Assembly (NCBI GenBank): GCA_043228905.1
Contig: JBHGNT010000006.1
Span: 11,408,001-11,472,000, forward strand
Origin: Azolla caroliniana
Lineage: Eukaryota > Plantae > Polypodiophyta
Length of the DNA: 64,000 nucleotides
Direction of reading: 5' to 3'
Shown here: positions 1 through 64,000 of the stretch, in pieces
Layout: every line of letters starts with the position of its first letter
Numbering within the stretch: the stretch's first letter is position 1
Notes under the pieces: generated by a model
Database searches by the model: none
The model's input: only the letters and a program-made list of their open reading frames with translations
Told to the model about the DNA's origin: nothing
Translations under genes and position numbers: made by a program

Positions 1-3000
1 TTGTTGACATCAAGTGCCCGCATTTCTTCTTCCATAGCGGCACGCCAATTTGCGTCCTTGGCCGCTTCTGCGTAGCTCTCCGGCTCATGCACTTCCGCCA
101 CCTTAGTCATGTACGCATAGTGATGCGCCATGTACTCATTGTACTTGTAGCGCTTGACGGGATCCTTGTGGCGGGTGGACCGACGTAACTCACTGTTACC
201 CGGTTTGAGGCCCTTCTTGGCCGGTTCGGTCTTCGTTGCCGAAGATCCGCCTTTCTCCTTGCCGGAGTCGGATGCACTCTGATCCGACTCATCGTTTCCA
301 GTTTTGAATTCCGACATCTTCTTCTTCCCCTTCTCTTTGCGCGTGAACCGTCGCCTTGGTTTCTTGCGCGGGGAGTGCATGGCAGAGTCTCCACTACTCG
401 CCAATTCCTCATCGCACTGGTCAGATTGACTCAGTCTCTCGTTTGGCCTGCTCAACCGGAACGATTCCGGACTCTCATCCAGAGTCCACACTTCATCATC
501 CTCTACCTGGGCCGGGTCAGGCTCATTAGCCTCATCCACCGGCACCGGGTTGGATTCGGAAGTCGAAGCCGGTAAGGAGTACCACGATGCCAATTCATAG
601 AACCCGACATCTCGACTAACTCGGACCTGCTTTGTCCGGGGGTTATAACACTTATAACCCTTGTGCTCTTGAGCATAGCCGATTAGGATGCATTTTTCCG
701 ATTTTGCATCCAGCTTCCTCCACTTCTCTTCTGGTACATGCACATATGCAATGCTACCGAAGATCTTAGGATGTCTCAAATTCAGCTTGCGTTCGAAATA
801 CAGCTCGTGAGCTAACACCTTGTCACCGATCCGGTTCTGGATGTAGACAGTTGTTCGGACTGCCTCTGCCCAGTAGAATTTGGGCATGCTCTTCTCCTCC
901 AGCATTGCCCTTGCCGCATCAATAAGCGTCCGGTTCTTCCTTTCGGCAACACCGTTCTGTTGCGGTGTGTATCTGCAGCTGAACTCTCGCCGAATACCCT
1001 TTTGCTGCAGATAACTGTTGAATTGGCAGGAAAAGTACTCTTTTCCGCCATCCGACCGCAGGCATTTGATCTTCCTCTCCGATTCCTGTTCCACCATGCT
1101 TTGGAGACTCCAGAAACACTCGAAGACTTCACTCTTCCGCTCAATGAGGTAGATCCATGTGTGCCACGTATAGTCGTCGATGAAGGAGACGAAATATCGA
1201 CTCCCGCCAAGACTAACATTCTGTGCTGGTCCCCACACATCCGAATAGATAAGGTCGAGCTTGTTACGGCTCCGGTTACGTTCGGTGGGGAATGGAAGCC
1301 GGTGTTGCTTCCCGAGTTGGCATGCTTCACATACTTGGGCCTTCCGGCCGCTAAACTTCGGCAAACCGAAAACAACTTGTTTCGTTTGCAGGTTTTGAAG
1401 CCTCCGCTTGTGCCACAGGTCAATGTCCGATTTGACCTTCTGTCCTTTTGCAAACAGAGCGGTGCCGACGTCATTGGTGTCGAGGATAAACATCCTCCCG
1501 TCTCTACGCCCTTGCGCAATAATCTGGCCCTCTTCCTCGATGAAGCACCCAAGGTGCGTAAACTGCACCAGCATCCCCTGGTCGACGATCTGTCCTACCG
1601 ACACCAGGTTCTTCGTGATTGTCGGAACGTGTAATACGTTCATCAACTTCCCCTTCTGTCCGACGTGGCTCAAAGGGACTTCTCCGACATGCACGATTGG
1701 GTGAGGAGTGTCGTCTCCGGTTTTGACTACTCCTGGTTGATCCGGTTTTTCCAAAAAGGAGAACCACTCTTTGTGGCTCGTCATGTGGTTCGATGCACCG
1801 GAGTCAACATACCACACTTCCTCCGATTTGGAAGTGGTCTTCTTCATCGAGTTCGCCTCGTGCTTCATCACCAAGGCTGGCCCGTTATCGTTCTTGGATC
1901 CTCCCGATCCCTTTGCGTAGTGCGAGCTTTACCGGCCATCCTTGCCGGCCTTGCCGGATCCGGATTTGTCCGAATCGGCACGTTTTCTCCAGCACTCGCT
2001 TTCTCTATGGCCCTTTTTGCCACAATACCAGCATTCCGTTGCAGATTTGTCTTGCCGGCCTCCGGCACCGCCTTGACTCCCCGTTCTCTGTGCCTTTGTT
2101 CTTGCTCTTGCCGGCCGCCTCCATTGCGTGCCGACCCGCCTCGCCCACCACGCCCACGGGACCGATCCGCCTCCGTGTACAACATTCGGCTGTCAGTGGG
2201 TGCGCTAGTTGACGCACCGACGTGGTTCTCCTCTACAAGGAGCATCGACTGTAAGTCGAAAAATGATGGCGTATTCTCCCTTGTACACACTGCCGTTCAG
2301 AACGCTCTAAACTTCGATGCCAGGCCCCCAAGACAGACCTGTACCATCTCGTCTTCCTCTATGGTAACGTTGATAGAGGCAAGCGAGTCACAGATCTCTT
2401 TGATCCGGGCAGTGTAATCTGCCACCGACATGTCCTTCTGTCGGACATTGCTCAACTCCTGTCAGAGTTGCAGCTTCCAGGCTGTTGTGCTCGCGGCGAA
2501 CACCTTCTTCAGGTTCCCCCAAGCCTCCTTCGGCGTCTTGGCGTCTCGGATGTGGCTCAGCATCTGGTCTCCGACACTAGACGCGAAGCAGTACATCACT
2601 CTGCTTGCCGATTGTTCCCACACTGGAAAGTCCTTATGTGCCGCATCAGGTGCTGTTTCGTTGGCTCCTTCGACAAAACTCTAGTAGCCATGCCCAAGCA
2701 GGTACTGGTGCATCTTAAACGACCAAGATGCATAGTTGGATTTGTCGAGTTTCTCCACAGCGAGCGAGCTAGCCATCCCTCTATCCATCACTTCTCTGTC
2801 TATTGTTTTACGACCTGTTAGGGTTTGCTGTCAAGTGTTTGTCGGTTGCAGAGGAGCTTCTAACACTTACTACGAGACTATAATTGCCTAGTAGTCTAAA
2901 CTAATACTAGGCTTCCGGTTACCGATTGGACCTGGCTAACCGGCTCCCCAGCTCATTGGCTCTGTTGCTTGCCGGCTTACCGATTCCTCTAGTTTGCCGA

Positions 3001-3052
3001 CCCAGGCTTATTCAGCCGATAAGGCTCTAGTTGAGCTTGCCGCAAGTCAACA
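1..3052 (-). mobile_element. Ty1/Copia LTR retrotransposon, 5' part (LTR, gag, zinc knuckle, protease, integrase, start of RT); degenerate; Bryco/Lyco-like by gag N-terminus
   Basis: Minus-strand reading from ATG at 2788: MDRGMASSLAVEKLDKSNYASWSFKMHQYLLGHGY*. Downstream are a CCHC knuckle, protease (DSG motif), integrase (YSDVWG, PQQNGVAERKNR) and the EPESYAEAAKDANWRAAMEEE RT lead-in at the window start. Stops and frameshifts are present. Lineage is inference. Confidence 0.92.
2816..3052 (-). repeat. Putative 5' LTR (237 bp) of the Copia element
   Basis: TGTTA...CAACA inverted termini, 27 bp upstream of the gag ATG, with an abrupt switch to AT-rich DNA after 3052. The partner LTR is outside the window. 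Confidence 0.65.
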
Positions 3053-5399
3053 ATATTATTATATGTACTATACTTCTAGCTCTTCAAGAATTAGAGTATT
3101 AGTGCGCCATGGTGAAGGGCATGCATTCCTTGATACCATTAACCCGAATTAGAGTCAGAGCATATACATTTATAGGTATCTATTGTATCTATGTATCTAT
3201 ACATACATATAAGTAGATAGACGAACATATATACATATATGTTTATGTGCATGATTTACGTATATACATTTATATGTGTGTGTATGTACTGTACATCTAT
3301 AGTGTAATTGCAATGTACGTCTTATGTATAAGTACTTAGGTGTATACATGTATCTATAAATATGGATGTCACTAACGTGGATTAGTGGTGTTGATTTGTC
3401 ACCATCTCAATCAATCACAAGCTCAAGTGGTCTATTTTAATAACTACTCATTAAGGCAAGTACTTCCTTCTTTTAGGACATCATTGCATGCTTCCAAAGG
3501 TGAGACGAAGACATCAAACAAATTAAGGATGGCAAAGACAACCAACACCCATCTAATGCCGTAATTGACGCATTGAAAGGTAACTAGATTTGCCTCGATC
3601 TCTTGTAAACTCTCTTTATTTCTTTATATTCACACATATCACGATACGTTAAGATATTTAGTAGTTTGTATACACATATAATGACTAGGAACATATGTCA
3701 TGAGACATCAATAATCAAGTATTAGCACATCCTGTGATATCTTAGGGTGTTTCCTTATTTGTAGCGTTGATTAAGGACAAGGAAAATGAAATTCATGCCA
3801 TGCTAAGCCTTTGAAACGTCTCCATTGAAGAGAGGTGGTGATCATTCAGGTTAAATCTTTTATGTCTCATCCAATTATTAAGTATTGGAACATCTAGTGG
3901 TACGTTAGGGTACTAAGACGGCTTTTGTGTCAAGATACACATTTAAACATTCAAAAATAAAATATTAAAGACGTCTCTTGATATGTGAGGGCGTTTCATT
4001 TTATTCGGAATGTTTATGAAGCTCAAAGAAGAAAGTGAAAGGAACATTTTTGAGATTAAGAGTTTAAGAGTTTTCTAAATGTCCACTTTTGAGGAATTTT
4101 AGGAATTTTAAGAGTTTTGATGGGGTTTTTGTAAATGTGGGTTTTGTAGAGTCTACGGAATGTGGGTCTTTTAGGGTTTTGAGGGCCTTCCTGATTACGC
4201 GCTTTTTTATGTTCTTAATGTGCCCTACATTGATTTTCTGCATATAGGATTCTATGGTTTTGGTTGTTCCGAATATGGATTTTGAGGGATTTGAAAGTTT
4301 TCTTAATAGATATTTCTAGGGATTCAAAGCGTCAATGTTCACGGTACAGATTTGATGCTTATCTCATACCAGAATTTCTAGGAACGTTCGTACCTTTTTA
4401 GGACATCATTGCATGCTTCCAAAGGTGAGACGAAGACATCAAACAAATTAAGGATGGTCATATTCGTATTACTTAAAAAGAGTAACTTAAATGTTGAAGG
4501 ACATCTTGATTAGAAATTAATGATACAACAGTGGTTGTTAATGCATGCCTATTTCATTTCATGTCCATACGTGATGCTTATATCTTCTTGTGAATTGAAA
4601 TATGTGGACAAATAGCTAGAGCTATTGATTTTGATCAAACATGTGGTGAAAGCACATCAACTTTTATTTCATGAAAGGGCCTGCTAAGAGGTAAACTGTT
4701 TTGGTGTCTGTCAATGATATAGCTAACTTTCTTGGCTTCGTCCATTTGTATATGTTATGCTTTATTTTTCCCAAAATTCTGAAGCATGTTGGTAGCGATA
4801 AGATGGAACCCTGTTTCTTTTGAGGAAAGGCACTTCTTTGGAGTTGGTGATACTCTTTTAAAAATGTAAGCACTGGTGTTCTGTTTTTTCAAAGAAAAGT
4901 GAAGAGTAAAAATACGATAGATCGACTTATCCATTCCCATAAGTCCTGAATACGGTCAGAATTAGAAGCCAACCAAGACATGTACAAATACTCCCAATTT
5001 GTCCGGACTATTGTTGTGGAGAGCCAACTCTATAGGATAAAGTGAGAAGAGAAACAAAAAATATGTTCATCCTCGGATGTCTCATCCAATCTGAGAATAC
5101 AAGAATGTTAACTTCCATCTTAGTAGTTCAAATAGAAGGTAACTAAACACCATGGGTTGCTGTCATTGTGGGGCTGTTGAGTCATTACTTTTCAAAAATA
5201 TGAATGTGAATAAGTCACTTTGTTTTGTGACTTATTCAAAATTAAAAACTTATTAGCAGATATGTCAGTTAGATAGTTGAATTATATCCATTATGAGGTT
5301 AAATTTCATATAACGTAATCTTTTGCATCTTCTATTTCTTATGAACAATTTCCCATTGTTAAATCGAATGGAAAAAGAAAAAACTACCCTTATAACTTT

Positions 5400-5628
5400 T
5401 GTCGGAAGTATTGAGAATCGATTAGATAGGGTTATATAGTTACAACCACAGAGGTGGATATATGAAAAAAAAACCTCTATTACATATGAGAGTAGTTCAC
5501 AATGGTAGTTCACCTATGCGATCACACCTTGGAGCTTAGATGGGATTTAGACTAGCGCACTACAAAATTAGTGGGAACTGATGATCAGTACAACCACTGT
5601 GTAAGAAAGTGGATTATATTCTATCAAC
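5400..5628. repeat. Short LTR-like dispersed repeat (copies at 13108-13336, 51497-51718, partial at ~8597-8640)
   Basis: TGT...ACA termini; the core gttacaaccacagaggtggatatatg...gtgtaagaaagtgga recurs ~46 kb away. No matching TSD. Confidence 0.6.
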
Positions 5629-5967
5629 ATACATATATGTATTACTTATGGTTTCTACAAAGAGGTAGGCTATATATACATATATGTTTATGTGCATGAT
5701 TTATGTATATACATTTATATGTGTGTGTATGTGTTGTACATCCATAGTGTAATTTGAAATGTACATCTTATGTATAAGTACTTAGGTGCATACATGTATC
5801 GATAAATATGGATGTCACTAACGTGGATTAGTAGTGTTGATTTGTCACCATCTCAATCAATCTCAAGTTCAAGTGGTCTATTTTAGTATCTACTCATTAT
5901 GGAAAGTACTTCCTTTTTTTAGGACATCAGTTTTGCCTTTGCCTGCTTCCAAAGGTGAGACGAAGAC

Positions 5968-6654
5968 CAAGGTTGTTAGGTACGGTACGGATACCATACG
6001 TATTTAACGTATTAATACCCGTATAGTACCTCCCAATTTAAAAATACGTTAAACACATTTTCTTAATACATTAAATACTTATAAAATACTTATTTTACGT
6101 ATAGTACGTTAAATACTTCTAGAATTTGAAAAATTATTTACCTTTCTATAAAATATCTATAATATTGTAAAAAACATCCTAAAATACTTGTAGTAATACT
6201 TGTGCTAATATGGATGTTGACATTCCCTTATTCTATAAATCAGTGTAAGTGTGCATCACGATGTTCTACTTCAAATTGTAATTATTTACAATTATACCTT
6301 CATAGATTGAGGAATCGTCTACGATTATCACATTCATGATAGGTTTCTCTTTTCTTCGTTTTCTTCTTCATCATCTTCATCATCTTCATCGTTGTCTCTT
6401 CTATTTGTCTTTCTTCCTTCCTTTGGCTTCTTTTTCACTAAAATCTTTTTTTTCTTTTGCTTTTTGTTAGGGTTTTACTTACATTTTCTTTATAAATACG
6501 TATTATACCTGTTTTTTTATAAATACGTTAAATACCGTATTGGACTAATGTACATGATATTTGACTGAACAACATTGAGGTATAGTACGTACTATACAAA
6601 TGATGAGGTACTATACGTATTTAAACATTAAATACGGGTACGTTAACAACCATG
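5968..6654. mobile_element. Non-autonomous hAT-type DNA transposon/MITE (687 bp)
   Basis: TIRs CAAGGTTGTTA / TAACAACCATG; exact 8-bp TSD ACGAAGAC (5960-5967, 6655-6662); empty sites in paralogous blocks at ~3505, ~4430 and ~13848. Confidence 0.9.
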
Positions 6655-7043
6655 ACGAAGACATCAAACAAATTCAAGGATGGCAAAGAAAACCAACACC
6701 CTTCTAGTGAGCTGTAATTGAAGAATTGAAAGGTGACTAGATTTGCCTCCCATCTCTTTTAAAGTCTCTTTATTTCTTTATATTCACACATCTCGTGATA
6801 CGTCAAGATGTTTAGTAGTTTGTATACATAGATAACGACTAGGAAGATATGTCATGAGACATCAACAATCAAGTATTAGCACATCCTGCGATATGTTAGG
6901 GTGTTTCTTTATTTATAGTGTTGATTAAGGACAAGGAAAATGAAATTCATGCCATGCTAAGCCTTTGAAACGTCTCCTTTGAAGCGAAGTGGTGATCATT
7001 CAGGTTAAATCTTTTATGTCTCATCCAATTATTAAGTGTTGGA

Positions 7044-8596
7044 CACCGCTTACGGCGTACCATGAGAGTCCTTGGGCCAGACACCGCGGGACGTGGGCCT
7101 CGTTCGAGAAACTGAGAGAAAAGTATTGGTGGTCGGGGCTGTACCGGGATGTGTACCAGTTCGTGACGACGTGTGAAAACTGTTAGATGCACTCCGCGAT
7201 CCGCCATTGAGATGAGCTACACCCAACCTACCTGCTGACCATCCACTTCAAATGGATGGAGGATTTAACGAACCAAGTGGAAGGTCGCGCACTAACAAAC
7301 AAGACGACTGTGGCAGTGTGTTGATTCGTAATCGAGGAGGTAGTGTGCCGGTACGGATGCGTAGGGAAAATCGTGGCGGATCGAGGAGAGCTGGATGCGC
7401 AGGAAGCTAAGGAGCTGTTCAACCGGTTAGGGGTCAAGCTCTCCCTCATTATGGCGTACAATCCGGAGGCGAACGGGAAGCTAGAACGCGGGCACGGACC
7501 GATCGTGAAGGCTTTGGTACGAGCGTGTGGAGGGCAGGTCGGGAATTGGCCGCGGCTTTTACCGTACGCGCTGTGCGCGGACCAGACTACGCACAGTTCG
7601 GTGACAGGGTTCATGCCGACGGAGTTTATGTACATGCAAAACCGATTATGCCGGTGGAATGGACAATCACTTCGTGGGTCATGGTGGACTGGAAGGACGA
7701 GATGAGCCGGGAAGAGTTGTTGGTGGCGTGGATTCGGCAGCTCGAGCGACGACCGGAGGACGTGGAGCAGGCGATGGCGAAGCTGCGTACGACGCGTGAA
7801 AAGAACAAAGGCCGGTTCGACCAAACACATCGGCTAAGACCGAAGAAGATCGAGGAAGGCAAGTGGGTGTTAGTGTACGACAATAGCCTCGATAATCAAC
7901 ACAAGTCGGTACATAAGTTTGCGAGGAGATGATTCGGGCCCTACACGGTGACAAGCGCGAACGACAACGGCACGTATCATCTCACAGAGCTCGATGGGAC
8001 GCAGATAGCGGTACCGATAGCCGACAAGAGGGTCAAGATGTTCAAGATGCAGCACAAAGACGAACCGAACCCGGTGAGCGATGGCGGCGGCAATGCCCGA
8101 ATCGGGGAAGGCGAGGGTTCGGAAAATGACGAGTGATCTAGGGCCAGCTTCCGTTGAGGTTGTTCCTACCTGGCACGTACCGGTGGACATGCGGTTTGCT
8201 GGGGGTGGATGTTGTGGAGAAAACCGCCCCTAGGAGGAATCAAGAGGAGGAGGCGTGACCATATCCTTTTCGCGCGCGTGTGTGTGTTTATGAATTGTAC
8301 ATGGCTAGGGATAGATCGGTTGATATACATATGTACTAGGGAGGGTATTAGTTGTATAGGGAATCGATGCGTATCTCTGTCCAAAAGGACAGAGAATAAA
8401 GTTGATATGTTTTGATGTAACAGCCTCCTCGGCGACCTATAAAGGGGAGGGGAGAAGAAGAAATTAGTATTGCGTTTTGGGCGAGGACGAAGTGCTGTCA
8501 GACTGGGAATTGAGCTCTCTCCTCCTCAACCGTTGCTCTCCACTACGTTTCTACGGCGGTTGCCTCTGCTGCCTGTAAACCCGCGTGTAAGCCCAC
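7044..8596 (+). mobile_element. Truncated Ty3/Gypsy fragment: integrase, PPT and partial 3' LTR
   Basis: HHCC zinc-binding region (YHESPWARHRG...CENC), core CRYGCVGKIVADRGE and YNPEANGKLERGH, GPY motif, PPT gggggtgga, LTR start TGTTG at 8210. Confidence 0.88.
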
Positions 8597-8799
8597 GATG
8601 ATCAGTCCAACCACTCTGTAAGAAGGTGGAATATATTCTATGTTTGGTCGGAGTATAACGTTTAACTCGTCCTCCAACTCATAGATTTCTAAACATATAA
8701 TAGTCTCATTCAAACCTAATGGCATATGTCAAACTTTATTTACCAGCCAAGGTTAATAAACGAATTCTGTATGAAGGATCATATAATGGATGACTATGC

Positions 8800-9205
8800 A
8801 CATACATGTTTCACAAACAATGTCAAAATGTAATTCCATAAGCCAATGGTATTTTGAGATGTAGTTTTAACAACATATGAAATCTCAAGCATGACAATGC
8901 GTATACATGTTTCACAAGCAATGTTGAAATGTAATTCCATAAGCTATGGTATTTTAACATGTGCTTTTAACATGTGCCATTTCCAATATGTATATTGTGC
9001 ACATGAAACCCAAGTTATGAGGTCGACATCCTTGGGGCATAGTATATGATGTAATTCAAATCCAACTTTATATTCCTGGTTTTCTACTTGAAGGCATGTC
9101 TCAGTGCTAAGTATTTTGTAGCCCACTTGTTTGTGTATATTTGTGATTCAGATGCAACTTTATCTTCCGAGTTTTCTACTTGATGGCATGTCTCAATGCT
9201 AAGTA
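8800..9205. repeat. Two short tandem duplications
   Basis: atacatgtttcacaa...tggtatttt occurs twice (~8800, ~8903); caactttatat...gctaagta occurs twice (~9063, ~9156). Confidence 0.7.
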
Positions 9206-10001
9206 AGAGAGCATAACTTTCAGATGCACTAGTGTTCTGTTTTCTTACAGAGAAGTTAAACGTTTAAATACTACAGATCGACTTACCCATTTCCATAAGT
9301 CGTGAATACAGTCTAAATTAGAGCCAGCCATGACATGTGCAAATACTCCCAATTTGTCTGGACTATTCTAGTGGAGAGACAAGTCTATGGGATAAAGTGA
9401 GAAGAGAAACAAAAAATATGTTTGTTCTCGGATGTCTCATCCAATCTGAGAATACAAGAATGTTAACTTCCATCTTCGTATTCAAATAGAAAGCAACTAA
9501 ACACCATGGGTTGGTGTCACTGTGGGGCTGCTGAGTCATTAGTTGTCTAAAATATGAATGTCAATAAGTCATTTTGTTTTGTGACTCATTCAAAATCGAG
9601 AAACTTATTAGCAAATATTTAAAGTTAGATAGTTCTATTATATCCTTTGCGAAACTAAATTTCATATAGCTTAATCTTTGGCATCTTTTGTTTCTTATGA
9701 ACAATTTCCCACTCTTAAATCAAATGGAAAATGAAAAACTACCTTTATAACTTCACATTGGGAATTACCCGAATTTTTTTATACAAGCAGTGAGTGTCTA
9801 TTTTTAGAAACTATTGCACTAGAGACTGTTATAGCATTTAATATTTAAATACTTAAATATTATACAATTTAATATTTGACCGTTTTTAGCTTAGACGGTA
9901 CTTTGTAACTCCCCCTCAAGCTGGTGACTAGGTATTTTTCAATCCCAGCTTGGATAGAATTGTTTGAGATGTTGGATTTCTCAATCCTTTTGTGAGTGTG
10001 T

Positions 10002-10185
10002 CTGCCAACTATTGTTGTGAGGGAATGTAAGTGCCAACTGTTATTTAGTTTGGTATTGCTATGTGAATGTAAGTGCATTGATCATTCAACTTTGCCAACT
10101 GTTGTTGTGAGGGAATGTAAGTGCCAACCAACTCTTATTTAGTTTGGGATTGCTATGTGAATGCAAGTGCATTGATCATTCAACT
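10002..10185. repeat. Tandem duplication of a ~90-bp unit
   Basis: tgccaact.ttgttgtgagggaatgtaagtgccaac...tgatcattcaact occurs twice. Confidence 0.8.
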
Positions 10186-11801
10186 AAATATGGCCTTGTT
10201 ATGTTATGACTAACCATGTATGTCATATTCGTATTACTTAAAAAGAGTAACTTAAATGTTGAAGGACATCTTGATGAGAAATAAATGATAGAACATTGGT
10301 TTGTAATGCATGCCTATTTCATTTCATGTCCTTATGTGATGCTTATATCTTCTTGTGAATTGAAATATGTGGACAGATAGTTAGAGCTATTGATTTTGAT
10401 CAAACATGTGGTGAAAGTACATCAACTTTTATTTCAAGAAAGGGCCTGCGAAGAGGTAAACTGCTTTGGTGTTTGTCAGTGATATAGCTGACTTTCTTGG
10501 CTTCGTCCATTTGTATATGTTATGCTTTACTTCTCCCAAAATTCTGAAGCATGTTTGTAGCGATAAGATGGAACCCAGTTTCTTTTGAACCAGAATTGTT
10601 TCTGATTTATCTAGATATGTGTATTCTAGGATCATCCTATACTGACCTGTATTATATTATAGGTGAGTGGTCCTTGCTTGGGCACTGGTGATGTATGGTG
10701 ATGAGCTTGAATTCTAACTTAGGCACTTGAAAAAGGACAAAACGACACATGTTTATGGGTTAAAAAATTTCTCTTTTGTGTCATAAGTTCATTGTATTAC
10801 ACATCATAATATATCGAGAATATGAAACGCAACTTTCTTGTCTATTGTTGTTTGAAGTGCTCATTGTATGTTGTTACTTTATTTGCAATAGTCCATGTTC
10901 AATTTCCGTAAATTGCAAGACGTTTCCTATTAATGAGTTGTTTTCAAGAATTTCAGTGGTAATCTGAATTTTTAGTAGAGGGCAGGATTTGCATAGTTAC
11001 AATACGGTTCTCTTTATCAGAGTGCACAAGATAGCAGTTGTGTTTCATCATGCAATGGAGATTCTGCTGGTATGCAACCTTCAACTGCATCGCATGCATG
11101 AATGCAGTATAAAATCTCTAGCTGAAACTTATGGTACATTGGTATATTTGTGATGGCAGAACTTCTCAAATCCTTTGGAAAACTTGACCTTGATAAAGAT
11201 AAGAAATGTATCATTGACCAAATAAAAGGTATAGTTGATGGTGATTGCATCCTCTGTTCATATCTGAGGTTTCGAAAGGCATTTTTTTTAAATTTGAATT
11301 GTTTCTTGATGCACATTGCAAATGGAGTAGATGAAACAAAATTAACAGTCTGACATTAGATTTTTGTAATTTTTTAATTATCCTGGCGTAAATAAAGAAC
11401 ATCAATTTTTTGGAATTATTGGAAAAAATTCCCTATGTATCCCTTGGTCATATTATTAAAGCCAGTGCGAATTAAATCTTGTCTCAGATCCATCCTTCAT
11501 TTATGTGCAAGAAAACCCAGAATAAAGAAATAGATAGTGTCTGGGATTGATACTCATCCAAATTTCAGTGACAGAGTCTTTTGGATTGATCCTCATCCAA
11601 ATTTTGGTGAGAATACAATGCAGGGGAGCACTGCCGAACCTATCATTTTGGGTGCATTGACGATGATTACAGATAAGATCCCTGGCCCTATGGTTGGTAT
11701 AACTATTGATCGAGTGTTTGCAAATCATGTGAATGTGGCTGGTTCTGTTTCTACTATTGTTTAAAAAGCTCTCGTGTCGGTATCATTATCAGCAAAGGAG
11801 G

Positions 11802-12108
11802 AACAAATTCCAAAGAAATCGTGCACATTTCAAAGGATGACCTGTGAGTAGAAGCTCCTCCCGAGGATTCCTCTCTCTGCATCATGAGAATAACAAGAAC
11901 CTCTCAACAGACAAATATAGCTCTATGCCTAGTCCATCAGAAAGTAGAGTGGACTAAGCATAGAGCTGTCTGGTGGACTAAGCGTAGAGCTATATCCGTC
12001 TGTTTAGAGGTTCCTGTGATTCTCATGATGCAGAGAGAGGAATCCTCGGGAGGAGCTTCTACTCACAGGTCAGCCTTTGAAATGTGCATGATTTCTTTGG
12101 AATTTGTT
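11802..12108. repeat. Long inverted repeat / foldback hairpin (~135-bp arms)
   Basis: 11802-11936 is the reverse complement of 11974-12108, with about 10 mismatches; 37-bp spacer. Confidence 0.95.
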
Positions 12109-14844
12109 GTCTATGGATATGGATACCTCGGAATGTGTCTATGGAATAGCTTGTAATTACTAGATTGTTTGCTTTGCTTTGGTGTACATAGATTTGTTTT
12201 CTCGGCCATTGTCTTACACAAGATGGGCTTGGGGAAAAAAGACTTTGTATGTTGTAGCTGTTGTGACCTTTTTTTATATAACTAAGGGAATGATATTTTG
12301 TTTTGACAAAAACATGTTTTTGTGTGACTGGCTTTCGAATGTACTCCAGTTCAACAATGGTAGTTCGAATCACACACTTTTCCATGATTCAGAAGATTGA
12401 GATAGGAAACATCCTAGTACTTCATGATTTCTTTGGAATTTATTGTCTATGGATATAGATAGCTTGGAATGTGTCTATGGAATAGCTTGTAATTACTAGA
12501 TTATTTTCTTTACTTTGGAGTACATAGATTTGTTTCCTCGGCCATTGTCTTACACAAGACGGGCTTGGGGAAAAAAGACTTTGTATGTTGTAGCTGTTGT
12601 GACCTTTTTTTATATAACTAACGGAATGATATTTTGTTTTGAAAAAAACATGTTTGTGTGTGACTGGCTTTCGAATGTACTCCAGTTCAACCACAGATCG
12701 ACTGAGAATATGTTCATCCTCGGATGTCTCATCCAATCTAAGAATACAAGAATGAAACCGAAAATATAAATATTCCGTCCTCGGATGTCTCATCCAATCT
12801 GAGAATACAAGAATGTTAACTTCCATTTTAGTAGTTCAAATAGAAGGTAACTAAACACCATGGGTTGTTGTCATTGTGGGGTTGCTGAGTCATTACTTTT
12901 CAAAAATATGAATGTGAATAAGTCACTTTGTTTTGTGACTTATTCAATATCAGAAACTTATTAGCAAATATGTCAGTTAGATAGTTGAATTATATCCATT
13001 ATGAGGTTAAATTTCATATAACGTAATCTTTTGCATCTTCTATTTCTTATGAACAATTTCCCATTGTTAAATCGAATGGAAAAAGAAAAAACTACCCTTA
13101 TAACTTTTGTTGGAAATATTGAGAATCGATTAGATAGGGGTATATAGTTACAACCACAGAGGTGGATATATGAAAAAAAAACCTCTATTACATATGAGAG
13201 TAGTTCACAATGGTAGTTCACCTATGCGATCACACCTTGGAGCTTAGATGGGATCTGGACTAGCGCACTACAAAATTAGTAGGGACTGATGAACAGTACA
13301 ACCACTGTGTAAGAAAGTGGATTATATTCTATCAACATACATATATGTATTACTTATGGTTTTTACAAAGAGGTAGGCTATATATACATATATGTTTATG
13401 TGCATGATTTATGTATATACATTTATATGTGTGTGTGCGTTGTACATCCATAGTGTAATTTGAAATGTACATCTTATGTATAAGTACTTAGGTGCATACA
13501 TGTATCTATAAATATGGATGTCACTAACGTGGACTAGTAGTGTTGATTTGTCACCATCTCAATCAATCTCAAGTTCAAGTGGTCTATTTTAGTATCTACT
13601 CATTATGGAAAGTACTTCCTTTTTTTAGGACATCAGTTTTGCCTTTGCAGATTGTAGAAACATATCCAGAAGTTCGGGGTAAAAAACTGCTAAGTAATTT
13701 CTTGGATCACAATGATATTCTTGCTATTTATGAAAATTACACTTCCATGAGTCTGACGATGCCAATAACGAAGACATATCATATAACATGCTTTGTAAGG
13801 CATAAATTCAGGTGATACAAGTGCTTCTTCATGCTTCCAAAGGTGAGACGAAGACATCAAACAAATTCAAGGATGGCAAAGAAAACCAACACCCTTCTAG
13901 TGTTGTAATTGAAGCATTGAAAGGTAACTATATTTGCCTCCCATCTCTTTTGAAGTCTCTTTATTTATTTATATTTACACATCTCGTGATACGTCAAGAT
14001 GTTTAGTAGTTTGTATACACATATAATGACTAGGAAGATATGTCATGAGACATCAACAATCAAGTATTAGCACATCCTGCGATATGTTAGGGTGTTTCTT
14101 TATTTATAGTGTTGATTAAGGACGAGGAAAATGAAATTCATGCCAAGCTAAGCCTTTGAAACGTCTCCTTTGAAGCGAAGTGGTGATCATTTAGGTTAAA
14201 TCTTTTATGTCTCAACCAATTATTAAGTGTTGGAACATCTAGTGGTACGTTAGGGTGGTAAGACGGCTTTTGTGTCATGATACACATTTAAACATTCAAA
14301 AATAAAATATTAAAGACGTCTTCTGATATGTGAGGGTGTTTCATTTTATTCGGAACGTTTATGAAGCACAAAGAAGAATGAGAAAGGAACATTTTTGAGA
14401 TTATTGGCTATCAAATATATACATCAAGAGCAATGGTGAAGATGCATATTAATGTAAGGCTCGTTCATGAAGTGCATCGGAATTATGGGAAGGAAGATGT
14501 AGGTCAGGTGATGGAGGCACAATCTTCCCTCCATCACCCCTGCATATATAAACATCATGTAAAACTATGGGCTCATTATTGTGTTAAACATGCTTTCCAT
14601 TATGTTATTGTTAATCAAGTACTTAAGTACTCAAGTGTAATTTAACAATGGGCCGGCTGCCTGAAAGTCCAGCTGCCCTCAGTTACTAAGTGGACATATC
14701 AACATACATATATGTGTTACTTCAGGTTTCTACCGAAAGGTAGGCTATGTCAAAGAAAAAGAAGCAACTTGGCTGGAGTACTAAGCTTGAAGATTTGTTC
14801 AGTCTGAAATGGATGTTGAAGTCTTTTGAAGATATGCTTTATTA

Positions 14845-15270
14845 TAATCTAGTGTTGTCGACCGGGATTGTGCATAAATCTTCTTACGACTCCTACCGCA
14901 TGCACTATGTCTGGTCGTGTCGCAACCATAGTGTAAATCAAAGAGCCAACATCCGGTGCATACGGTACCGACTTCATGTGATCCCCCTCCGAACTGGATG
15001 CCGAGCAGTCTCTCTGAGACAACCGAAAGTTGGTAGGTAGCGGGGTCGAAGTAGATCGCACAAATTGCATGTTGAATCGCTCCAAAATCCATCAAATGTA
15101 GTTGGCCTGAGATAGAAACAACTGTTTCTATGAAAATGCCATGTGATCTTCATCCTGAGAATATGATATGCAGGACCCGAGTCCTTCATGGTGAATTTCA
15201 ACCACAATTGCCGAATTAATTCTGGAGGCTCTTTGGCATTTCGGCCAAAGGGTAGCATATCCTCCACATA
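14845..15270 (-). pseudogene. Copia reverse transcriptase fragment
   Basis: MKDSGPAYHILRMKI and VPYAPDVGSLIYTMVATRPDIVHAVGVV motifs, frameshifted. Confidence 0.8.
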
Positions 15271-15286
15271 GAAGATGAGGAAGATG

Positions 15287-15586
15287 TGTCACATTTTAGA
15301 CTCGAACCTCTGACTTTTAACACACACAATACATTGTGTTGTGATAACCATATGGAAACCCTTGTGAACTGTCTACATTCGATTGTGAACTTGTATATAT
15401 TGTAGAGTCTAGTGTATAGTACATTCGAGAATATTCTAGTCATTTGTATATTTTAGAATTTTTCTATGGTATATTCTAAACGGGTATTTTCTCGAGTATA
15501 TTCTAGAGATATTTAATCTCGGAAATTGTATAAATACTTGTAACATCCTTGGTCCCTTTCAAGGGATTCAACACCAGTCATTGACA
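15287..15586 (+). repeat. Putative solo LTR
   Basis: TGTCA...TGACA termini and an internal TATA (tgtataaata); interrupts Copia RT remnants; no clear TSD. Confidence 0.4.
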
Positions 15587-15849
15587 CATCAGTATAGTAT
15601 TCTCATTTCGCCCCATCTTGTCTCCTTCTTCATCTCTATCTTCATGCTCGTGTGTCATTGCCAACTTCTGAAGTTCCATGTTCTTAGCCCCATCATCCGT
15701 GCTTCTTCCTAGTCCGCGCTTGTTGTGTCCGTGACAAGATGAGTGATCCATCTCAAGCATCCTTTCAATACAGGCAACGGTCCTCATCACTCTGAGAAAA
15801 TCCGATCGACTGTATAAAGTCATCGAATTCTCGATATCATTGCCTCGGT

Positions 15850-16620
15850 GCCTACTTGAGTCTACAAAGACTCTTCCTGAATCGACTGACTAGATGTTCT
15901 TGTCCGGGTGACGCGAAGTGGAATTCATCCAAGAAAGCACATTTAATTGCAAGAGGATTTACAACCAAGTCCGCGGAATTGATTATAACGATATCTTTCC
16001 ACTAACTTTGAAGATGGTTTGATGCACTTAATGTTTAGCATCACAGCAAGCCTCAATCTCGAACTTCATCATATTGACATCGAGACTGCCTTCTTGCATT
16101 GAGACCTTGACGAAGAAATATAAATGGAACAACCTCCATAATTTGTAAGCTCAAAAAATCCTCATTATGTTTGATAAAATTCATTGTATGGATTAAACAA
16201 CCATCCCGAATGTAGCACCACAACGTTCATAGCTATCTTGAAGCTATTGGATTTAGATACCTTCAAGTTGAGCCAACTTTATACATTCGGAAGGAACACA
16301 CCAATTTTGTTATCATTGGCATATATATAGATTATTTGCCCAGTGCCTCAAACACCACCAAATCCATGCAACAAGGTATCACTTAACAAAAAGAGAAGTT
16401 CCTAATGAAGGAACTTGGACCAATGGAACATTTCCCAGGCATCAAAGTCACACGAAACAAAATAAAGGGTACACAAACACACACACACACACTCTCTCTC
16501 TCAAAAGAACTTGGTAGAAGAAATTCTCTTGAAATTTAAGATGATAGATTGCAAACCTATCTGCACACCAATTACTATACCTTGTAAATTATCCACAAAT
16601 GATAGTCCCATATCAATCAA
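15850..16620 (+). pseudogene. Highly decayed Copia RT
   Basis: Recognisable KAHLIARGF, GIDYNDIF, DIETAFLH*DLDEEI*MEQP and MKELGPMEHF remnants. Confidence 0.7.
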
Positions 16621-16639
16621 ATGGCTTCACTTCCTTATC

Positions 16640-18650
16640 AAAAAATACTTGAGAGTGTGAGGTACCTCCTGATCTAAATCTCGAATGGTTTTCACTTTAG
16701 TAGGTGCAACAATTGCTTGGCGATAGTACTTTAAATTCCAACAACAATACTTAGTAGCAATGAAGGTAATTGATGGATGTGAACTTCCCCCAAGTGTTGT
16801 GATAGAGTGCACATTATTTGGAAGTATGAGTCAACGAGACTCTTGGCATTTAAATATCTTTTGTCCGAATTTCTAGTCCTCACACACCAATCAACTCGGG
16901 TTACCCTTGCTTGTCTTCTTGATCTTTCCCATTCCCTACTTTTACTATTGCAATCCCAGTTCATATCTCTTGAAACCAAGATCCTAGTATTATTTATGAT
17001 CATGTTTCTTGAGTCCATGTTTCTCCTACTTCTACATTGATGACTCTAGTTTGTGTCTCTTCAAGTACAAATCCTAGTTTTTGTTATCATATTTCATCTC
17101 CAAATATTACTCCTTGCATATTCATGATTCTTTAGCTCATGTTTGTTCTCATGTTCTTGAGCCTAATCCTTGGGTTATTCCTTATTCTTGTTCAAACTCT
17201 ACTAAGTTTTTAGATGCCAAACGCCTCTAGTTTCAAACCTCTACTTGTTTCTCTAGCTTCAAGATGTTTTAATCTAATTCCATCACACGTCTACAAAATA
17301 TAGTTACAAGAATTCATATGACCTCATAACGAGGATGCACAAACAATCTTTACTATTCAACTATTATACCTTGTCACGTCCAATGAGAAGACAACTCCAA
17401 ATTTTCTAGAGAGATACCAAGATTTTGATAATGTATTTGACAAGGTTATGGGCATTCACCTACAAGAACATTGATCTTCTGATTTCTTAATAGATCTACA
17501 ACTAAGTAATACACCTCCATTTGGACTTGTACAAGATTTATCACCTTAGATGTATAGAACTTGAACCACTTCGCACTTACATAGAGGAATTGTGAACATT
17601 TAGCCTTTGAGTTTATAAGACATTGTCAATCACCAAACCTTCTTTATAAAGCAAACATATAATAAAATATAATACTTTATGATTGGTGGTTGAATATTGA
17701 GGCCCCAATAAAATCATAGTTTGAAATGGATATTATCGATCACTTATCCCAAAGAAGTAAGAACATTCCAAAGAACCAAATACTTTAGTAAGGTGCATAT
17801 TTGAAGTGCATACAATATCATTTGTATCAACAGAGACAAATGTCATTTGGCCTAATCAATGCTCCAACAATCTTTTGGCATATTCTGAATGATCTTTTTT
17901 GAGAATTTTTGGATCTCTTTGTTATCATCTAATAAACTCCAATGACCAAGGTCAAATATCCAATACATGACGAGGAGTTGTTGGTATACAATTATGGATT
18001 TCTCAAGTCACCATAATTTGGAATTTTCCAATCAGCTAGGGTTCTAAATTGAGACCAAGCTTATTGCTACTTGCGAATTCATAAGTCAATTTTGTAACCA
18101 AATTCTGAACAAGACATCTACGGGAACATTCAAATGCATTTTCATGAGTCTCTTACTTGGTACCAAAAGAAGGGGAGGTTTTTTTATACCAAAAATCACA
18201 AATTGTTCTTGGTTTTTAACACTTAAGACTTGTAACCATGACCTTTTTTCAGCACCCAAAAACACAGCTTTTATAGGTACAATTCAAAGCTTACTAGATA
18301 CAAATATAATGGCACAAAATGTCACTAAGAATTTGACTTCATGAAAACCACCACCATCCACATTCAGTAGACATGACTATGACACCTTTGATTGGTTATT
18401 ATATTGGCATGGCTTATTGTTTATTCCTCATGGTACACATTATCTTGAAGTTCTCCATGTTTGTCATGATTTCCCTATGGTTGGACATTTAGGAATGTTC
18501 AAAACAATTGAACTGATAAGCAGGAACTATTGATGGCTTTCGTTAACTCATGTGATACTTATTCTCGGTCAAAAGATCCTCAACAACTACCACATGGTTT
18601 ACATTATCCATTATTAGTACTTGATGGGCCTCAAAAAAGCATCTTCATCG
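16640..18650 (+). pseudogene. Highly decayed Gypsy (Tcn1-like) pol relic
   Basis: Remnants such as IDLQ..TPPFGLV, FGLINAPTIF and HDFPMVGHLGMFKTIELISRNY, similar to the element at 30321-35511. Confidence 0.6.
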
Positions 18651-18718
18651 AATCATCTCAGTTCATTACCAGTCATGAGCCCAACCAGACATCTTCTTGT
18701 AATATTGTTTATGCTAGG

Positions 18719-19194
18719 TATGGGCCTAATAAGAGATAGATGACGCGATTCATGTGAGGTCTACAAAACCTCAACGGATTTTGGGGAGAACCAGCAATTT
18801 CGGTTTGGTTGAGTTTCTTGACCGTAAAACCAAACCGAACTTCATAAAACTATTTATACAAAACAATTTAAAACCAAACCAAACCATTTAAGGAAATGTG
18901 AGAAACCAAACCGAACCATTTAATCACCTAAATCAAACCATTTAAGTCAAATTAATTAAATTTTTTAAAAATCTATTAAACCAAAAAAACAATATGCAAA
19001 AAACTATAATTAAATCCATCAAACCATTAAACCATTAGAGAAACAAAAAAATTTAAGTAAAAAACCATTAAACTAGGCTACTTAAACCAAGCCATTTAAT
19101 AATAATTGAAACGAATCGAAATTGTTAATTATTTTCAAACCGATAAACCATGGCTTAACAATTTTGTTTGGTTTGTGCCAAACCCAGGCCCATA
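18719..19194. mobile_element. Possible non-autonomous DNA transposon with AAACC(A/G) subterminal repeats
   Basis: 9-bp inverted ends TATGGGCCT/AGGCCCATA and many aaaccaaacc/aaccgaac motifs; no convincing TSD. Confidence 0.4.
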
Positions 19195-19218
19195 GCTTGT
19201 ATGCGGAAAAAAAAAAAT

Positions 19219-19520
19219 CTTATTCCTTGATTCCTTGAGTATACTCATGTCTCATTTAAGTTCAACTAGGCATGGGCCCTCTATATGCTAGTTCTTGCTT
19301 CATCCGGTTCATCATCTTCTTGTAATATAACATTTATATGAAATACAACTTATTCCTTAAATCCTTGAGTATACTCTTGCCTCATTTAACTTCAACTAGT
19401 CACCAGCCCTCTCTATATGACATCTCTTGGTTCATCCGGTTCATCATCTTCTTGTAACATCACATTTATATTAAATACAACTTATTCATTGATTCCTTGA
19501 GTATACTCTTGCCTCCTTAA
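19219..19520. repeat. ~130-bp tandem repeat, about 2.3 copies
   Basis: cttattcctt.a.tccttgagtatactc starts at ~19219, ~19349 and ~19481. Confidence 0.8.
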
Positions 19521-20039
19521 AAATCACTTAAAGTTATCCGATTAACATAATCAAGTCAATTCATGACAATGGCACACAACCCTCAAGTGTATTGGTTTGG
19601 CTTGCTCCATCAGATTTAGCCACCCTCATTGTCGGCTTGCTTTGGATGTTGCACTCGGTTTTTGTTTAAATTGTCATCCTTGTTGACATGCCACCATTCG
19701 ATGCCGCTCCCGTCTGTGTTTTGGTCCTCCTTGTCGACACGCAATTATGCCAAACCCCTTTCATACCTGATTTTGAATTGGTCTTTCCTCCAATATTAAT
19801 ATCTGCCCTTATTTCCACTAGCTCGCATTGCCATTCTTGTGTTGGCTTTTGTTGTTCTATGGCAACTTACATTCGGTACATGTTTTCCGTTCTCTCTCCC
19901 ATTTCACTTGAATCTATTTCGATGGTTGGACTTGTCCCTCCCTCCGCATTGCCGATGTCTGCTTGTCCCCAACCTTGTTTGCAAGTCGGGGCTTAATCAT
20001 CGCACCAGCAATGGGCCATTACTCCCAACAAAGTAAAAG

Positions 20040-20226
20040 AACTCGTTAGGGCCTTGTCCTTATGACTTTAGCATTGTCCTCAACCCGTTGCAAGAGCTAC
20101 ATCTACAATTCTAAATCTCCTACCATCCTATTTGTCCAATAGAACCTTGCAGGCTCACTAACTATTAGGGCTTGAACCGACTAACCTTTCAAAATCAGTA
20201 CAAGCTTTGCCACCGCACCGGTCTGC
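20040..20226 (-). mobile_element. Candidate tRNA-derived SINE
   Basis: Minus-strand A-box-like CGGTGCGGTGG (20220-20210) and B-box GGTTCAAGCCC (20178-20168) at tRNA-like spacing; no cloverleaf; 3' boundary uncertain. Confidence 0.4.
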
Positions 20227-21371
20227 AAAACTTCTTGGTCGCCTTCGGAATGGATACGTATAATAAATAATCTTTTCCAAATTTGACCTCTGTGGGGCTT
20301 ATCATTTTGGCTCGTTTCAAGCTCCGACGATGAATTGAAGATGGCCTTCCAAACATACTAAGTATGTATACAATGAATGATGCCGTTCGAACTCACAAAT
20401 CGTCTAATTGTTTTTCAGCACATGATACATAACATCTCCAAGGAATAAATGAACCAATTCATCACTATCTAGATGACATCTTGGTTTTTCTACAGGAATT
20501 TGACAAAACACACCAATCACGTCCTCCTCATCCTCACCCACCTCTAAGAGCATGGGCTTCATTGCCAAATTAGAGAAGTACAAGAAGTCTGCAAACTAGG
20601 CCATGAGGAATCCCATAAAGCATGGCATTTCCAGCTCTCTGAATGGATTGTGTTATTCTTATTCTTATTGTTATTCTTATTGCTATTGTGTTGTTCTCTC
20701 TGAATGACATCATATTATTGTCATTTATACACTACCTGAAAAATGTGGAAGAACCAACACAAAATTCCAGCTTGGGCCTTTGGGAAGACCCAAGGGACAG
20801 CGGTCTTCGAAACCTTGTCATAGAAAATCCCGAAGCAAATAAACTTCCAAATAAATCTACACTCTAGTCTCTAGACATATAGGAGATCTCTCTATCTCTT
20901 CATGCTACCTCAAACTAGCTATCTCCTATTCTACCCCCCATGATAAAGTGTGGTGCAAGCCAATGTGGACCACCAATGTAGGGTTCGAAGAGTGAGACTT
21001 TGGTAGCGGGAGGACCCTGCAATGCCATGAACAAGGTCACCAATAGCCTCCTACAAGTAGCCCGTGTCCCATTTTCATGGCCAACTCCAAGCAGCGTATC
21101 TTGTTGATTATTCAATGGTTACTATGCAGCCCTTCAACCCAGTGTACCATCTGTTAGAATTTCAGCAACTCTCTTCACAGCTCACTATCGGTTGATATAA
21201 CAATGCAGTCTTCCAACATGAGTGTTTGTCACATCCATGCAAAAGCTTATAAATTAACAAAAAAGTTATTTAAAATCACCTATACTTCACCATGCAATTT
21301 GATATCATAAACATGGATGTTCATGAAGACATTATCTAAGTGCCACCCCAACGGCTAGCTAGCCCCATCTT

Positions 21372-21540
21372 GAGGGGGAGTGTTGAGATATGTATACTCT
21401 CGAGAATAAATGAACGGAGAATGTTCATTTTGCAATTCATCATGGCTATCCACATAAGATGTTATTATACTCACTTACAAACTATACGAGATCATACCAT
21501 TACTCATTATTCTCAAGATGATGCATGTAGAGATGTCTGA
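21372..21540 (+). mobile_element. PPT and start of a decayed LTR
   Basis: Copia-type cttGAGGGGGAG immediately followed by TGTTGAG at 21381; end of LTR not defined. Confidence 0.55.
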
Positions 21541-21971
21541 AATATCATTTATGATCACTTTAATTCACGAAAAAAAATATACAATGATTGTCAGTGTTTC
21601 CAAGAAAATCTCAAATTATCCATTCTAATGAAAGGAGAGAGACCACAATTTACTTAGTGCACCATGGGCACATGCAAACATTAAACGTATGGACAGATAG
21701 AAACTATTAACAGATTTCAATGCTCCACTTTATATAGAATAATATGTAGAAACTGCAGCAACATTGTTATTTTATAGGAAGCATTCTACCTCTTATCGAG
21801 CTCCCATGTCTCTTGTTTCCAACAAAATATATACATATCACATACAAGGACTCAATCAGAGTATTACGTTGGCTGGCACATACGAAAAAATATGCACTTC
21901 ACAAAAATAACCCCAGAGGAACCCAATTTCAACACAATCGCAGAAGTGATCCTAACTTCAGATAGATCACT

Positions 21972-24900
21972 TCACAGGTCCCCTTTCCTTGTGTTTGGGA
22001 TAGGACGGCTATTGCTTATGGCCTTGAAATCCACAAGACCCTCAAACAGCCTCCCCTTCGCACAAGATTCTTCTTCAAATGACGCAGTTTTCTTTATCTG
22101 AGAACCAGATAAAGATGACGATGTGTGTCTATTGTAACCCTCTAGGGTTTGCTCTTTTTCTCTCTTTTCCAGAGCACTTGGAGATAGGCTAAAAGTTTGG
22201 CGTTTATGATTTGCTTGTCTTCTTTCTTCAAAAAATCGTTCTCTTTCCGTATGGCGTATCGGAGGGGGTGGAAGGCTAGGATCTTTAGTGCTAGCAGTTT
22301 TATCACTTATATGAGCCTCCCCATCAATCAGCACCGAGTATTGAGCAGTGGGTGGTATCGATTTTTGCATCAAGCTTGGTGAATAGTATTGTGGTGATGC
22401 ACTATCCATCATAAAAATATCAGAGATGTACTGCGAAGATGAAGACGACGACGATGATGTGCTTGGCATAGCCTCCATAGGAGATACTGCTTTATCATCA
22501 TCATAATTGACATGATCTATCACATAATTTCTACTTATATTCAAATTTTTCATAGACAACACTGGAGGGAGTGTGTGTTCAGCAATTAGCTTCTGGCCCT
22601 TGTTATAAGCCAGATTTCCTCCAGATTTTGATCTTGATCTGCATAATATTTTATTCATACAAACATCTTAGAAAAGAAAAGACGGCGTTGAAAAGTCTGT
22701 TGCATCTTTGAACCGCTTTTCTACAGTTACCTGTGAGCCAGCTGGCAGTGATCAATTGTTTCATCATCATTATCAATCGTAATGGATATGGATCTCATTG
22801 TGTGCTCATCTATTTGGAAATTCGGTGTGATAGCATCATACTTTTGTAATGCTTGCTGAACATCATCATTCACAGAAAGAATCTGGAACAGTAAGGTTTC
22901 ATCCCTGAAGAAGAAGAGAATAAAGATAAATGAGCACGAGAGATATGAGTTCCAGTTTGAAGCTGGCGAACAAGTATTTGAGCGTTACGTAGTAGAATTT
23001 GCAAGCTGTTGTATACTCCTCTGATCAATCCGACATTGCTCAACAAGTTGCACTATCAAGTCATCTCGAAATGCCTACAGAAGCCATCATGAGAATATCA
23101 CCTAAAGGGTTAAAAAAATCTTGTATACCATAATGACATCTAGAAAGTATTAAAAACATTATAATGCCATCCAAAAATAGCAAAAAATATGTCACTTACT
23201 GCCATTTATAGGTACCAAAGAAACCATGATGCAATATAACAATACCCAAAACAACATTTACTCGCCACCATCAAACCATCTACAAGTACTAAAATATCAT
23301 TGAAAGTTGAAACCATAATGCCATCTAAAAGTACTTAGAAAATCATGTACATTATAATGCCACAAATAAGTGTAAAAAGACCATTTAGACCAGAATGCCA
23401 TTAAAAGAACTCAGAACACCATGTACTATGCCATCCCATAGTTCTACAAAACCATGAACTATGCCATCTAGGACTACTCAAAACAATGTCCAACATCATC
23501 TAAAAGTACTTAACTCCATGAGTTATGCCATCTTAGAGTACGATTTAAAAAACTATGCATTCACAAATGTCATATCATAAGTAGCACAAGCACGTCATTC
23601 CAGAATCTAACATTTACCTGTTTATCAGAAGGCTCTAATGCGTTGAGCATTTCATTCAGAACCTCCAGTTTTCCACGGATACCATTCACATCTCTAGCAC
23701 AGGCAACAGAACATAAGATTCCTTTGGTTGATGACACAAGTAAGTGACAGTAGAGAGTTTAGGGTGTGTCATAGTTTACTGCCAGATCGGATCCTCGACT
23801 GTTGTGCCCACCATTACAGGAGGTGTAAAATTTGAAATAGTACTTTCCAAATTCCGTTCAGGAAATGCTATACCAAACCGCTGTTTTAAAAAGACAACAA
23901 AAATAACATTGACGCACATTGAGCTTTTCTAGAATTCATAGTAAGTATGTTAAGCATTGATGTGTTGGAATAATCATTGTTGGAACATTGATGTGTTGGA
24001 ATAATCATTAGTTTCCAACAATCAATGGATTTGAAGATCATATTCCACCCACACAATCTATTTTACGTGTACAAAGTTTGGAATTTAAAGTGTACACATT
24101 CAGGGTGTAAATATCATTTGATAATAATGCATGTTTGTGAGAATATAGCTTACCCTGAGCTCATCACATGCCATGTAGAATTGTGGGTACTTTCCCGACA
24201 CCCCATCGAAGGCTTCTTGCCATGAATCCAAAAGCAGCAGAATTTTTTCTCGAACAGCCATGTCAGCCTAAGTGTTTTATTATTGTGTACAAATTTAGTA
24301 AAAGTAACAAATACAGAATGAACTAGCTACAAATATATCAATAATTCATCCAGCAAAATTACTGCTTACCTTCTTCTTCACAGTTTTAACCATATCCTGA
24401 ACAATACCCTTCTCTGCAACAGCCTCGTGTACTACTTCCCCACAGTTCTTCATAATCATCTCCAAAATCTAAGTTACCAAAGAGAATAAATCATGGAAAG
24501 TTCAAACTATACTCCAAAATGAAAATATATTTATCAATGTTATGTAGGGATAAGAATATTGCATGTACACATATTGTTATATTTTGTATCACCATTCCCT
24601 TCATTGTAGATAGTAATTTGATGGAAGAGTTAAGTTGAGTTCTTACTGTTAAAACCAGTAGTTGCACTTTACTGTTTTTATTTCCCATCCTCTTCTTTAT
24701 TGATTTCACGACATCACGTGCATATCTATAGAGCAAATTATCACGTTTCTGACATTATATGAGAGACGGACGATTTCTTAAAGTAAATGAAACTACGCTT
24801 TTCTTTACAAATGCTCTTTTGCAATCTATGTTTTTCTACCACCCGTTTAATATTCTTCTAAGATTCCCATTTTAGTTTCAATTTTCAAGTTACACTACAA

Positions 24901-25685
24901 CAAAACCCCACACGCATTACATGATTATACCAATATATATGTAACTCTGCAATTCCATAGAATGACATAAACCCCAAAATCTCGCTTTTTCCCTTAGATA
25001 TAAGGCATACCCATACTACATATGCTACATGGACTAGACAAAATCTTGCTTGCTTTTAACCCATATATACTATATGCACACTAATGTTGGATAGATCAAC
25101 TATTATAATTTCGAAATTGACCAGATAAAATATTGCTTTTGCCCTTAGATATACAATCATACACACATGGATGTATATAGATGATATATGCCACACACAC
25201 TGAAACATGCATGCCTCTACACATCACACACACGTGGATGTATGCATGTATCCAGCCATCACACACACACACACACACACGTGTGGGTATGTGGACATCA
25301 TAACATAGATACACATACAAATATACCTATACCAATATGCCTCTAATCGATCGGCATTCATGCAGAAAAAAATATGCCTACATGGGCACATAGACGGACA
25401 TATATACACAGAAATGTACCAATACAAACTCGTAAACATAGATGCATATGCAGACGTGGCTACACGTATATGTACATACGTTCACGTTTACTTCATTTAT
25501 GTACTAGCATGTGCATGTTGAGCATGAACTTACCCAGGGTTGCAATTGAGAAAGTCGCAGATGGTCAGATTCATCCCCAGGTCTGGAGCATTCAGAAGCT
25601 CACTGGTGGCTTTTTCTATGAGTCCTGGCATATCCAACAGCTTGGAAGATGGTATCTCTGCCTTCATCTTCTTCTTGAGCACCAT
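21972..25685 (-). CDS. TOL: TOM1-like (TOL) VHS-GAT domain ubiquitin-cargo adaptor, 9 exons, ~515 aa
   Basis: Exons 25685-25534, 24725-24647, 24468-24370, 24267-24154, 23880-23780, 23693-23618, 23074-22989, 22904-22731, 22638-21972; all introns GT-AG; total 1548 nt, in frame. VHS motifs IEKATSELL, KKRMGNKNSKVQLL, KNCGE, VREKILLLLDSWQEAF; GAT motifs LVEQCR, DETLLFQILSVNDD; C-terminal RLFEGLVD. The start codon could be a downstream ATG. Confidence 0.93.
23128..23545. repeat. Degenerate ~35-bp minisatellite in TOL intron 6
   Basis: Recurring (cc/tt)ataATGCCATCtaaaagtact-like units. Confidence 0.7.
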
Positions 25686-25880
25686 CACTCCGTTCTCTTT
25701 TCTTTTGTTTTCTTCGGATGGGAAATGGAGGTAGATATCAGAAACAGAGGGGAATTCCAGAAGGAGGAGGAGGAAGGCTGCTTGCTTCTTCACATTAAAG
25801 GAAAGCGCGGAGAGGAATCGGAAGGGGTCATTGAAAATTTGGAGCAAAAAAAGTAACAGGGTAGGGTAGGGTCGCTTCTG

Positions 25881-25881
<1 letters not shown>

Positions 25882-25911
<30 letters not shown>

Positions 25912-26000
25912 CTTCGTCCTGTCCTGTCCTGTCTTGTCTTCTACTCTTCTGTTTTCAAAACGGCTTTGATTTTCCACTCTCTCTCTCTCTCTCTTCTTTC
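25882..26000. repeat. Microsatellites (CTT)n, (GTCCT)n and (CT)n upstream of the TOL start
   Basis: Direct reading. Confidence 0.9.
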
Positions 26001-27541
26001 TTTTTCTGACTTTTAGAAAACCAGACAAAAAAAAGGAAGTGCAAAAATGAGGCATCTTTTAAAAGAGTGCCAAAAAATGGCCTCCAAAACCAAACATAAG
26101 ACATCAATTTTACATCTTCAAATGTTGTCCCATACACACACACACATCAGAGCCTCATGAAGCAAGCAATCTGCTACTCATTTCCAACCCTTCATCTCGG
26201 TCTCCGTCCTCACTGACCTGACCCTCTCTCCGGACCCTGGAGACATCGTCTTTGCCCCCCACCATCTGCCCATCGCCACTCCCATTTGCCAGTACAGCAC
26301 GTGTGTGCACCATCTATCATGTCCCATGCCATATCACGAAAGAAGAGTTGGCCTTCCTTTCCCCTCCCACAAAAAAAGCACCCTCTTCGTTTCTTTATAT
26401 GCTCTGCCCATGCCAATCGCTCATCATGTTGTTAAAGGACTCCAATGTTCCATCTCTCCATTAAAAATGTTTTCCGTGTGGAAATGATAAAGAATTAGTC
26501 ACCACAAAATATATGCTCTCCAACTTTCTTTAGTAGTTGAAGCAACGCATTGATGAAGGAAGGCATAAATCATCCTCTTTTACGAGCATATGCAAGAATG
26601 TAAGAGAACTATATCCTCTTGAACCCCATTTGTCATGTCTATGCAAAAACACTATCTACATATTTTATATAAAAGGTGCACCTCGACAATGGATTTCTCT
26701 CTTTAATATATACACGTGTAACGATAATATGTGTGATTTGTTTGCGCTTAATGATTGCATTATGGGATATATTATATTTACCTCTTGTAAATGAGCAACA
26801 AGTCATTACCATGTTATTGGAGGTAACACTTTGAAATCCTCAACTCAAGGAAGGGGTTTCTTGATTCAAGTCATGAATCTGTGGATATCGTGGGATAATG
26901 TGGAATATAATCTTTCGCAACCAATGAAGAACATTCCTACTCATGTCACTAAGAATAGGGTAAATGATTATCCAAGAGCACACAATAATTAGGGCCAAAT
27001 AGATCATTTTGATTTTCAAAGAGTACCTTACTTTGGCCTTCACAATTGAGCAAATTCATGAGTTCCACTAGAGAACGAGCGTTCTTTCGAGAAGAAACTT
27101 TATGCGGGGCTTACAACATTTTTTAACTAGGAAAATGAAAATATTTTGGATTAAACTTTTGCTACTATATTAAAAACAGAATTTGAAGCTTGTTTTGTTT
27201 TTAATTGACATATATAAATAGGGATGATGTTTATAAACAAAGATATCTCAATCTAGGCTAAATTATGCAAGATTTAAGCCCTTTGTACATAGGGTGAAAG
27301 CATGATATGATCAAATTCGACTATGCTTTCCACGCATCTTCAACCAAAACCAATCCAATCACAATGTGCACTCTTGATTGCACCATTCTTTGGTATAGTT
27401 CTTGAACATCAAGAGTCACTACTCACTTTCACAAGTATTACGTGAAATGTAATATATTTGGTCTCATAGGTAATATTTCACCTTTGAAGATAATAATAGA
27501 ATCTGTCTATCTATCTATCTCTTGACATAGATATATACATA

Positions 27542-27593
27542 ATGTATGTATGTATGTATGTATGTATGTATGTATGTATGTATGTATGTATGT
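27542..27593. repeat. (TATG)n microsatellite
   Basis: About 12 perfect units. Confidence 0.95.
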
Positions 27594-30320
27594 CTATAAT
27601 AAGTTGCAACATTTGTTAGATTTGTAATGGTTGTCATTAGTCCATTTTAGATGTACATTTAGATAAGTGAAATGGTGTATCATAAGAATTTTCAATCTTA
27701 GAATAGTGGTGGCTCTTCATGTAAGTCTTGTGGACAAACAAATGGGATGGTGGTTTCTCAAGGCATGTGAGTGTTGTGGTCATTCCTATGGTCATTTCAT
27801 GTGCCTAATATGCTTGCACGTATTTAAAACTGAGAAGCTTAAATCATATCGGATGCCTCATAATCCATGATGATATATTGGTAGACAAATAGATCTTTAT
27901 GCAATGTTATTCTACTAGCAATTATGGTTATCACTACATATATTAGCCCTAATACTACAATGAATATTGTAGAATCTAGCATCAACAAAATAGTCGAGTT
28001 TCTAATCAAATGTTTCATATTTAATTGTGGGGTGTACATTTCAAAATAATATCATCTTGGGCATGTGACATTATGAAAGGAGACCATTGAAACAACTTAA
28101 AATTTAAGTGAAAAACATGAGATCAACCAAAAGGACTTTAGAATGGAAATACATATCTAAGCACCAAAACTCACAGGAGGTATCATACATATGTAGAAAG
28201 TATTGTTCATGAGTACATATATATCATAGATTGTCTGTCTTTCATTTAATCTTTTATAGAAGATGCACATGGTGTCCACTATTAGATAAAAACAATTAAT
28301 GATGATTTAAAAATTTCGAAATAGGATGATATGTTGAAGTAAAGCATTTCACAAAGTGATAACGTTATGAACTAAATCTTGGTGTGTACCAATGGAAATA
28401 AAGTGACGAATAACATAAATGATGTGTTGTAACGAAAGTGGGCTAGTCATGTGAAACACAGCTATAAAGTTTAGTGTGTGATGGAATCCAATTATCCTAA
28501 GGCAAAAAATAGTAGGATTGCTTTATATGCACATCCTCTATAACCTTACAAGGTCATTGAAAGCGAGAGGATAGGGTTTATTGGTTTATCTTTGGCCTCG
28601 AAGTTTCCATCCTTACAAATAATAAATCCAACCATGAAATATCAAAGAGTAATGTACTCATTTCAACATGATTCTTGTTAATCAACAACTAACTTGAAAA
28701 AAGGTGTGTAGTTGAATATTTTACATTATTCAATATGGCATGTCCTGTGAACACCATCGCCCACCACTACCACAAAAAAACTTTTAAACATAGAAAATAT
28801 TTCAGCAAGTCATTCCATCATTTTACCATCATTCCAACGTGTGGATGATGAATAACATGTCATGGGTCATGGCGATGGTGTGAAAATAATGGGCATTAAC
28901 ATCAATATTTATGTAAGCATTCTCCTTGTCCTACATTCCCAATTATTCTCTCATCAATTCCTTATTCATATTATATTCATGCTTTCAAACCCAAACACCT
29001 CCAATACACACTTGACGCATTGCTTTGTCGATAATGTTATCACAATTCTCACTTCGCTATGAAGCCCTTATGCATATACTAGTTGGTTATGGATACCCCC
29101 TTGATAGAGTATGGAGTGTTGCCACATTGTGTGATCGTCTTTATCAAATGTCTCTCCCTAATTCACTTTCTTATGTTATTGTTGGATCTTGTTGCAATCT
29201 TTCCCTTTGCTCATTACCTTTTGCAAATTTTCTCTATCGAGTCTATGGACAAGGGCCTCCATTCAACTCCCTATTACTTGAATTTAGTGCTAAACCATGG
29301 TACCTCCTCCTTGACTTTTTAGTATCGGGGCCACTTGCTTGGTAATGTACTAAGAATCCCTTTTCTAGTCAATGAATTCTAGAGCGTTGTCTTCGGGGTT
29401 GGGGGTGATGTGGGAACACTAGATGGATGGTGATGTGAGGGTCCTTGGATGCCTTTGTCATTACTCATTGAATATATTCTCTAGTTGGGATATGGACCCA
29501 AGTTTGAGTTTCTCATCATTTCGTTCAACGCGTTTACGAGGCAAACTTTGTACTATTCATATTGTGAAGTCAATGCTTCAATCATTCATATTATAATGGA
29601 CATTTCGATGCATGCATTTAATAAAAAATATATGTATATATTGGGTGTGTATACACATCTCCCTTTCAAATAGGCTTTAGGCAAAATGCATCAATGTTGC
29701 ATTTCCATATAAAAATAAAGTAAAATCAGTTTTGCCCCATATGCAATGATCTATTTCAATGTTTTTCGTTTAAGGAGAGCCCACATAATAGCATTGATCT
29801 TTTTATGTTCTCTATATTTCAAGAAAACCTATCATTTTTTCAAGCTTGTTTCAATGAATGGGAACAATTCTTCAAATGGATGTTATCCATTCACTCTAGG
29901 ATGGTATATGCAATATTATTAAGAGGTTGCCAATCTTTTGAGGAGATCTATATAGAGGATATGTTTGCCATCAAAATTTAGCATAATTCATGATTTGTTA
30001 GAAACATTGGAGAATTAAGAAAATATGAAATAAAATGTTACACCTTTCACGTGATGTGTTTGAATGAAAATGTTGCACGCTCATATGATATAATGGGAGT
30101 GAGTTCTATACAAACTTGTATGTGCATGTGGTTAGTTGATTGCTACTTGGTTAGTTTTGAACTATGATGTTCCACTCTTCATCAAGTGTGGTTAGTTGAT
30201 TGTTACACTTTTCATAAAACCACCACACGATGAAGAGAGCAACATCATAGTCAAACAACACGATTTCTAGACATCATTACATTGTGTGCAAGACCATGGT
30301 CCAACATGTCAATTTATGTG

Positions 30321-33300
30321 GCTAAAATTCAAGTCGATGTTCATGACATTATCCTCCCCTTAAACGCCGACTTCAAGAAGGTGCGGGTTTGTCAGGATAT
30401 CGGAGATGAAAATCATGAACCACTTCTTGGGCATTGAGTAAATTTCTAGCGGGCTCCCATGTGGCCTCAGAGATGGGATATCCTTTCCACAAGACTAGAT
30501 ACTAGAGATTCCGTCGGTTCTTACGCGAGTCTAGAATGGTCTCGATTGCATACTCATCCCCAGTCGCCAAAGCCACAGGGGGGGGCGGGGGGGGGGGGGG
30601 GGGGCTCGATGCTTCTTCCTGGAATTGAGGATGGATGATAGAGCTCAAGAAGTGATGCATGGAAGACATTGTGAATTCGGTAGTGTGATGGAAGCGTAAG
30701 ACGGAAAGCCACAGGGTTGACTTTGTCAATGATGCAGAATAGACCAAACTTTTTGTAATCGAGTTTGTTGCATGGGAAAGTTGTCGGAATATGCCGACGT
30801 AATAGCCAGACCATGTCACCAACTTTAAAACCAGGTGCAACCCGCCGATGTCGATCAACCTTCTCTCTGTGTCGTTCTTGAGCAATGGAGAGTTCTAGGG
30901 ATAGGTCATGATGCACTTCTTTCATCAGATGAGCTCATTCTTTAGGAGATGGATTCACAGAACCAGTAGGGATAGCTATGCTAAAGCGTGGGTGGAACCC
31001 ACAATTTGCGAAGAAGGGTGTTACGCTAGTTGATGTGTGGAGAGTATTGTTGTAGGCAAACTCAACCATTGGAAGAAATTTGATCCAATCATCTTGTTGA
31101 TAACTTATTATACATTGGATATATTGCTCGAGGATCTGATTTACTCGTTCCGTTTGGTCGTCTGTCTTAGGATGGAAGGCCGTCGAAAATTTTGTGGAAG
31201 TTCCAAGAGTCTGGAAGAGGCGTTTCCAGAAATGAGACATAAATTGGGGACCGCGATCAGAAATAATGTCATTCGGTAAACCGTGAAGGCGCACAATATT
31301 CGTTAACAATAGATCTGTTGTTTCCATCCCTGAAATTGCTTTAGAACATGGAATAAAATGTGCCATCTTTGTGAACCTATCAACCACCACCAGTACTGAA
31401 TTGAATCCCTCAATGTTGGGAAGGTCGGTGATAAAATCTGTCGAGATGGAGGCCCATGGCCTATTTGGAATTGGCAGAGGTTGAAGTAGACCGTAGGGAC
31501 GAGGATGTACTGCTTTGGCACGGGCACATGTATCACATGTTTTCACGAATTTTTTAACAAGTTTCCAAGGTTGTGGCCACCAATAACTTCTAGAGATTAA
31601 CTCCAAAGTTTTTGCAACACCAAAATGTCCAGCTAGGACATCATTGCTAGGACATCATCATGGCACTCCTTCACGATACGGATACGACAAGGACCATCTG
31701 GGACATACATTAAGTTGTTCCGAAAAAGAAAACCATCCCGAAACATAAATTGTTCATGGATATTTCGTACCTCCTTTATGGTTGAGTTGTTGACTCGATT
31801 CTCCTTAATCTTTGTTACAAATTTGTCGTTGGGAGTATCTATCGCTATTGCATTGAGTAATGATTCATCCACGCCCATATAAGTTGCAAAGAGTTGCATT
31901 TGATGTGGTTGTAGGAGACAATGTGATTGTTGATTGTAGATCGCATCTCCTGGCCGGATTTCGAATTGTGAACGCTGAGATAGGGCATCAGCTTTACCAT
32001 GTTGGGCACCAGGACAAAAAACAATTTCAAAGCCTTAATCAGCTAGGAAGGTCGACAATAGTTCTTGCCTCCGGTTCAAAATGCAAGTAGTGGTAAAGTA
32101 GACAAGGTTTTTGTGATCGGTCACCACCTGGACACAGTGTTGGGCGCCCGCCAAGTAAGGACGCCATTCTTCGAAGGAGGCAATAATGGCGGAGAGTTCT
32201 TTGTCGTAAACTGGGTAGTTGATCTCAGGGGGTGTGAACTTTCGAGAATAAAAGGCAACAGGATGAAGGATCCCATTGTTATCTGATTGAGAGAGAATGA
32301 CACTGATGGCGAAGTCAGAGGCATCCATTTCGATCGTAAATGGTTTGGTCAGATCTGGGTGTAGAAGTACTGGAGTCGAGGTAAAAGCTTTCTTTAGTGT
32401 CTCGAATGCCAGTTGGGTTGTAGGAGTCTAGAAAAAAGGAGAATCTTTCCGAGTGAGTGCTATAAGGGGTTGCGCCAATGTAGAGAATCCTTGAATGAAT
32501 CGACGATAGAAGTTGGCAAAACCCAAAAATAATTGCACATCCTTGACCCTGGTTAGGACTTCCCACTCTTGAACCGTTGTGACTTTCTTCTTGTCCATAG
32601 TGAGACCATAAGATGAAATAACATACCCGAGGAATTAAATTGAGGTTCGATCAAACTCACACTTCTCAGGTTTTGCATAAAGTCCATGTTCCCGAAGTTT
32701 GGACAGGATAAGTCGGACGTGCTTGGTGTGCTCTATGTAGTCCTGTGAAAAGATAAGTATGTCGTCGAGATAGATGACCACAAATTGGTCCAGATATTCT
32801 CGGAAGATATCATTCATCATATGTTGAAAAACTGCAGGAGCATTTGTGAGACCAAATGACATTACCGTGTATTCAAAATGCCCGTACCTAGTTTGAAATG
32901 TCGTTTTCCACTCATCTCCAGGCTTGATACGCACCAAGTTGTAGGCGCCTCTGAGATTGATTTTGGAGAATATACACCCAGCCTGAAGTCGATCGAGGAG
33001 TTCGGGGATTAGAGGTAGTGGATAGCGGTTTCGAACAGTGACTCGATTGAGCTCGCGATAGTCGATACATAAGCGTAACATTCCATCTTTCTTTTTGGCA
33101 AATAGGATAGGAGAGCCAGCTGGAGATTTTGAGTGGCAAATGAATCCCTTTGTGAGATTCTCTTCAATGTATATTTTGAGGGCCTTGAGTTCAGGTTCAA
33201 ATAACCCATAGATAGGGCCAAAAGGAGGACAAGCACCATCTTTCAAGTCAATTGGACAATCATATGGGCGATGTTTAGGTAGACGATCAACATTTTTCTT

Positions 33301-35511
33301 CTCAAATACATCAAAGAAGTCATTGTATTTTGATGGAAATGAGCTAGTACATAGGGCAATGTATAGAGTGGACATGACCGCCATGTCCTTAGAATTAGAA
33401 ATGGATGCAATCAACACTGTATCACTTACCTGAGCAAGAGTGGAAACTGTTTCCGAGGCCAAAGCGGGAGTAACTATCGATGTTGTTTCTATTGGAGTAA
33501 CCGTTGACACGGTTCTCGTGGAAGAGGAAATGGGAGTGACCACTAACTTGGTCCTCACCAGAGCAGAAATGGGAGTTGCCTCCAAAACATGAGTGGGAGC
33601 AACTGTTGATGCGGTTCTCACTAGAGTAGAAATGGGAATCGGAACGAATGCTAACACGGTCCTCACTGGAGCAGGCATCCAAACAAATGGCAGAGCATTG
33701 GCTTGAAGAAGAGTGGAAGCAATCGCTTGTGAGTGAGATCGTCAATCCACAATTGGATTGTGAGTCTCGAGCCATGATAACCCCAAGATGATAGGATGTC
33801 GAGGTGATGTGATGAGGTTAAAAATGATTTCTTCCTGGTGGCCTCCTATGTGGAGACTCAAGGGAATTGTTGTATCTGTGATTGCACCAGAAGAGGGCGT
33901 TCGACCGTCGATCACTTCAACTGGAATCGGGACAGTTATTTTATTGCTTGGAATGTTGTGTGTTTGTGCAAACATGATATCAATAAAGCATGAAGTAGCC
34001 CCAGAATCCAACAAAGCTTTTGTCTTCAGAGTGATAGAGCCAAACTGAAGAGTGATCGGAAGCATGAAGCTTGTTGTCGAGGCAGTCGGTTGATTGGGCC
34101 CTTGACACAATTGTCGATTCTTGAGGTCCAGATGCACAACCCCTACTGCAACTAGAAAGTTTTCCTGTTGACAGAAAATGTCAACCCCATCCACACGATG
34201 TGGTGTTTGACGGGGTCCCTTTTTTGGGCAAGAGAGGATTAAATGGTCGGGGCCGCCACAATAGAGATATAAATTGTTGGCCCGTCGATGTTGTCATTGC
34301 ACGTTCATCAATGGTTGGTAGTGAACTCGATCGATCTCCATTGGGGAGCTAGAATCTATGGCGGGAGTTGAAGATGAAGTGGAGGATGACATGGGAATCG
34401 GGGCCGTCGACCATGGTAGGTGACTTCTGTAGCGACTGGCCAAGGTGGATGGATCCAGTGAGGACGTTCCTCTTGCCGGAACTCAAAAAGACGGTTATCG
34501 CAACGCACAACTTGGGAAATAGCCTCATTCAAAGATGTGGGTTCAGGAAAGTTAAGCAAAAGATTTTTTATCTCGCCTCATAATCCTCTACAGAATTGAT
34601 CGAGGAGGGCCTTTCCATACCATTCGACATTGCAAGTGAGTTGACGAAATTCAAATGCATAGATTGATGCCGCACGTTCTCCTTGTTGTAATGCATATAA
34701 TTTGTTGAGTGCAACTCGCCGTTTGTCGGTCTCCCTGAAAGTTGCTTCGAATTCGATAAGAAATGCTTGGAAGTCGGTCAAGAGGGGCGAAGAGGTCTCC
34801 ACTAGAGGGGCAAACCAAGCTTGGGCTTGTCCTGTCAGCAATGTGCCGATGAGCTCGACTTGTCGAAAGTCATCAAAATAGCGTCGGGGTTGAAGGCGAA
34901 TAATAAGGCGGATCTGGTTGATGAAGCCTCTTAACCGTGACCTTGTTCCATCGAATTTATCTAGCAAGCTAACATTGGGTTCTTTCGAAGAAGGGTCAAT
35001 AATCAGGAGAGGTATGACCGTTGTGGCTGCTTGAAGTTCTTGGACGGAGTTTCGCAAGTTGGCATTCTCATGTTGGAGTTGTTGCAAGAACCCCAAAATT
35101 TGCTCAAGGTTACTAGATGATTCTGACATGATAGTGTATTGAGAAAGAAGAAAAGGAAGGAAGGAAATCAATCTGTCACGGATGAACAATTGGAAGATAA
35201 AGAGATGGGGAAGTTGATGACAATGAGTAAGAATATCTATTCCATGGTTGGTGTTGATTTCCTTGATGTTAACAAGGGAGATCAACCCTTTTTATACATG
35301 TAGTGAAGCATGATAAGCATGCTCATGCTTAGTCTTACATATTATAATATCAAGCATACTAATTCTTGCATGCCAAGTCTTACATACTGAGTCTTACATA
35401 CTCAGTCTTATATACCACTCTTTATACAAAGGTTTAAAATCTAAAGTTTGTCTAGGAGAAATATATATATACAAGAACCTAAAGCTAAAATTCAAGTCGA
35501 TGTTCATGACA
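30321..35511 (-). mobile_element. Ty3/Gypsy chromovirus (Tcn1-like): gag-PR-RT-RH-INT-chromodomain, degenerate
   Basis: 5' LTR 35511-35174 (TGTCA...TGACA); gag from ATG 35129 (DKFDGTR); protease LLDSGAT; RT YLDDIL; RH DASDFA; INT HPKTDDQTER; chromodomain EYAIETILDSR..YLVLWKGYPISEATWEP; PPT AAGGGGAGGATAA; 3' LTR reduced to 28 bp (30321-30348). Confidence 0.95.
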
Positions 35512-37544
35512 ATAGCCGAGCTGTCAGATGCAGGAGTCAAACTTCTGATACCACATCCTCAACGCTTGTTTTAAGCCATAGAGGTTTTTCTTCAGTCGAC
35601 ATACGAGGAGACCTTCTTCCCTCGTCGCCGTGAAGCCTACCGGTTGAGACATGTAGATGCCTTCTTCCAGATCTCCATGTAGAAAAGCCGTCTTGACGTC
35701 TAGCTGCTCAAGCTCTAGGTCCTCTGTCACCACGACTCCGAGTAGGAGCCAAAGGGTGGTCATCTTGACTATTGGTGAGAATATCTCGTCGTAATCGACC
35801 ACATGTTCTTGTTTGAATCCCTTCGCAACAAGCTGAGCTTTGTATTTGGGTGGCTCAGAGTTGGATACATATTTGTACCTGAAGACCCTATGCAAGGTAG
35901 CAACTTCCTTCCCACTGGTAGTTCGACCAACTCCCATATTTGATTCTGTCGACTCGAGTCCATCTCAAATTGCTGATTCGGCCCGATGAGCTGGTCTTTC
36001 GACGATGTCTCTGTTGATTTCGAAAGAGACCTTTTGCCCCACTATTGTCAGTTGGTTCCGTTCAAAGAGGATAGAGCCTTCATTGAAGACTACATCACTG
36101 CTCCGGATCAACTTCCTGTTCTCTGGGTCCCATAGCCTGTAGCCGAATTCCCCATTGGTTCCATAATCGAGTAATATACATTTTGTTGCATAGGGTGCCA
36201 ACTTGGTCCTCTTCTCCCTAGGGATGAATGCATAGACTTCGCATCCGAATATACGAAGTCTATCATAGGTCAGATGTTTGCCTAACCATAGTGCCTGTCA
36301 AGCGTGATTGCTTTCGATGGCGATAGATTTATCGGGTAAACTGCCGTCTACAATGCTTCGACCCAGAACTCCAACTTTAGTCCGGTTTGTTGAAGCATTG
36401 TCATCACCGTCTCTTGGATTGTTCAGTTGAACCGTTCTGCCACTCCATTTTGCATGGGTGTGTATGGAATGGTCTTTTGATGCCGGATCCCTTTATTAGA
36501 CAGGTACTGTTTGAAGGCCGTGGAGGTGTATTCACCGCCATTGTCGGATTAGAGTCTCTTCACTTTGTATCGCGACCGGTTCTCTACTTCAACGATCCAC
36601 CGAGTGAAGATCTCGAGCGCTTCGTCTTTCGACCTAATCAAGTAGGCCCAAACCTTCTGTGTACAATCACCTACAAATGTGATGAATTATCGGGAACCAC
36701 CTAGTGATCGCTCAAGCATAGACCCACATATATATGTGTGAACGAGCTCTAGGGGTTGTCATACCGTCTCATAATAGAGAGAGTGTGGACTTCGGGTTTG
36801 TTTCCCGTATCGACAAGTCTGTTTTTGCTTGGAGTTTCGAAATGTAGCCAACCGCCAGTATAAGAGTAAAACATGTTAAAGGGGTTGTGGTATATGTGTA
36901 ATGTATATGAGTGTGAGTGAGGATAAATATGTAATGGTCTTCTTTTGCAATGGTCACATTATGTAACCGTTCCAATATGTACTATATAAAACCCCTATGG
37001 GGTATGTAATGAAATATAGATTTTTCCCTCCCATTTTGTGTCAGACTCTCATTGTTTCTCTTTCCTTCTCTCTCTCTCTCTCATGTAACCCCCTTGGGAG
37101 GGGGGTGGAGCCGTTGATGGATTCAACCCCCACCCAATAACACCGATCGAGTCCAACTTGAGACATATGGCCGAGTCGGCCATGCCATAGTTTCGGGTCA
37201 GTCTTTTCGCCTATGTTCCCGGCCCCTTTTGGATTGATCGCTATCATTGGGAACAAGTTGTTGTACTTGTGCCCACTTCTGATTCTTAGGTTTCTACGAC
37301 TGATCATCCATGCCGACTCATTGAGAGTCGTTCGGCTAACATGCCGATGGAGACTAGACTCCTCTTCAGATCGGGTATGTGCTGAACTTGGTGTAGGGTG
37401 ATCATGTTGCCATTCGGCAGTCGGATGGGGACCTCTCCAATCCCTGCGATTATGCACTCCTGCCCATTGCCGAGTTGGATTGTGTCGCTGGGTCGGTCGA
37501 ATAGTTCAAAAACCATTCGATGTTTGGGTTCACATGGAATGTGG
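35512..37544 (-). mobile_element. Ty1/Copia internal relic (PR, GAG-pre-integrase, INT, RT) hosting nested insertions
   Basis: [54 protein letters not shown] and NLYGLKQA motifs. Confidence 0.9.
36757..37142 (+). repeat. Solo-LTR-like insertion (386 bp)
   Basis: TGTCA...TAACA termini and TATA ctatataaaa at ~36982; interrupts Copia coding sequence; flanks GGGGT/CCGAT do not match. Confidence 0.75.
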
Positions 37545-38229
37545 TGTTAATCCTGAGCCGGATTAGCCACTAACACAGGGTGTCCTTTCGGATCACTTCA
37601 CCAAAGGGGTGGTTACGGGGTTAATGCTTCCGGCTGAAATATAATAAGTTCCGACTATTTCCTGATCAGTTCCGGATTGACAACATACCTGGATTGATTA
37701 CATGCGTAAGATGAGACAATAAGCATAGAACGGAAAGTACGTGGGTACAGAATAAACTCAAAGACAACTTTACTTATATTCATTCCGTCCCGTAATACAT
37801 TGTTCTTCGGATCCTTTTATAGGCATCTGGTTCAGCCAGGTTGCTTGTTTTACCGGTCGGATGAAACCGACTCTCAGCAGCTTATCGATTTCATCCTTAA
37901 CTCTTGTTGCATAGTTTGGGTTCATCCGGTAATGTCGCTATGCCACCGGCTTCGCTTCCTTGCTAAGGTTGATCTGGTGTAGGTACAATTGGGGATCCAA
38001 TCCTTCCATATCCTTATATGACCAGGCGAACACATCTTGGAATTCTTTCAACAGTTCAATCATTGTCCTTTTCTCTTCCTGTGGTAATTATTTTGCCGCG
38101 TTCATTGGTTTCAACACTCCATCGATACCGAGGTCCACCTTTTCTAATTGAGATGCCTTCACTCGTTGAGATACCACCATTTCCTGTTCTACCGATTCTT
38201 GTGCCTGTCGCAGTTCCCGGATGGCCTCC
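37545..38229 (-). mobile_element. Older non-chromoviral Gypsy, 3' piece (RT start fused by deletion to a partial 3' LTR)
   Basis: Minus strand reads DVFAWSYKDMEGLDPQLY..RMNPNY..KLLRVGFIRPVKQATWL; 37545-~37825 resembles the 3' part of the young element's LTR. Confidence 0.88.
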
Positions 38230-38648
38230 TGTTACCGGCCGGCAAGAAGTCCAAAATACGGAGTGAAGGAATTAATTAAGTATGGTTGTAAATAAGCATA
38301 GTATGGACGGACGGACTGGAAACGGTATGCCGTTCCAGATCCGGACGGATCCCGAATAGGTGCGATAGGCACCGTTTTGTACTACGGACCGGAAACCTAT
38401 TTAAAGGCCCGGAGCCCATTGTAATCGCAGCGGATAATTAATAGAGCGTATGGTGTTTATACTTCTGTGTTGATTTCCGTTCTGTACTTACTGTTATATC
38501 TTACGCGTGTAATTAACAAAAGAGCTCTAATCGTGTAACCTACTTAGGTCGGTGTAATCATTGAGTCATAATCCTATGCCGTAATCACCCTTTGGTGAAG
38601 TGTCTCCGTGACACCTTGTGTTAGGCCTTGTCCGGTCAGAGAACAACA
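38230..38648 (+). repeat. 5' LTR
   Basis: TGTTA...CAACA; TATA-like ctatttaaa at ~38397. Confidence 0.97.
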
Positions 38649-38654
38649 CAGTTT

Positions 38655-38664
38655 TGGCGACCAC
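38655..38664 (+). promoter_or_regulatory. Primer binding site TGGCGACCAC, probably tRNA-Arg(UCG)
   Basis: Begins with TGG 6 nt after the LTR; complementary to ...GTGGTCG-CCA, the 3' end I recall for plant tRNA-Arg(UCG) (not checked). Confidence 0.7.
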
Positions 38665-38701
38665 GATTCCTGCTTTCTCGCAGCGAACGACGGCTTAATG
38701 G

Positions 38702-41700
38702 ATGACGAGACCAACGCACGACCTGGTTACAGACCGAGCTCGACGCCTCGCCGAACGGCAAAGACGGCGTGAGACTTTCCAGCAAGCAACGCACGAAATT
38801 CGCTCGGATCGTTCGTTCTCCAACGAGATCCGGAGAGTTGCGGAGGAATCTCTTCGGTTACAGCAAACTCGCGACCAGGACGACGGAAGCGGTCTAAGTA
38901 GTCTCCGCGAAACCGAACGCCTCCTCGAGGCGCTGGCAAGCGGAGAAAACGAGGCAGAAGCCTTTTCAGCCTACGAATCGGATTCCGAAGGGGGATACAA
39001 CGTGCACACGAACTACCGGAGCAGCAACGATACCCCCGGCGGCCCGGAGGACGACGGGTCGGATACCGTGCCGACTCCAGAACCGGAACCGTTCGACCAG
39101 GGCTATCCGGAACCGCAAACGGAAGCCGTCAACCCACCAACACCGGAAGTGGAAGAAGCAAAGCCACCAACACCAACGAAAGAGCCGGCGAAGGTACCGG
39201 AAGAAGAGCCGGTGAAGGAACCGGAAAAAGAACCGGAAGAGGAACCGGAAAAAGCACCAGCAAAAGAACCGGAAGTGGAACCGGAGAGAAAACCGGAAAG
39301 ATATCAACAAACGCCACTAAACCGCGGCCTAATACTGGACGACGACATGCCGTTCCAATACTCAAAGTATCGCGATGATCCGGACGCGGAAGCGCATGTT
39401 CATGCCTTCGAGCAGACATGGGAAGCAAATCACGCGTCCCAGCGACTGACACCGGAGGAAGAAGAACGCTCGAAGATAGCGGAATTCGGGGTCACGTTGG
39501 AAGGACCAGCGGCACGATGGCGGCGGACGCAGGACCCGGCGACCATCACAACCTTTGCAGAATTAAAAGCAAAATTCTTGCATTTTTTCCACAAGGAGGT
39601 CGACCAGACGACAATGGTGGGCCTGTTTTATACGATCCGACAAGAGGCAGGGGAAAGCATTCCCCAATTCGTCATCCGTTTCCAACGAATGCATAGCCAG
39701 CTTGCCCGTGCACCCCCGGAGGAGGAATTACGGACGATATTTTTAAACGCACTCCGGGAACCGTTACGCACGGTGTGTACGGTGATCGACTTTCAAGGAA
39801 GCACCATTGACCAGGTCATTGACCGGGTCAGAGAAATGGAAAAGTCAAGCTCATGGCTTACACTGGGAGCACTGCAACGGGCGTTACCCACCGATGAAGA
39901 TCTCCGGTTCCGGCAGGCAATTCAATGCACAATCTGCTTGAATGCCGGACACTCGGCAGTGGAGTGCACCATGCGAACCCAGTGTGTGATTTGTCAATCC
40001 AAGAGTCATACAACGGACCGGTGCGAGTATAACCTGTTAAACCGACGAGCACCACCCGTCCGACGGATCGAGCCAAGAAGCAGCCGAGACGAAGACGAAG
40101 ATCGTTGGCAAAGAATGAACCGGTACCGACCGGCACAGGATGTCCGGTACGGAGACAAACAAGAGAATGATGGCCGGTACGGGGATCGGCATGATAACTA
40201 CGACCGGTATGAGCGATCGGACCGTTATCGGGAGTCCAACAGACGACACGAGCAATACGACAGAGACCATTCCCCTGGTTACCGAAGGCACCAGGAGGAC
40301 TACGACCGATGTTACGATCCACCACGACAGGACTACCGAAATAAAAATAAGAATAATAAGAAACGTAATTTCAAGAAAGGTGGTCACACTAGGGACCCGG
40401 AACATGGAACCCCAAGGAGCCAACCGGCACAAAACGCACCACTCACTACGGGACCGACTCCGGCTACCAGCAATGCTGAATCCAGCAATACCCGTAAAGA
40501 GTACTGCTACTACTGCAGGCAGGAAGGCCACTACAGTAACCAGTGCCCGGCAAAGAGCTACGATAAACGACCAGCAGTTAATATGGTGGTTCCGGAAGTG
40601 GCGGATGTACAACAAGTAACCACACGGTCGAAAGGCATGGCCAAAGAGTGGGAAACACAAGAGGCCATACGAAAATAGGCGACGGAATGGGTGAAGGAAG
40701 CCAATGAAAGGAACGTCGCGGACTCGGAACGACAAAAGGCGAATACCATAGGGAGTGCCGGCGGTAGCCACACAGAAAACGAGACATGGCAAGCACTGCA
40801 AGAATGTCAGATCACGTTGCCATTAGGAAGACTCTTGCAGCTCGTGCCGCGATTTACGGAAGGACTAAAAACGGTCATGACAGACGGTATAGCCCCACCG
40901 GCACCAGTCCTCTTCTCGAATCCGGAGGAGGGACCGACGGTGGTGGACACTAGTAGTCCGGTGATTACAGCTATTGTCAAAGGGCACGAACTTCCCGACA
41001 CAGTAATCGATGGAGGTTCCGGGGTGAACGTAATAAGCCTTCGCACGTGTGATGCCTTGGGTATACATGAATGGGAGCCATGTCCGTTCTGGCTACGGAT
41101 GGCGGATACGAGCTCTGTACGGCCGACGGGCTTAATACGGAAATTGGAGGTCACCATAGGAGGTCACACATTTCACATCTCGGCTGTAGTGCTGCAGCTA
41201 CAGGCGCAAGGCGCGTACCCACTGTTGCTGGGCAGACCATGGTTGAAAACAACACACATCAAGCAAAATTGGCGGAAAAATATGATTACCTTCCGGCGCG
41301 GAAAAGCCAAGGTCCGGGTACCGACACAACCACGGACGAGCAACGGTAAGGAATGCACACCGCTGTATGCGGAATGCGTGAACATGCTTGAAGGGTTGGC
41401 AGACGACGAAGAAGCCCAGTACTTGGAGGAACACCCGAAGATCGTACCACTCTTCGAGATTGACGTAGCTGAAGCCGTAGCGCCATACTTGCCGCAGTGG
41501 GACGAAACCGAAGCCGAACCAGACAAAGATTCGATTCGGGAATTACGGCAAGCACAGGAAGCGTTGGAACGGGAAATGGCCGTTTCCCAACGGGTAAAAA
41601 CATCCCAGCTCGATGAAGTGAACCTAGGAAGCAAGGACGAATCAAAGCCGGTACACATCGCCAAAGAAATGAAGCCGGAAGATAAAGCGGCGATGATCAA

Positions 41701-44584
41701 ACTTCTCACGGAGTTTCGCGACGTATTCGCCTGGTCATACGAAGACATGCGAGGGCTGGACCCTCAATTATATTAGCATCACATCCACTTAGGCAAAGAC
41801 GCGAAACCAGTGGCGCAAAGACGTTACCGAATGAACCCCAACTACGCCGCCAAAGTGAAGGAGGAAATCGACAAACTCCTAAGAGTGGGCTTCATCCGGC
41901 CGGTAAAGAAAGCGACGTGGCTGAGCCCCATCGTCGTCGTCCCAAAGAAGAACGGTAAAATCCGCGTGTGTGTAGATTACAGGAAACTAAATGCAGCCAC
42001 AATTACGGATGCATTCCCTCTTCCGTTCACGGATGGAGTACTGGATGCCGTCGCCGGCCGTGAAGTTTATAGCTTTTTAGACGGGTTCAGCGGATACAAT
42101 CAAATCCGGATGCACCCTGACGACCAGGAGAAGACAACGTTCGTCACTGAATGGGGGGTGTTTGTGGCCGTAGTAATGATGTTCGGACTAAAAACGGCAC
42201 CAGCAACTTTCCAGCGAATCATCATGGAGATCTTCGGCGAATACATTCCAGCCTTCATGCAGGTTTTCCTGGATGACTTTGCAGTCTATAGCCGGGAAAA
42301 AGACCATTTGCAGCACCTACGGTTATGCCTTGAAAAGTGTAGGTTATACCGGCTAAGCTTAAACCCAGCAAAATGCATCTTTGGGGTTTCAAGTGGAATA
42401 TTACTGGGACACATTGTAAGTAAGGAGGGCATTGCGGTCGACCCGGACAAAGTAAACGCGATACTAGGGGCACCGGCGCCGAAAACGGCCAAAGCACTAA
42501 GCCGATTCTTAGGACAGATCCGGTGGCACAGCCGGATGCTCCGTCACTTGGCTGACTTGGCTACACCATTACACACCGCGGTACATCGGACACCGTTGCA
42601 ATGGACGGATACGGAGGATAGGGCATACAATGCCCTGAAGGTACTTTTGTCACAAGCACCCGTCGTGCAGCCTCCGGATTGGAGCAAGGAATTTCATGTG
42701 TTCGTCGACGCTTCCGACATCGCTATCGACAGCGCCTTAATGCAACTTACGGAGCCTAAATGGTACCGGCCGGTATATTACGCTAGCCGGAAGCTGTCCC
42801 AAGCGGAGAAGAACTATTCGACGACGGAACGGGAGGCCCTGGGCATGATCTACAGTGTAACAAAGTTTCGTCATTACCTATTGGGAAGGAAGTTCTCCTT
42901 TCATGTGGATCACTCGGCGCTCCTGTACTTAGTGTCCAAGGCGTCCCTGACCGGTAAGTTGGCTCGTTGGACCTTGCTGTTGCAGGAGTTCGAATTCGAG
43001 ATCTTCCACCGGCCTGGTATCTAGCATGCCGTAGCAGACTACCTGAGCCGGTTAGAGTCCGGAGAATCAGGCGACGGAGTATCGGATGAATTCCCGGACG
43101 CAGAGTTATTCCGTATCACCCCGGAAACGGCAGCGGACGACACGGTGGCATCAGAAGATAGGTGGCTGACAAACATGCACCAGTTCCTAAGCACGGGCCT
43201 GCCACCGGAGGAAATGAACCGGGACGAGAGGAAACGACTGGCGGTGCAGAGCCGCAATTTCTGTCTGTTACGGGACACTCTCTACCACAAGGGAGCAGAT
43301 GGAATATGGAGACGGGCAGTCCGTAGTGACGAGAAAGAAGTAATCTTACGGGAAGCACACTATGGGGTTGCCGGAGGACACTATGCCGGGGAAGCGACGG
43401 CAAGGAAAGTATGGCAGAGCGGCTTATGGTGGCCCACGACGTTAAAAGACGCCGTCAAGTATGCTAAGGAATGTGACCTATGCCAACGAATGGGCCAGCC
43501 TACGGAGCAAGCACGGATGCCACACCAACCGGTACTTCCACTAGAGCCATTCCAGAAGTGGGGGTTGGATTTTGTCGGACCGTTCAAGCCACCGGCAATG
43601 AGAACGGGTAATCGTTATGTCATCGTGGCAACAGATTATTGCACTAAATGGGTGGAGGCTAAGGCCTTGAGAGACAACACCGCGTCATCCACAGCAAAAT
43701 TCCTGTACGAAAACATTTGGTGCCGATATGGATGTCCGATTGAATTAATCAGCGACCAAGGAGGGCACTTCCTCGGCCAGGTAGTTGAAAGCTTAACAAC
43801 GTTCTATGCCGTGGTCCATAAACGGAGCACACCGTACTACCCACAAGCAAACGGGTTAGCAGAGTCAACCAACAAAACGCTCCAGAACATTCTCCGCAAA
43901 ATCGTCAATGAAAACCGGACGGATTGGGATACAAAGCTCCATAGCGCGCTATGGGCGTACCGAACGGCATACAAAACAAGTATCCGGACAACGCCGTTCC
44001 GGTTAGCGTTCGGCTTAGAGGTGGTCATGCCGGTGGAATTTCAGGTACCAAGCTTACGGATCCAACTACGGGAACGGCTGAATGAAAAGGAGTCGGAGGA
44101 AATGCGGCTAGCAGCACTATGCGAACTGGAGGAGCAACGGCTGGCCAACATCCTACACATGGAACTGGAGCAACGACGACGGAAAGCATTCGTTGACCGT
44201 CACCGGAAAGGTAATGAAAAGATGTTCGAAATCGGAAAGCCGGTGCTAGTATTCCAAACGAGGATGGGCAAGATGCCGGGTAAACTCCAGTTTAGATGGA
44301 CAGGCCCGTATTGGCTGACACGGGAATACAACGGGTCCTATCAGTTAGGGACACTTGCCGGTGAAGTGCTAGACAAGTGGGTCAACGGTTTTAGACTAAA
44401 GCCCTATAAAGGACCGATGCCAAGTAACCCATTTATGCAGCCCACCGGCACTATACCGGGAACCTGTCCGGGAACGGTACGGATGGAAGAAAAAGACGAC
44501 GGGGAACCCGTAGCAGAGGCGAAGGAAGACACGGCAACCCGTAAGGAAAACGGTAAGGGTCCGAAGGGACCTACGGATGTGTAA
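38702..44584 (+). CDS. Gag-Pol polyprotein in a single frame, interrupted by 3 TAG codons (40676, 41774, 43022)
   Basis: Gag with three CCHC knuckles; protease VIDGGSGVN; RT FLDGFSGYNQI and FLDDF; RH VDASD; INT WGLDFVGP, SDQGGHF, YPQANGLAE, WTGPY; no chromodomain. Confidence 0.93.
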
Positions 44585-44963
44585 GATCACATACCGTCAT
44601 TTATAAAAAAAAAAAAAGAAAAGAAAAAAAAAGAAATCATTAAAAATCGAGGTATGAACGGACGTGAAAGCAAGGAGCGAAAAGGTACGTAGTGGGCATT
44701 TAAGAGCCGCCACATTACTTAATACTAAATTGGTACACGACGTGCGCATGCTCGAAAAAGGCACCAAGACGCACAGAGAAAAAGCAGAACGCATGGAGAC
44801 CTTTTCATTTCGCGAGCCAAGAAGCACAGAAGCACCAAGGCGGTTGAAGCTTAGCAAACGCGAACCTGCACTCAGAGAACCCCCACGTTCGGAACTCTCT
44901 CTCTCTCGCTCTCACTCTCATCACCACTCTACCTCGCCATCTTTCCTCGACCTCGAAGCAGAC

Positions 44964-47633
44964 ATGGACCCACAAACGCTGTCGGAAGCGGCCAGGAAAT
45001 GGCTCAGGCAACACGGACTGGATGGGTTCTTGACCATCATGGAGGCACCACCGCACAAAGAAGCCGACCGGGTCATCAAGGAGCTCGACACAGAAGTCAT
45101 CACCGAGGAAGCGATCCGTGCGCTAACAGGCCTTCCGGAGGGAGGTATTTTTCAGATCGATAACCCAACCTCGGAGCAACTCATCCGATATTTCGGTGAG
45201 TACTCTCTAGCCGGCAAAGGCTATCGAACGCAGGGCGGCGAAGATCCGCTATTCAGGGAGATAGCTCGAGTGCTCCATGAGTATGGCCACGTGTACCCCC
45301 GACCCCCTGTCATGCCAAAAAATCGGGCAGGGATGATCATAGCCACCTATGAAGGGATCAAGGTGGATTGGCCGGTGTTGATTGCAGACGGTTTGTGCGC
45401 GGCAATCGACACGGTACGAGGAAAGGACGGCAAGGAGGGCCGGAAGCTGTGGCATGCCGTAGCTCAGTGGATAACATTGCTCGCGCCGCCAGTCGAGACC
45501 GTCCAGCCAAAGAAGCGGCCAAGATTATCGGAAGGAAGCACCTCGAAACCTGCGTCCAAACGACAGCAGCTGCTGGCGTCGAAGGCGACGAAAGGGAAGA
45601 AACGGCTCCCAGAACCGGAGGAGGTGTCACCGGTCCGACCCGTTAAGATAACGATACGGCGACCGGGACAGAAGGAACCGGAACCCTTGACGGCACAGAT
45701 ACATGCCGTTACCCAGGAAGAGGAAACGGAGGAGCCAGTAGAGCACCTCCAACGACGGTCAAGAAGTAGGACCGCCGGGACAGCGGGGGAGCGTTCGGAC
45801 CCGCAAAAGGAAGAAACGCCCCCAACTCAACCTGAGCAAACCACAAGGGAGGAACCAGAACCGGTGCGTATAGAACCGGCCTTGTCGACTTCTATACAAG
45901 AAGTCATTGCAACGGCTCCGGAGACGGCGAGAACCGGAACTCAACAGCCGGCGAGCCCAGCCAACACACACAGCGGCCAAGGAGTAGAACCAGAACGGCA
46001 GATACAGGCACTCAGGCCAGACAATTCCACAGTGAACGAGCCGACCCGACCAGTACAGCAGCAAGGCACCAGTAGCATGTGGCTACGGTGGGTAGGCGAG
46101 CAGATCGCCGGAGCGGTCGAGTACATAGAGGCGGAGGAGAGAGCGCACCACGAACGGTTGCTCGTCACAACCGTAGATCTAGAGACGGCCTGGTCCAGAA
46201 TCCGGAGCCTTGAACAAGACTTGGACAGGGTCACAAGGGAAATGGCTCAATTGGCTTTGACAACACAAGTCCAAGCACCGGTGACTCCGGGCAATGTACA
46301 GAATAAAGCGTCAGATCAACCTGTACATAGCAATCAGACCCCGGCAACGGAAACCGTTCCGGAGAGAAATGCGGCACAAGCCCAAGAGCTTGCGGACTTA
46401 AAGGATGAGCTAGCTGCCCAAGAAGCACTGAGGAGCCGCGAAAGAGAGTTGAAGACGGCAGCGGAGGCAGAACCCAAAAAGACTGCTGAGAATCTACGCC
46501 GGGCCGAGGAGAGCTTACGAAAAGGCCACCAAGCGTACGACCGGCTCAAGGAGGAAAAGGAGAAAATGCTGCAAGAGAAGGACAGGCTCCGGAGAAACGC
46601 CGAAACAGAAGTAGAGCGCCTGAAAGAGGAACTCCGGCAGCTAAAGGACCGGGAGGACCGGAACCATCGCCAGATCAACGGCAAGCTCAAACAAAAAACG
46701 GAGGAATTTGAGCACTTGCACCGGGAGTATAAACGGTTGCAAACGGAGCACAAGGAACGGACGGATGAGCTCCGGCAAGCAGTTGATCGGACCGCAACGG
46801 CATACGCTAATGAACAAGTGGAAACCAGAAGACGGTTGGAAGAGGCGGAGAAGGTTCGGACAGAGCTCCTCAGGCAACAGCAGGCGGAAAGAGAAAGAGT
46901 GGCGGAGGTACTGCAGAGGCTGCAGACAACATATCAAGGGCAGCTGACGCGCTATAGAGAGCAGGCGGAGGATACGGCTAATCTCATCAAGCAGTTGAAG
47001 GAGGAACGACAAGTTGTGGAAAGTAGAGCGCAAATGGGAGCAAGTCGCATCCAGGATATCATGCGGGCCTGGTTGAACCAGACCAAGAGCTTGATTGACA
47101 ACGGTTCCGTCAAATGGTGGACCAAGTGGGCCCCGAACGCGGCGGAACTCCAATTGCTCCGGGCCGACGTAGAGAACCGGCGGAAGGAGGGAGATGATTG
47201 CTATATGCTGACTTCCGAAGACTTCACCGGCATAAGAGATGAGCTGGTCGAAGACTTTCAAGCCTTGGCAGAGGACCAACTAGGGCAAGTCCGGCAACTT
47301 GTAGCTCAGCTGGACGACGACAGGCTAGAGGCGCAGATCCAGTTTGAAAGCTACGAGAGGTCCCGGATCCGGGAAGAGAAAGCACGAGAACCAGTAACGG
47401 TCAACCTCAGTGATGAGGAACCGTTACTGGAAGGAGACCGGACCGGAAGCAGTCAAACGGGGATGCCGGAGTCAGAGAAACAAACGGAGCAGCCGCCTAT
47501 AGAGCAGCCGGAGCAGTCTCAGTCCCAACCGCAACCACAGCAGCAGCAGCAAGCACAGCCGCAACAACCACAACCGGAAGAACAATTGGAAACTCTGGAA
47601 CAAAGTATTTTGGACAATTTGGGTGAACAATGA
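44964..47633 (+). CDS. Extra retrotransposon ORF3 (~889 aa): globular N-domain, basic NLS-like motifs, disordered linker, long coiled coil, Q/P-rich tail; function unknown
   Basis: Uninterrupted frame 44664-47633. The likely start is ATG 44964, after a CT-rich leader; upstream in-frame ATGs also exist. Confidence 0.85.
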   Translation: MDPQTLSEAARKWLRQHGLDGFLTIMEAPPHKEADRVIKELDTEVITEEAIRALTGLPEGGIFQIDNPTSEQLIRYFGEYSLAGKGYRTQGGEDPLFREIARVLHEYGHVYPRPPVMPKNRAGMIIATYEGIKVDWPVLIADGLCAAIDTVRGKDGKEGRKLWHAVAQWITLLAPPVETVQPKKRPRLSEGSTSKPASKRQQLLASKATKGKKRLPEPEEVSPVRPVKITIRRPGQKEPEPLTAQIHAVTQEEETEEPVEHLQRRSRSRTAGTAGERSDPQKEETPPTQPEQTTREEPEPVRIEPALSTSIQEVIATAPETARTGTQQPASPANTHSGQGVEPERQIQALRPDNSTVNEPTRPVQQQGTSSMWLRWVGEQIAGAVEYIEAEERAHHERLLVTTVDLETAWSRIRSLEQDLDRVTREMAQLALTTQVQAPVTPGNVQNKASDQPVHSNQTPATETVPERNAAQAQELADLKDELAAQEALRSRERELKTAAEAEPKKTAENLRRAEESLRKGHQAYDRLKEEKEKMLQEKDRLRRNAETEVERLKEELRQLKDREDRNHRQINGKLKQKTEEFEHLHREYKRLQTEHKERTDELRQAVDRTATAYANEQVETRRRLEEAEKVRTELLRQQQAERERVAEVLQRLQTTYQGQLTRYREQAEDTANLIKQLKEERQVVESRAQMGASRIQDIMRAWLNQTKSLIDNGSVKWWTKWAPNAAELQLLRADVENRRKEGDDCYMLTSEDFTGIRDELVEDFQALAEDQLGQVRQLVAQLDDDRLEAQIQFESYERSRIREEKAREPVTVNLSDEEPLLEGDRTGSSQTGMPESEKQTEQPPIEQPEQSQSQPQPQQQQQAQPQQPQPEEQLETLEQSILDNLGEQ

Positions 47634-47685
47634 AGGGGCCGAGAAGGGTTCGACGTACAAGGTACTGTCCCACGGGCGTGCCATG

Positions 47686-48104
47686 TGTTACCGGCCGGCA
47701 AGAAGTCCAAAATACGGAGTGAAGGAATTAATTAAGTATGGTTGTAAATAAGCATAGTATGGACGGACGGACTGGAAACGGTATGCCGTTCCAGATCCGG
47801 ACGGATCCCGAATAGGTGCGATAGGCACCGTTTTGTACTACGGACCGGAAACCTATTTAAAGGCCCGGAGCCCATTGTAATCGCAGCGGATAATTAATAG
47901 AGCGTATGGTGTTTATACTTCTGTGTTGATTTCCGTTCTGTACTTACTGTTATATCTTACGCGTGTAATTAACAAAAGAGCTCTAATCGTGTAACCTACT
48001 TAGGTCGGTGTAATCGTTGAGTCATAATCCTATGCCGTAATCACCCTTTGGTGAAGTGTCTCCGTGACACCTTGTGTTAGGCCTTGTCCGGTCAGAGAAC
48101 AACA
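47686..48104 (+). repeat. 3' LTR
   Basis: Matches the 5' LTR except aatcAttg/aatcGttg; followed by TSD CCTCC. Confidence 0.97.
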
Positions 48105-50280
48105 CCTCCTGATCCGGCTCGTCAAATCTTTCCTCTGAGTGCACGACATACGGTGTGACGGCTTCGGCGACATCTACCTCAAATAACGGTACTATCTTCA
48201 GATGTTCATCTAGGTACCGGTCGACTTCGTCGTCTGCTAATCCATCCAACATGTTTATGCTCTCTGCGTATAGCGGTGTCAGCTCCTTATTGGTACTTGT
48301 GAGTGGTTGGGTCGGTACCCGCACTTTCATCTTCCCTCTTCGGAAGGTAATGACGTTCTTCTGCCAATTTTGCTTTATATGCTCCGTCTTTAGCCATGGT
48401 CTACTTAACAGTATGGGATAAGCTCCCAACGCGTTGAGTTGCAAGACTACCGCGGATATCCAGAATGCATGCCCACCGATTGTAATTTCCCAGTTCAGGA
48501 TGAGTCTGGTTGGCCGAACCAAATCGGTATCAGCTAGAATGGGCAGGGTTCCCATTCTTTGATACCAAGGGTGTCGTAGGTTCATTGGTTTATCATGTTT
48601 ACTTCGGAACCTCCATCTACAATTGTCCTGGGTATTTCTTTCCCTTTGATGATAACCGTTATCGTTGGATTGTTGGTGTCCACTATTGCCGGTCCTTCCT
48701 TCGGGTTGGAGAAGAATCATGATGCCGGCTCCGGGTTTTTTGATGTTACCACCGATTTAAGTCCTTCCGTGAATCGGGGAACTAATTGCAACATGCGACC
48801 TAGGAGCAACATGATCTGACACTGTTGTAACGCGTGCCAGGTGGGGTTGTTGTGCGTGCTCCATATTGGTTCCTTTGGAGGCTGGATCTATTCTTTCACG
48901 TCGGCCTCATTCCATTGATTTTCTTTCTGTATTCATTCAATGGCTTGCTTCGTGATGGCCTTCTGGGTCTCCCACTTGGCAGCTTTTCCTTTGGATCTTG
49001 TTGTGACTTGTTGAACATGCATCACCTCCTCGGTCACCATGTTTACCGTCGGCTACTTCTCATTGTTCTTGACCGGGCACTGGCCACTGTAATGTCCCTC
49101 CTTTCGGCAATAATAGCAGTACGTCTTCCGGATGTTGCTCGATTCTCCTTTTTCTATATTCCCTGGCAGCATACCAAAAGTCATCTGATTATTCTCTTCC
49201 ATCCTCCATTGCTCTATTTGCGCCATGGCCGCATTTGTACCTAGCTCCCATCAGTACTCGCTAGTTGGTTCCTGACATTCTTCTCGACGATACTTACCCT
49301 TACGGTTGTGACAACGGTGGTTCCGGTGCCCTTGGCGTTCCGGGTACAGATTATACTCACATCGGTCCATAGTATGTGACCGGGAATGACATAACATGTA
49401 GTGCGTCCTCATTGTGCATTCTAGTGTGGAATGTCCCGGGTTCAGGCACGTTGTGCATTGCACTGTTTGGTGAAATCGAAGATCTTCTTTAGGAAGCACT
49501 CGTTGGAGAGCCCCCATGGACATCAAGGTACTGCACTTATGCATCTCCAAGACCTGGTCAATGACTTGATTCATAGTGTTGGTCCGGAAATCCAGTACCA
49601 CACACATTGTTCGGAGGGGTTCCCGGAGTGCAACCAAAAATATTGACTTCACCTCATCTTCCTATGGTGCTCGAGTCAGTTGGTTGTGCAACATTTGGAA
49701 CCAGATGGTAAACTGTGGGACAGTTTCCTGTTGCTCCTGATACGTCATGTAGAATTGGCCGACCAACTCTCTCAGTTCTACCTGTCGGTGGAACAATCAC
49801 AAGAATTTAGTTTTGAGGGCGTCGAATGTGGCAAAGCTACCGGGTAGGTTCTTTGCATGCCACCGTGTTGCCGGTCCTTCTAGTGTCATGCCAAATTCTG
49901 TGATCTTGGAATGTTCGTCTTCTGCGTCCATCAAGCATTGCGAGACATGGTTAGCTTACCATGTTTGCAAGAAGGCATACACATGGGCTTTTGCGTTGGG
50001 GTCATCTCGGTACTTTGAGTATGGGTATGGCATGATGTCTTCTTCGGAAGGGTGCGTTGGGGGTGACATTGGTATCCAATCCTCTTCTAACTCTGGCTTC
50101 CAGTTCGGTGGTGGCATTGGTATGCGATTGTTCTTTTCCTCAGATTGGCGGTCTGGTGGTAGTGTTGTTCTGTGCTTCGTCCTTCCCTCCGATTGTTGGT
50201 CTTGGTTTGACTTGTGGACCGACAATGTGGGTAATGTTGTTTCTGAATTTGGTGTTGGTTCGTGCTCCGAACCATCTTTT
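48105..50280 (-). mobile_element. Older non-chromoviral Gypsy, 5' piece (gag and protease), degenerate
   Basis: YSKYRDDPNAKAHV, LREPLRTMC, CTTCLNPGHSTLEC and GAYPILLSRPWLKT align with the young element; the frame joins 38229 across the TSD (EPDQE|AIRELRQAQE). Confidence 0.92.
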
Positions 50281-53200
50281 AGAGCTTCAATGGAGGTTCT
50301 CACTCTCTCTCTACAAGATGCAAGATACAAGAAGATTACGTTACAATGTTAGGGTTGAGCTTTTATACTCAAGCCCTAGTTCAAGGACATGTTCACACTT
50401 AGGATACAAAGTGGAAGGAGTCGGCCTTTTATGCCAACAAAGGGAACCACCATCCACAACTTAGAGGTGTCGTAGTGTTCGTGATTGGTACGCAAAACCA
50501 TGGGTGTTATGAATGAGGAGAGTTCATAAAAGAAAGATAATGTAAGATTGAAGGAGTAGAATTGAGAAAATATATAAAAATATGTTCTACTCTAATTGAA
50601 AATAGAAGATTTTATTTACCAAACTCCAGCTCAAACAAGTTCGGGAGTTTGAGTATCATTCACATTCAATTATGCTTTCAACACATGTTCGATTGAACCC
50701 AATTCTTGCATGGGTTTCCCTCTTAGTTGTATTGTGCACTATCAATTGCGACATTTATTAATAAAGTTCTTGATTATCAAGAGTCGCTACTCACTTTCAC
50801 GTGTATTATGTGAAAATGTTATATTTTGGTCTCATAGGTCATATTTGACCTTGGAAGATTATATAAAATCTATCTATCATCTCTCACCTCATTAAGCCTT
50901 GACCAAAATTCTAAGTTTCTATCTTAGGTATTTGAGTTATATCTTATATATGAGTGTGCTTGATTTAATTTAACTAATAAGAGTGTTGTTGGTATATAAA
51001 TTTCTTATATTTTCTTTAGTTAGGTAACGAATTTGCTAGTTTTGCGAATGTAGGTTAAGCCTTTCATTAACACATTTACATTTGATCACCTAAACTTCAT
51101 TGTGACACTTTGGCGAGGCACATTTTTGTTGTATGTTATGTAGATGAGATGGCCATTTTTACTTGGCAATGAGCCAAAATAGACTAGTGTTCAGGATTGC
51201 CAAAGTATTCTCAAAGTCATGGTATATTTTATGGTGAGGGAGGCTGAAGCAAGATCTAGATGTTGAAACCCTCAAGGAGACCAATAAAAGGACAATGGTG
51301 ACCAACAACAAGCTTCAATATTTCGTTTTATAACTATAATTATTCCATAAATATTGTGGACGATATTTATGGTAGGCCCAAGCAACAAGGTAATAAGGAA
51401 AATGAATCAATCTTAACATAAAAATACATCACAATTGATAAGTGTTTAGGGTATAGGATTCATAGATACATATACCAGAATACATATATATGTAATTGTT
51501 AGAAATATTGAGAATTGATTAGATAGGTATATAGAGTTACAACCACAGAGGTGGATATATGAAAACAAAACTTCTATTACATATGAGAGTAGCTCACAAT
51601 GGTAGTTCACCCATGCATTCACACTTTAGAGCTTAGATGGGATCAATACCAGCTCACTACAAAATTAGTGGGGACTGATGATCAATCCAACCACTGTGTA
51701 AGAAAGTGGAGTATAACATTAAATGTGCAAGTCAATTGATAGTAGTGGAGATATTCCTTTTCTGTTAACTGACTTGTCATTTAATATGACCCAACTCCCT
51801 AGATATAGGCTAGTGCTAGATGGTACTTATCTTGAAGTCAATGGCACATACTTCAAGACTAAGTACATCGTAACTTGCCCACAAAATATTCTAATTGACT
51901 TGATTAGCCAATCCTATTACCTATTTCACTCTTTCCTAAATACATTGTGTCCTACGCATCTACTATTTCCTAGATTAACACATTATCGACCCATATGGTT
52001 GAGTTGCACACTAACCGCTCTTCATTTGGGGTGCTATCACAAAATGTGCACTCTAAGAGCATATATGGGGATAGATTTACAACTTCGGGCTGATCATTGA
52101 TTATATCTAACAGTAATGGCATCCTTCTTATACAAATGCTAATATGCCCCATTGTAATTATTGTCTTAGCTCATGTGTACACAAGGTGGAATATGATATA
52201 TTAAACCTCGATCTAGTGGACCATACATTGACTCCCCCATACATATACATGCTTGAATGCAAACCTAGGGCCACATAGGTAACATAGTTGCATCACATAT
52301 GTACCTACATGAATATCCATGACATATATATTTGTATGCAAGTGTGAAAACATGTAGTGTGTGTGTGTGCTCTCTCTCACACACACCCTCTAAAGAAAAG
52401 GTTTAAAATGCCTTAGCACTAGATACAAGAGGTTTGATATCAACGAAGGTAAACAAAGATGTAAACTTCGCTATAATAACTTAGCCCATAGTTTAGTAAT
52501 TTTAGAAGCTAATTGTAGTGATCTATATTGCTTTCATTTGGAGGTGCTTAAGAGGCAATGCTCCATTGACTCAATCCACTGAGCCTCCTTCGAAAATACT
52601 ACCTTGAATAGTGTCACACAAATTGATGAAACCTCTTGGGTTCGGGAGAATGGTGGAGCAAATTTGCATGTATCCATGTGTAGGAGCACATGCCAAATGA
52701 GTGTGCATAAGATAAAGGACTAAAATGAGAGGGAAAAGACAATTGGGATTCCAAAGCAGAATCTCGAACTTGAGACCTCCATGCTCCTGCCACAACTTCC
52801 ATAATATGCACCTTACAATACATACATAATTTCATTCATTCACAAATACATCCACACAAATACTTTTTGTTATACACATTCATGCAAACAATTACTTTCT
52901 ATCATACACATTCAGTTCTATATATATACATACATACATAGATATGCATACATTTTTGTGCCTTTAAATGAACCATAATAAAGCTTCTGTTTCTTTCATA
53001 TTGAGGTGATGACATTATAATCTCGAGCTCAACATTCCCCTATATTAAACCTAGACAAGAAACAAAGCTCCTTCACCTTGCGTTTCTTTCCGAAAGAAGG
53101 CAAAGAAATCGATCAAGGCAATGCCCATGCAATTTCACACATTTTACATATATAGCCATATATACAAATGAGAGAGACAAAGACAATGACAATCTCTCTT

Positions 53201-53808
53201 GGTTAATGGGCAATCATATCACTTCACCACTTGTCTCAGCTTATTATTAGATTAACTTTATGATGGAATCAAAATTTGTTATTTCTTGACAAAAGCAACA
53301 ATGAAAGCTTTATTCCTATTTTTGGTGCTTATGCAATTTTCAGCTAAACCTCATGTGTTTTCTCTTGTAGATATTGACATTATTCTAGCATTCTTTCAAT
53401 TGAGATGTTGCCAAAACCTTTCCTAAATAAGCAAGTTCATTAATTTCAAAACGTTTCAGAAAGACGGCAAAACTTTTCATTAACAAACATAATAATTCCA
53501 ATACTTGCATATTGTGAAATGCATATACAAGGAATCCAAACTAGCTTTGCCTTGCTGCTTACATCTTGCTCAATTTAAGTTGATACATAGATGCCCATTT
53601 GAGTTGGTTTGGCTACATGTGTGCTAAAAAGGTGGCACAATGGATCAAAGGTACACCACAGCATGAAGGCGTGCACTTGCTCAAAAGGTACACCACAACA
53701 TTGCTGGAAATTCCTAGAGAGAAATATGAAGATACACCGAAAATCATGATAGTTTAGTCAAAATAGCTAAGCTATGACAGTGTTAGGTCATAGGTTGGTA
53801 TATATTAT

Positions 53809-55390
53809 TCAAAATAGTTTTCTTAATTCAGTTGCCTCTTCCACCATTTCCTCTCTTGTACGATCTTTCCTTTGTTCTTCAGCATCCAAACGCTTCTTTA
53901 GTTGTGCCTGCTGAGAAAACAAAAAGGTAAATGTAAGGTGAGACCACCACATTATGACATCAACTAGTAATCAAATGACGATTCATTAACATAGAATGTT
54001 CTGCAAACCTCATCATCAGCATGACCCATATCTGTTGTTTTTTGCAGGTCATCTCCTTTACGAGGTAAAATGTGAATATGGACGTGAGGCACAGTTTGCC
54101 CTGCCTGTGCACCATCCTGTAAAACAAACCCTTGGACAAAATATGTAAATATAATGACATGATAAAAAGCTAACAGCTATAGAGAAATGCACCAACGATG
54201 TTCCTAGTGATTAGTTGCCAAAGTAAACTTGACACAACAAATGAACTGCTTTAAATTCACAATAAGAAAAGCAGGGCAATAAATTAAACAACCTTGCATA
54301 TATTTCTGCAACATCTTATTTCGCACAATACAAGAATTAGCATAAGAGAGAACCTAAATAAGAGGTGGTTGAACCAAACAATCCACTAAAACTGATAACA
54401 GTTCTTTTTCATTCTCGTAAAACCAGATATAACCCAGATTTAATGGTGTCCTGTTCATTATTGTTTTCTCCATGTAATAATGAAGTTTTTCATAAAGACT
54501 AATCAAACCATCTGGGCCGTCAACTAGTGGAAAGGAAGAAAAACCCTGATCTCTTTGAGAAGTCAAAGTTCACCACGAATGACCAATTGAAGACCAAAAA
54601 ATGAAGACTTCACCTGGATGCCGAACGTTACAGAGTTTGCACCATAATGAGGTTCCAATTTAGAAGCTACATTCCTCGCAGTCATCCATAGATCTGTTGT
54701 TTCGGCATCAGTTAAGTTCACCATGCGTGGTACAACGCGCTTTGAGCTCACGAGTACATGTGTGATTTAGTCAAGGATGAACTCGAATCATTCATTTATG
54801 CTAAAACCTTGTATTAATGATATCTTGATCATGAATTGAAAGACACAGACAACAAGTGTTTGTGTGCACTTCCACACCAAATAAAAATGCATGCACAAGA
54901 ATCTTATATGTGATAATTGTACATTTTGTTTAAGTATTCAAGTAGAAATAAAGTTGCCTTACATGTAAAGCCTGCAAAATTGTTTCCACGTGTGTATTCA
55001 CGTAGATAGGAAGTGACTTAGATATGCAAAGATCGTATGTGCTTTATATGCTTCAAGTAAACATGACACATCTTCCATCTGAAAATTGAACTTGTTTTCC
55101 AAGTATTCAAGTATGAATGGAACAAAACCACTACTTTCCTGAAGAGGAAAAAAGAAGGATATGACCTGCATACACAATGCCCATACTTGAGAAAGTAGAT
55201 TTAATAGGAATAGAAACCCATACATGGTCTAAAATTTCAAAGTACATGTCTCTCGGAAATGGTAAAAGAAAAACATCTGACCTGGTACTATTGGCCTCAG
55301 ATTCACAAACGCAAAAGAATATTTGGTTGTAAGAAACACTTCTCCTGTACCGATCTTGTAAGGCCCAAACATAAAATGTTCTTGTGTCGC
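53809..55390 (-). CDS. FHIT: Fragile histidine triad / bis(5'-adenosyl)-triphosphatase (HIT family), 5'-partial
   Basis: Exons 55390-55282, 55165-55163, 54759-54614, 54116-54009, 53910-53809 join in frame: FGPYKI..FAFVNLRPIVPGHVLV..QDGAQAGQTVPHVHIHILPRK..RTREEMVEEATELRKLF*. First exon not located. Confidence 0.9.
54760..55162 (-). other. U12-type (minor spliceosome) AT-AC intron, 403 nt
   Basis: 5' splice site ATATCCTT (55162-55155); branch site TCCTTGAC (54777-54770) about 12 nt before the terminal AC; splicing restores the GHVLV motif. Confidence 0.9.
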
Positions 55391-56153
55391 CTGTTATATA
55401 TGTACACATGTTTTAGAAAGAGTGGGTTAAGGTTCTGTCAGTGATTTCCATCAATAATTTCTTCCAATAATAATGTCAAACAAAAGAATGTCTGAAACTG
55501 TGTATATAATCATTGCAACCCTCATAATGTCATGATTCATTATTCACAACACATAAGAAAGTAAACCATCTTGTATCTACCCTGAGAAGAACATATTGAC
55601 ATAATCTACATTAACATTGACTTCTAGTGCATGTATTAAAGAATGCTTGTTTTTTCTTTAATGCTGACCCCCAATCTTAAATTAACATTCCAACAATCAG
55701 TATCTGATGATACTCAGAGACATAAAAACCAAGAGATTCTACATTTTGGAAATGTTTAGGGTGTAAACCACTTATAGCATTGTACTCTTATTCAACATCA
55801 ACCTAATCCTTCTCAGCATCATGTCCTTGGCATCCTCAATAGTGGCTATAGAATTAATATAAGGAAAATATGTGATGGCGTGGTCTGTTGCTCCAAAACA
55901 CCAAGGGAGCGAGCTGTTGTGTGAGCAGAGAGAAATTAGAGAAAATTGTGTGGAAAAATGGAGAGAAAGATCAAGCTGCTAAAAGTCCCTTATCTCGTTA
56001 TGAGAGATTTGGGACCAATTCTTATTGGTAAGTGACTTTTAGGTCATTAGGGTGTTGGAGGGTAGCAGCTCCAGACCTGCACTCCCTTTCATCTTCATTA
56101 TCTCTGTTCCTATATTCGTCTCTCTCTAGAATCTGCAACTCTTTAAATGGCTT

Positions 56154-56558
56154 ATGAATGTTACTTTGGAAGAAGAAGCAAAGAGGAAAGCTCGTGCATT
56201 GCATGTACGAGTGGTTGGTTGGGCCGAAAAGGGAAGTCCACAAGAAGATGCCAAGAATCTCGCAACAAAGATTGGAGCATCGGATATTCCATTTGCTTCG
56301 GCGTGGAGAGTGGGAAGAGATGAGTCTAGAGCTAAAGCCCTTATCATCCGCTTCATGGATATTGACAAGAAAAAAGCTTTCCTCTCTAAACGAAACGCAC
56401 TCAAGGGTGAAAAGATATACTTAGATGACGATCTCACTCCAGCCCAAGTGGCACACCGCAAAGAAAACATGCCACGAGTGCTTGATGCAAGAAAGGAAGG
56501 TAAATGGGCCGTATATAGAGACGGCAAGGTCATTATTACAGAGAAGAGAACCACATGA
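56154..56558 (+). CDS. LINE ORF1, C-terminal part
   Basis: Basic ORF1-type motifs AWRVGR, ALIIRF and KIYLDDDLTP; stop 6 nt before the ORF2 ATG. Confidence 0.75.
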   Translation: MNVTLEEEAKRKARALHVRVVGWAEKGSPQEDAKNLATKIGASDIPFASAWRVGRDESRAKALIIRFMDIDKKKAFLSKRNALKGEKIYLDDDLTPAQVAHRKENMPRVLDARKEGKWAVYRDGKVIITEKRTT

Positions 56559-56564
56559 CGATAT

Positions 56565-59500
56565 ATGGCCTATGAGACCCTACGTATGACCATATGGAAT
56601 TGCAACGGCTCTCTACGGACAGATGTCGGATATTTTGAAGATACATTGAAAAACACAGATATTGCTATGTATACAGAGACTCACCAATGTATGGCTAGCA
56701 AACTCCCCGAGGTCCAAGGATACAGATGGGAGTCAATATGTCGCCCCCAACCTCGGACACAAGGAAGCACTAGAGGTTCGGGAGGAGTGGCTACGCTATA
56801 CAAAGAGGAGCTCCATGGTAGAGTGCATGTTGTACATAAGGATGTGGATGCACGCTACATGTGGATATGCATAAAAAGAGGGGATCTTAGGGAGCTATAT
56901 ATTGCAATTTGCTACTTTCCACCTGCCTATTCAAGGTTTGCACCTCTAGGTGAATCACCATATCTACCACTATATGATGATATCATAAGATTTGCTACTA
57001 TTAGGAGATTTTAATGCACGAACCAAGGATGAACAAACAACTATATTTAACACCGACGAGGCTGTCTATGGAGAAGTTATGGTGGAAGAGGTTGGTCTAA
57101 AGAGAAAAGCTCAAGATATGAGTGCTATAACTGAATATGGAAAACACTCTCTAGCCTTGGGAAGCGCGCATGGACTTGTGATATATAATGGCTTGTCACA
57201 ATGGCCTGGATCAGATGCTTTGACATGTTGGAACCCAAAAGGGGGCTCAAGCACAGTCGATTATCTAATGGGATCTCCATCTCTTATACCTGAAATAAAA
57301 GTGTTCATTATATCGGGAAGACCTATTGGCTTGGCAGCTGATCATGCATATCTACGCTTTGAGGTAAAGGATGGATGCACAAAGGATGTATATGCTAAGG
57401 AGAGTGGGCTGGCTAGGTATCTATTCACTCGCGAGACAATTGATGTCTATAGTTGTGGTGTATACAATGGCATGCTAGATTTGGATCCTTTCGCACCCCT
57501 TGAAGAACTTACCCAAGGTTTATCCAAATCATTGCACAAAGCAGCCACAAAAGCCTTCCCTCACACAACGGCTAACCCCCCCAAACTCGGTAGAGTAATA
57601 CAAAATAGTTGGTATGATGATGAATGTCGTGATACAAGGAGATGCTTGCAACGTGATATAACTCGGGGCATTTATACATACAACCAAGCGAGAGCAACCT
57701 TCCAACGCCTCGAAAGGAGGAAGAAGAGATTGTATTTGGCTAAATTTGAAGATCATTTGTATCGCTTGTTTCTAGGACGAGAGAGTAAAAGAGCATGGAA
57801 AATGTTTAATGAGAGGCAACCCACCACACAACTGACCTCACCTCAGGTGTGGCATGAATATGCAAAGGTCCTATATGATACCCCGGGGCAACCTCCTCTT
57901 CCCCACCCAAATGCCTCACGCCCACATGAATCAACCTTCTTTACACCACAAAATGTAAGAAATGCCATTGATAGGCTACAATTCGGGAAGGCCCAAGATC
58001 ATGATGGCTTGGTGGGTGAACACTTTATCTATGCCCGTAACACCTTGCTCCCATTGCTAGCACACATCTTTAATAGAGCCATGTGTGAAGGTTTTCCTAC
58101 TAGATGGACTCAGCATACCATTGTGCCAATCCTTAAGAGTGGCGACCCCATGATGCCAAGCAACTATAGGACAATCATGATTGGCCATTAATTGGCTAAA
58201 CTATATGGCTCGATTCTGGAATCAGAATTGAGTATATGGGCAGAGCAAAATGGCTGCCGTTCAATTGGACAGGCAGGCTTTCGGAAGGGTTTCACAACTT
58301 TGGATCACATATTCACCCTCCGGGCCCTTATTGAGGAGGGCAGAGCCCACAATAAGAGGATTTATTGCTGCTTTGTGGATTTTCGAAAAGCCTTTGACAC
58401 TGTGCCACGTGCTCGGCTTATGCAGCGGCTAGAGGCCATTGGTGTTCCTATAGATATGCAATGGGGAATCTATGCACTCTATGAATCTGTTTCAGGAAAA
58501 GTTCGGTCTCCTAAGGGCTTGTCAAAGGCGGTGGCCAGCACAATTGGCGTGAAGCAAGGATGCCCACTATCCCCCACACTCTTCGGTCTCTATATAGATG
58601 AGGTATCACAGTACATAGAGAGATTTGGTGGTTCCGGAGCACACCTAGCAGGTATAGCTATACAGATATTACTATATGCTGATGATATTGTGCTGATCTC
58701 TGACTCTCCGGAGGGACTACAAAGACATCTAAATGCCTTAAAACTATTCTGTACGGACAAAGGTTTGTCAATCAACATGAATAAAACTAAAGTGATGGTG
58801 TTTAACACCACCCAAGCATGGATAACAAGATCAGAACCAGAATTCTTCTTGGGAGAGGAAAAGGTGGAATACACACGCTCCTACACATACCTAGGAGTAA
58901 CATTTACAGGACCTAGGTTCTCCTTACAGGAGGCCGCTTGTGCCCGACTTTCTCGTGGATATGCAGCCCTGGGTGCTCTCGAAAGACAATGTGCACATTT
59001 GCAGTTCCAAGAGCCACGGACTAAGCTATGGTTATTTGATACACTTGTCACACCAACTCTTCTCTATGGAGTAGAGACATGGGGACCGAGTCTTAACAAG
59101 GCAAATCATTGGAAAGATTTAGAGAGACCTTTAGTGTCAATGATTGCTCGCATGATAAGGAGCAAAGCATCGGTGCCCCACGATATAATCCGGGCAGAGA
59201 TGGGAGTAGCACCTATAATAACCGAGGCATTGTTCCGATCAGTGACATTTATCCAACGTCTTTGGGAGCTTCCTAAACGAAGGTACCCAAGGTTGGCAAT
59301 TATGTCATCAAGACAATTGGCTGAAAATGGAGACACTCACTGTTGGTATGCTGAAATGCAACAATGGTTCGAGTCACATGGCATGAGTATAAATGCACTA
59401 CCCCCGTTCCAATATAGCTTGGACTGTCCCCATCTCAATATGACCAAAGTGGAAAAGAATAGAGTGATCCGAACTGATATTATTAACTTAGAAAACAAGA

Positions 59501-60165
59501 TAACATGGATCAGCCCCAAAATAGCACTTGGTACAAAGATGGCCCACTATAAGACACACTTCTTACATACATTGGAGGATGGATTTGTCATAAGGCCACC
59601 TTATATGGACATACATCTATCCTATGCGCTGCGTAGTGTGATAGGGCAGCTGCGAACCTCATCACATCAGCTACAGATTGAGGTGGGCAGATATACACGA
59701 CTACCTCTAGAAGAGAGAATTTGCCAATTGTGTCATCAAGGAGTGGAATCTGAAGAACACTATGTTTGTCATTGTAGTGTCTTTTATGAAATCAGAGGGA
59801 GATACCATTGCCTCTTTAAACAAGGCTTTGGCCCACTACGCAAGGTAATGGAATATGAGGACCAAAGATGCCTAGGACTTTTCTTGCTCGAGCTCAAGAG
59901 ACATCGGGAAAAGTTGTTGAAGAATACAGCCACACAAGCTCATCCACAAAGAACAATCACAACTTTCTTTAGCTCCATCACTCCTAATGCTAGAAGTCAA
60001 CCCCAGGATACAGAAATGGGATCCAGACCAGGATATAACAAAGGGGTTACGATTGATCGGGCAATGGCAATTTGCCGTGCACGTAGGCCCCGGCCCCATG
60101 GACCACGACCTCGACACCCTTGTCATCGACAAATAAAAGCCATTATCTCCCGCCATCGTAGGTGA
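56565..60165 (+). pseudogene. LINE ORF2 (APE endonuclease, RT, C-terminal Cys/His knuckle) with one frameshift (~57000) and one stop (58189)
   Basis: IWNCNG, TETH, LLGDFNAR, VDY; RT QAGFRKG, FVDFRKAFDTV, GVKQGCPLSP, LLYADD; C-terminal RTSSHQLQIEVGRY..ERICQLC..EEHYVCHC. Confidence 0.92.
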
Positions 60166-60735
60166 TTCCCTCGCTTCGGAGACATTTCCATTCTGGATCG
60201 ACCTATGATAGAGATCTTTCGGAGACAAAAGCTACAATACACCTAACTTGAGAATCTCGCATGTGCCAAAAACCAGATTCTCTCGTCTCTTTTCTTTTCA
60301 TCTTATTTACTTTTATATTTACTGTGTAATATTTACTTTATTTTGATTTGTTCTCAAAGACGAGAAAACATTTAAGATGTAATCTCTTATTCGGTCTTAT
60401 AGGCCATTTTGGCCTCTTAAAAGACGTTAATATATCTTTCTTTCTTTCTTTCTTTCTAGAATTTGCAACGCTTTAAATGCCTTTTCTATCTTCCACTTTT
60501 TCCAAGATATTCCCTCTTATTCCTAGTTTATTGTACCTGTTTGGTAGTACAAGAGTCACTTAACTACCAAACAACCATTTCACCCAATTTTGTATAAATA
60601 GGCTATACCAGCCTCTTTTGTAAAGACTTTTACTTTTGTTGCTACTTGCAAACAAGCTTTACTGTTTGGCTGTGTCTCTACTCTTTGCAACCATTTTAGT
60701 TACTGCTGTCTAACAGCCTTCTCACAGCTTGGCTG

Positions 60736-61030
60736 TGTCTATTTTGTTCCAACGATTGTTCCGCTGCTGCTATTAACAGCTTTTCTCACATGGTATCAGA
60801 GCAGTGAGGTCTCCATATCCTCAGCCTGATTTTTTTTGCGAAAGAGCACACATACCGATCTTCTTTTATCCCTCCCTCCCAACTGTCTATTTTGTTCTAA
60901 CAGTTGTTCCGTTGTTGCTATTAACAACTTTTCTCACATGGTATCAGAGCAGTGAGGTCTCCATATCCTCAGCCTGATTTTTTTGCCAAAGAGCACACAA
61001 CCTATCTTCTTTTATCTCTCTCTCCCAACC
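60736..61030 (+). repeat. 148-bp tandem duplication of the LTR end, PBS and leader
   Basis: ttctcacaTGGTATCAGAGC at 60791 and again at 60939. Confidence 0.93.
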
Positions 61031-64000
61031 CTATTGAGGAGGTTCTCTTAGCAACCACCCTCCCAACCTACAGAGGGGGTTTTTCTTTTTTCTTTTCTCC
61101 TCAAATAAAAACCTTGCTACGGTACCATCGTCTATGGAATGTAGTCAATGGTAGTGACAAGAAACCAGTGGTAACTTCATCCTCTTCAACCAAATCAGTT
61201 GCTGGCTCAGTTAACACTGAGATTGAAGCTTGGCTAGATAAGGATTCTTGTGCTCATGCTTTCCTCGTGTTTAATATTAAACCGGGCATCGCTCATCAAT
61301 TTCAAGATACAGATGAAGAGACAACCAATGAACTATGGGCAGCCATCAAATAGCGGTATCATCGAGCTAATCATGCTCAAATGATAGCTATTGTGAACCA
61401 ACTAGCAAATCTCAAGATTCATGACACTCTCAACATCATGGATCAAACAATGCAATTTGTTACTCTCCAAAGGGAACTAGTTTCTTTGGGAAGCAAGTCA
61501 ACCGAAGTTGAGTTTGTGCATCGTTTAATGATCAAGTTGCCTGAGTCATTCTCAGCCTTTTGCGACACAATTTCTCTTCTTCCCAATGCACCTGATATCA
61601 ATACATTTCTTGGCATGCTACAAGACAGGGCAACAAGGAAGAAAAGTGCTCAAACTTCCAATGAGACGCTTCTACATGCGAAAAGTGAAGGCAAGTGGAA
61701 GCAAAATGGCAACTCCTAAAGCAAACCCAATCCAAGACCACCAAACAACCCAGTCTACAAGGAGCTCACTTGTCATTATTGTGGCTACAAAGGTCACATT
61801 CAGCCTGACTGTTGGAAAAAGAAAAGGGACAATGCGAAGAAATCTTCTTCTACCGAAAGTCAACCTACACCAAAATCAAACTCGGTCCACTCAGCCAAAG
61901 AAACAATTTTCCTTGGCATTGAGGAACATTCTTCACATTTGGCTGGAACAACTACTTCAACCACTGAGGAGTGGTTAGTAGATAGAGGTGCCATTGCACA
62001 CATGACTTATGACAAATCCATTTTGTATGATGTAAATTCTAGCTCCTCCCAAAGCTCCATAGGAGATGCCTCAAGCATTGAGGCTTCATGTGTGGGTAAT
62101 GTGTTTCTTAACACTTCTTCAAATGACACACCTGTCGTTCTTCAAGATGTGCTACATGTGCTTCGCATCTCTACCAACCTACTTTAGATCTACCAAATCA
62201 CTAAGCAAGGTTATGGAGTCTACTTTGATAGCTCAGTTTTGGAAGTCATTGACACCAACAGCCAACAAATTGTAGCTAGTGGCACACAAGAAGTGGGTTT
62301 ATGTCACCTGAAAAGTTTATCTCATCTTCTTCAAGGCTCTCATGCCTTGGTGGCACAAGAAGACCCCACGTGGCGTGCTAGGTTCGGTCACCTCCATTAC
62401 AATTCTCTAAAGGTAAAGAGGGATGTTTGAGGGAGCAGCTATTGAGGAATGATGTTCAGCAAATAGGACTGTAATAGAGATGAGAGTAGAGACACAGATT
62501 TTTGGTGTACCCAACCGCCTTGATTGGTACACAAGAAAAAAAGGTTATTATATTAGTTAACCCTAAAAAGAAAGAGGAGTGTTCACATTACAAACAGAGG
62601 TGTCTTGTTCAGGTGAACAATGTGTTCATATATACGAATAATCACCTAATTTGTGAACTACGGGCCTTTATACGTGACATTCTCTACAAAAGCTCTCCTC
62701 TTCACAGCCTATTTTCAAAACTCCCAATACCCCATGTGTTGCTTGTCTTCATGGCGAGCAACATTGAGAGCCTTTTCCTCATGAAGCCACTCACTGTGCA
62801 ATATCTATCTTGGAGTTAGTGAAAACCACTACTCTTGGTGGTGCTTGCTACTTCATGCTTATTATTGATGATTCCTACCGTAAGGTTTGGGTTTATTTTC
62901 TTGTAGAAAAATCTCAAGCCTTTACCAAATTTCAAGAATGGGTAGCTCTTGTGGAGAACGAGACATCAAAGAAAGTTCGAAAGATCAGGACTGACAATGG
63001 TGGAGAGTTTTGATGGGATTGGATCACAGATCTGTGGGAAAGACCAACTAAAATACACACGAATGCGGAAACAGGGAAAAACAGCAAATGCACAAAATGC
63101 ACAAACAGCATTTACAGGTGTAAAGCCCTCAATATCTTATTTTAAAGTCTTTGGTTGTAAAGCTTATGTTCACATTTCAGACCATAAAAGGACTAAATTT
63201 GAGTCCAAACCCAAGAAATGGAAATTTCTTGGTTACAACACACAATCTAAAGCCAACAGGTTATGGGATTTAGAATCAAAGTCCCTAGTCACCTGAGTCT
63301 AAGTCGGATGACTCTAGGATTTCACCTGAGTTCACGGTTGAAATCCCAGCTCCTCCGGAATCTCCTATTTTAGACGAAGATGTCTCACCTTCAAGCCCCC
63401 CATCTCCTCCTACTCAACCTCTAACTTCGCCAACAATTCAAACCTCTCCCTCAACTCCACTCGTTTCCCCTCCCTCTACACACCAGCTTCCACCACTTCC
63501 CACGTGGCTTCAAGCCACCATTCGTGATTCTCATCTCTCTGATGCTGAACTTCATGGTATACATCTAGTTCTCCGACCAACATGAAAAGAACACATAGGT
63601 CACAACAGCCTCTTCACTCATGCAACTTTGCCTTACTGTGCACTGTTGTGCAATTACAAGAACCCACAACAGCAAAAGAGGCCCTTGTTCTTCCAGAGTG
63701 GAAAGCAGGAATGGAAGTTGAACTTGATTCCATTGAGTGGAATCATACATGGGAGCTGGTCCCACGGCCTCAACATCAACAAGTCATTGACTGAAATGGA
63801 TGTTCAAGACTATGTACGATGCTGATGGTACTTTGGATAAGCACAAGGCACGTTTAGTTGCAAAAGGCTACTCACAAGTGGAAGGAGTGGATTACGAGGA
63901 AACGTTTGCTCCAACAGCACGGTACACCTCTATTCGATATGCCCTTGCACTTCCTGCTCACAACAAATGGCCCATCTTTCAAATTGATGTCAAGTTAGTC

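What the first reader, a model, noticed from the sequence alone, without database searches (positions are those of the whole stretch)
44590..47633. Young Gypsy element carries an intact ~890-aa accessory gene with a long coiled coil and signs of its own promoter
Seen: between pol and the 3' LTR is a sense ORF with no stops, although it is rich in mutable CAG/CGA/TGG codons and gag-pol has three stops. It is preceded by tttataaaa plus an A-tract (44599-44632) and a CT-rich leader (44895-44950) like a plant 5'UTR. The protein has a ~170-aa globular N-region (ITEEAIRALTGLPEGG...GIKVDWPVLIAD), KKRPR/KKR motifs, a disordered linker, ~300 aa of E/R/K/Q heptad-like sequence and a Q/P tail. It has no evident signal peptide or transmembrane segment, so it is not a true env. 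Inference: the N-region resembles plant-mobile-domain/Transposase_32-type modules of plant retroelement extra ORFs. It could be a nuclear anti-silencing, chromatin-tethering or particle-scaffold factor of an uncharacterised retrotransposon accessory system.
Basis: partly seen in the sequence, partly recalled or inferred. Interest (0 to 1): 0.85.

Follow-up and report, generated by a model that had tools for sequence, protein, structure and literature searches.

The report
Retrotransposon gene with anti-silencing-like fold
A plant jumping gene carries a third, strongly conserved protein gene whose core is predicted to fold like the transposon anti-silencing protein VANC21 and is followed by a long predicted coiled coil, so it likely helps the element's family get around host silencing (untested).

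Summary
The extra ORF is real. It lies between pol and the 3' LTR of a young, high-copy plant Ty3/Gypsy element (LTRs differ at 1 of 419 bases, 5-bp TSD). It is under purifying selection (N-domain dN/dS about 0.04-0.08), and its layout is kept in relatives down to 40% N-domain identity.

Best reading: a VANC/PMD-fold, coiled-coil nuclear accessory protein acting in trans against silencing. The fold is likely (about 0.75), the mechanism about 0.4.

- The proposed TATA is not conserved.
- The '5'UTR' is probably coding, so the protein is at least 946 aa.
- 'Intact while gag-pol has three stops' is not significant (p 0.15-0.2), and sister contigs break ORF3 more often than gag-pol.

PMD-plus-coiled-coil extra ORFs are known from seed-plant Tat elements, so this is a new variant. 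The scan earlier found a VANC-fold retrotransposon gene in another genome, and this element's tRNA-like replacement of the polypurine tract elsewhere in this genome.

The parts
38225..38229 (.). Target-site duplication CCTCC, left copy (right copy 48105-48109); the element sits inside an older, antisense relative
   Evidence: the flanks match gag-pol at 55-70% on the minus strand
38230..38648 (+). 5' LTR (TG...CA), with TATA-like TATTTAAAG at 38398-38406
   Evidence: one mismatch to the 3' LTR
38655..38664 (+). Primer-binding site TGGCGACCAC, likely for tRNA-Arg
   Evidence: identical in L001 and L006-L009; of 52 viral-contig matches to the complementary tRNA end, 36 are called tRNA at the match and 27 of these tRNA-Arg (viral-contig tRNAs, suggestive only)
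38702..44584 (+). gag-pol in one frame (Gag, zinc knuckle, PR, RT, RH, INT; no chromodomain, no second RNase H), broken by three TAG stops
   Evidence: at least two of the three stops are particular to this copy
44599..44636 (+).
44680..44744 (+). Conserved non-coding blocks (GAAAAGG..TAGTGGGC, ATTTAAG at 44698-44704, GTACACGACGTG at 44733-44744): candidate internal promoter or splice region, untested
   Evidence: eight relatives keep a fuller TATA-like box that this copy, L001 and L002 lack through a 15-nt deletion; L012 has the same CTATTTAAAG as the LTR
44793..44963 (+). In-frame N-terminal extension of ORF3 (METFSFRE...RRLK...), probably coding; contains the CT-rich stretch. A further in-frame ATG lies at 44748
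   Evidence: an RR[LI][KR]V motif also occurs in relatives at 35-38% identity
44964..45497 (+). ORF3 globular N-domain (aa 1-178), helical, with a conserved YFGEYS..K block and invariant W136; predicted VANC21-like fold
45510..45605 (+). Basic stretch (KKRPR...KR...KKR), candidate nuclear localisation signal
   Evidence: sequence; KKR or KR kept in P0001-P0004 and P0008, weak in P0155
45669..46067 (+). Low-complexity P/E/Q/T linker, variable in length
   Evidence: dN/dS 0.1-0.3
46068..46259 (+). Conserved WLRW helical block (aa 369-432); synonymous divergence is unusually low from here to about 46373
46374..47063 (+). Predicted coiled coil (aa 471-700)
   Evidence: (dN/dS 0.06-0.12)
47064..47381 (+). 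Conserved C-terminal helical hairpin with the W..W...AAELQ.LRAD..NR motif (aa 701-806)
   Evidence: no specific fold match, no Atlas hit
47382..47633 (+). Acidic Q/P tail and TGA stop; the last residues (S[IN]LD.L) are conserved
47646..47685 (+). No polypurine tract: a conserved tRNA 3'-end-like stretch ending CCA, split by a small hairpin, 2 nt before the 3' LTR
47686..48104 (+). 3' LTR

Best explanation
ORF3 is a conserved third gene of a plant non-chromovirus Ty3/Gypsy family; its product has an N-domain predicted to share the VANC21/PMD fold, a likely nuclear signal and a predicted long coiled coil, and it likely works in trans as a DNA- or chromatin-binding factor that loosens host silencing of the family's copies. 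Shown: the ORF, its fixed place behind pol, its layout, and purifying selection. Predicted: the fold and the coiled coil. Inferred, by analogy to VANC: a separate subgenomic transcript from the conserved blocks at 44680-44744, nuclear import, self-association through the coiled coil so that several N-domains bind at once, recognition of short motifs in the element, and local loss of silencing. Action in trans would explain why single copies often lose ORF3 while the lineage keeps it under strong selection.
Confidence: 0.42

Rival explanations
1. Integration-targeting or nuclear-import adaptor: the VANC/PMD-like domain reads chromatin or DNA, and the coiled coil with its conserved C-terminal hairpin binds the integration complex. 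This would stand in for the chromodomain the element lacks.
For: No chromodomain on INT; basic signal; a conserved C-terminal block suited to a partner; this copy sits inside an older relative and nesting is seen in L002, L009 and L014. Nuclear, accessory-type roles are proposed for extra ORFs in PMC7264820 (section 3, parts 1-2 read).
Against: No partner was tested. Nesting is common in repeat-rich plant genomes (own knowledge). A protein needed in cis would not be expected to break more often than gag-pol.
Confidence: 0.2
2. Decoy or recruiter of host PMD complexes: the domain acts through protein contacts, mimicking MAIN/MAIL-type proteins, and does not read a DNA sequence.
For: VANC and MAIN share the fold (PMC13547354, passages); no motif arrays found; the N-domain is not basic and evolves slowly, unlike what an arms race over target motifs might give.
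Against: Genic PMD proteins are documented from angiosperms (PMC5418596, passages); whether this host has them was not tested. The only solved match is the DNA-bound VANC21.
Confidence: 0.15
3. Env-like, movement or particle-scaffold protein: a coiled-coil structural protein for packaging or cell-to-cell transport of particles.
For: It occupies the env position in sense orientation, as in Athila (PMC7264820); about 230 aa of heptad sequence.
Against: No hydrophobic segment (maximum 1.04); no match among viral predicted structures; candidate nuclear signal; top fold match is a DNA-binding nuclear protein.
Confidence: 0.1
4. The N-domain is a fold of its own, the VANC21 match is chance, and the role is something else, such as RNA handling.
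Confidence: 0.1
5. A neutral passenger or recently captured ORF with no function.
For: Broken in 12 of 16 sister copies with a start.
Against: dN/dS far below 1 over saturated synonymous distances; layout kept down to 25-27% overall identity.
Confidence: 0.03

Closest known systems
VANC anti-silencing proteins of VANDAL (MULE) DNA transposons, e.g. VANC21, PDB 9LNK (PMC5735166 and PMC13547354, passages; structure paper doi 10.1266/ggs.25-00096 not held, not read)
   Same: Transposon accessory gene; predicted shared core fold; conserved domain plus variable low-complexity regions; coiled coil.
   Different: Here in an LTR retrotransposon; 13% identity; 167 residues align over a 253-residue range of VANC21, so the core is more compact; no tandem motif arrays seen in this copy; binding and demethylation untested. 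VANCs are described as dicot-specific.
PMD and PMD-coiled-coil extra ORFs of Tat/Ogre elements, lineages III-V (PMC4408406, PMC6317226, PMC5418596, passages)
   Same: Extra ORF of a non-chromovirus Gypsy element with a PMD-type globular domain followed by a coiled coil; function unknown.
   Different: Those are antisense at the 3' end or sense at the 5' end, in elements with an archaeal RNase H, and match PF10536. This one is sense at the 3' end, the element has one RNase H, and Pfam does not detect it. PMC4408406 found no extra ORFs in its spikemoss and moss Tat or Tat-like elements.
Athila sense 3' ORF (ATHILA ORF1 PF03078 / Transposase_32 PF20167; PMC11728184 section 2.5, PMC7264820)
   Same: Same position and orientation; predicted nuclear signal; Atlas leads at 0.86.
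   Different: No HMM match; no transmembrane segment; much longer coiled coil; an additional conserved C-terminal block.
ATLANTYS accessory protein resembling ASY2 (PMC13547354 and bioRxiv 10.1101/2024.04.02.587720, passages)
   Same: Globular plus long-helix protein encoded by an LTR retrotransposon.

Membership tests
Ty3/Gypsy LTR retrotransposon | Paired LTRs with TSD | tested here: met
Ty3/Gypsy LTR retrotransposon | Order Gag-PR-RT-RH-INT | tested here: met
Ty3/Gypsy LTR retrotransposon | Polypurine tract next to the 3' LTR | tested here: not met
   9 purines in the last 20 nt; a tRNA-like stretch stands there
Non-chromovirus lineage | No chromodomain on integrase | tested here: met
   Pfam scan of the INT ORF
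Tat clade (TatI-III, Ogre, Retand) | Additional archaeal RNase H | tested here: not met
   one RNase H region only; about 50 codons between RH and INT
Athila clade | Placement on an RT/RH/INT tree with reference elements | not testable with these tools
   no reference sequences on hand; likeness of RT motifs and PBS spacer to Athila is recalled, not tested
PMD / Transposase_32 / ATHILA ORF1 / Transposase_28 (Pfam) | HMM score above the family cut-off | tested here: not met
   0 families for ORF3; none of these families in 97 distinct relatives
PMD / VANC fold group | Shared three-dimensional fold | tested here: inconclusive
VANC anti-silencing proteins | Encoded by a VANDAL-type MULE | tested here: not met
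   encoded by an LTR retrotransposon
VANC anti-silencing proteins | Target motifs in tandem arrays in the element's non-coding DNA | tested here: inconclusive
   none in this copy; short AAATC and GATCCG arrays in L008, AAATC in L009; no shared repeated 8-mer; CCGG is dispersed at 13.6 per kb against 1.3 in the rest of the window
VANC anti-silencing proteins | Sequence-specific DNA binding | not testable with these tools
   needs DAP-seq, SELEX or EMSA
VANC anti-silencing proteins | Loss of methylation at cognate elements in trans | not testable with these tools
   indirect only: this copy shows CHG-biased deamination
VANC anti-silencing proteins | Coiled-coil segment | tested here: met
   heptad periodicity and long helices in the model; predicted
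Retroviral-type Env | Signal peptide and transmembrane helix | tested here: not met
   highest 19-residue hydropathy 1.04 from the MDPQ start; the N-terminal extension is basic and polar

The most novel reading that the evidence does not exclude
An LTR retrotransposon lineage of a seed-free plant carries its own VANC-like, sequence-specific anti-silencing protein, made multivalent by a long coiled coil and perhaps reading the CCGG-rich motifs spread through the element. Sequence-specific anti-silencing would then be older than the eudicot VANDAL system and native to retrotransposons, and the PMD/VANC fold would have been on Gypsy elements before seed plants.
Probability: 0.25. Interest if true: 0.85.

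Novelty: new variant of a known kind. Interest (0 to 1): 0.56.

Why it matters
The function of plant retrotransposon extra ORFs is an open question (PMC7264820, PMC6317226, PMC4408406). This family gives a testable handle: a Pfam-invisible domain whose only standout solved match is the DNA-bound anti-silencing factor VANC21, under selection as strong as that on integrase. If it binds element DNA and lifts silencing, anti-silencing extends to LTR retrotransposons; my ten literature searches turned up no demonstration of that. If the host is a seed-free plant (suggested by earlier notes, not tested here), it also bears on whether PMD began in a transposon or a host gene, which PMC5418596 leaves open.

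Tried and rejected
- No whole genome is held, so copy number and intactness across the host genome could not be counted.
- Pfam: nothing for ORF3 or 97 relatives beyond weak unrelated hits.
- PDB sequence searches: nothing significant.
- Two-copy complex of aa 475-812: no answer, score 0.00; no evidence either way.
- Expression: no RNA holder listed. Run X16 is only guessed to be RNA, so its contigs on pol and ORF3 are not used.
- An ORF3 swap between lineages, suggested by the 26-28% identical pol in L009, was rejected: another element's LTR lies between.
- An overlapping ORF as cause of the low synonymous divergence at codons 369-470: no other frame is open in all 6 sequences; left unexplained.
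- CCGG as a target motif: enriched against synonymous shuffles (z 4.4-5.2) but only z 2.4 against a second-order Markov model; it may reflect base composition or methylation-linked mutation. A recalled link to low CGG methylation in moss was not found.
- The promoter scan is bacterial and uninformative here.
- The Rfam tmRNA hit at 47635 (9.6 bits, cut-off 47) is taken as chance or T-loop likeness.
- One search used a misplaced structure string; one search is the corrected count.
- Papers not held: the VANC21 structure paper and Sasaki 2022. No supplements were read; those of PMC6317226 and PMC4408406 may list related extra ORFs.

Full report
Setting. The finding lies in a 9.9-kb LTR retrotransposon. 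Its LTRs are 38230-38648 and 47686-48104, differ at one base, and are flanked by the 5-bp duplication CCTCC. A single gag-pol frame (38702-44584) gives Gag, zinc knuckle, protease, RT, RNase H and integrase in Gypsy order, with no chromodomain and no second RNase H. It is broken by three TAG stops. The element is inserted in an older antisense relative. The host is a plant: leaf and plant metagenomes hold the stretch, and the flanks are CpG-depleted (0.36-0.45). No genome is held. Earlier notes on this genome say 'likely fern'; I did not test that.

Observation. ORF3 is there: 44964-47633, 889 aa from MDPQ, with the frame open from 44658. Its 991 stop-free codons compare with a maximum of 384 in 500 shuffles. 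The protein has a globular N-domain, a KKRPR basic stretch, a low-complexity linker, heptad periodicity across aa 471-700 (3 of 5 segments significant) and a Q/P tail, and no hydrophobic segment. The 'tttataaaa' is unique to this copy among 11 aligned sequences. The CT-rich 'leader' is confined to 3 of those 11 and lies in an in-frame extension that evolves like coding DNA: length differences in multiples of 3 in 7 of 7 sequences, third-position bias 206 against 124 and 121, no stop in frame against 10 and 2 out of frame (translations). The protein is therefore probably at least 946 aa. And three stops all falling in gag-pol has a probability of 0.15-0.21. Other conserved non-coding blocks at 44680-44744 are a better promoter candidate; eight relatives keep a TATA-like box there that this subfamily has partly deleted. 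No transcript evidence was available.

It is a real gene of the family. The N-domain finds 191 clusters at 50% identity and 199 proteins of domain length with a profile. All listed hits come from ENA or JGI assemblies and are unnamed or 'hypothetical'. Of 19 metagenome loci, 7 show the family's integrase upstream and 5 the LTR downstream; L006 and L008 carry whole ORFs. Pairwise Nei-Gojobori dN/dS against the window is 0.036-0.083 for the N-domain in 7 diverged pairs, 0.185 against L001, and not estimable through saturation in 4 of 12 pairs. It is 0.06-0.12 for the coiled coil, 0.088 for the C-block (1 pair), 0.1-0.3 for the linker, and 0.038 and 0.068 for RT/RH and integrase. The pairs are not independent and high dS values are rough, but the signal is unambiguous.

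Against a cis-essential role: of the 16 loci with a start, 12 are interrupted, 2 are whole and 2 run off the contig (L016, L018 and L019 lack the start and were left out). ORF3 shows 12 stops in 7,968 aligned codons, one a natural end, against 1 in 7,309 for gag-pol. Part of this may come from assemblies that collapse the conserved pol. It also fits a factor that works in trans.

How it likely works. Shown: ORF, position, layout, selection. Predicted: fold and coiled coil. Inferred: a subgenomic mRNA, nuclear import, self-association, binding to element DNA or chromatin, and relief of silencing in trans, as VANC21 does for VANDAL21 (PMC5735166, passages). I put this at 0.42. The fold alone does not fix the direction, since MAIN and MAIL1 use it to silence (PMC5418596, passages). 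VANC-type tandem motif arrays are absent from this copy. The copy itself was methylated: 11 of 16 listed C-to-T-type differences from the family lie in CHG, 22% of its cytosines (only the best-supported rows were shown by the tool). That does not exclude anti-silencing confined to some cells. The family is rich in CCGG (13.6 per kb against 1.3 in the rest of the window), and an unrelated LTR in L009 carries AACCGG arrays. This is a lead for a target motif, but composition explains much of it. Rivals are an integration or import adaptor (0.2), a protein decoy of host PMD complexes (0.15), an env-like scaffold (0.1), an unrelated fold (0.1) and a neutral passenger (0.03).

Comparison and novelty. 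Extra ORFs with PMD and a coiled coil are known in Tat lineages IV and V, and that study saw none in its spikemoss and moss elements (PMC4408406, passages). [quoted passage not shown] Sense 3' ORFs are reviewed in PMC7264820 (abstract and two of three parts), and a sunflower Athila ORF with Transposase_32 and a nuclear signal in PMC11728184 (passages and section 2.5). PMC12844716 (passages) raises retrotransposon-encoded control of methylation as open. PMC12859917 and PMC6453930 (passages) added nothing decisive. So the kind is known, and this is a new variant: sense, 3', without membrane segment, invisible to Pfam, in a non-Tat lineage, with a direct structural pointer to VANC21. It is not a member of VANC (wrong host element, key features untestable) but likely works like one. 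The ten searches found no description of this family and no shown anti-silencing protein of an LTR retrotransposon; the VANC21 structure paper and Sasaki 2022 were not held. After my own structure result, the scan's notes showed a VANC-fold gene inside LTRs of another genome; they are unchecked and are not counted as support.

Side result. The element has no polypurine tract. The 40 nt before the 3' LTR are 97.5% identical in 5 loci whose LTRs are 71-75% identical, and recur before two unrelated LTRs. They resemble the 3' end of a tRNA-Arg(UCU) gene found in a viral contig (the pattern was built to find such an end, and of 3 matches one was tRNA-Arg, one tRNA-Glu, one uncalled). An inserted 7-bp hairpin pairs in 56 of 56 cells with two compensated pairs. 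This suggests tRNA-type priming of the second strand. The scan has reported it many times in this genome, so it does not enter the score.

Verdict. Observation partly confirmed; interpretation partly supported; new variant of a known kind; interest 0.56.

Noticed in passing
window 47646-47685 (+); L006-L009, L014, and reversed in L002 2375-2412 and L014 2186-2223: No polypurine tract; a conserved tRNA-Arg-like 3' end finishing CCA, with a covarying inserted hairpin, stands 2 nt before the 3' LTR, also in unrelated LTR families. Possible tRNA priming of the second strand. Already noted by the scan elsewhere in this genome.
   Followed up: partly
window 46068-46373: Synonymous divergence drops to 0.3-0.66, against about 2 or more in the N-domain and coiled coil, with no shared alternative ORF; possibly a cis-acting DNA or RNA element inside the gene.
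   Followed up: partly
window 38230-48104: CCGG occurs at 13.6 per kb and CGG/CCG at 1.6 times expectation, against 1.3 per kb and 0.7 in the rest of the window; the same in L006 (CCGG density also in L008).
   Followed up: partly
L009 2740-2997 and 3312-3507: The LTR of a different Gypsy family carries tandem arrays of AACCGG-based units and of a 37-nt unit; these could be binding arrays for a trans factor or ordinary slippage.
   Followed up: no
window 38702-48104: Differences particular to this copy are mostly C-to-T in CHG context (11 of 16 listed), pointing to strong CHG methylation in the host.
   Followed up: yes
window 37500-38224 and 48110-50340 (-): The element is inserted into an older antisense member of a related family (55-70% amino-acid identity in Gag, PR and the start of RT).
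   Followed up: partly
L006 6458-10105, L007, L008: ORF3, one LTR and then gag follow each other: tandem elements that share an LTR, or circular collapse in assembly.
   Followed up: no
window 11802-12108: A 143-nt inverted repeat (92% complementary, 21-nt spacer) next to a 269-nt direct repeat, within a set of related repeats at 3.2-14.2 kb.
   Followed up: no
window 39179-39299: The Gag N-terminal half has a 12/24-nt tandem array encoding EEP/KEPE repeats, variable in length among family contigs.
   Followed up: no

Follow-up and report, generated by a model that had tools for sequence, protein, structure and literature searches.

We found that the trinucleotide GTC in the FHIT gene of the window, the whole 64-kb stretch of DNA analyzed here, is very probably a true, constitutive 3-nt exon of plant FHIT. 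It is likely spliced in two steps, in which the upstream intron (intron A) is removed first and the downstream intron (intron B) is then removed by the slower minor spliceosome. The exon combines two known kinds of element, a micro-exon and a U12-type AT-AC intron, is conserved across land plants, and is apparently undescribed. The original prediction of a 3-nt exon between a U2-type intron and a U12-type AT-AC intron proved correct to the base (Table 1). Such an exon is a natural minimal substrate for studying how the major and the minor spliceosome share one RNA, and with 3 nt between the U2 acceptor and the U12 donor, their order and coupling can be tested by single-base changes.

Table 1. 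Exons, introns and splice signals of the FHIT gene in the window, listed 5' to 3' along the minus strand
Feature	Position	Strand	Remarks
Upstream FHIT coding exon, 109 nt	55282..55390	-	Ends with Pro and the first G of Gly; contig cover in 8/8 runs
Intron A, 116 nt, GT-AG (U2-type), phase 1	55166..55281	-	GTCAGA..ATGCAG, acceptor TGCAG; excised singly in X4, X5, X7
Micro-exon GTC, 3 nt	55163..55165	-	Supplies the last two bases of Gly and the first of His (equivalents of human Gly34/His35)
Intron B, 403 nt, AT-AC, phase 1	54760..55162	-	U12-type signals, features per PMC3584512
U12-type 5' splice site ATATCCTT	55155..55162	-	No other ATATCCTT on this strand within the window
U12-type branch site TCCTTGAC	54770..54777	-	Branch A 11 nt before the terminal AC
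Coding exon 3' of intron B, 146 nt	54614..54759	-	Pfam HIT positions 29-75, E 0.003, under the curated cut-off
Histidine-triad exon (HVHIH)	54009..54116	-	Transcript contigs, Pfam and PDB matches
Final coding exon, ending at the stop codon	53809..53910	-	Joint 53910->54009 in 4/4 runs (X1, X2, X3, X8)

In the spliced reading frame, inclusion of GTC gives P-G-H-V-L-V and its omission P-D-V-L-V, in agreement with the claim that skipping would turn Gly-His into Asp. The U12-type 5' splice site consensus is RTATCCTT, and intron B opens with a conserved site of this type and has the termini AT..AC, one of the pairs (AT-AC and GT-AG) found in U12-type introns. It also carries a CCTTRAC-like branch site with the branch A 11 nt from the acceptor and has no pyrimidine tract; the optimum for the branch-to-acceptor spacing of U12 introns is about 11-13 nt (PMC3584512). 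Judged by these signals, intron B is likely excised by the minor (U11/U12) spliceosome. The motif YAG-GNC-ATATCCT occurs once in the 64-kb window, both strands considered. When the 522 nt that separate the two exons were shuffled 200,000 times at the mononucleotide level, YAG-GNC-RTATCCT appeared at a rate of 6.5e-5 and a branch motif within the last 40 nt at 0.009. Local RNA structure near the micro-exon was no better than that of shuffled sequences (z -1.06), and a mechanism based on folding was dropped on this account.

The identification of the gene as FHIT is backed by Pfam, by PDB matches, and by alignment to human Fhit. The triad exon matches the Pfam HIT family (PF01230, E 1.2e-6), and the top PDB matches are Fhit entries; an HxHxH triad together with FHIT as the closest solved relatives places the gene in the FHIT branch of the HIT proteins. 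The protein of a fern-ally relative aligns with human Fhit without gaps over 122 residues, and this alignment puts the Gly-His at human Gly34-His35. A tree built from a short alignment places the window gene together with Adiantum, a fern (96/82 and 98/92). A protein search with the 146-nt exon gave no match at E <= 1e-8. GTC does build P-G-H-V-L-V, as had been proposed, but the His of this motif is the equivalent of human His35 and not a histidine of the HxHxH triad, which is encoded two exons downstream of the micro-exon. Plant Fhit is known to have Ap3A hydrolase and adenylylsulfatase activity (PMC4613722), and FHIT has been linked to translation control in Arabidopsis (PMC12461873); the accessible text of both papers deals with FHIT function only.

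To follow splicing, we used contig joints. Eleven runs were found, none of them recorded as RNA, and eight were used, all as assembled contigs. They stem from relatives or from the same organism, bear the type label 'RNA?' (a guess) or '?', and served for contig joints only. Assembled contigs give presence, not absence or levels, and missing cover over intron A in X1, X2, X3, and X8 was not counted as evidence. In each of these four runs, which come from four studies, contigs join 54758->55278 and splice the two downstream introns canonically. Because this join skips 519 nt, the mature form retains 3 extra nt. The mature joint that retains them was also present in 2/4 runs of the X4-X7 set. 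The three letters in mature contigs do not alone prove an exon, because they duplicate the outer splice sites: GTC equals the donor GT of intron A plus the acceptor C of intron B, so that the mature read fits perfectly as one non-canonical intron, and in the window gene GTC also equals the first three bases of intron A. Reads across the junction, put forward with the original prediction as a check, thus keep the 3 nt as expected, but the mature junction cannot decide, since it aligns mismatch-free as a single intron. Stronger evidence for the exon comes from contigs of a close relative in which intron A alone is removed and from the invariance of TGCAG|GTC between species.

The partly spliced contigs come from X4-X7, which represent one study of a close relative (organism D) and whose contigs are mostly less than 95% alike to the window. 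A joint 55161->55278 (skip 116, CT..AC at cut +4), which corresponds exactly to intron A, was listed in three of these four runs. One X4 contig (record 4) spans the upstream exon, a retained intron B, and the next exon, and X6, for which no joint is listed, has a contig with intron A unspliced. None of the joints listed in the eight runs excises intron B alone: the upstream junction is seen singly in 3/4 runs, and the downstream junction only inside the ambiguous mature join. Contigs retaining intron B are abundant in organism D; they may be dead-end retention products, and a B-first intermediate may be too rare to assemble. In several of the runs X4-X8, we also noted loose ends at window positions 54655 and 54615, where shared sequences leave the 146-nt exon internally; the organisms concerned may have an alternative splice form or a second locus.

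Based on these contigs, we propose the following route. The major spliceosome would usually remove intron A first, as the A-only contigs of the close relative suggest, and the invariant, optimal acceptor TGCAG|GT probably speeds this step. Removal of intron A would fuse GTC to the 109-nt exon and so create a 112-nt exon, which could serve the U12 donor as an ordinary 5' exon; the minor spliceosome, being slower, would then likely remove intron B. The two spliceosomes would never be needed 3 nt apart at once, because GTC would already be joined to the upstream exon. Skipping would delete Gly-His and is probably prevented by the mismatch between the GT donor and the AC acceptor. U12 introns splice more slowly and GT-AC pairs are disfavored (PMC3584512), which would explain both the A-first order and the absence of skipping. 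Of the forced order that had been presumed, removal of A first is seen in X4, X5, and X7, but compulsion was not borne out.

Conservation of the arrangement was assessed by a DNA scan with the upstream exon, which yielded 193 confirmed stretches; the best 80 of these gave 78 loci with 81 exon matches, 82 together with the window. Forty-one matches show intron A followed by 3 nt and a U12 donor, 8 intron A alone, and 22 neither. The other 11 were left unclassified and excluded from the cluster counts: ten stop before the site, and in an alga-like locus (L012:4100) the intron lies elsewhere, a few codons upstream of where intron A would be. At 95% identity, the 41 full-arrangement matches form 15 clusters, which do not amount to 15 independent observations because they are related and include paralogues. 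Among these land-plant clusters (best 80 of 193 stretches), the acceptor TGCAG and the micro-exon GTC are found in 15/15 and ATATCCTT in 14/15. The AC acceptor of intron B is present in all 14 clusters whose sequence extends that far, and the branch A lies 10-14 nt from AC in the 13 other scored cluster representatives (L027 included). Intron A is between 85 and about 1800 nt long in the 15 clusters, and it starts with GTA in 9, GTC in 3, GTT in 2, and GTG in 1. As a control, the acceptor of the next intron is TGCAG in 0/12 scored clusters; L027, one of the three unscored, has TGCAG by eye. The third base of the Gly codon is T in 15/15 micro-exon clusters, compared to 1/13 intron-less alga-like clusters and to 6/24 at two other Gly codons taken as a control.

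In the tree, the 14 clusters included join the ferns, the Selaginella/Marchantia rows, or the angiosperms. The suggestion that the exon may be conserved in other plants is thus upheld by half of the exon matches (41/82), in 15 land-plant clusters that range from fern-like to angiosperm, and the arrangement, being common to fern-like, non-seed-plant-like, and angiosperm loci, is old as judged from these sequences. The eight intron-A-only matches form five clusters; these loci and most of the intron-less ones are GC-rich and lie apart from the named land plants in the tree, from which we infer that they are algae. Two land-plant-like loci, L014 and L046, are without both introns. L014 is a copy of the L027 gene from which some introns have been spliced out, whereas L046:1119-1361 is an intron-less, stop-containing FHIT copy that reads G|GTC|ATG and is likely a processed pseudogene preserving the spliced junction. 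In a very close relative (L004:817-1445), ACATCCTT replaces ATATCCTT at the U12 donor, Gln takes the place of Pro ahead of the Gly, and intron B has a 96-nt insertion at the same place as an insertion in the organism D contigs; this locus may be a copy in decay or may carry a natural AC-AC U12 intron. The legume-like loci L015, L017, and L050 (together with the overlapping L032/L033 and L035/L036) hold tandem FHIT paralogues about 4 kb apart, with the micro-exon in both copies where the sequence extends there.

One alternative agrees with the two-step route in every respect except that it denies constraint. It holds that the exon is real and the order free, that A-first is seen merely because U12 introns are slower, and that the exon, a frozen accident without coupling or regulation, persists since loss of a single intron is rare and skipping is blocked. 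We consider its chances about even. Either sequence of removal would resolve the micro-exon sterically, and in organism D the next GT-AG intron is retained at a contig depth similar to that of intron B, contig depth being a poor measure. Moreover, L014 has lost introns A and B and keeps the next GT-AG intron, so that intron B is not always the final step. What the free order leaves aside is the presence of TGCAG and of the synonymous T in 15/15 clusters, which points to selection on the acceptor of intron A beyond that on the neighboring intron's. In addition, plant micro-exons flanked by GT-AG introns tend to detain the upstream intron, according to the accessible text of PMC8831610, which is the reverse of the situation in FHIT, where the retained intron is the downstream one.

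The opposite possibility, which follows the original prediction, that an obligatory A-then-B order makes the exon a regulated, rate-limiting control point of FHIT, for instance through U2AF/U2 on the acceptor of intron A masking the U11 site, appears unlikely. Intermediates are seen solely in the A-first form, the abundant B-retaining contigs of organism D would lead to an early stop (10 codons into intron B), and a published model treats slow U12 splicing as rate-limiting (PMC3584512). However, another intron lags behind intron B in L014, and retention of U12 introns is general and requires no micro-exon. The model of the Selaginella RefSeq isoform X1 (P0085) keeps intron B, in frame and stop-free, which adds about 28 residues between G and H-V-L-V, so that its retention there would cause no early stop.

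We give very little credence to a productive path without the micro-exon, in which a single non-canonical intron of 519 nt is excised, with the A-spliced form as a by-product. The three nucleotides would then be GT from the donor side plus C from the acceptor side or, in the window fern, GTC from the donor side. The mature read is indeed mismatch-free in this form in every species with GT..AC ends, and the alignment tool itself assigned the ends TG..TC to the join 54758->55278. These ends, however, suit neither spliceosome. A single intron also does not account for the invariant TGCAG|GTC|ATATCCTT block, for a branch site located 10-14 nt from AC, or for splicing exactly at the acceptor 55166. 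We rejected it because of its non-spliceosomal ends, the invariant internal block, and the A-only contigs. The least probable alternative is a recursive, zero-length exon at AG|GT (55167-55164), from which the re-created donor CAG|GTCATA would remove the remainder: this donor closely resembles the original CAG|GTCAGA, but the mature contigs keep GTC, which contradicts such a site for the main product, the downstream acceptor is AC, and none of the joints listed for the eight runs connects the re-created donor with a nearby AG. Recursive use could occur as a minor error path in minor-spliceosome mutants. The FHIT site shares with recursive sites, as described in the accessible part of PMC13149111 (AG|GU zero-nucleotide exons), an internal AG|GT that serves as the first-step acceptor, and differs from them in that the second step takes a U12 donor 3 nt downstream, so that 3 nt remain in the mRNA.

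That gene predictors would miss the exon was also anticipated, and 12 NCBI models, from Marchantia to asterids, break at the site. Of 76 protein matches to the upstream exon, these 12 (from Adiantum, Marchantia, Amborella, Iris, Aquilegia, Rhodiola, Melastoma, Nyssa, Vaccinium, Penstemon, Handroanthus, and Cichorium) read G-H-I-L and then continue into unrelated sequence, as predicted if the micro-exon is read into the donor ATATCCTT. Because all 12 are NCBI genome models, they reflect the conserved U12 donor, and their interpretation as transcript-derived intermediates was ruled out. PGHIL alone is not diagnostic, since G-H-I-L occurs naturally in 11/120 full-length proteins (best 120 of 1177) and in Psilotum P0082; we therefore counted only models running into unrelated sequence. 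In P0057, intron A is read through in frame to A-G-H-I-L. Among the best 120 of 1177 full-length matches, 97 have G-H-V/I-L, 22 deviate at the site (GN 8, VH 6, AH 3, LH 1, other 4), and 1 was unscored. A three-base shift of the junction would produce GN and VH/AH/LH. Most public FHIT proteins are thus right at the site, whichever junction their models use; many models are nevertheless shortened or have wrong residues at the conserved Gly-His, which matters for cloning and study of the gene. The site is a blind spot in two ways: aligners can call one non-canonical intron mismatch-free, and the main plant micro-exon survey, going by its accessible text, left out AT-AC flanks.

Conserved micro-exons of 1-15 nt are known in plants, for example those of 1 nt in APC11 and VPS55 (Yu et al. 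2022, PMC8831610; MEPDB, PMC12409088). As far as the available parts of PMC8831610 describe them, the FHIT exon, whose 3 nt lie within that size range, resembles them in being a tiny internal coding exon, old in land plants and often misannotated, with flanks that are removed consecutively. Unlike those in that catalogue, which comprises GT-AG and GC-AG introns only, its downstream flank is AT-AC, and the exon therefore lies outside the catalogue. Intron B, in turn, resembles the DROL1- and TTL-dependent AT-AC introns of plants (10.1101/2020.10.19.345900, 10.1101/2025.02.25.639993, in their accessible portions) in its ends, its conserved donor and branch site, and its short branch-acceptor distance, and is unlike them in that its 5' exon measures just 3 nt until intron A is removed. 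FHIT is unnamed in the accessible main text of these two preprints, to which our search was confined. Interaction between neighboring major and minor sites is likewise known from U2/U12 crosstalk (USSE in SNRNP48/RNPC3, MAPK8/9, and MAPK12 skipping; PMC8329584, accessible part), where a U2 donor can pair with the acceptor of a U12 intron upon failure of minor splicing. Those cases, unlike FHIT, use normal-sized exons and exon definition, which would be impossible at the FHIT micro-exon because 3 nt leave no room.

Our literature search found no description of the exon, although the databases U12DB, ERISdb, IAOD, and MEPDB, as well as Araport, may hold the intron or the exon, and it found no work joining FHIT, a U12 intron, and Arabidopsis. 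The accessible text of Yu et al. 2022 and its supplements does not mention HIT, U12, or AT-AC; that of the MEPDB paper (PMC12409088) and of PMC12780178 contains nothing on the exon, and no U2/U12-flanked micro-exon appears in that of PMC8329584 and PMC13149111.

With regard to its origin, the arrangement most likely arose through the arrival of a U2 intron 3 nt ahead of a U12 intron that was retained by animals as well. We take the U12 intron of human FHIT to be intron 5, located after coding base 103 (103/104) and followed by a 146-nt exon, and presumably the human gene has no intron 3 nt upstream of it. On this assumption, human intron 5 and plant intron B would interrupt the His35 codon after the same base, and the downstream exons would be equal in length. 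A search for published confirmation of the human exon boundary found none. The human U12 intron is thus probably at the same codon as intron B; if this position is right, intron B predates the plant-animal split, a U12 intron shared by plants and animals that has switched subtype. As for what is published, human FHIT contains a U12-type GT-AG intron of about 523 kb (chr3:59999879-60522592, hg19) according to the accessible parts of PMC6800510 (Table S3) and PMC8280824 (supplement). Human FHIT is therefore like plant FHIT in having a U12 intron in the orthologous gene and unlike it in the subtype (GT-AG) and size of this intron.

Alga-like loci have intron A at the same position, which suggests an early coexistence of the two introns in green plants and a loss of intron B in alga-like lineages; parallel gain of intron A in those loci is possible. 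A broader reading, which we put forward tentatively and consider somewhat less probable than not, is that the hybrid micro-exon dates from the green-plant ancestor, that its U12 intron, which would be the 523-kb intron of human FHIT, is ancestral to plants and animals, that the minor spliceosome can act only once the major one has left the site, and that the exon is one of an unseen class of the form GT..AG|GTC|AT..AC. If true, exons of this class would be invisible to mature RNA-seq, their letters duplicating the outer splice sites.

Upstream of the exon at 55390, the window contains a LINE-like element (RVT_1, E 2e-32, ORF 58192-60165) at 56200-60200 (+) and, by eye, a copia-like element at about 61000-64000. 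Because the preceding FHIT exon, known from the transcripts of relatives, was not found in the 64-kb window, both elements probably lie in a long first intron. Downstream of the gene, at 38699-47633 (+), long reading frames with a retrotransposon gag and a zinc knuckle mark an LTR retrotransposon.
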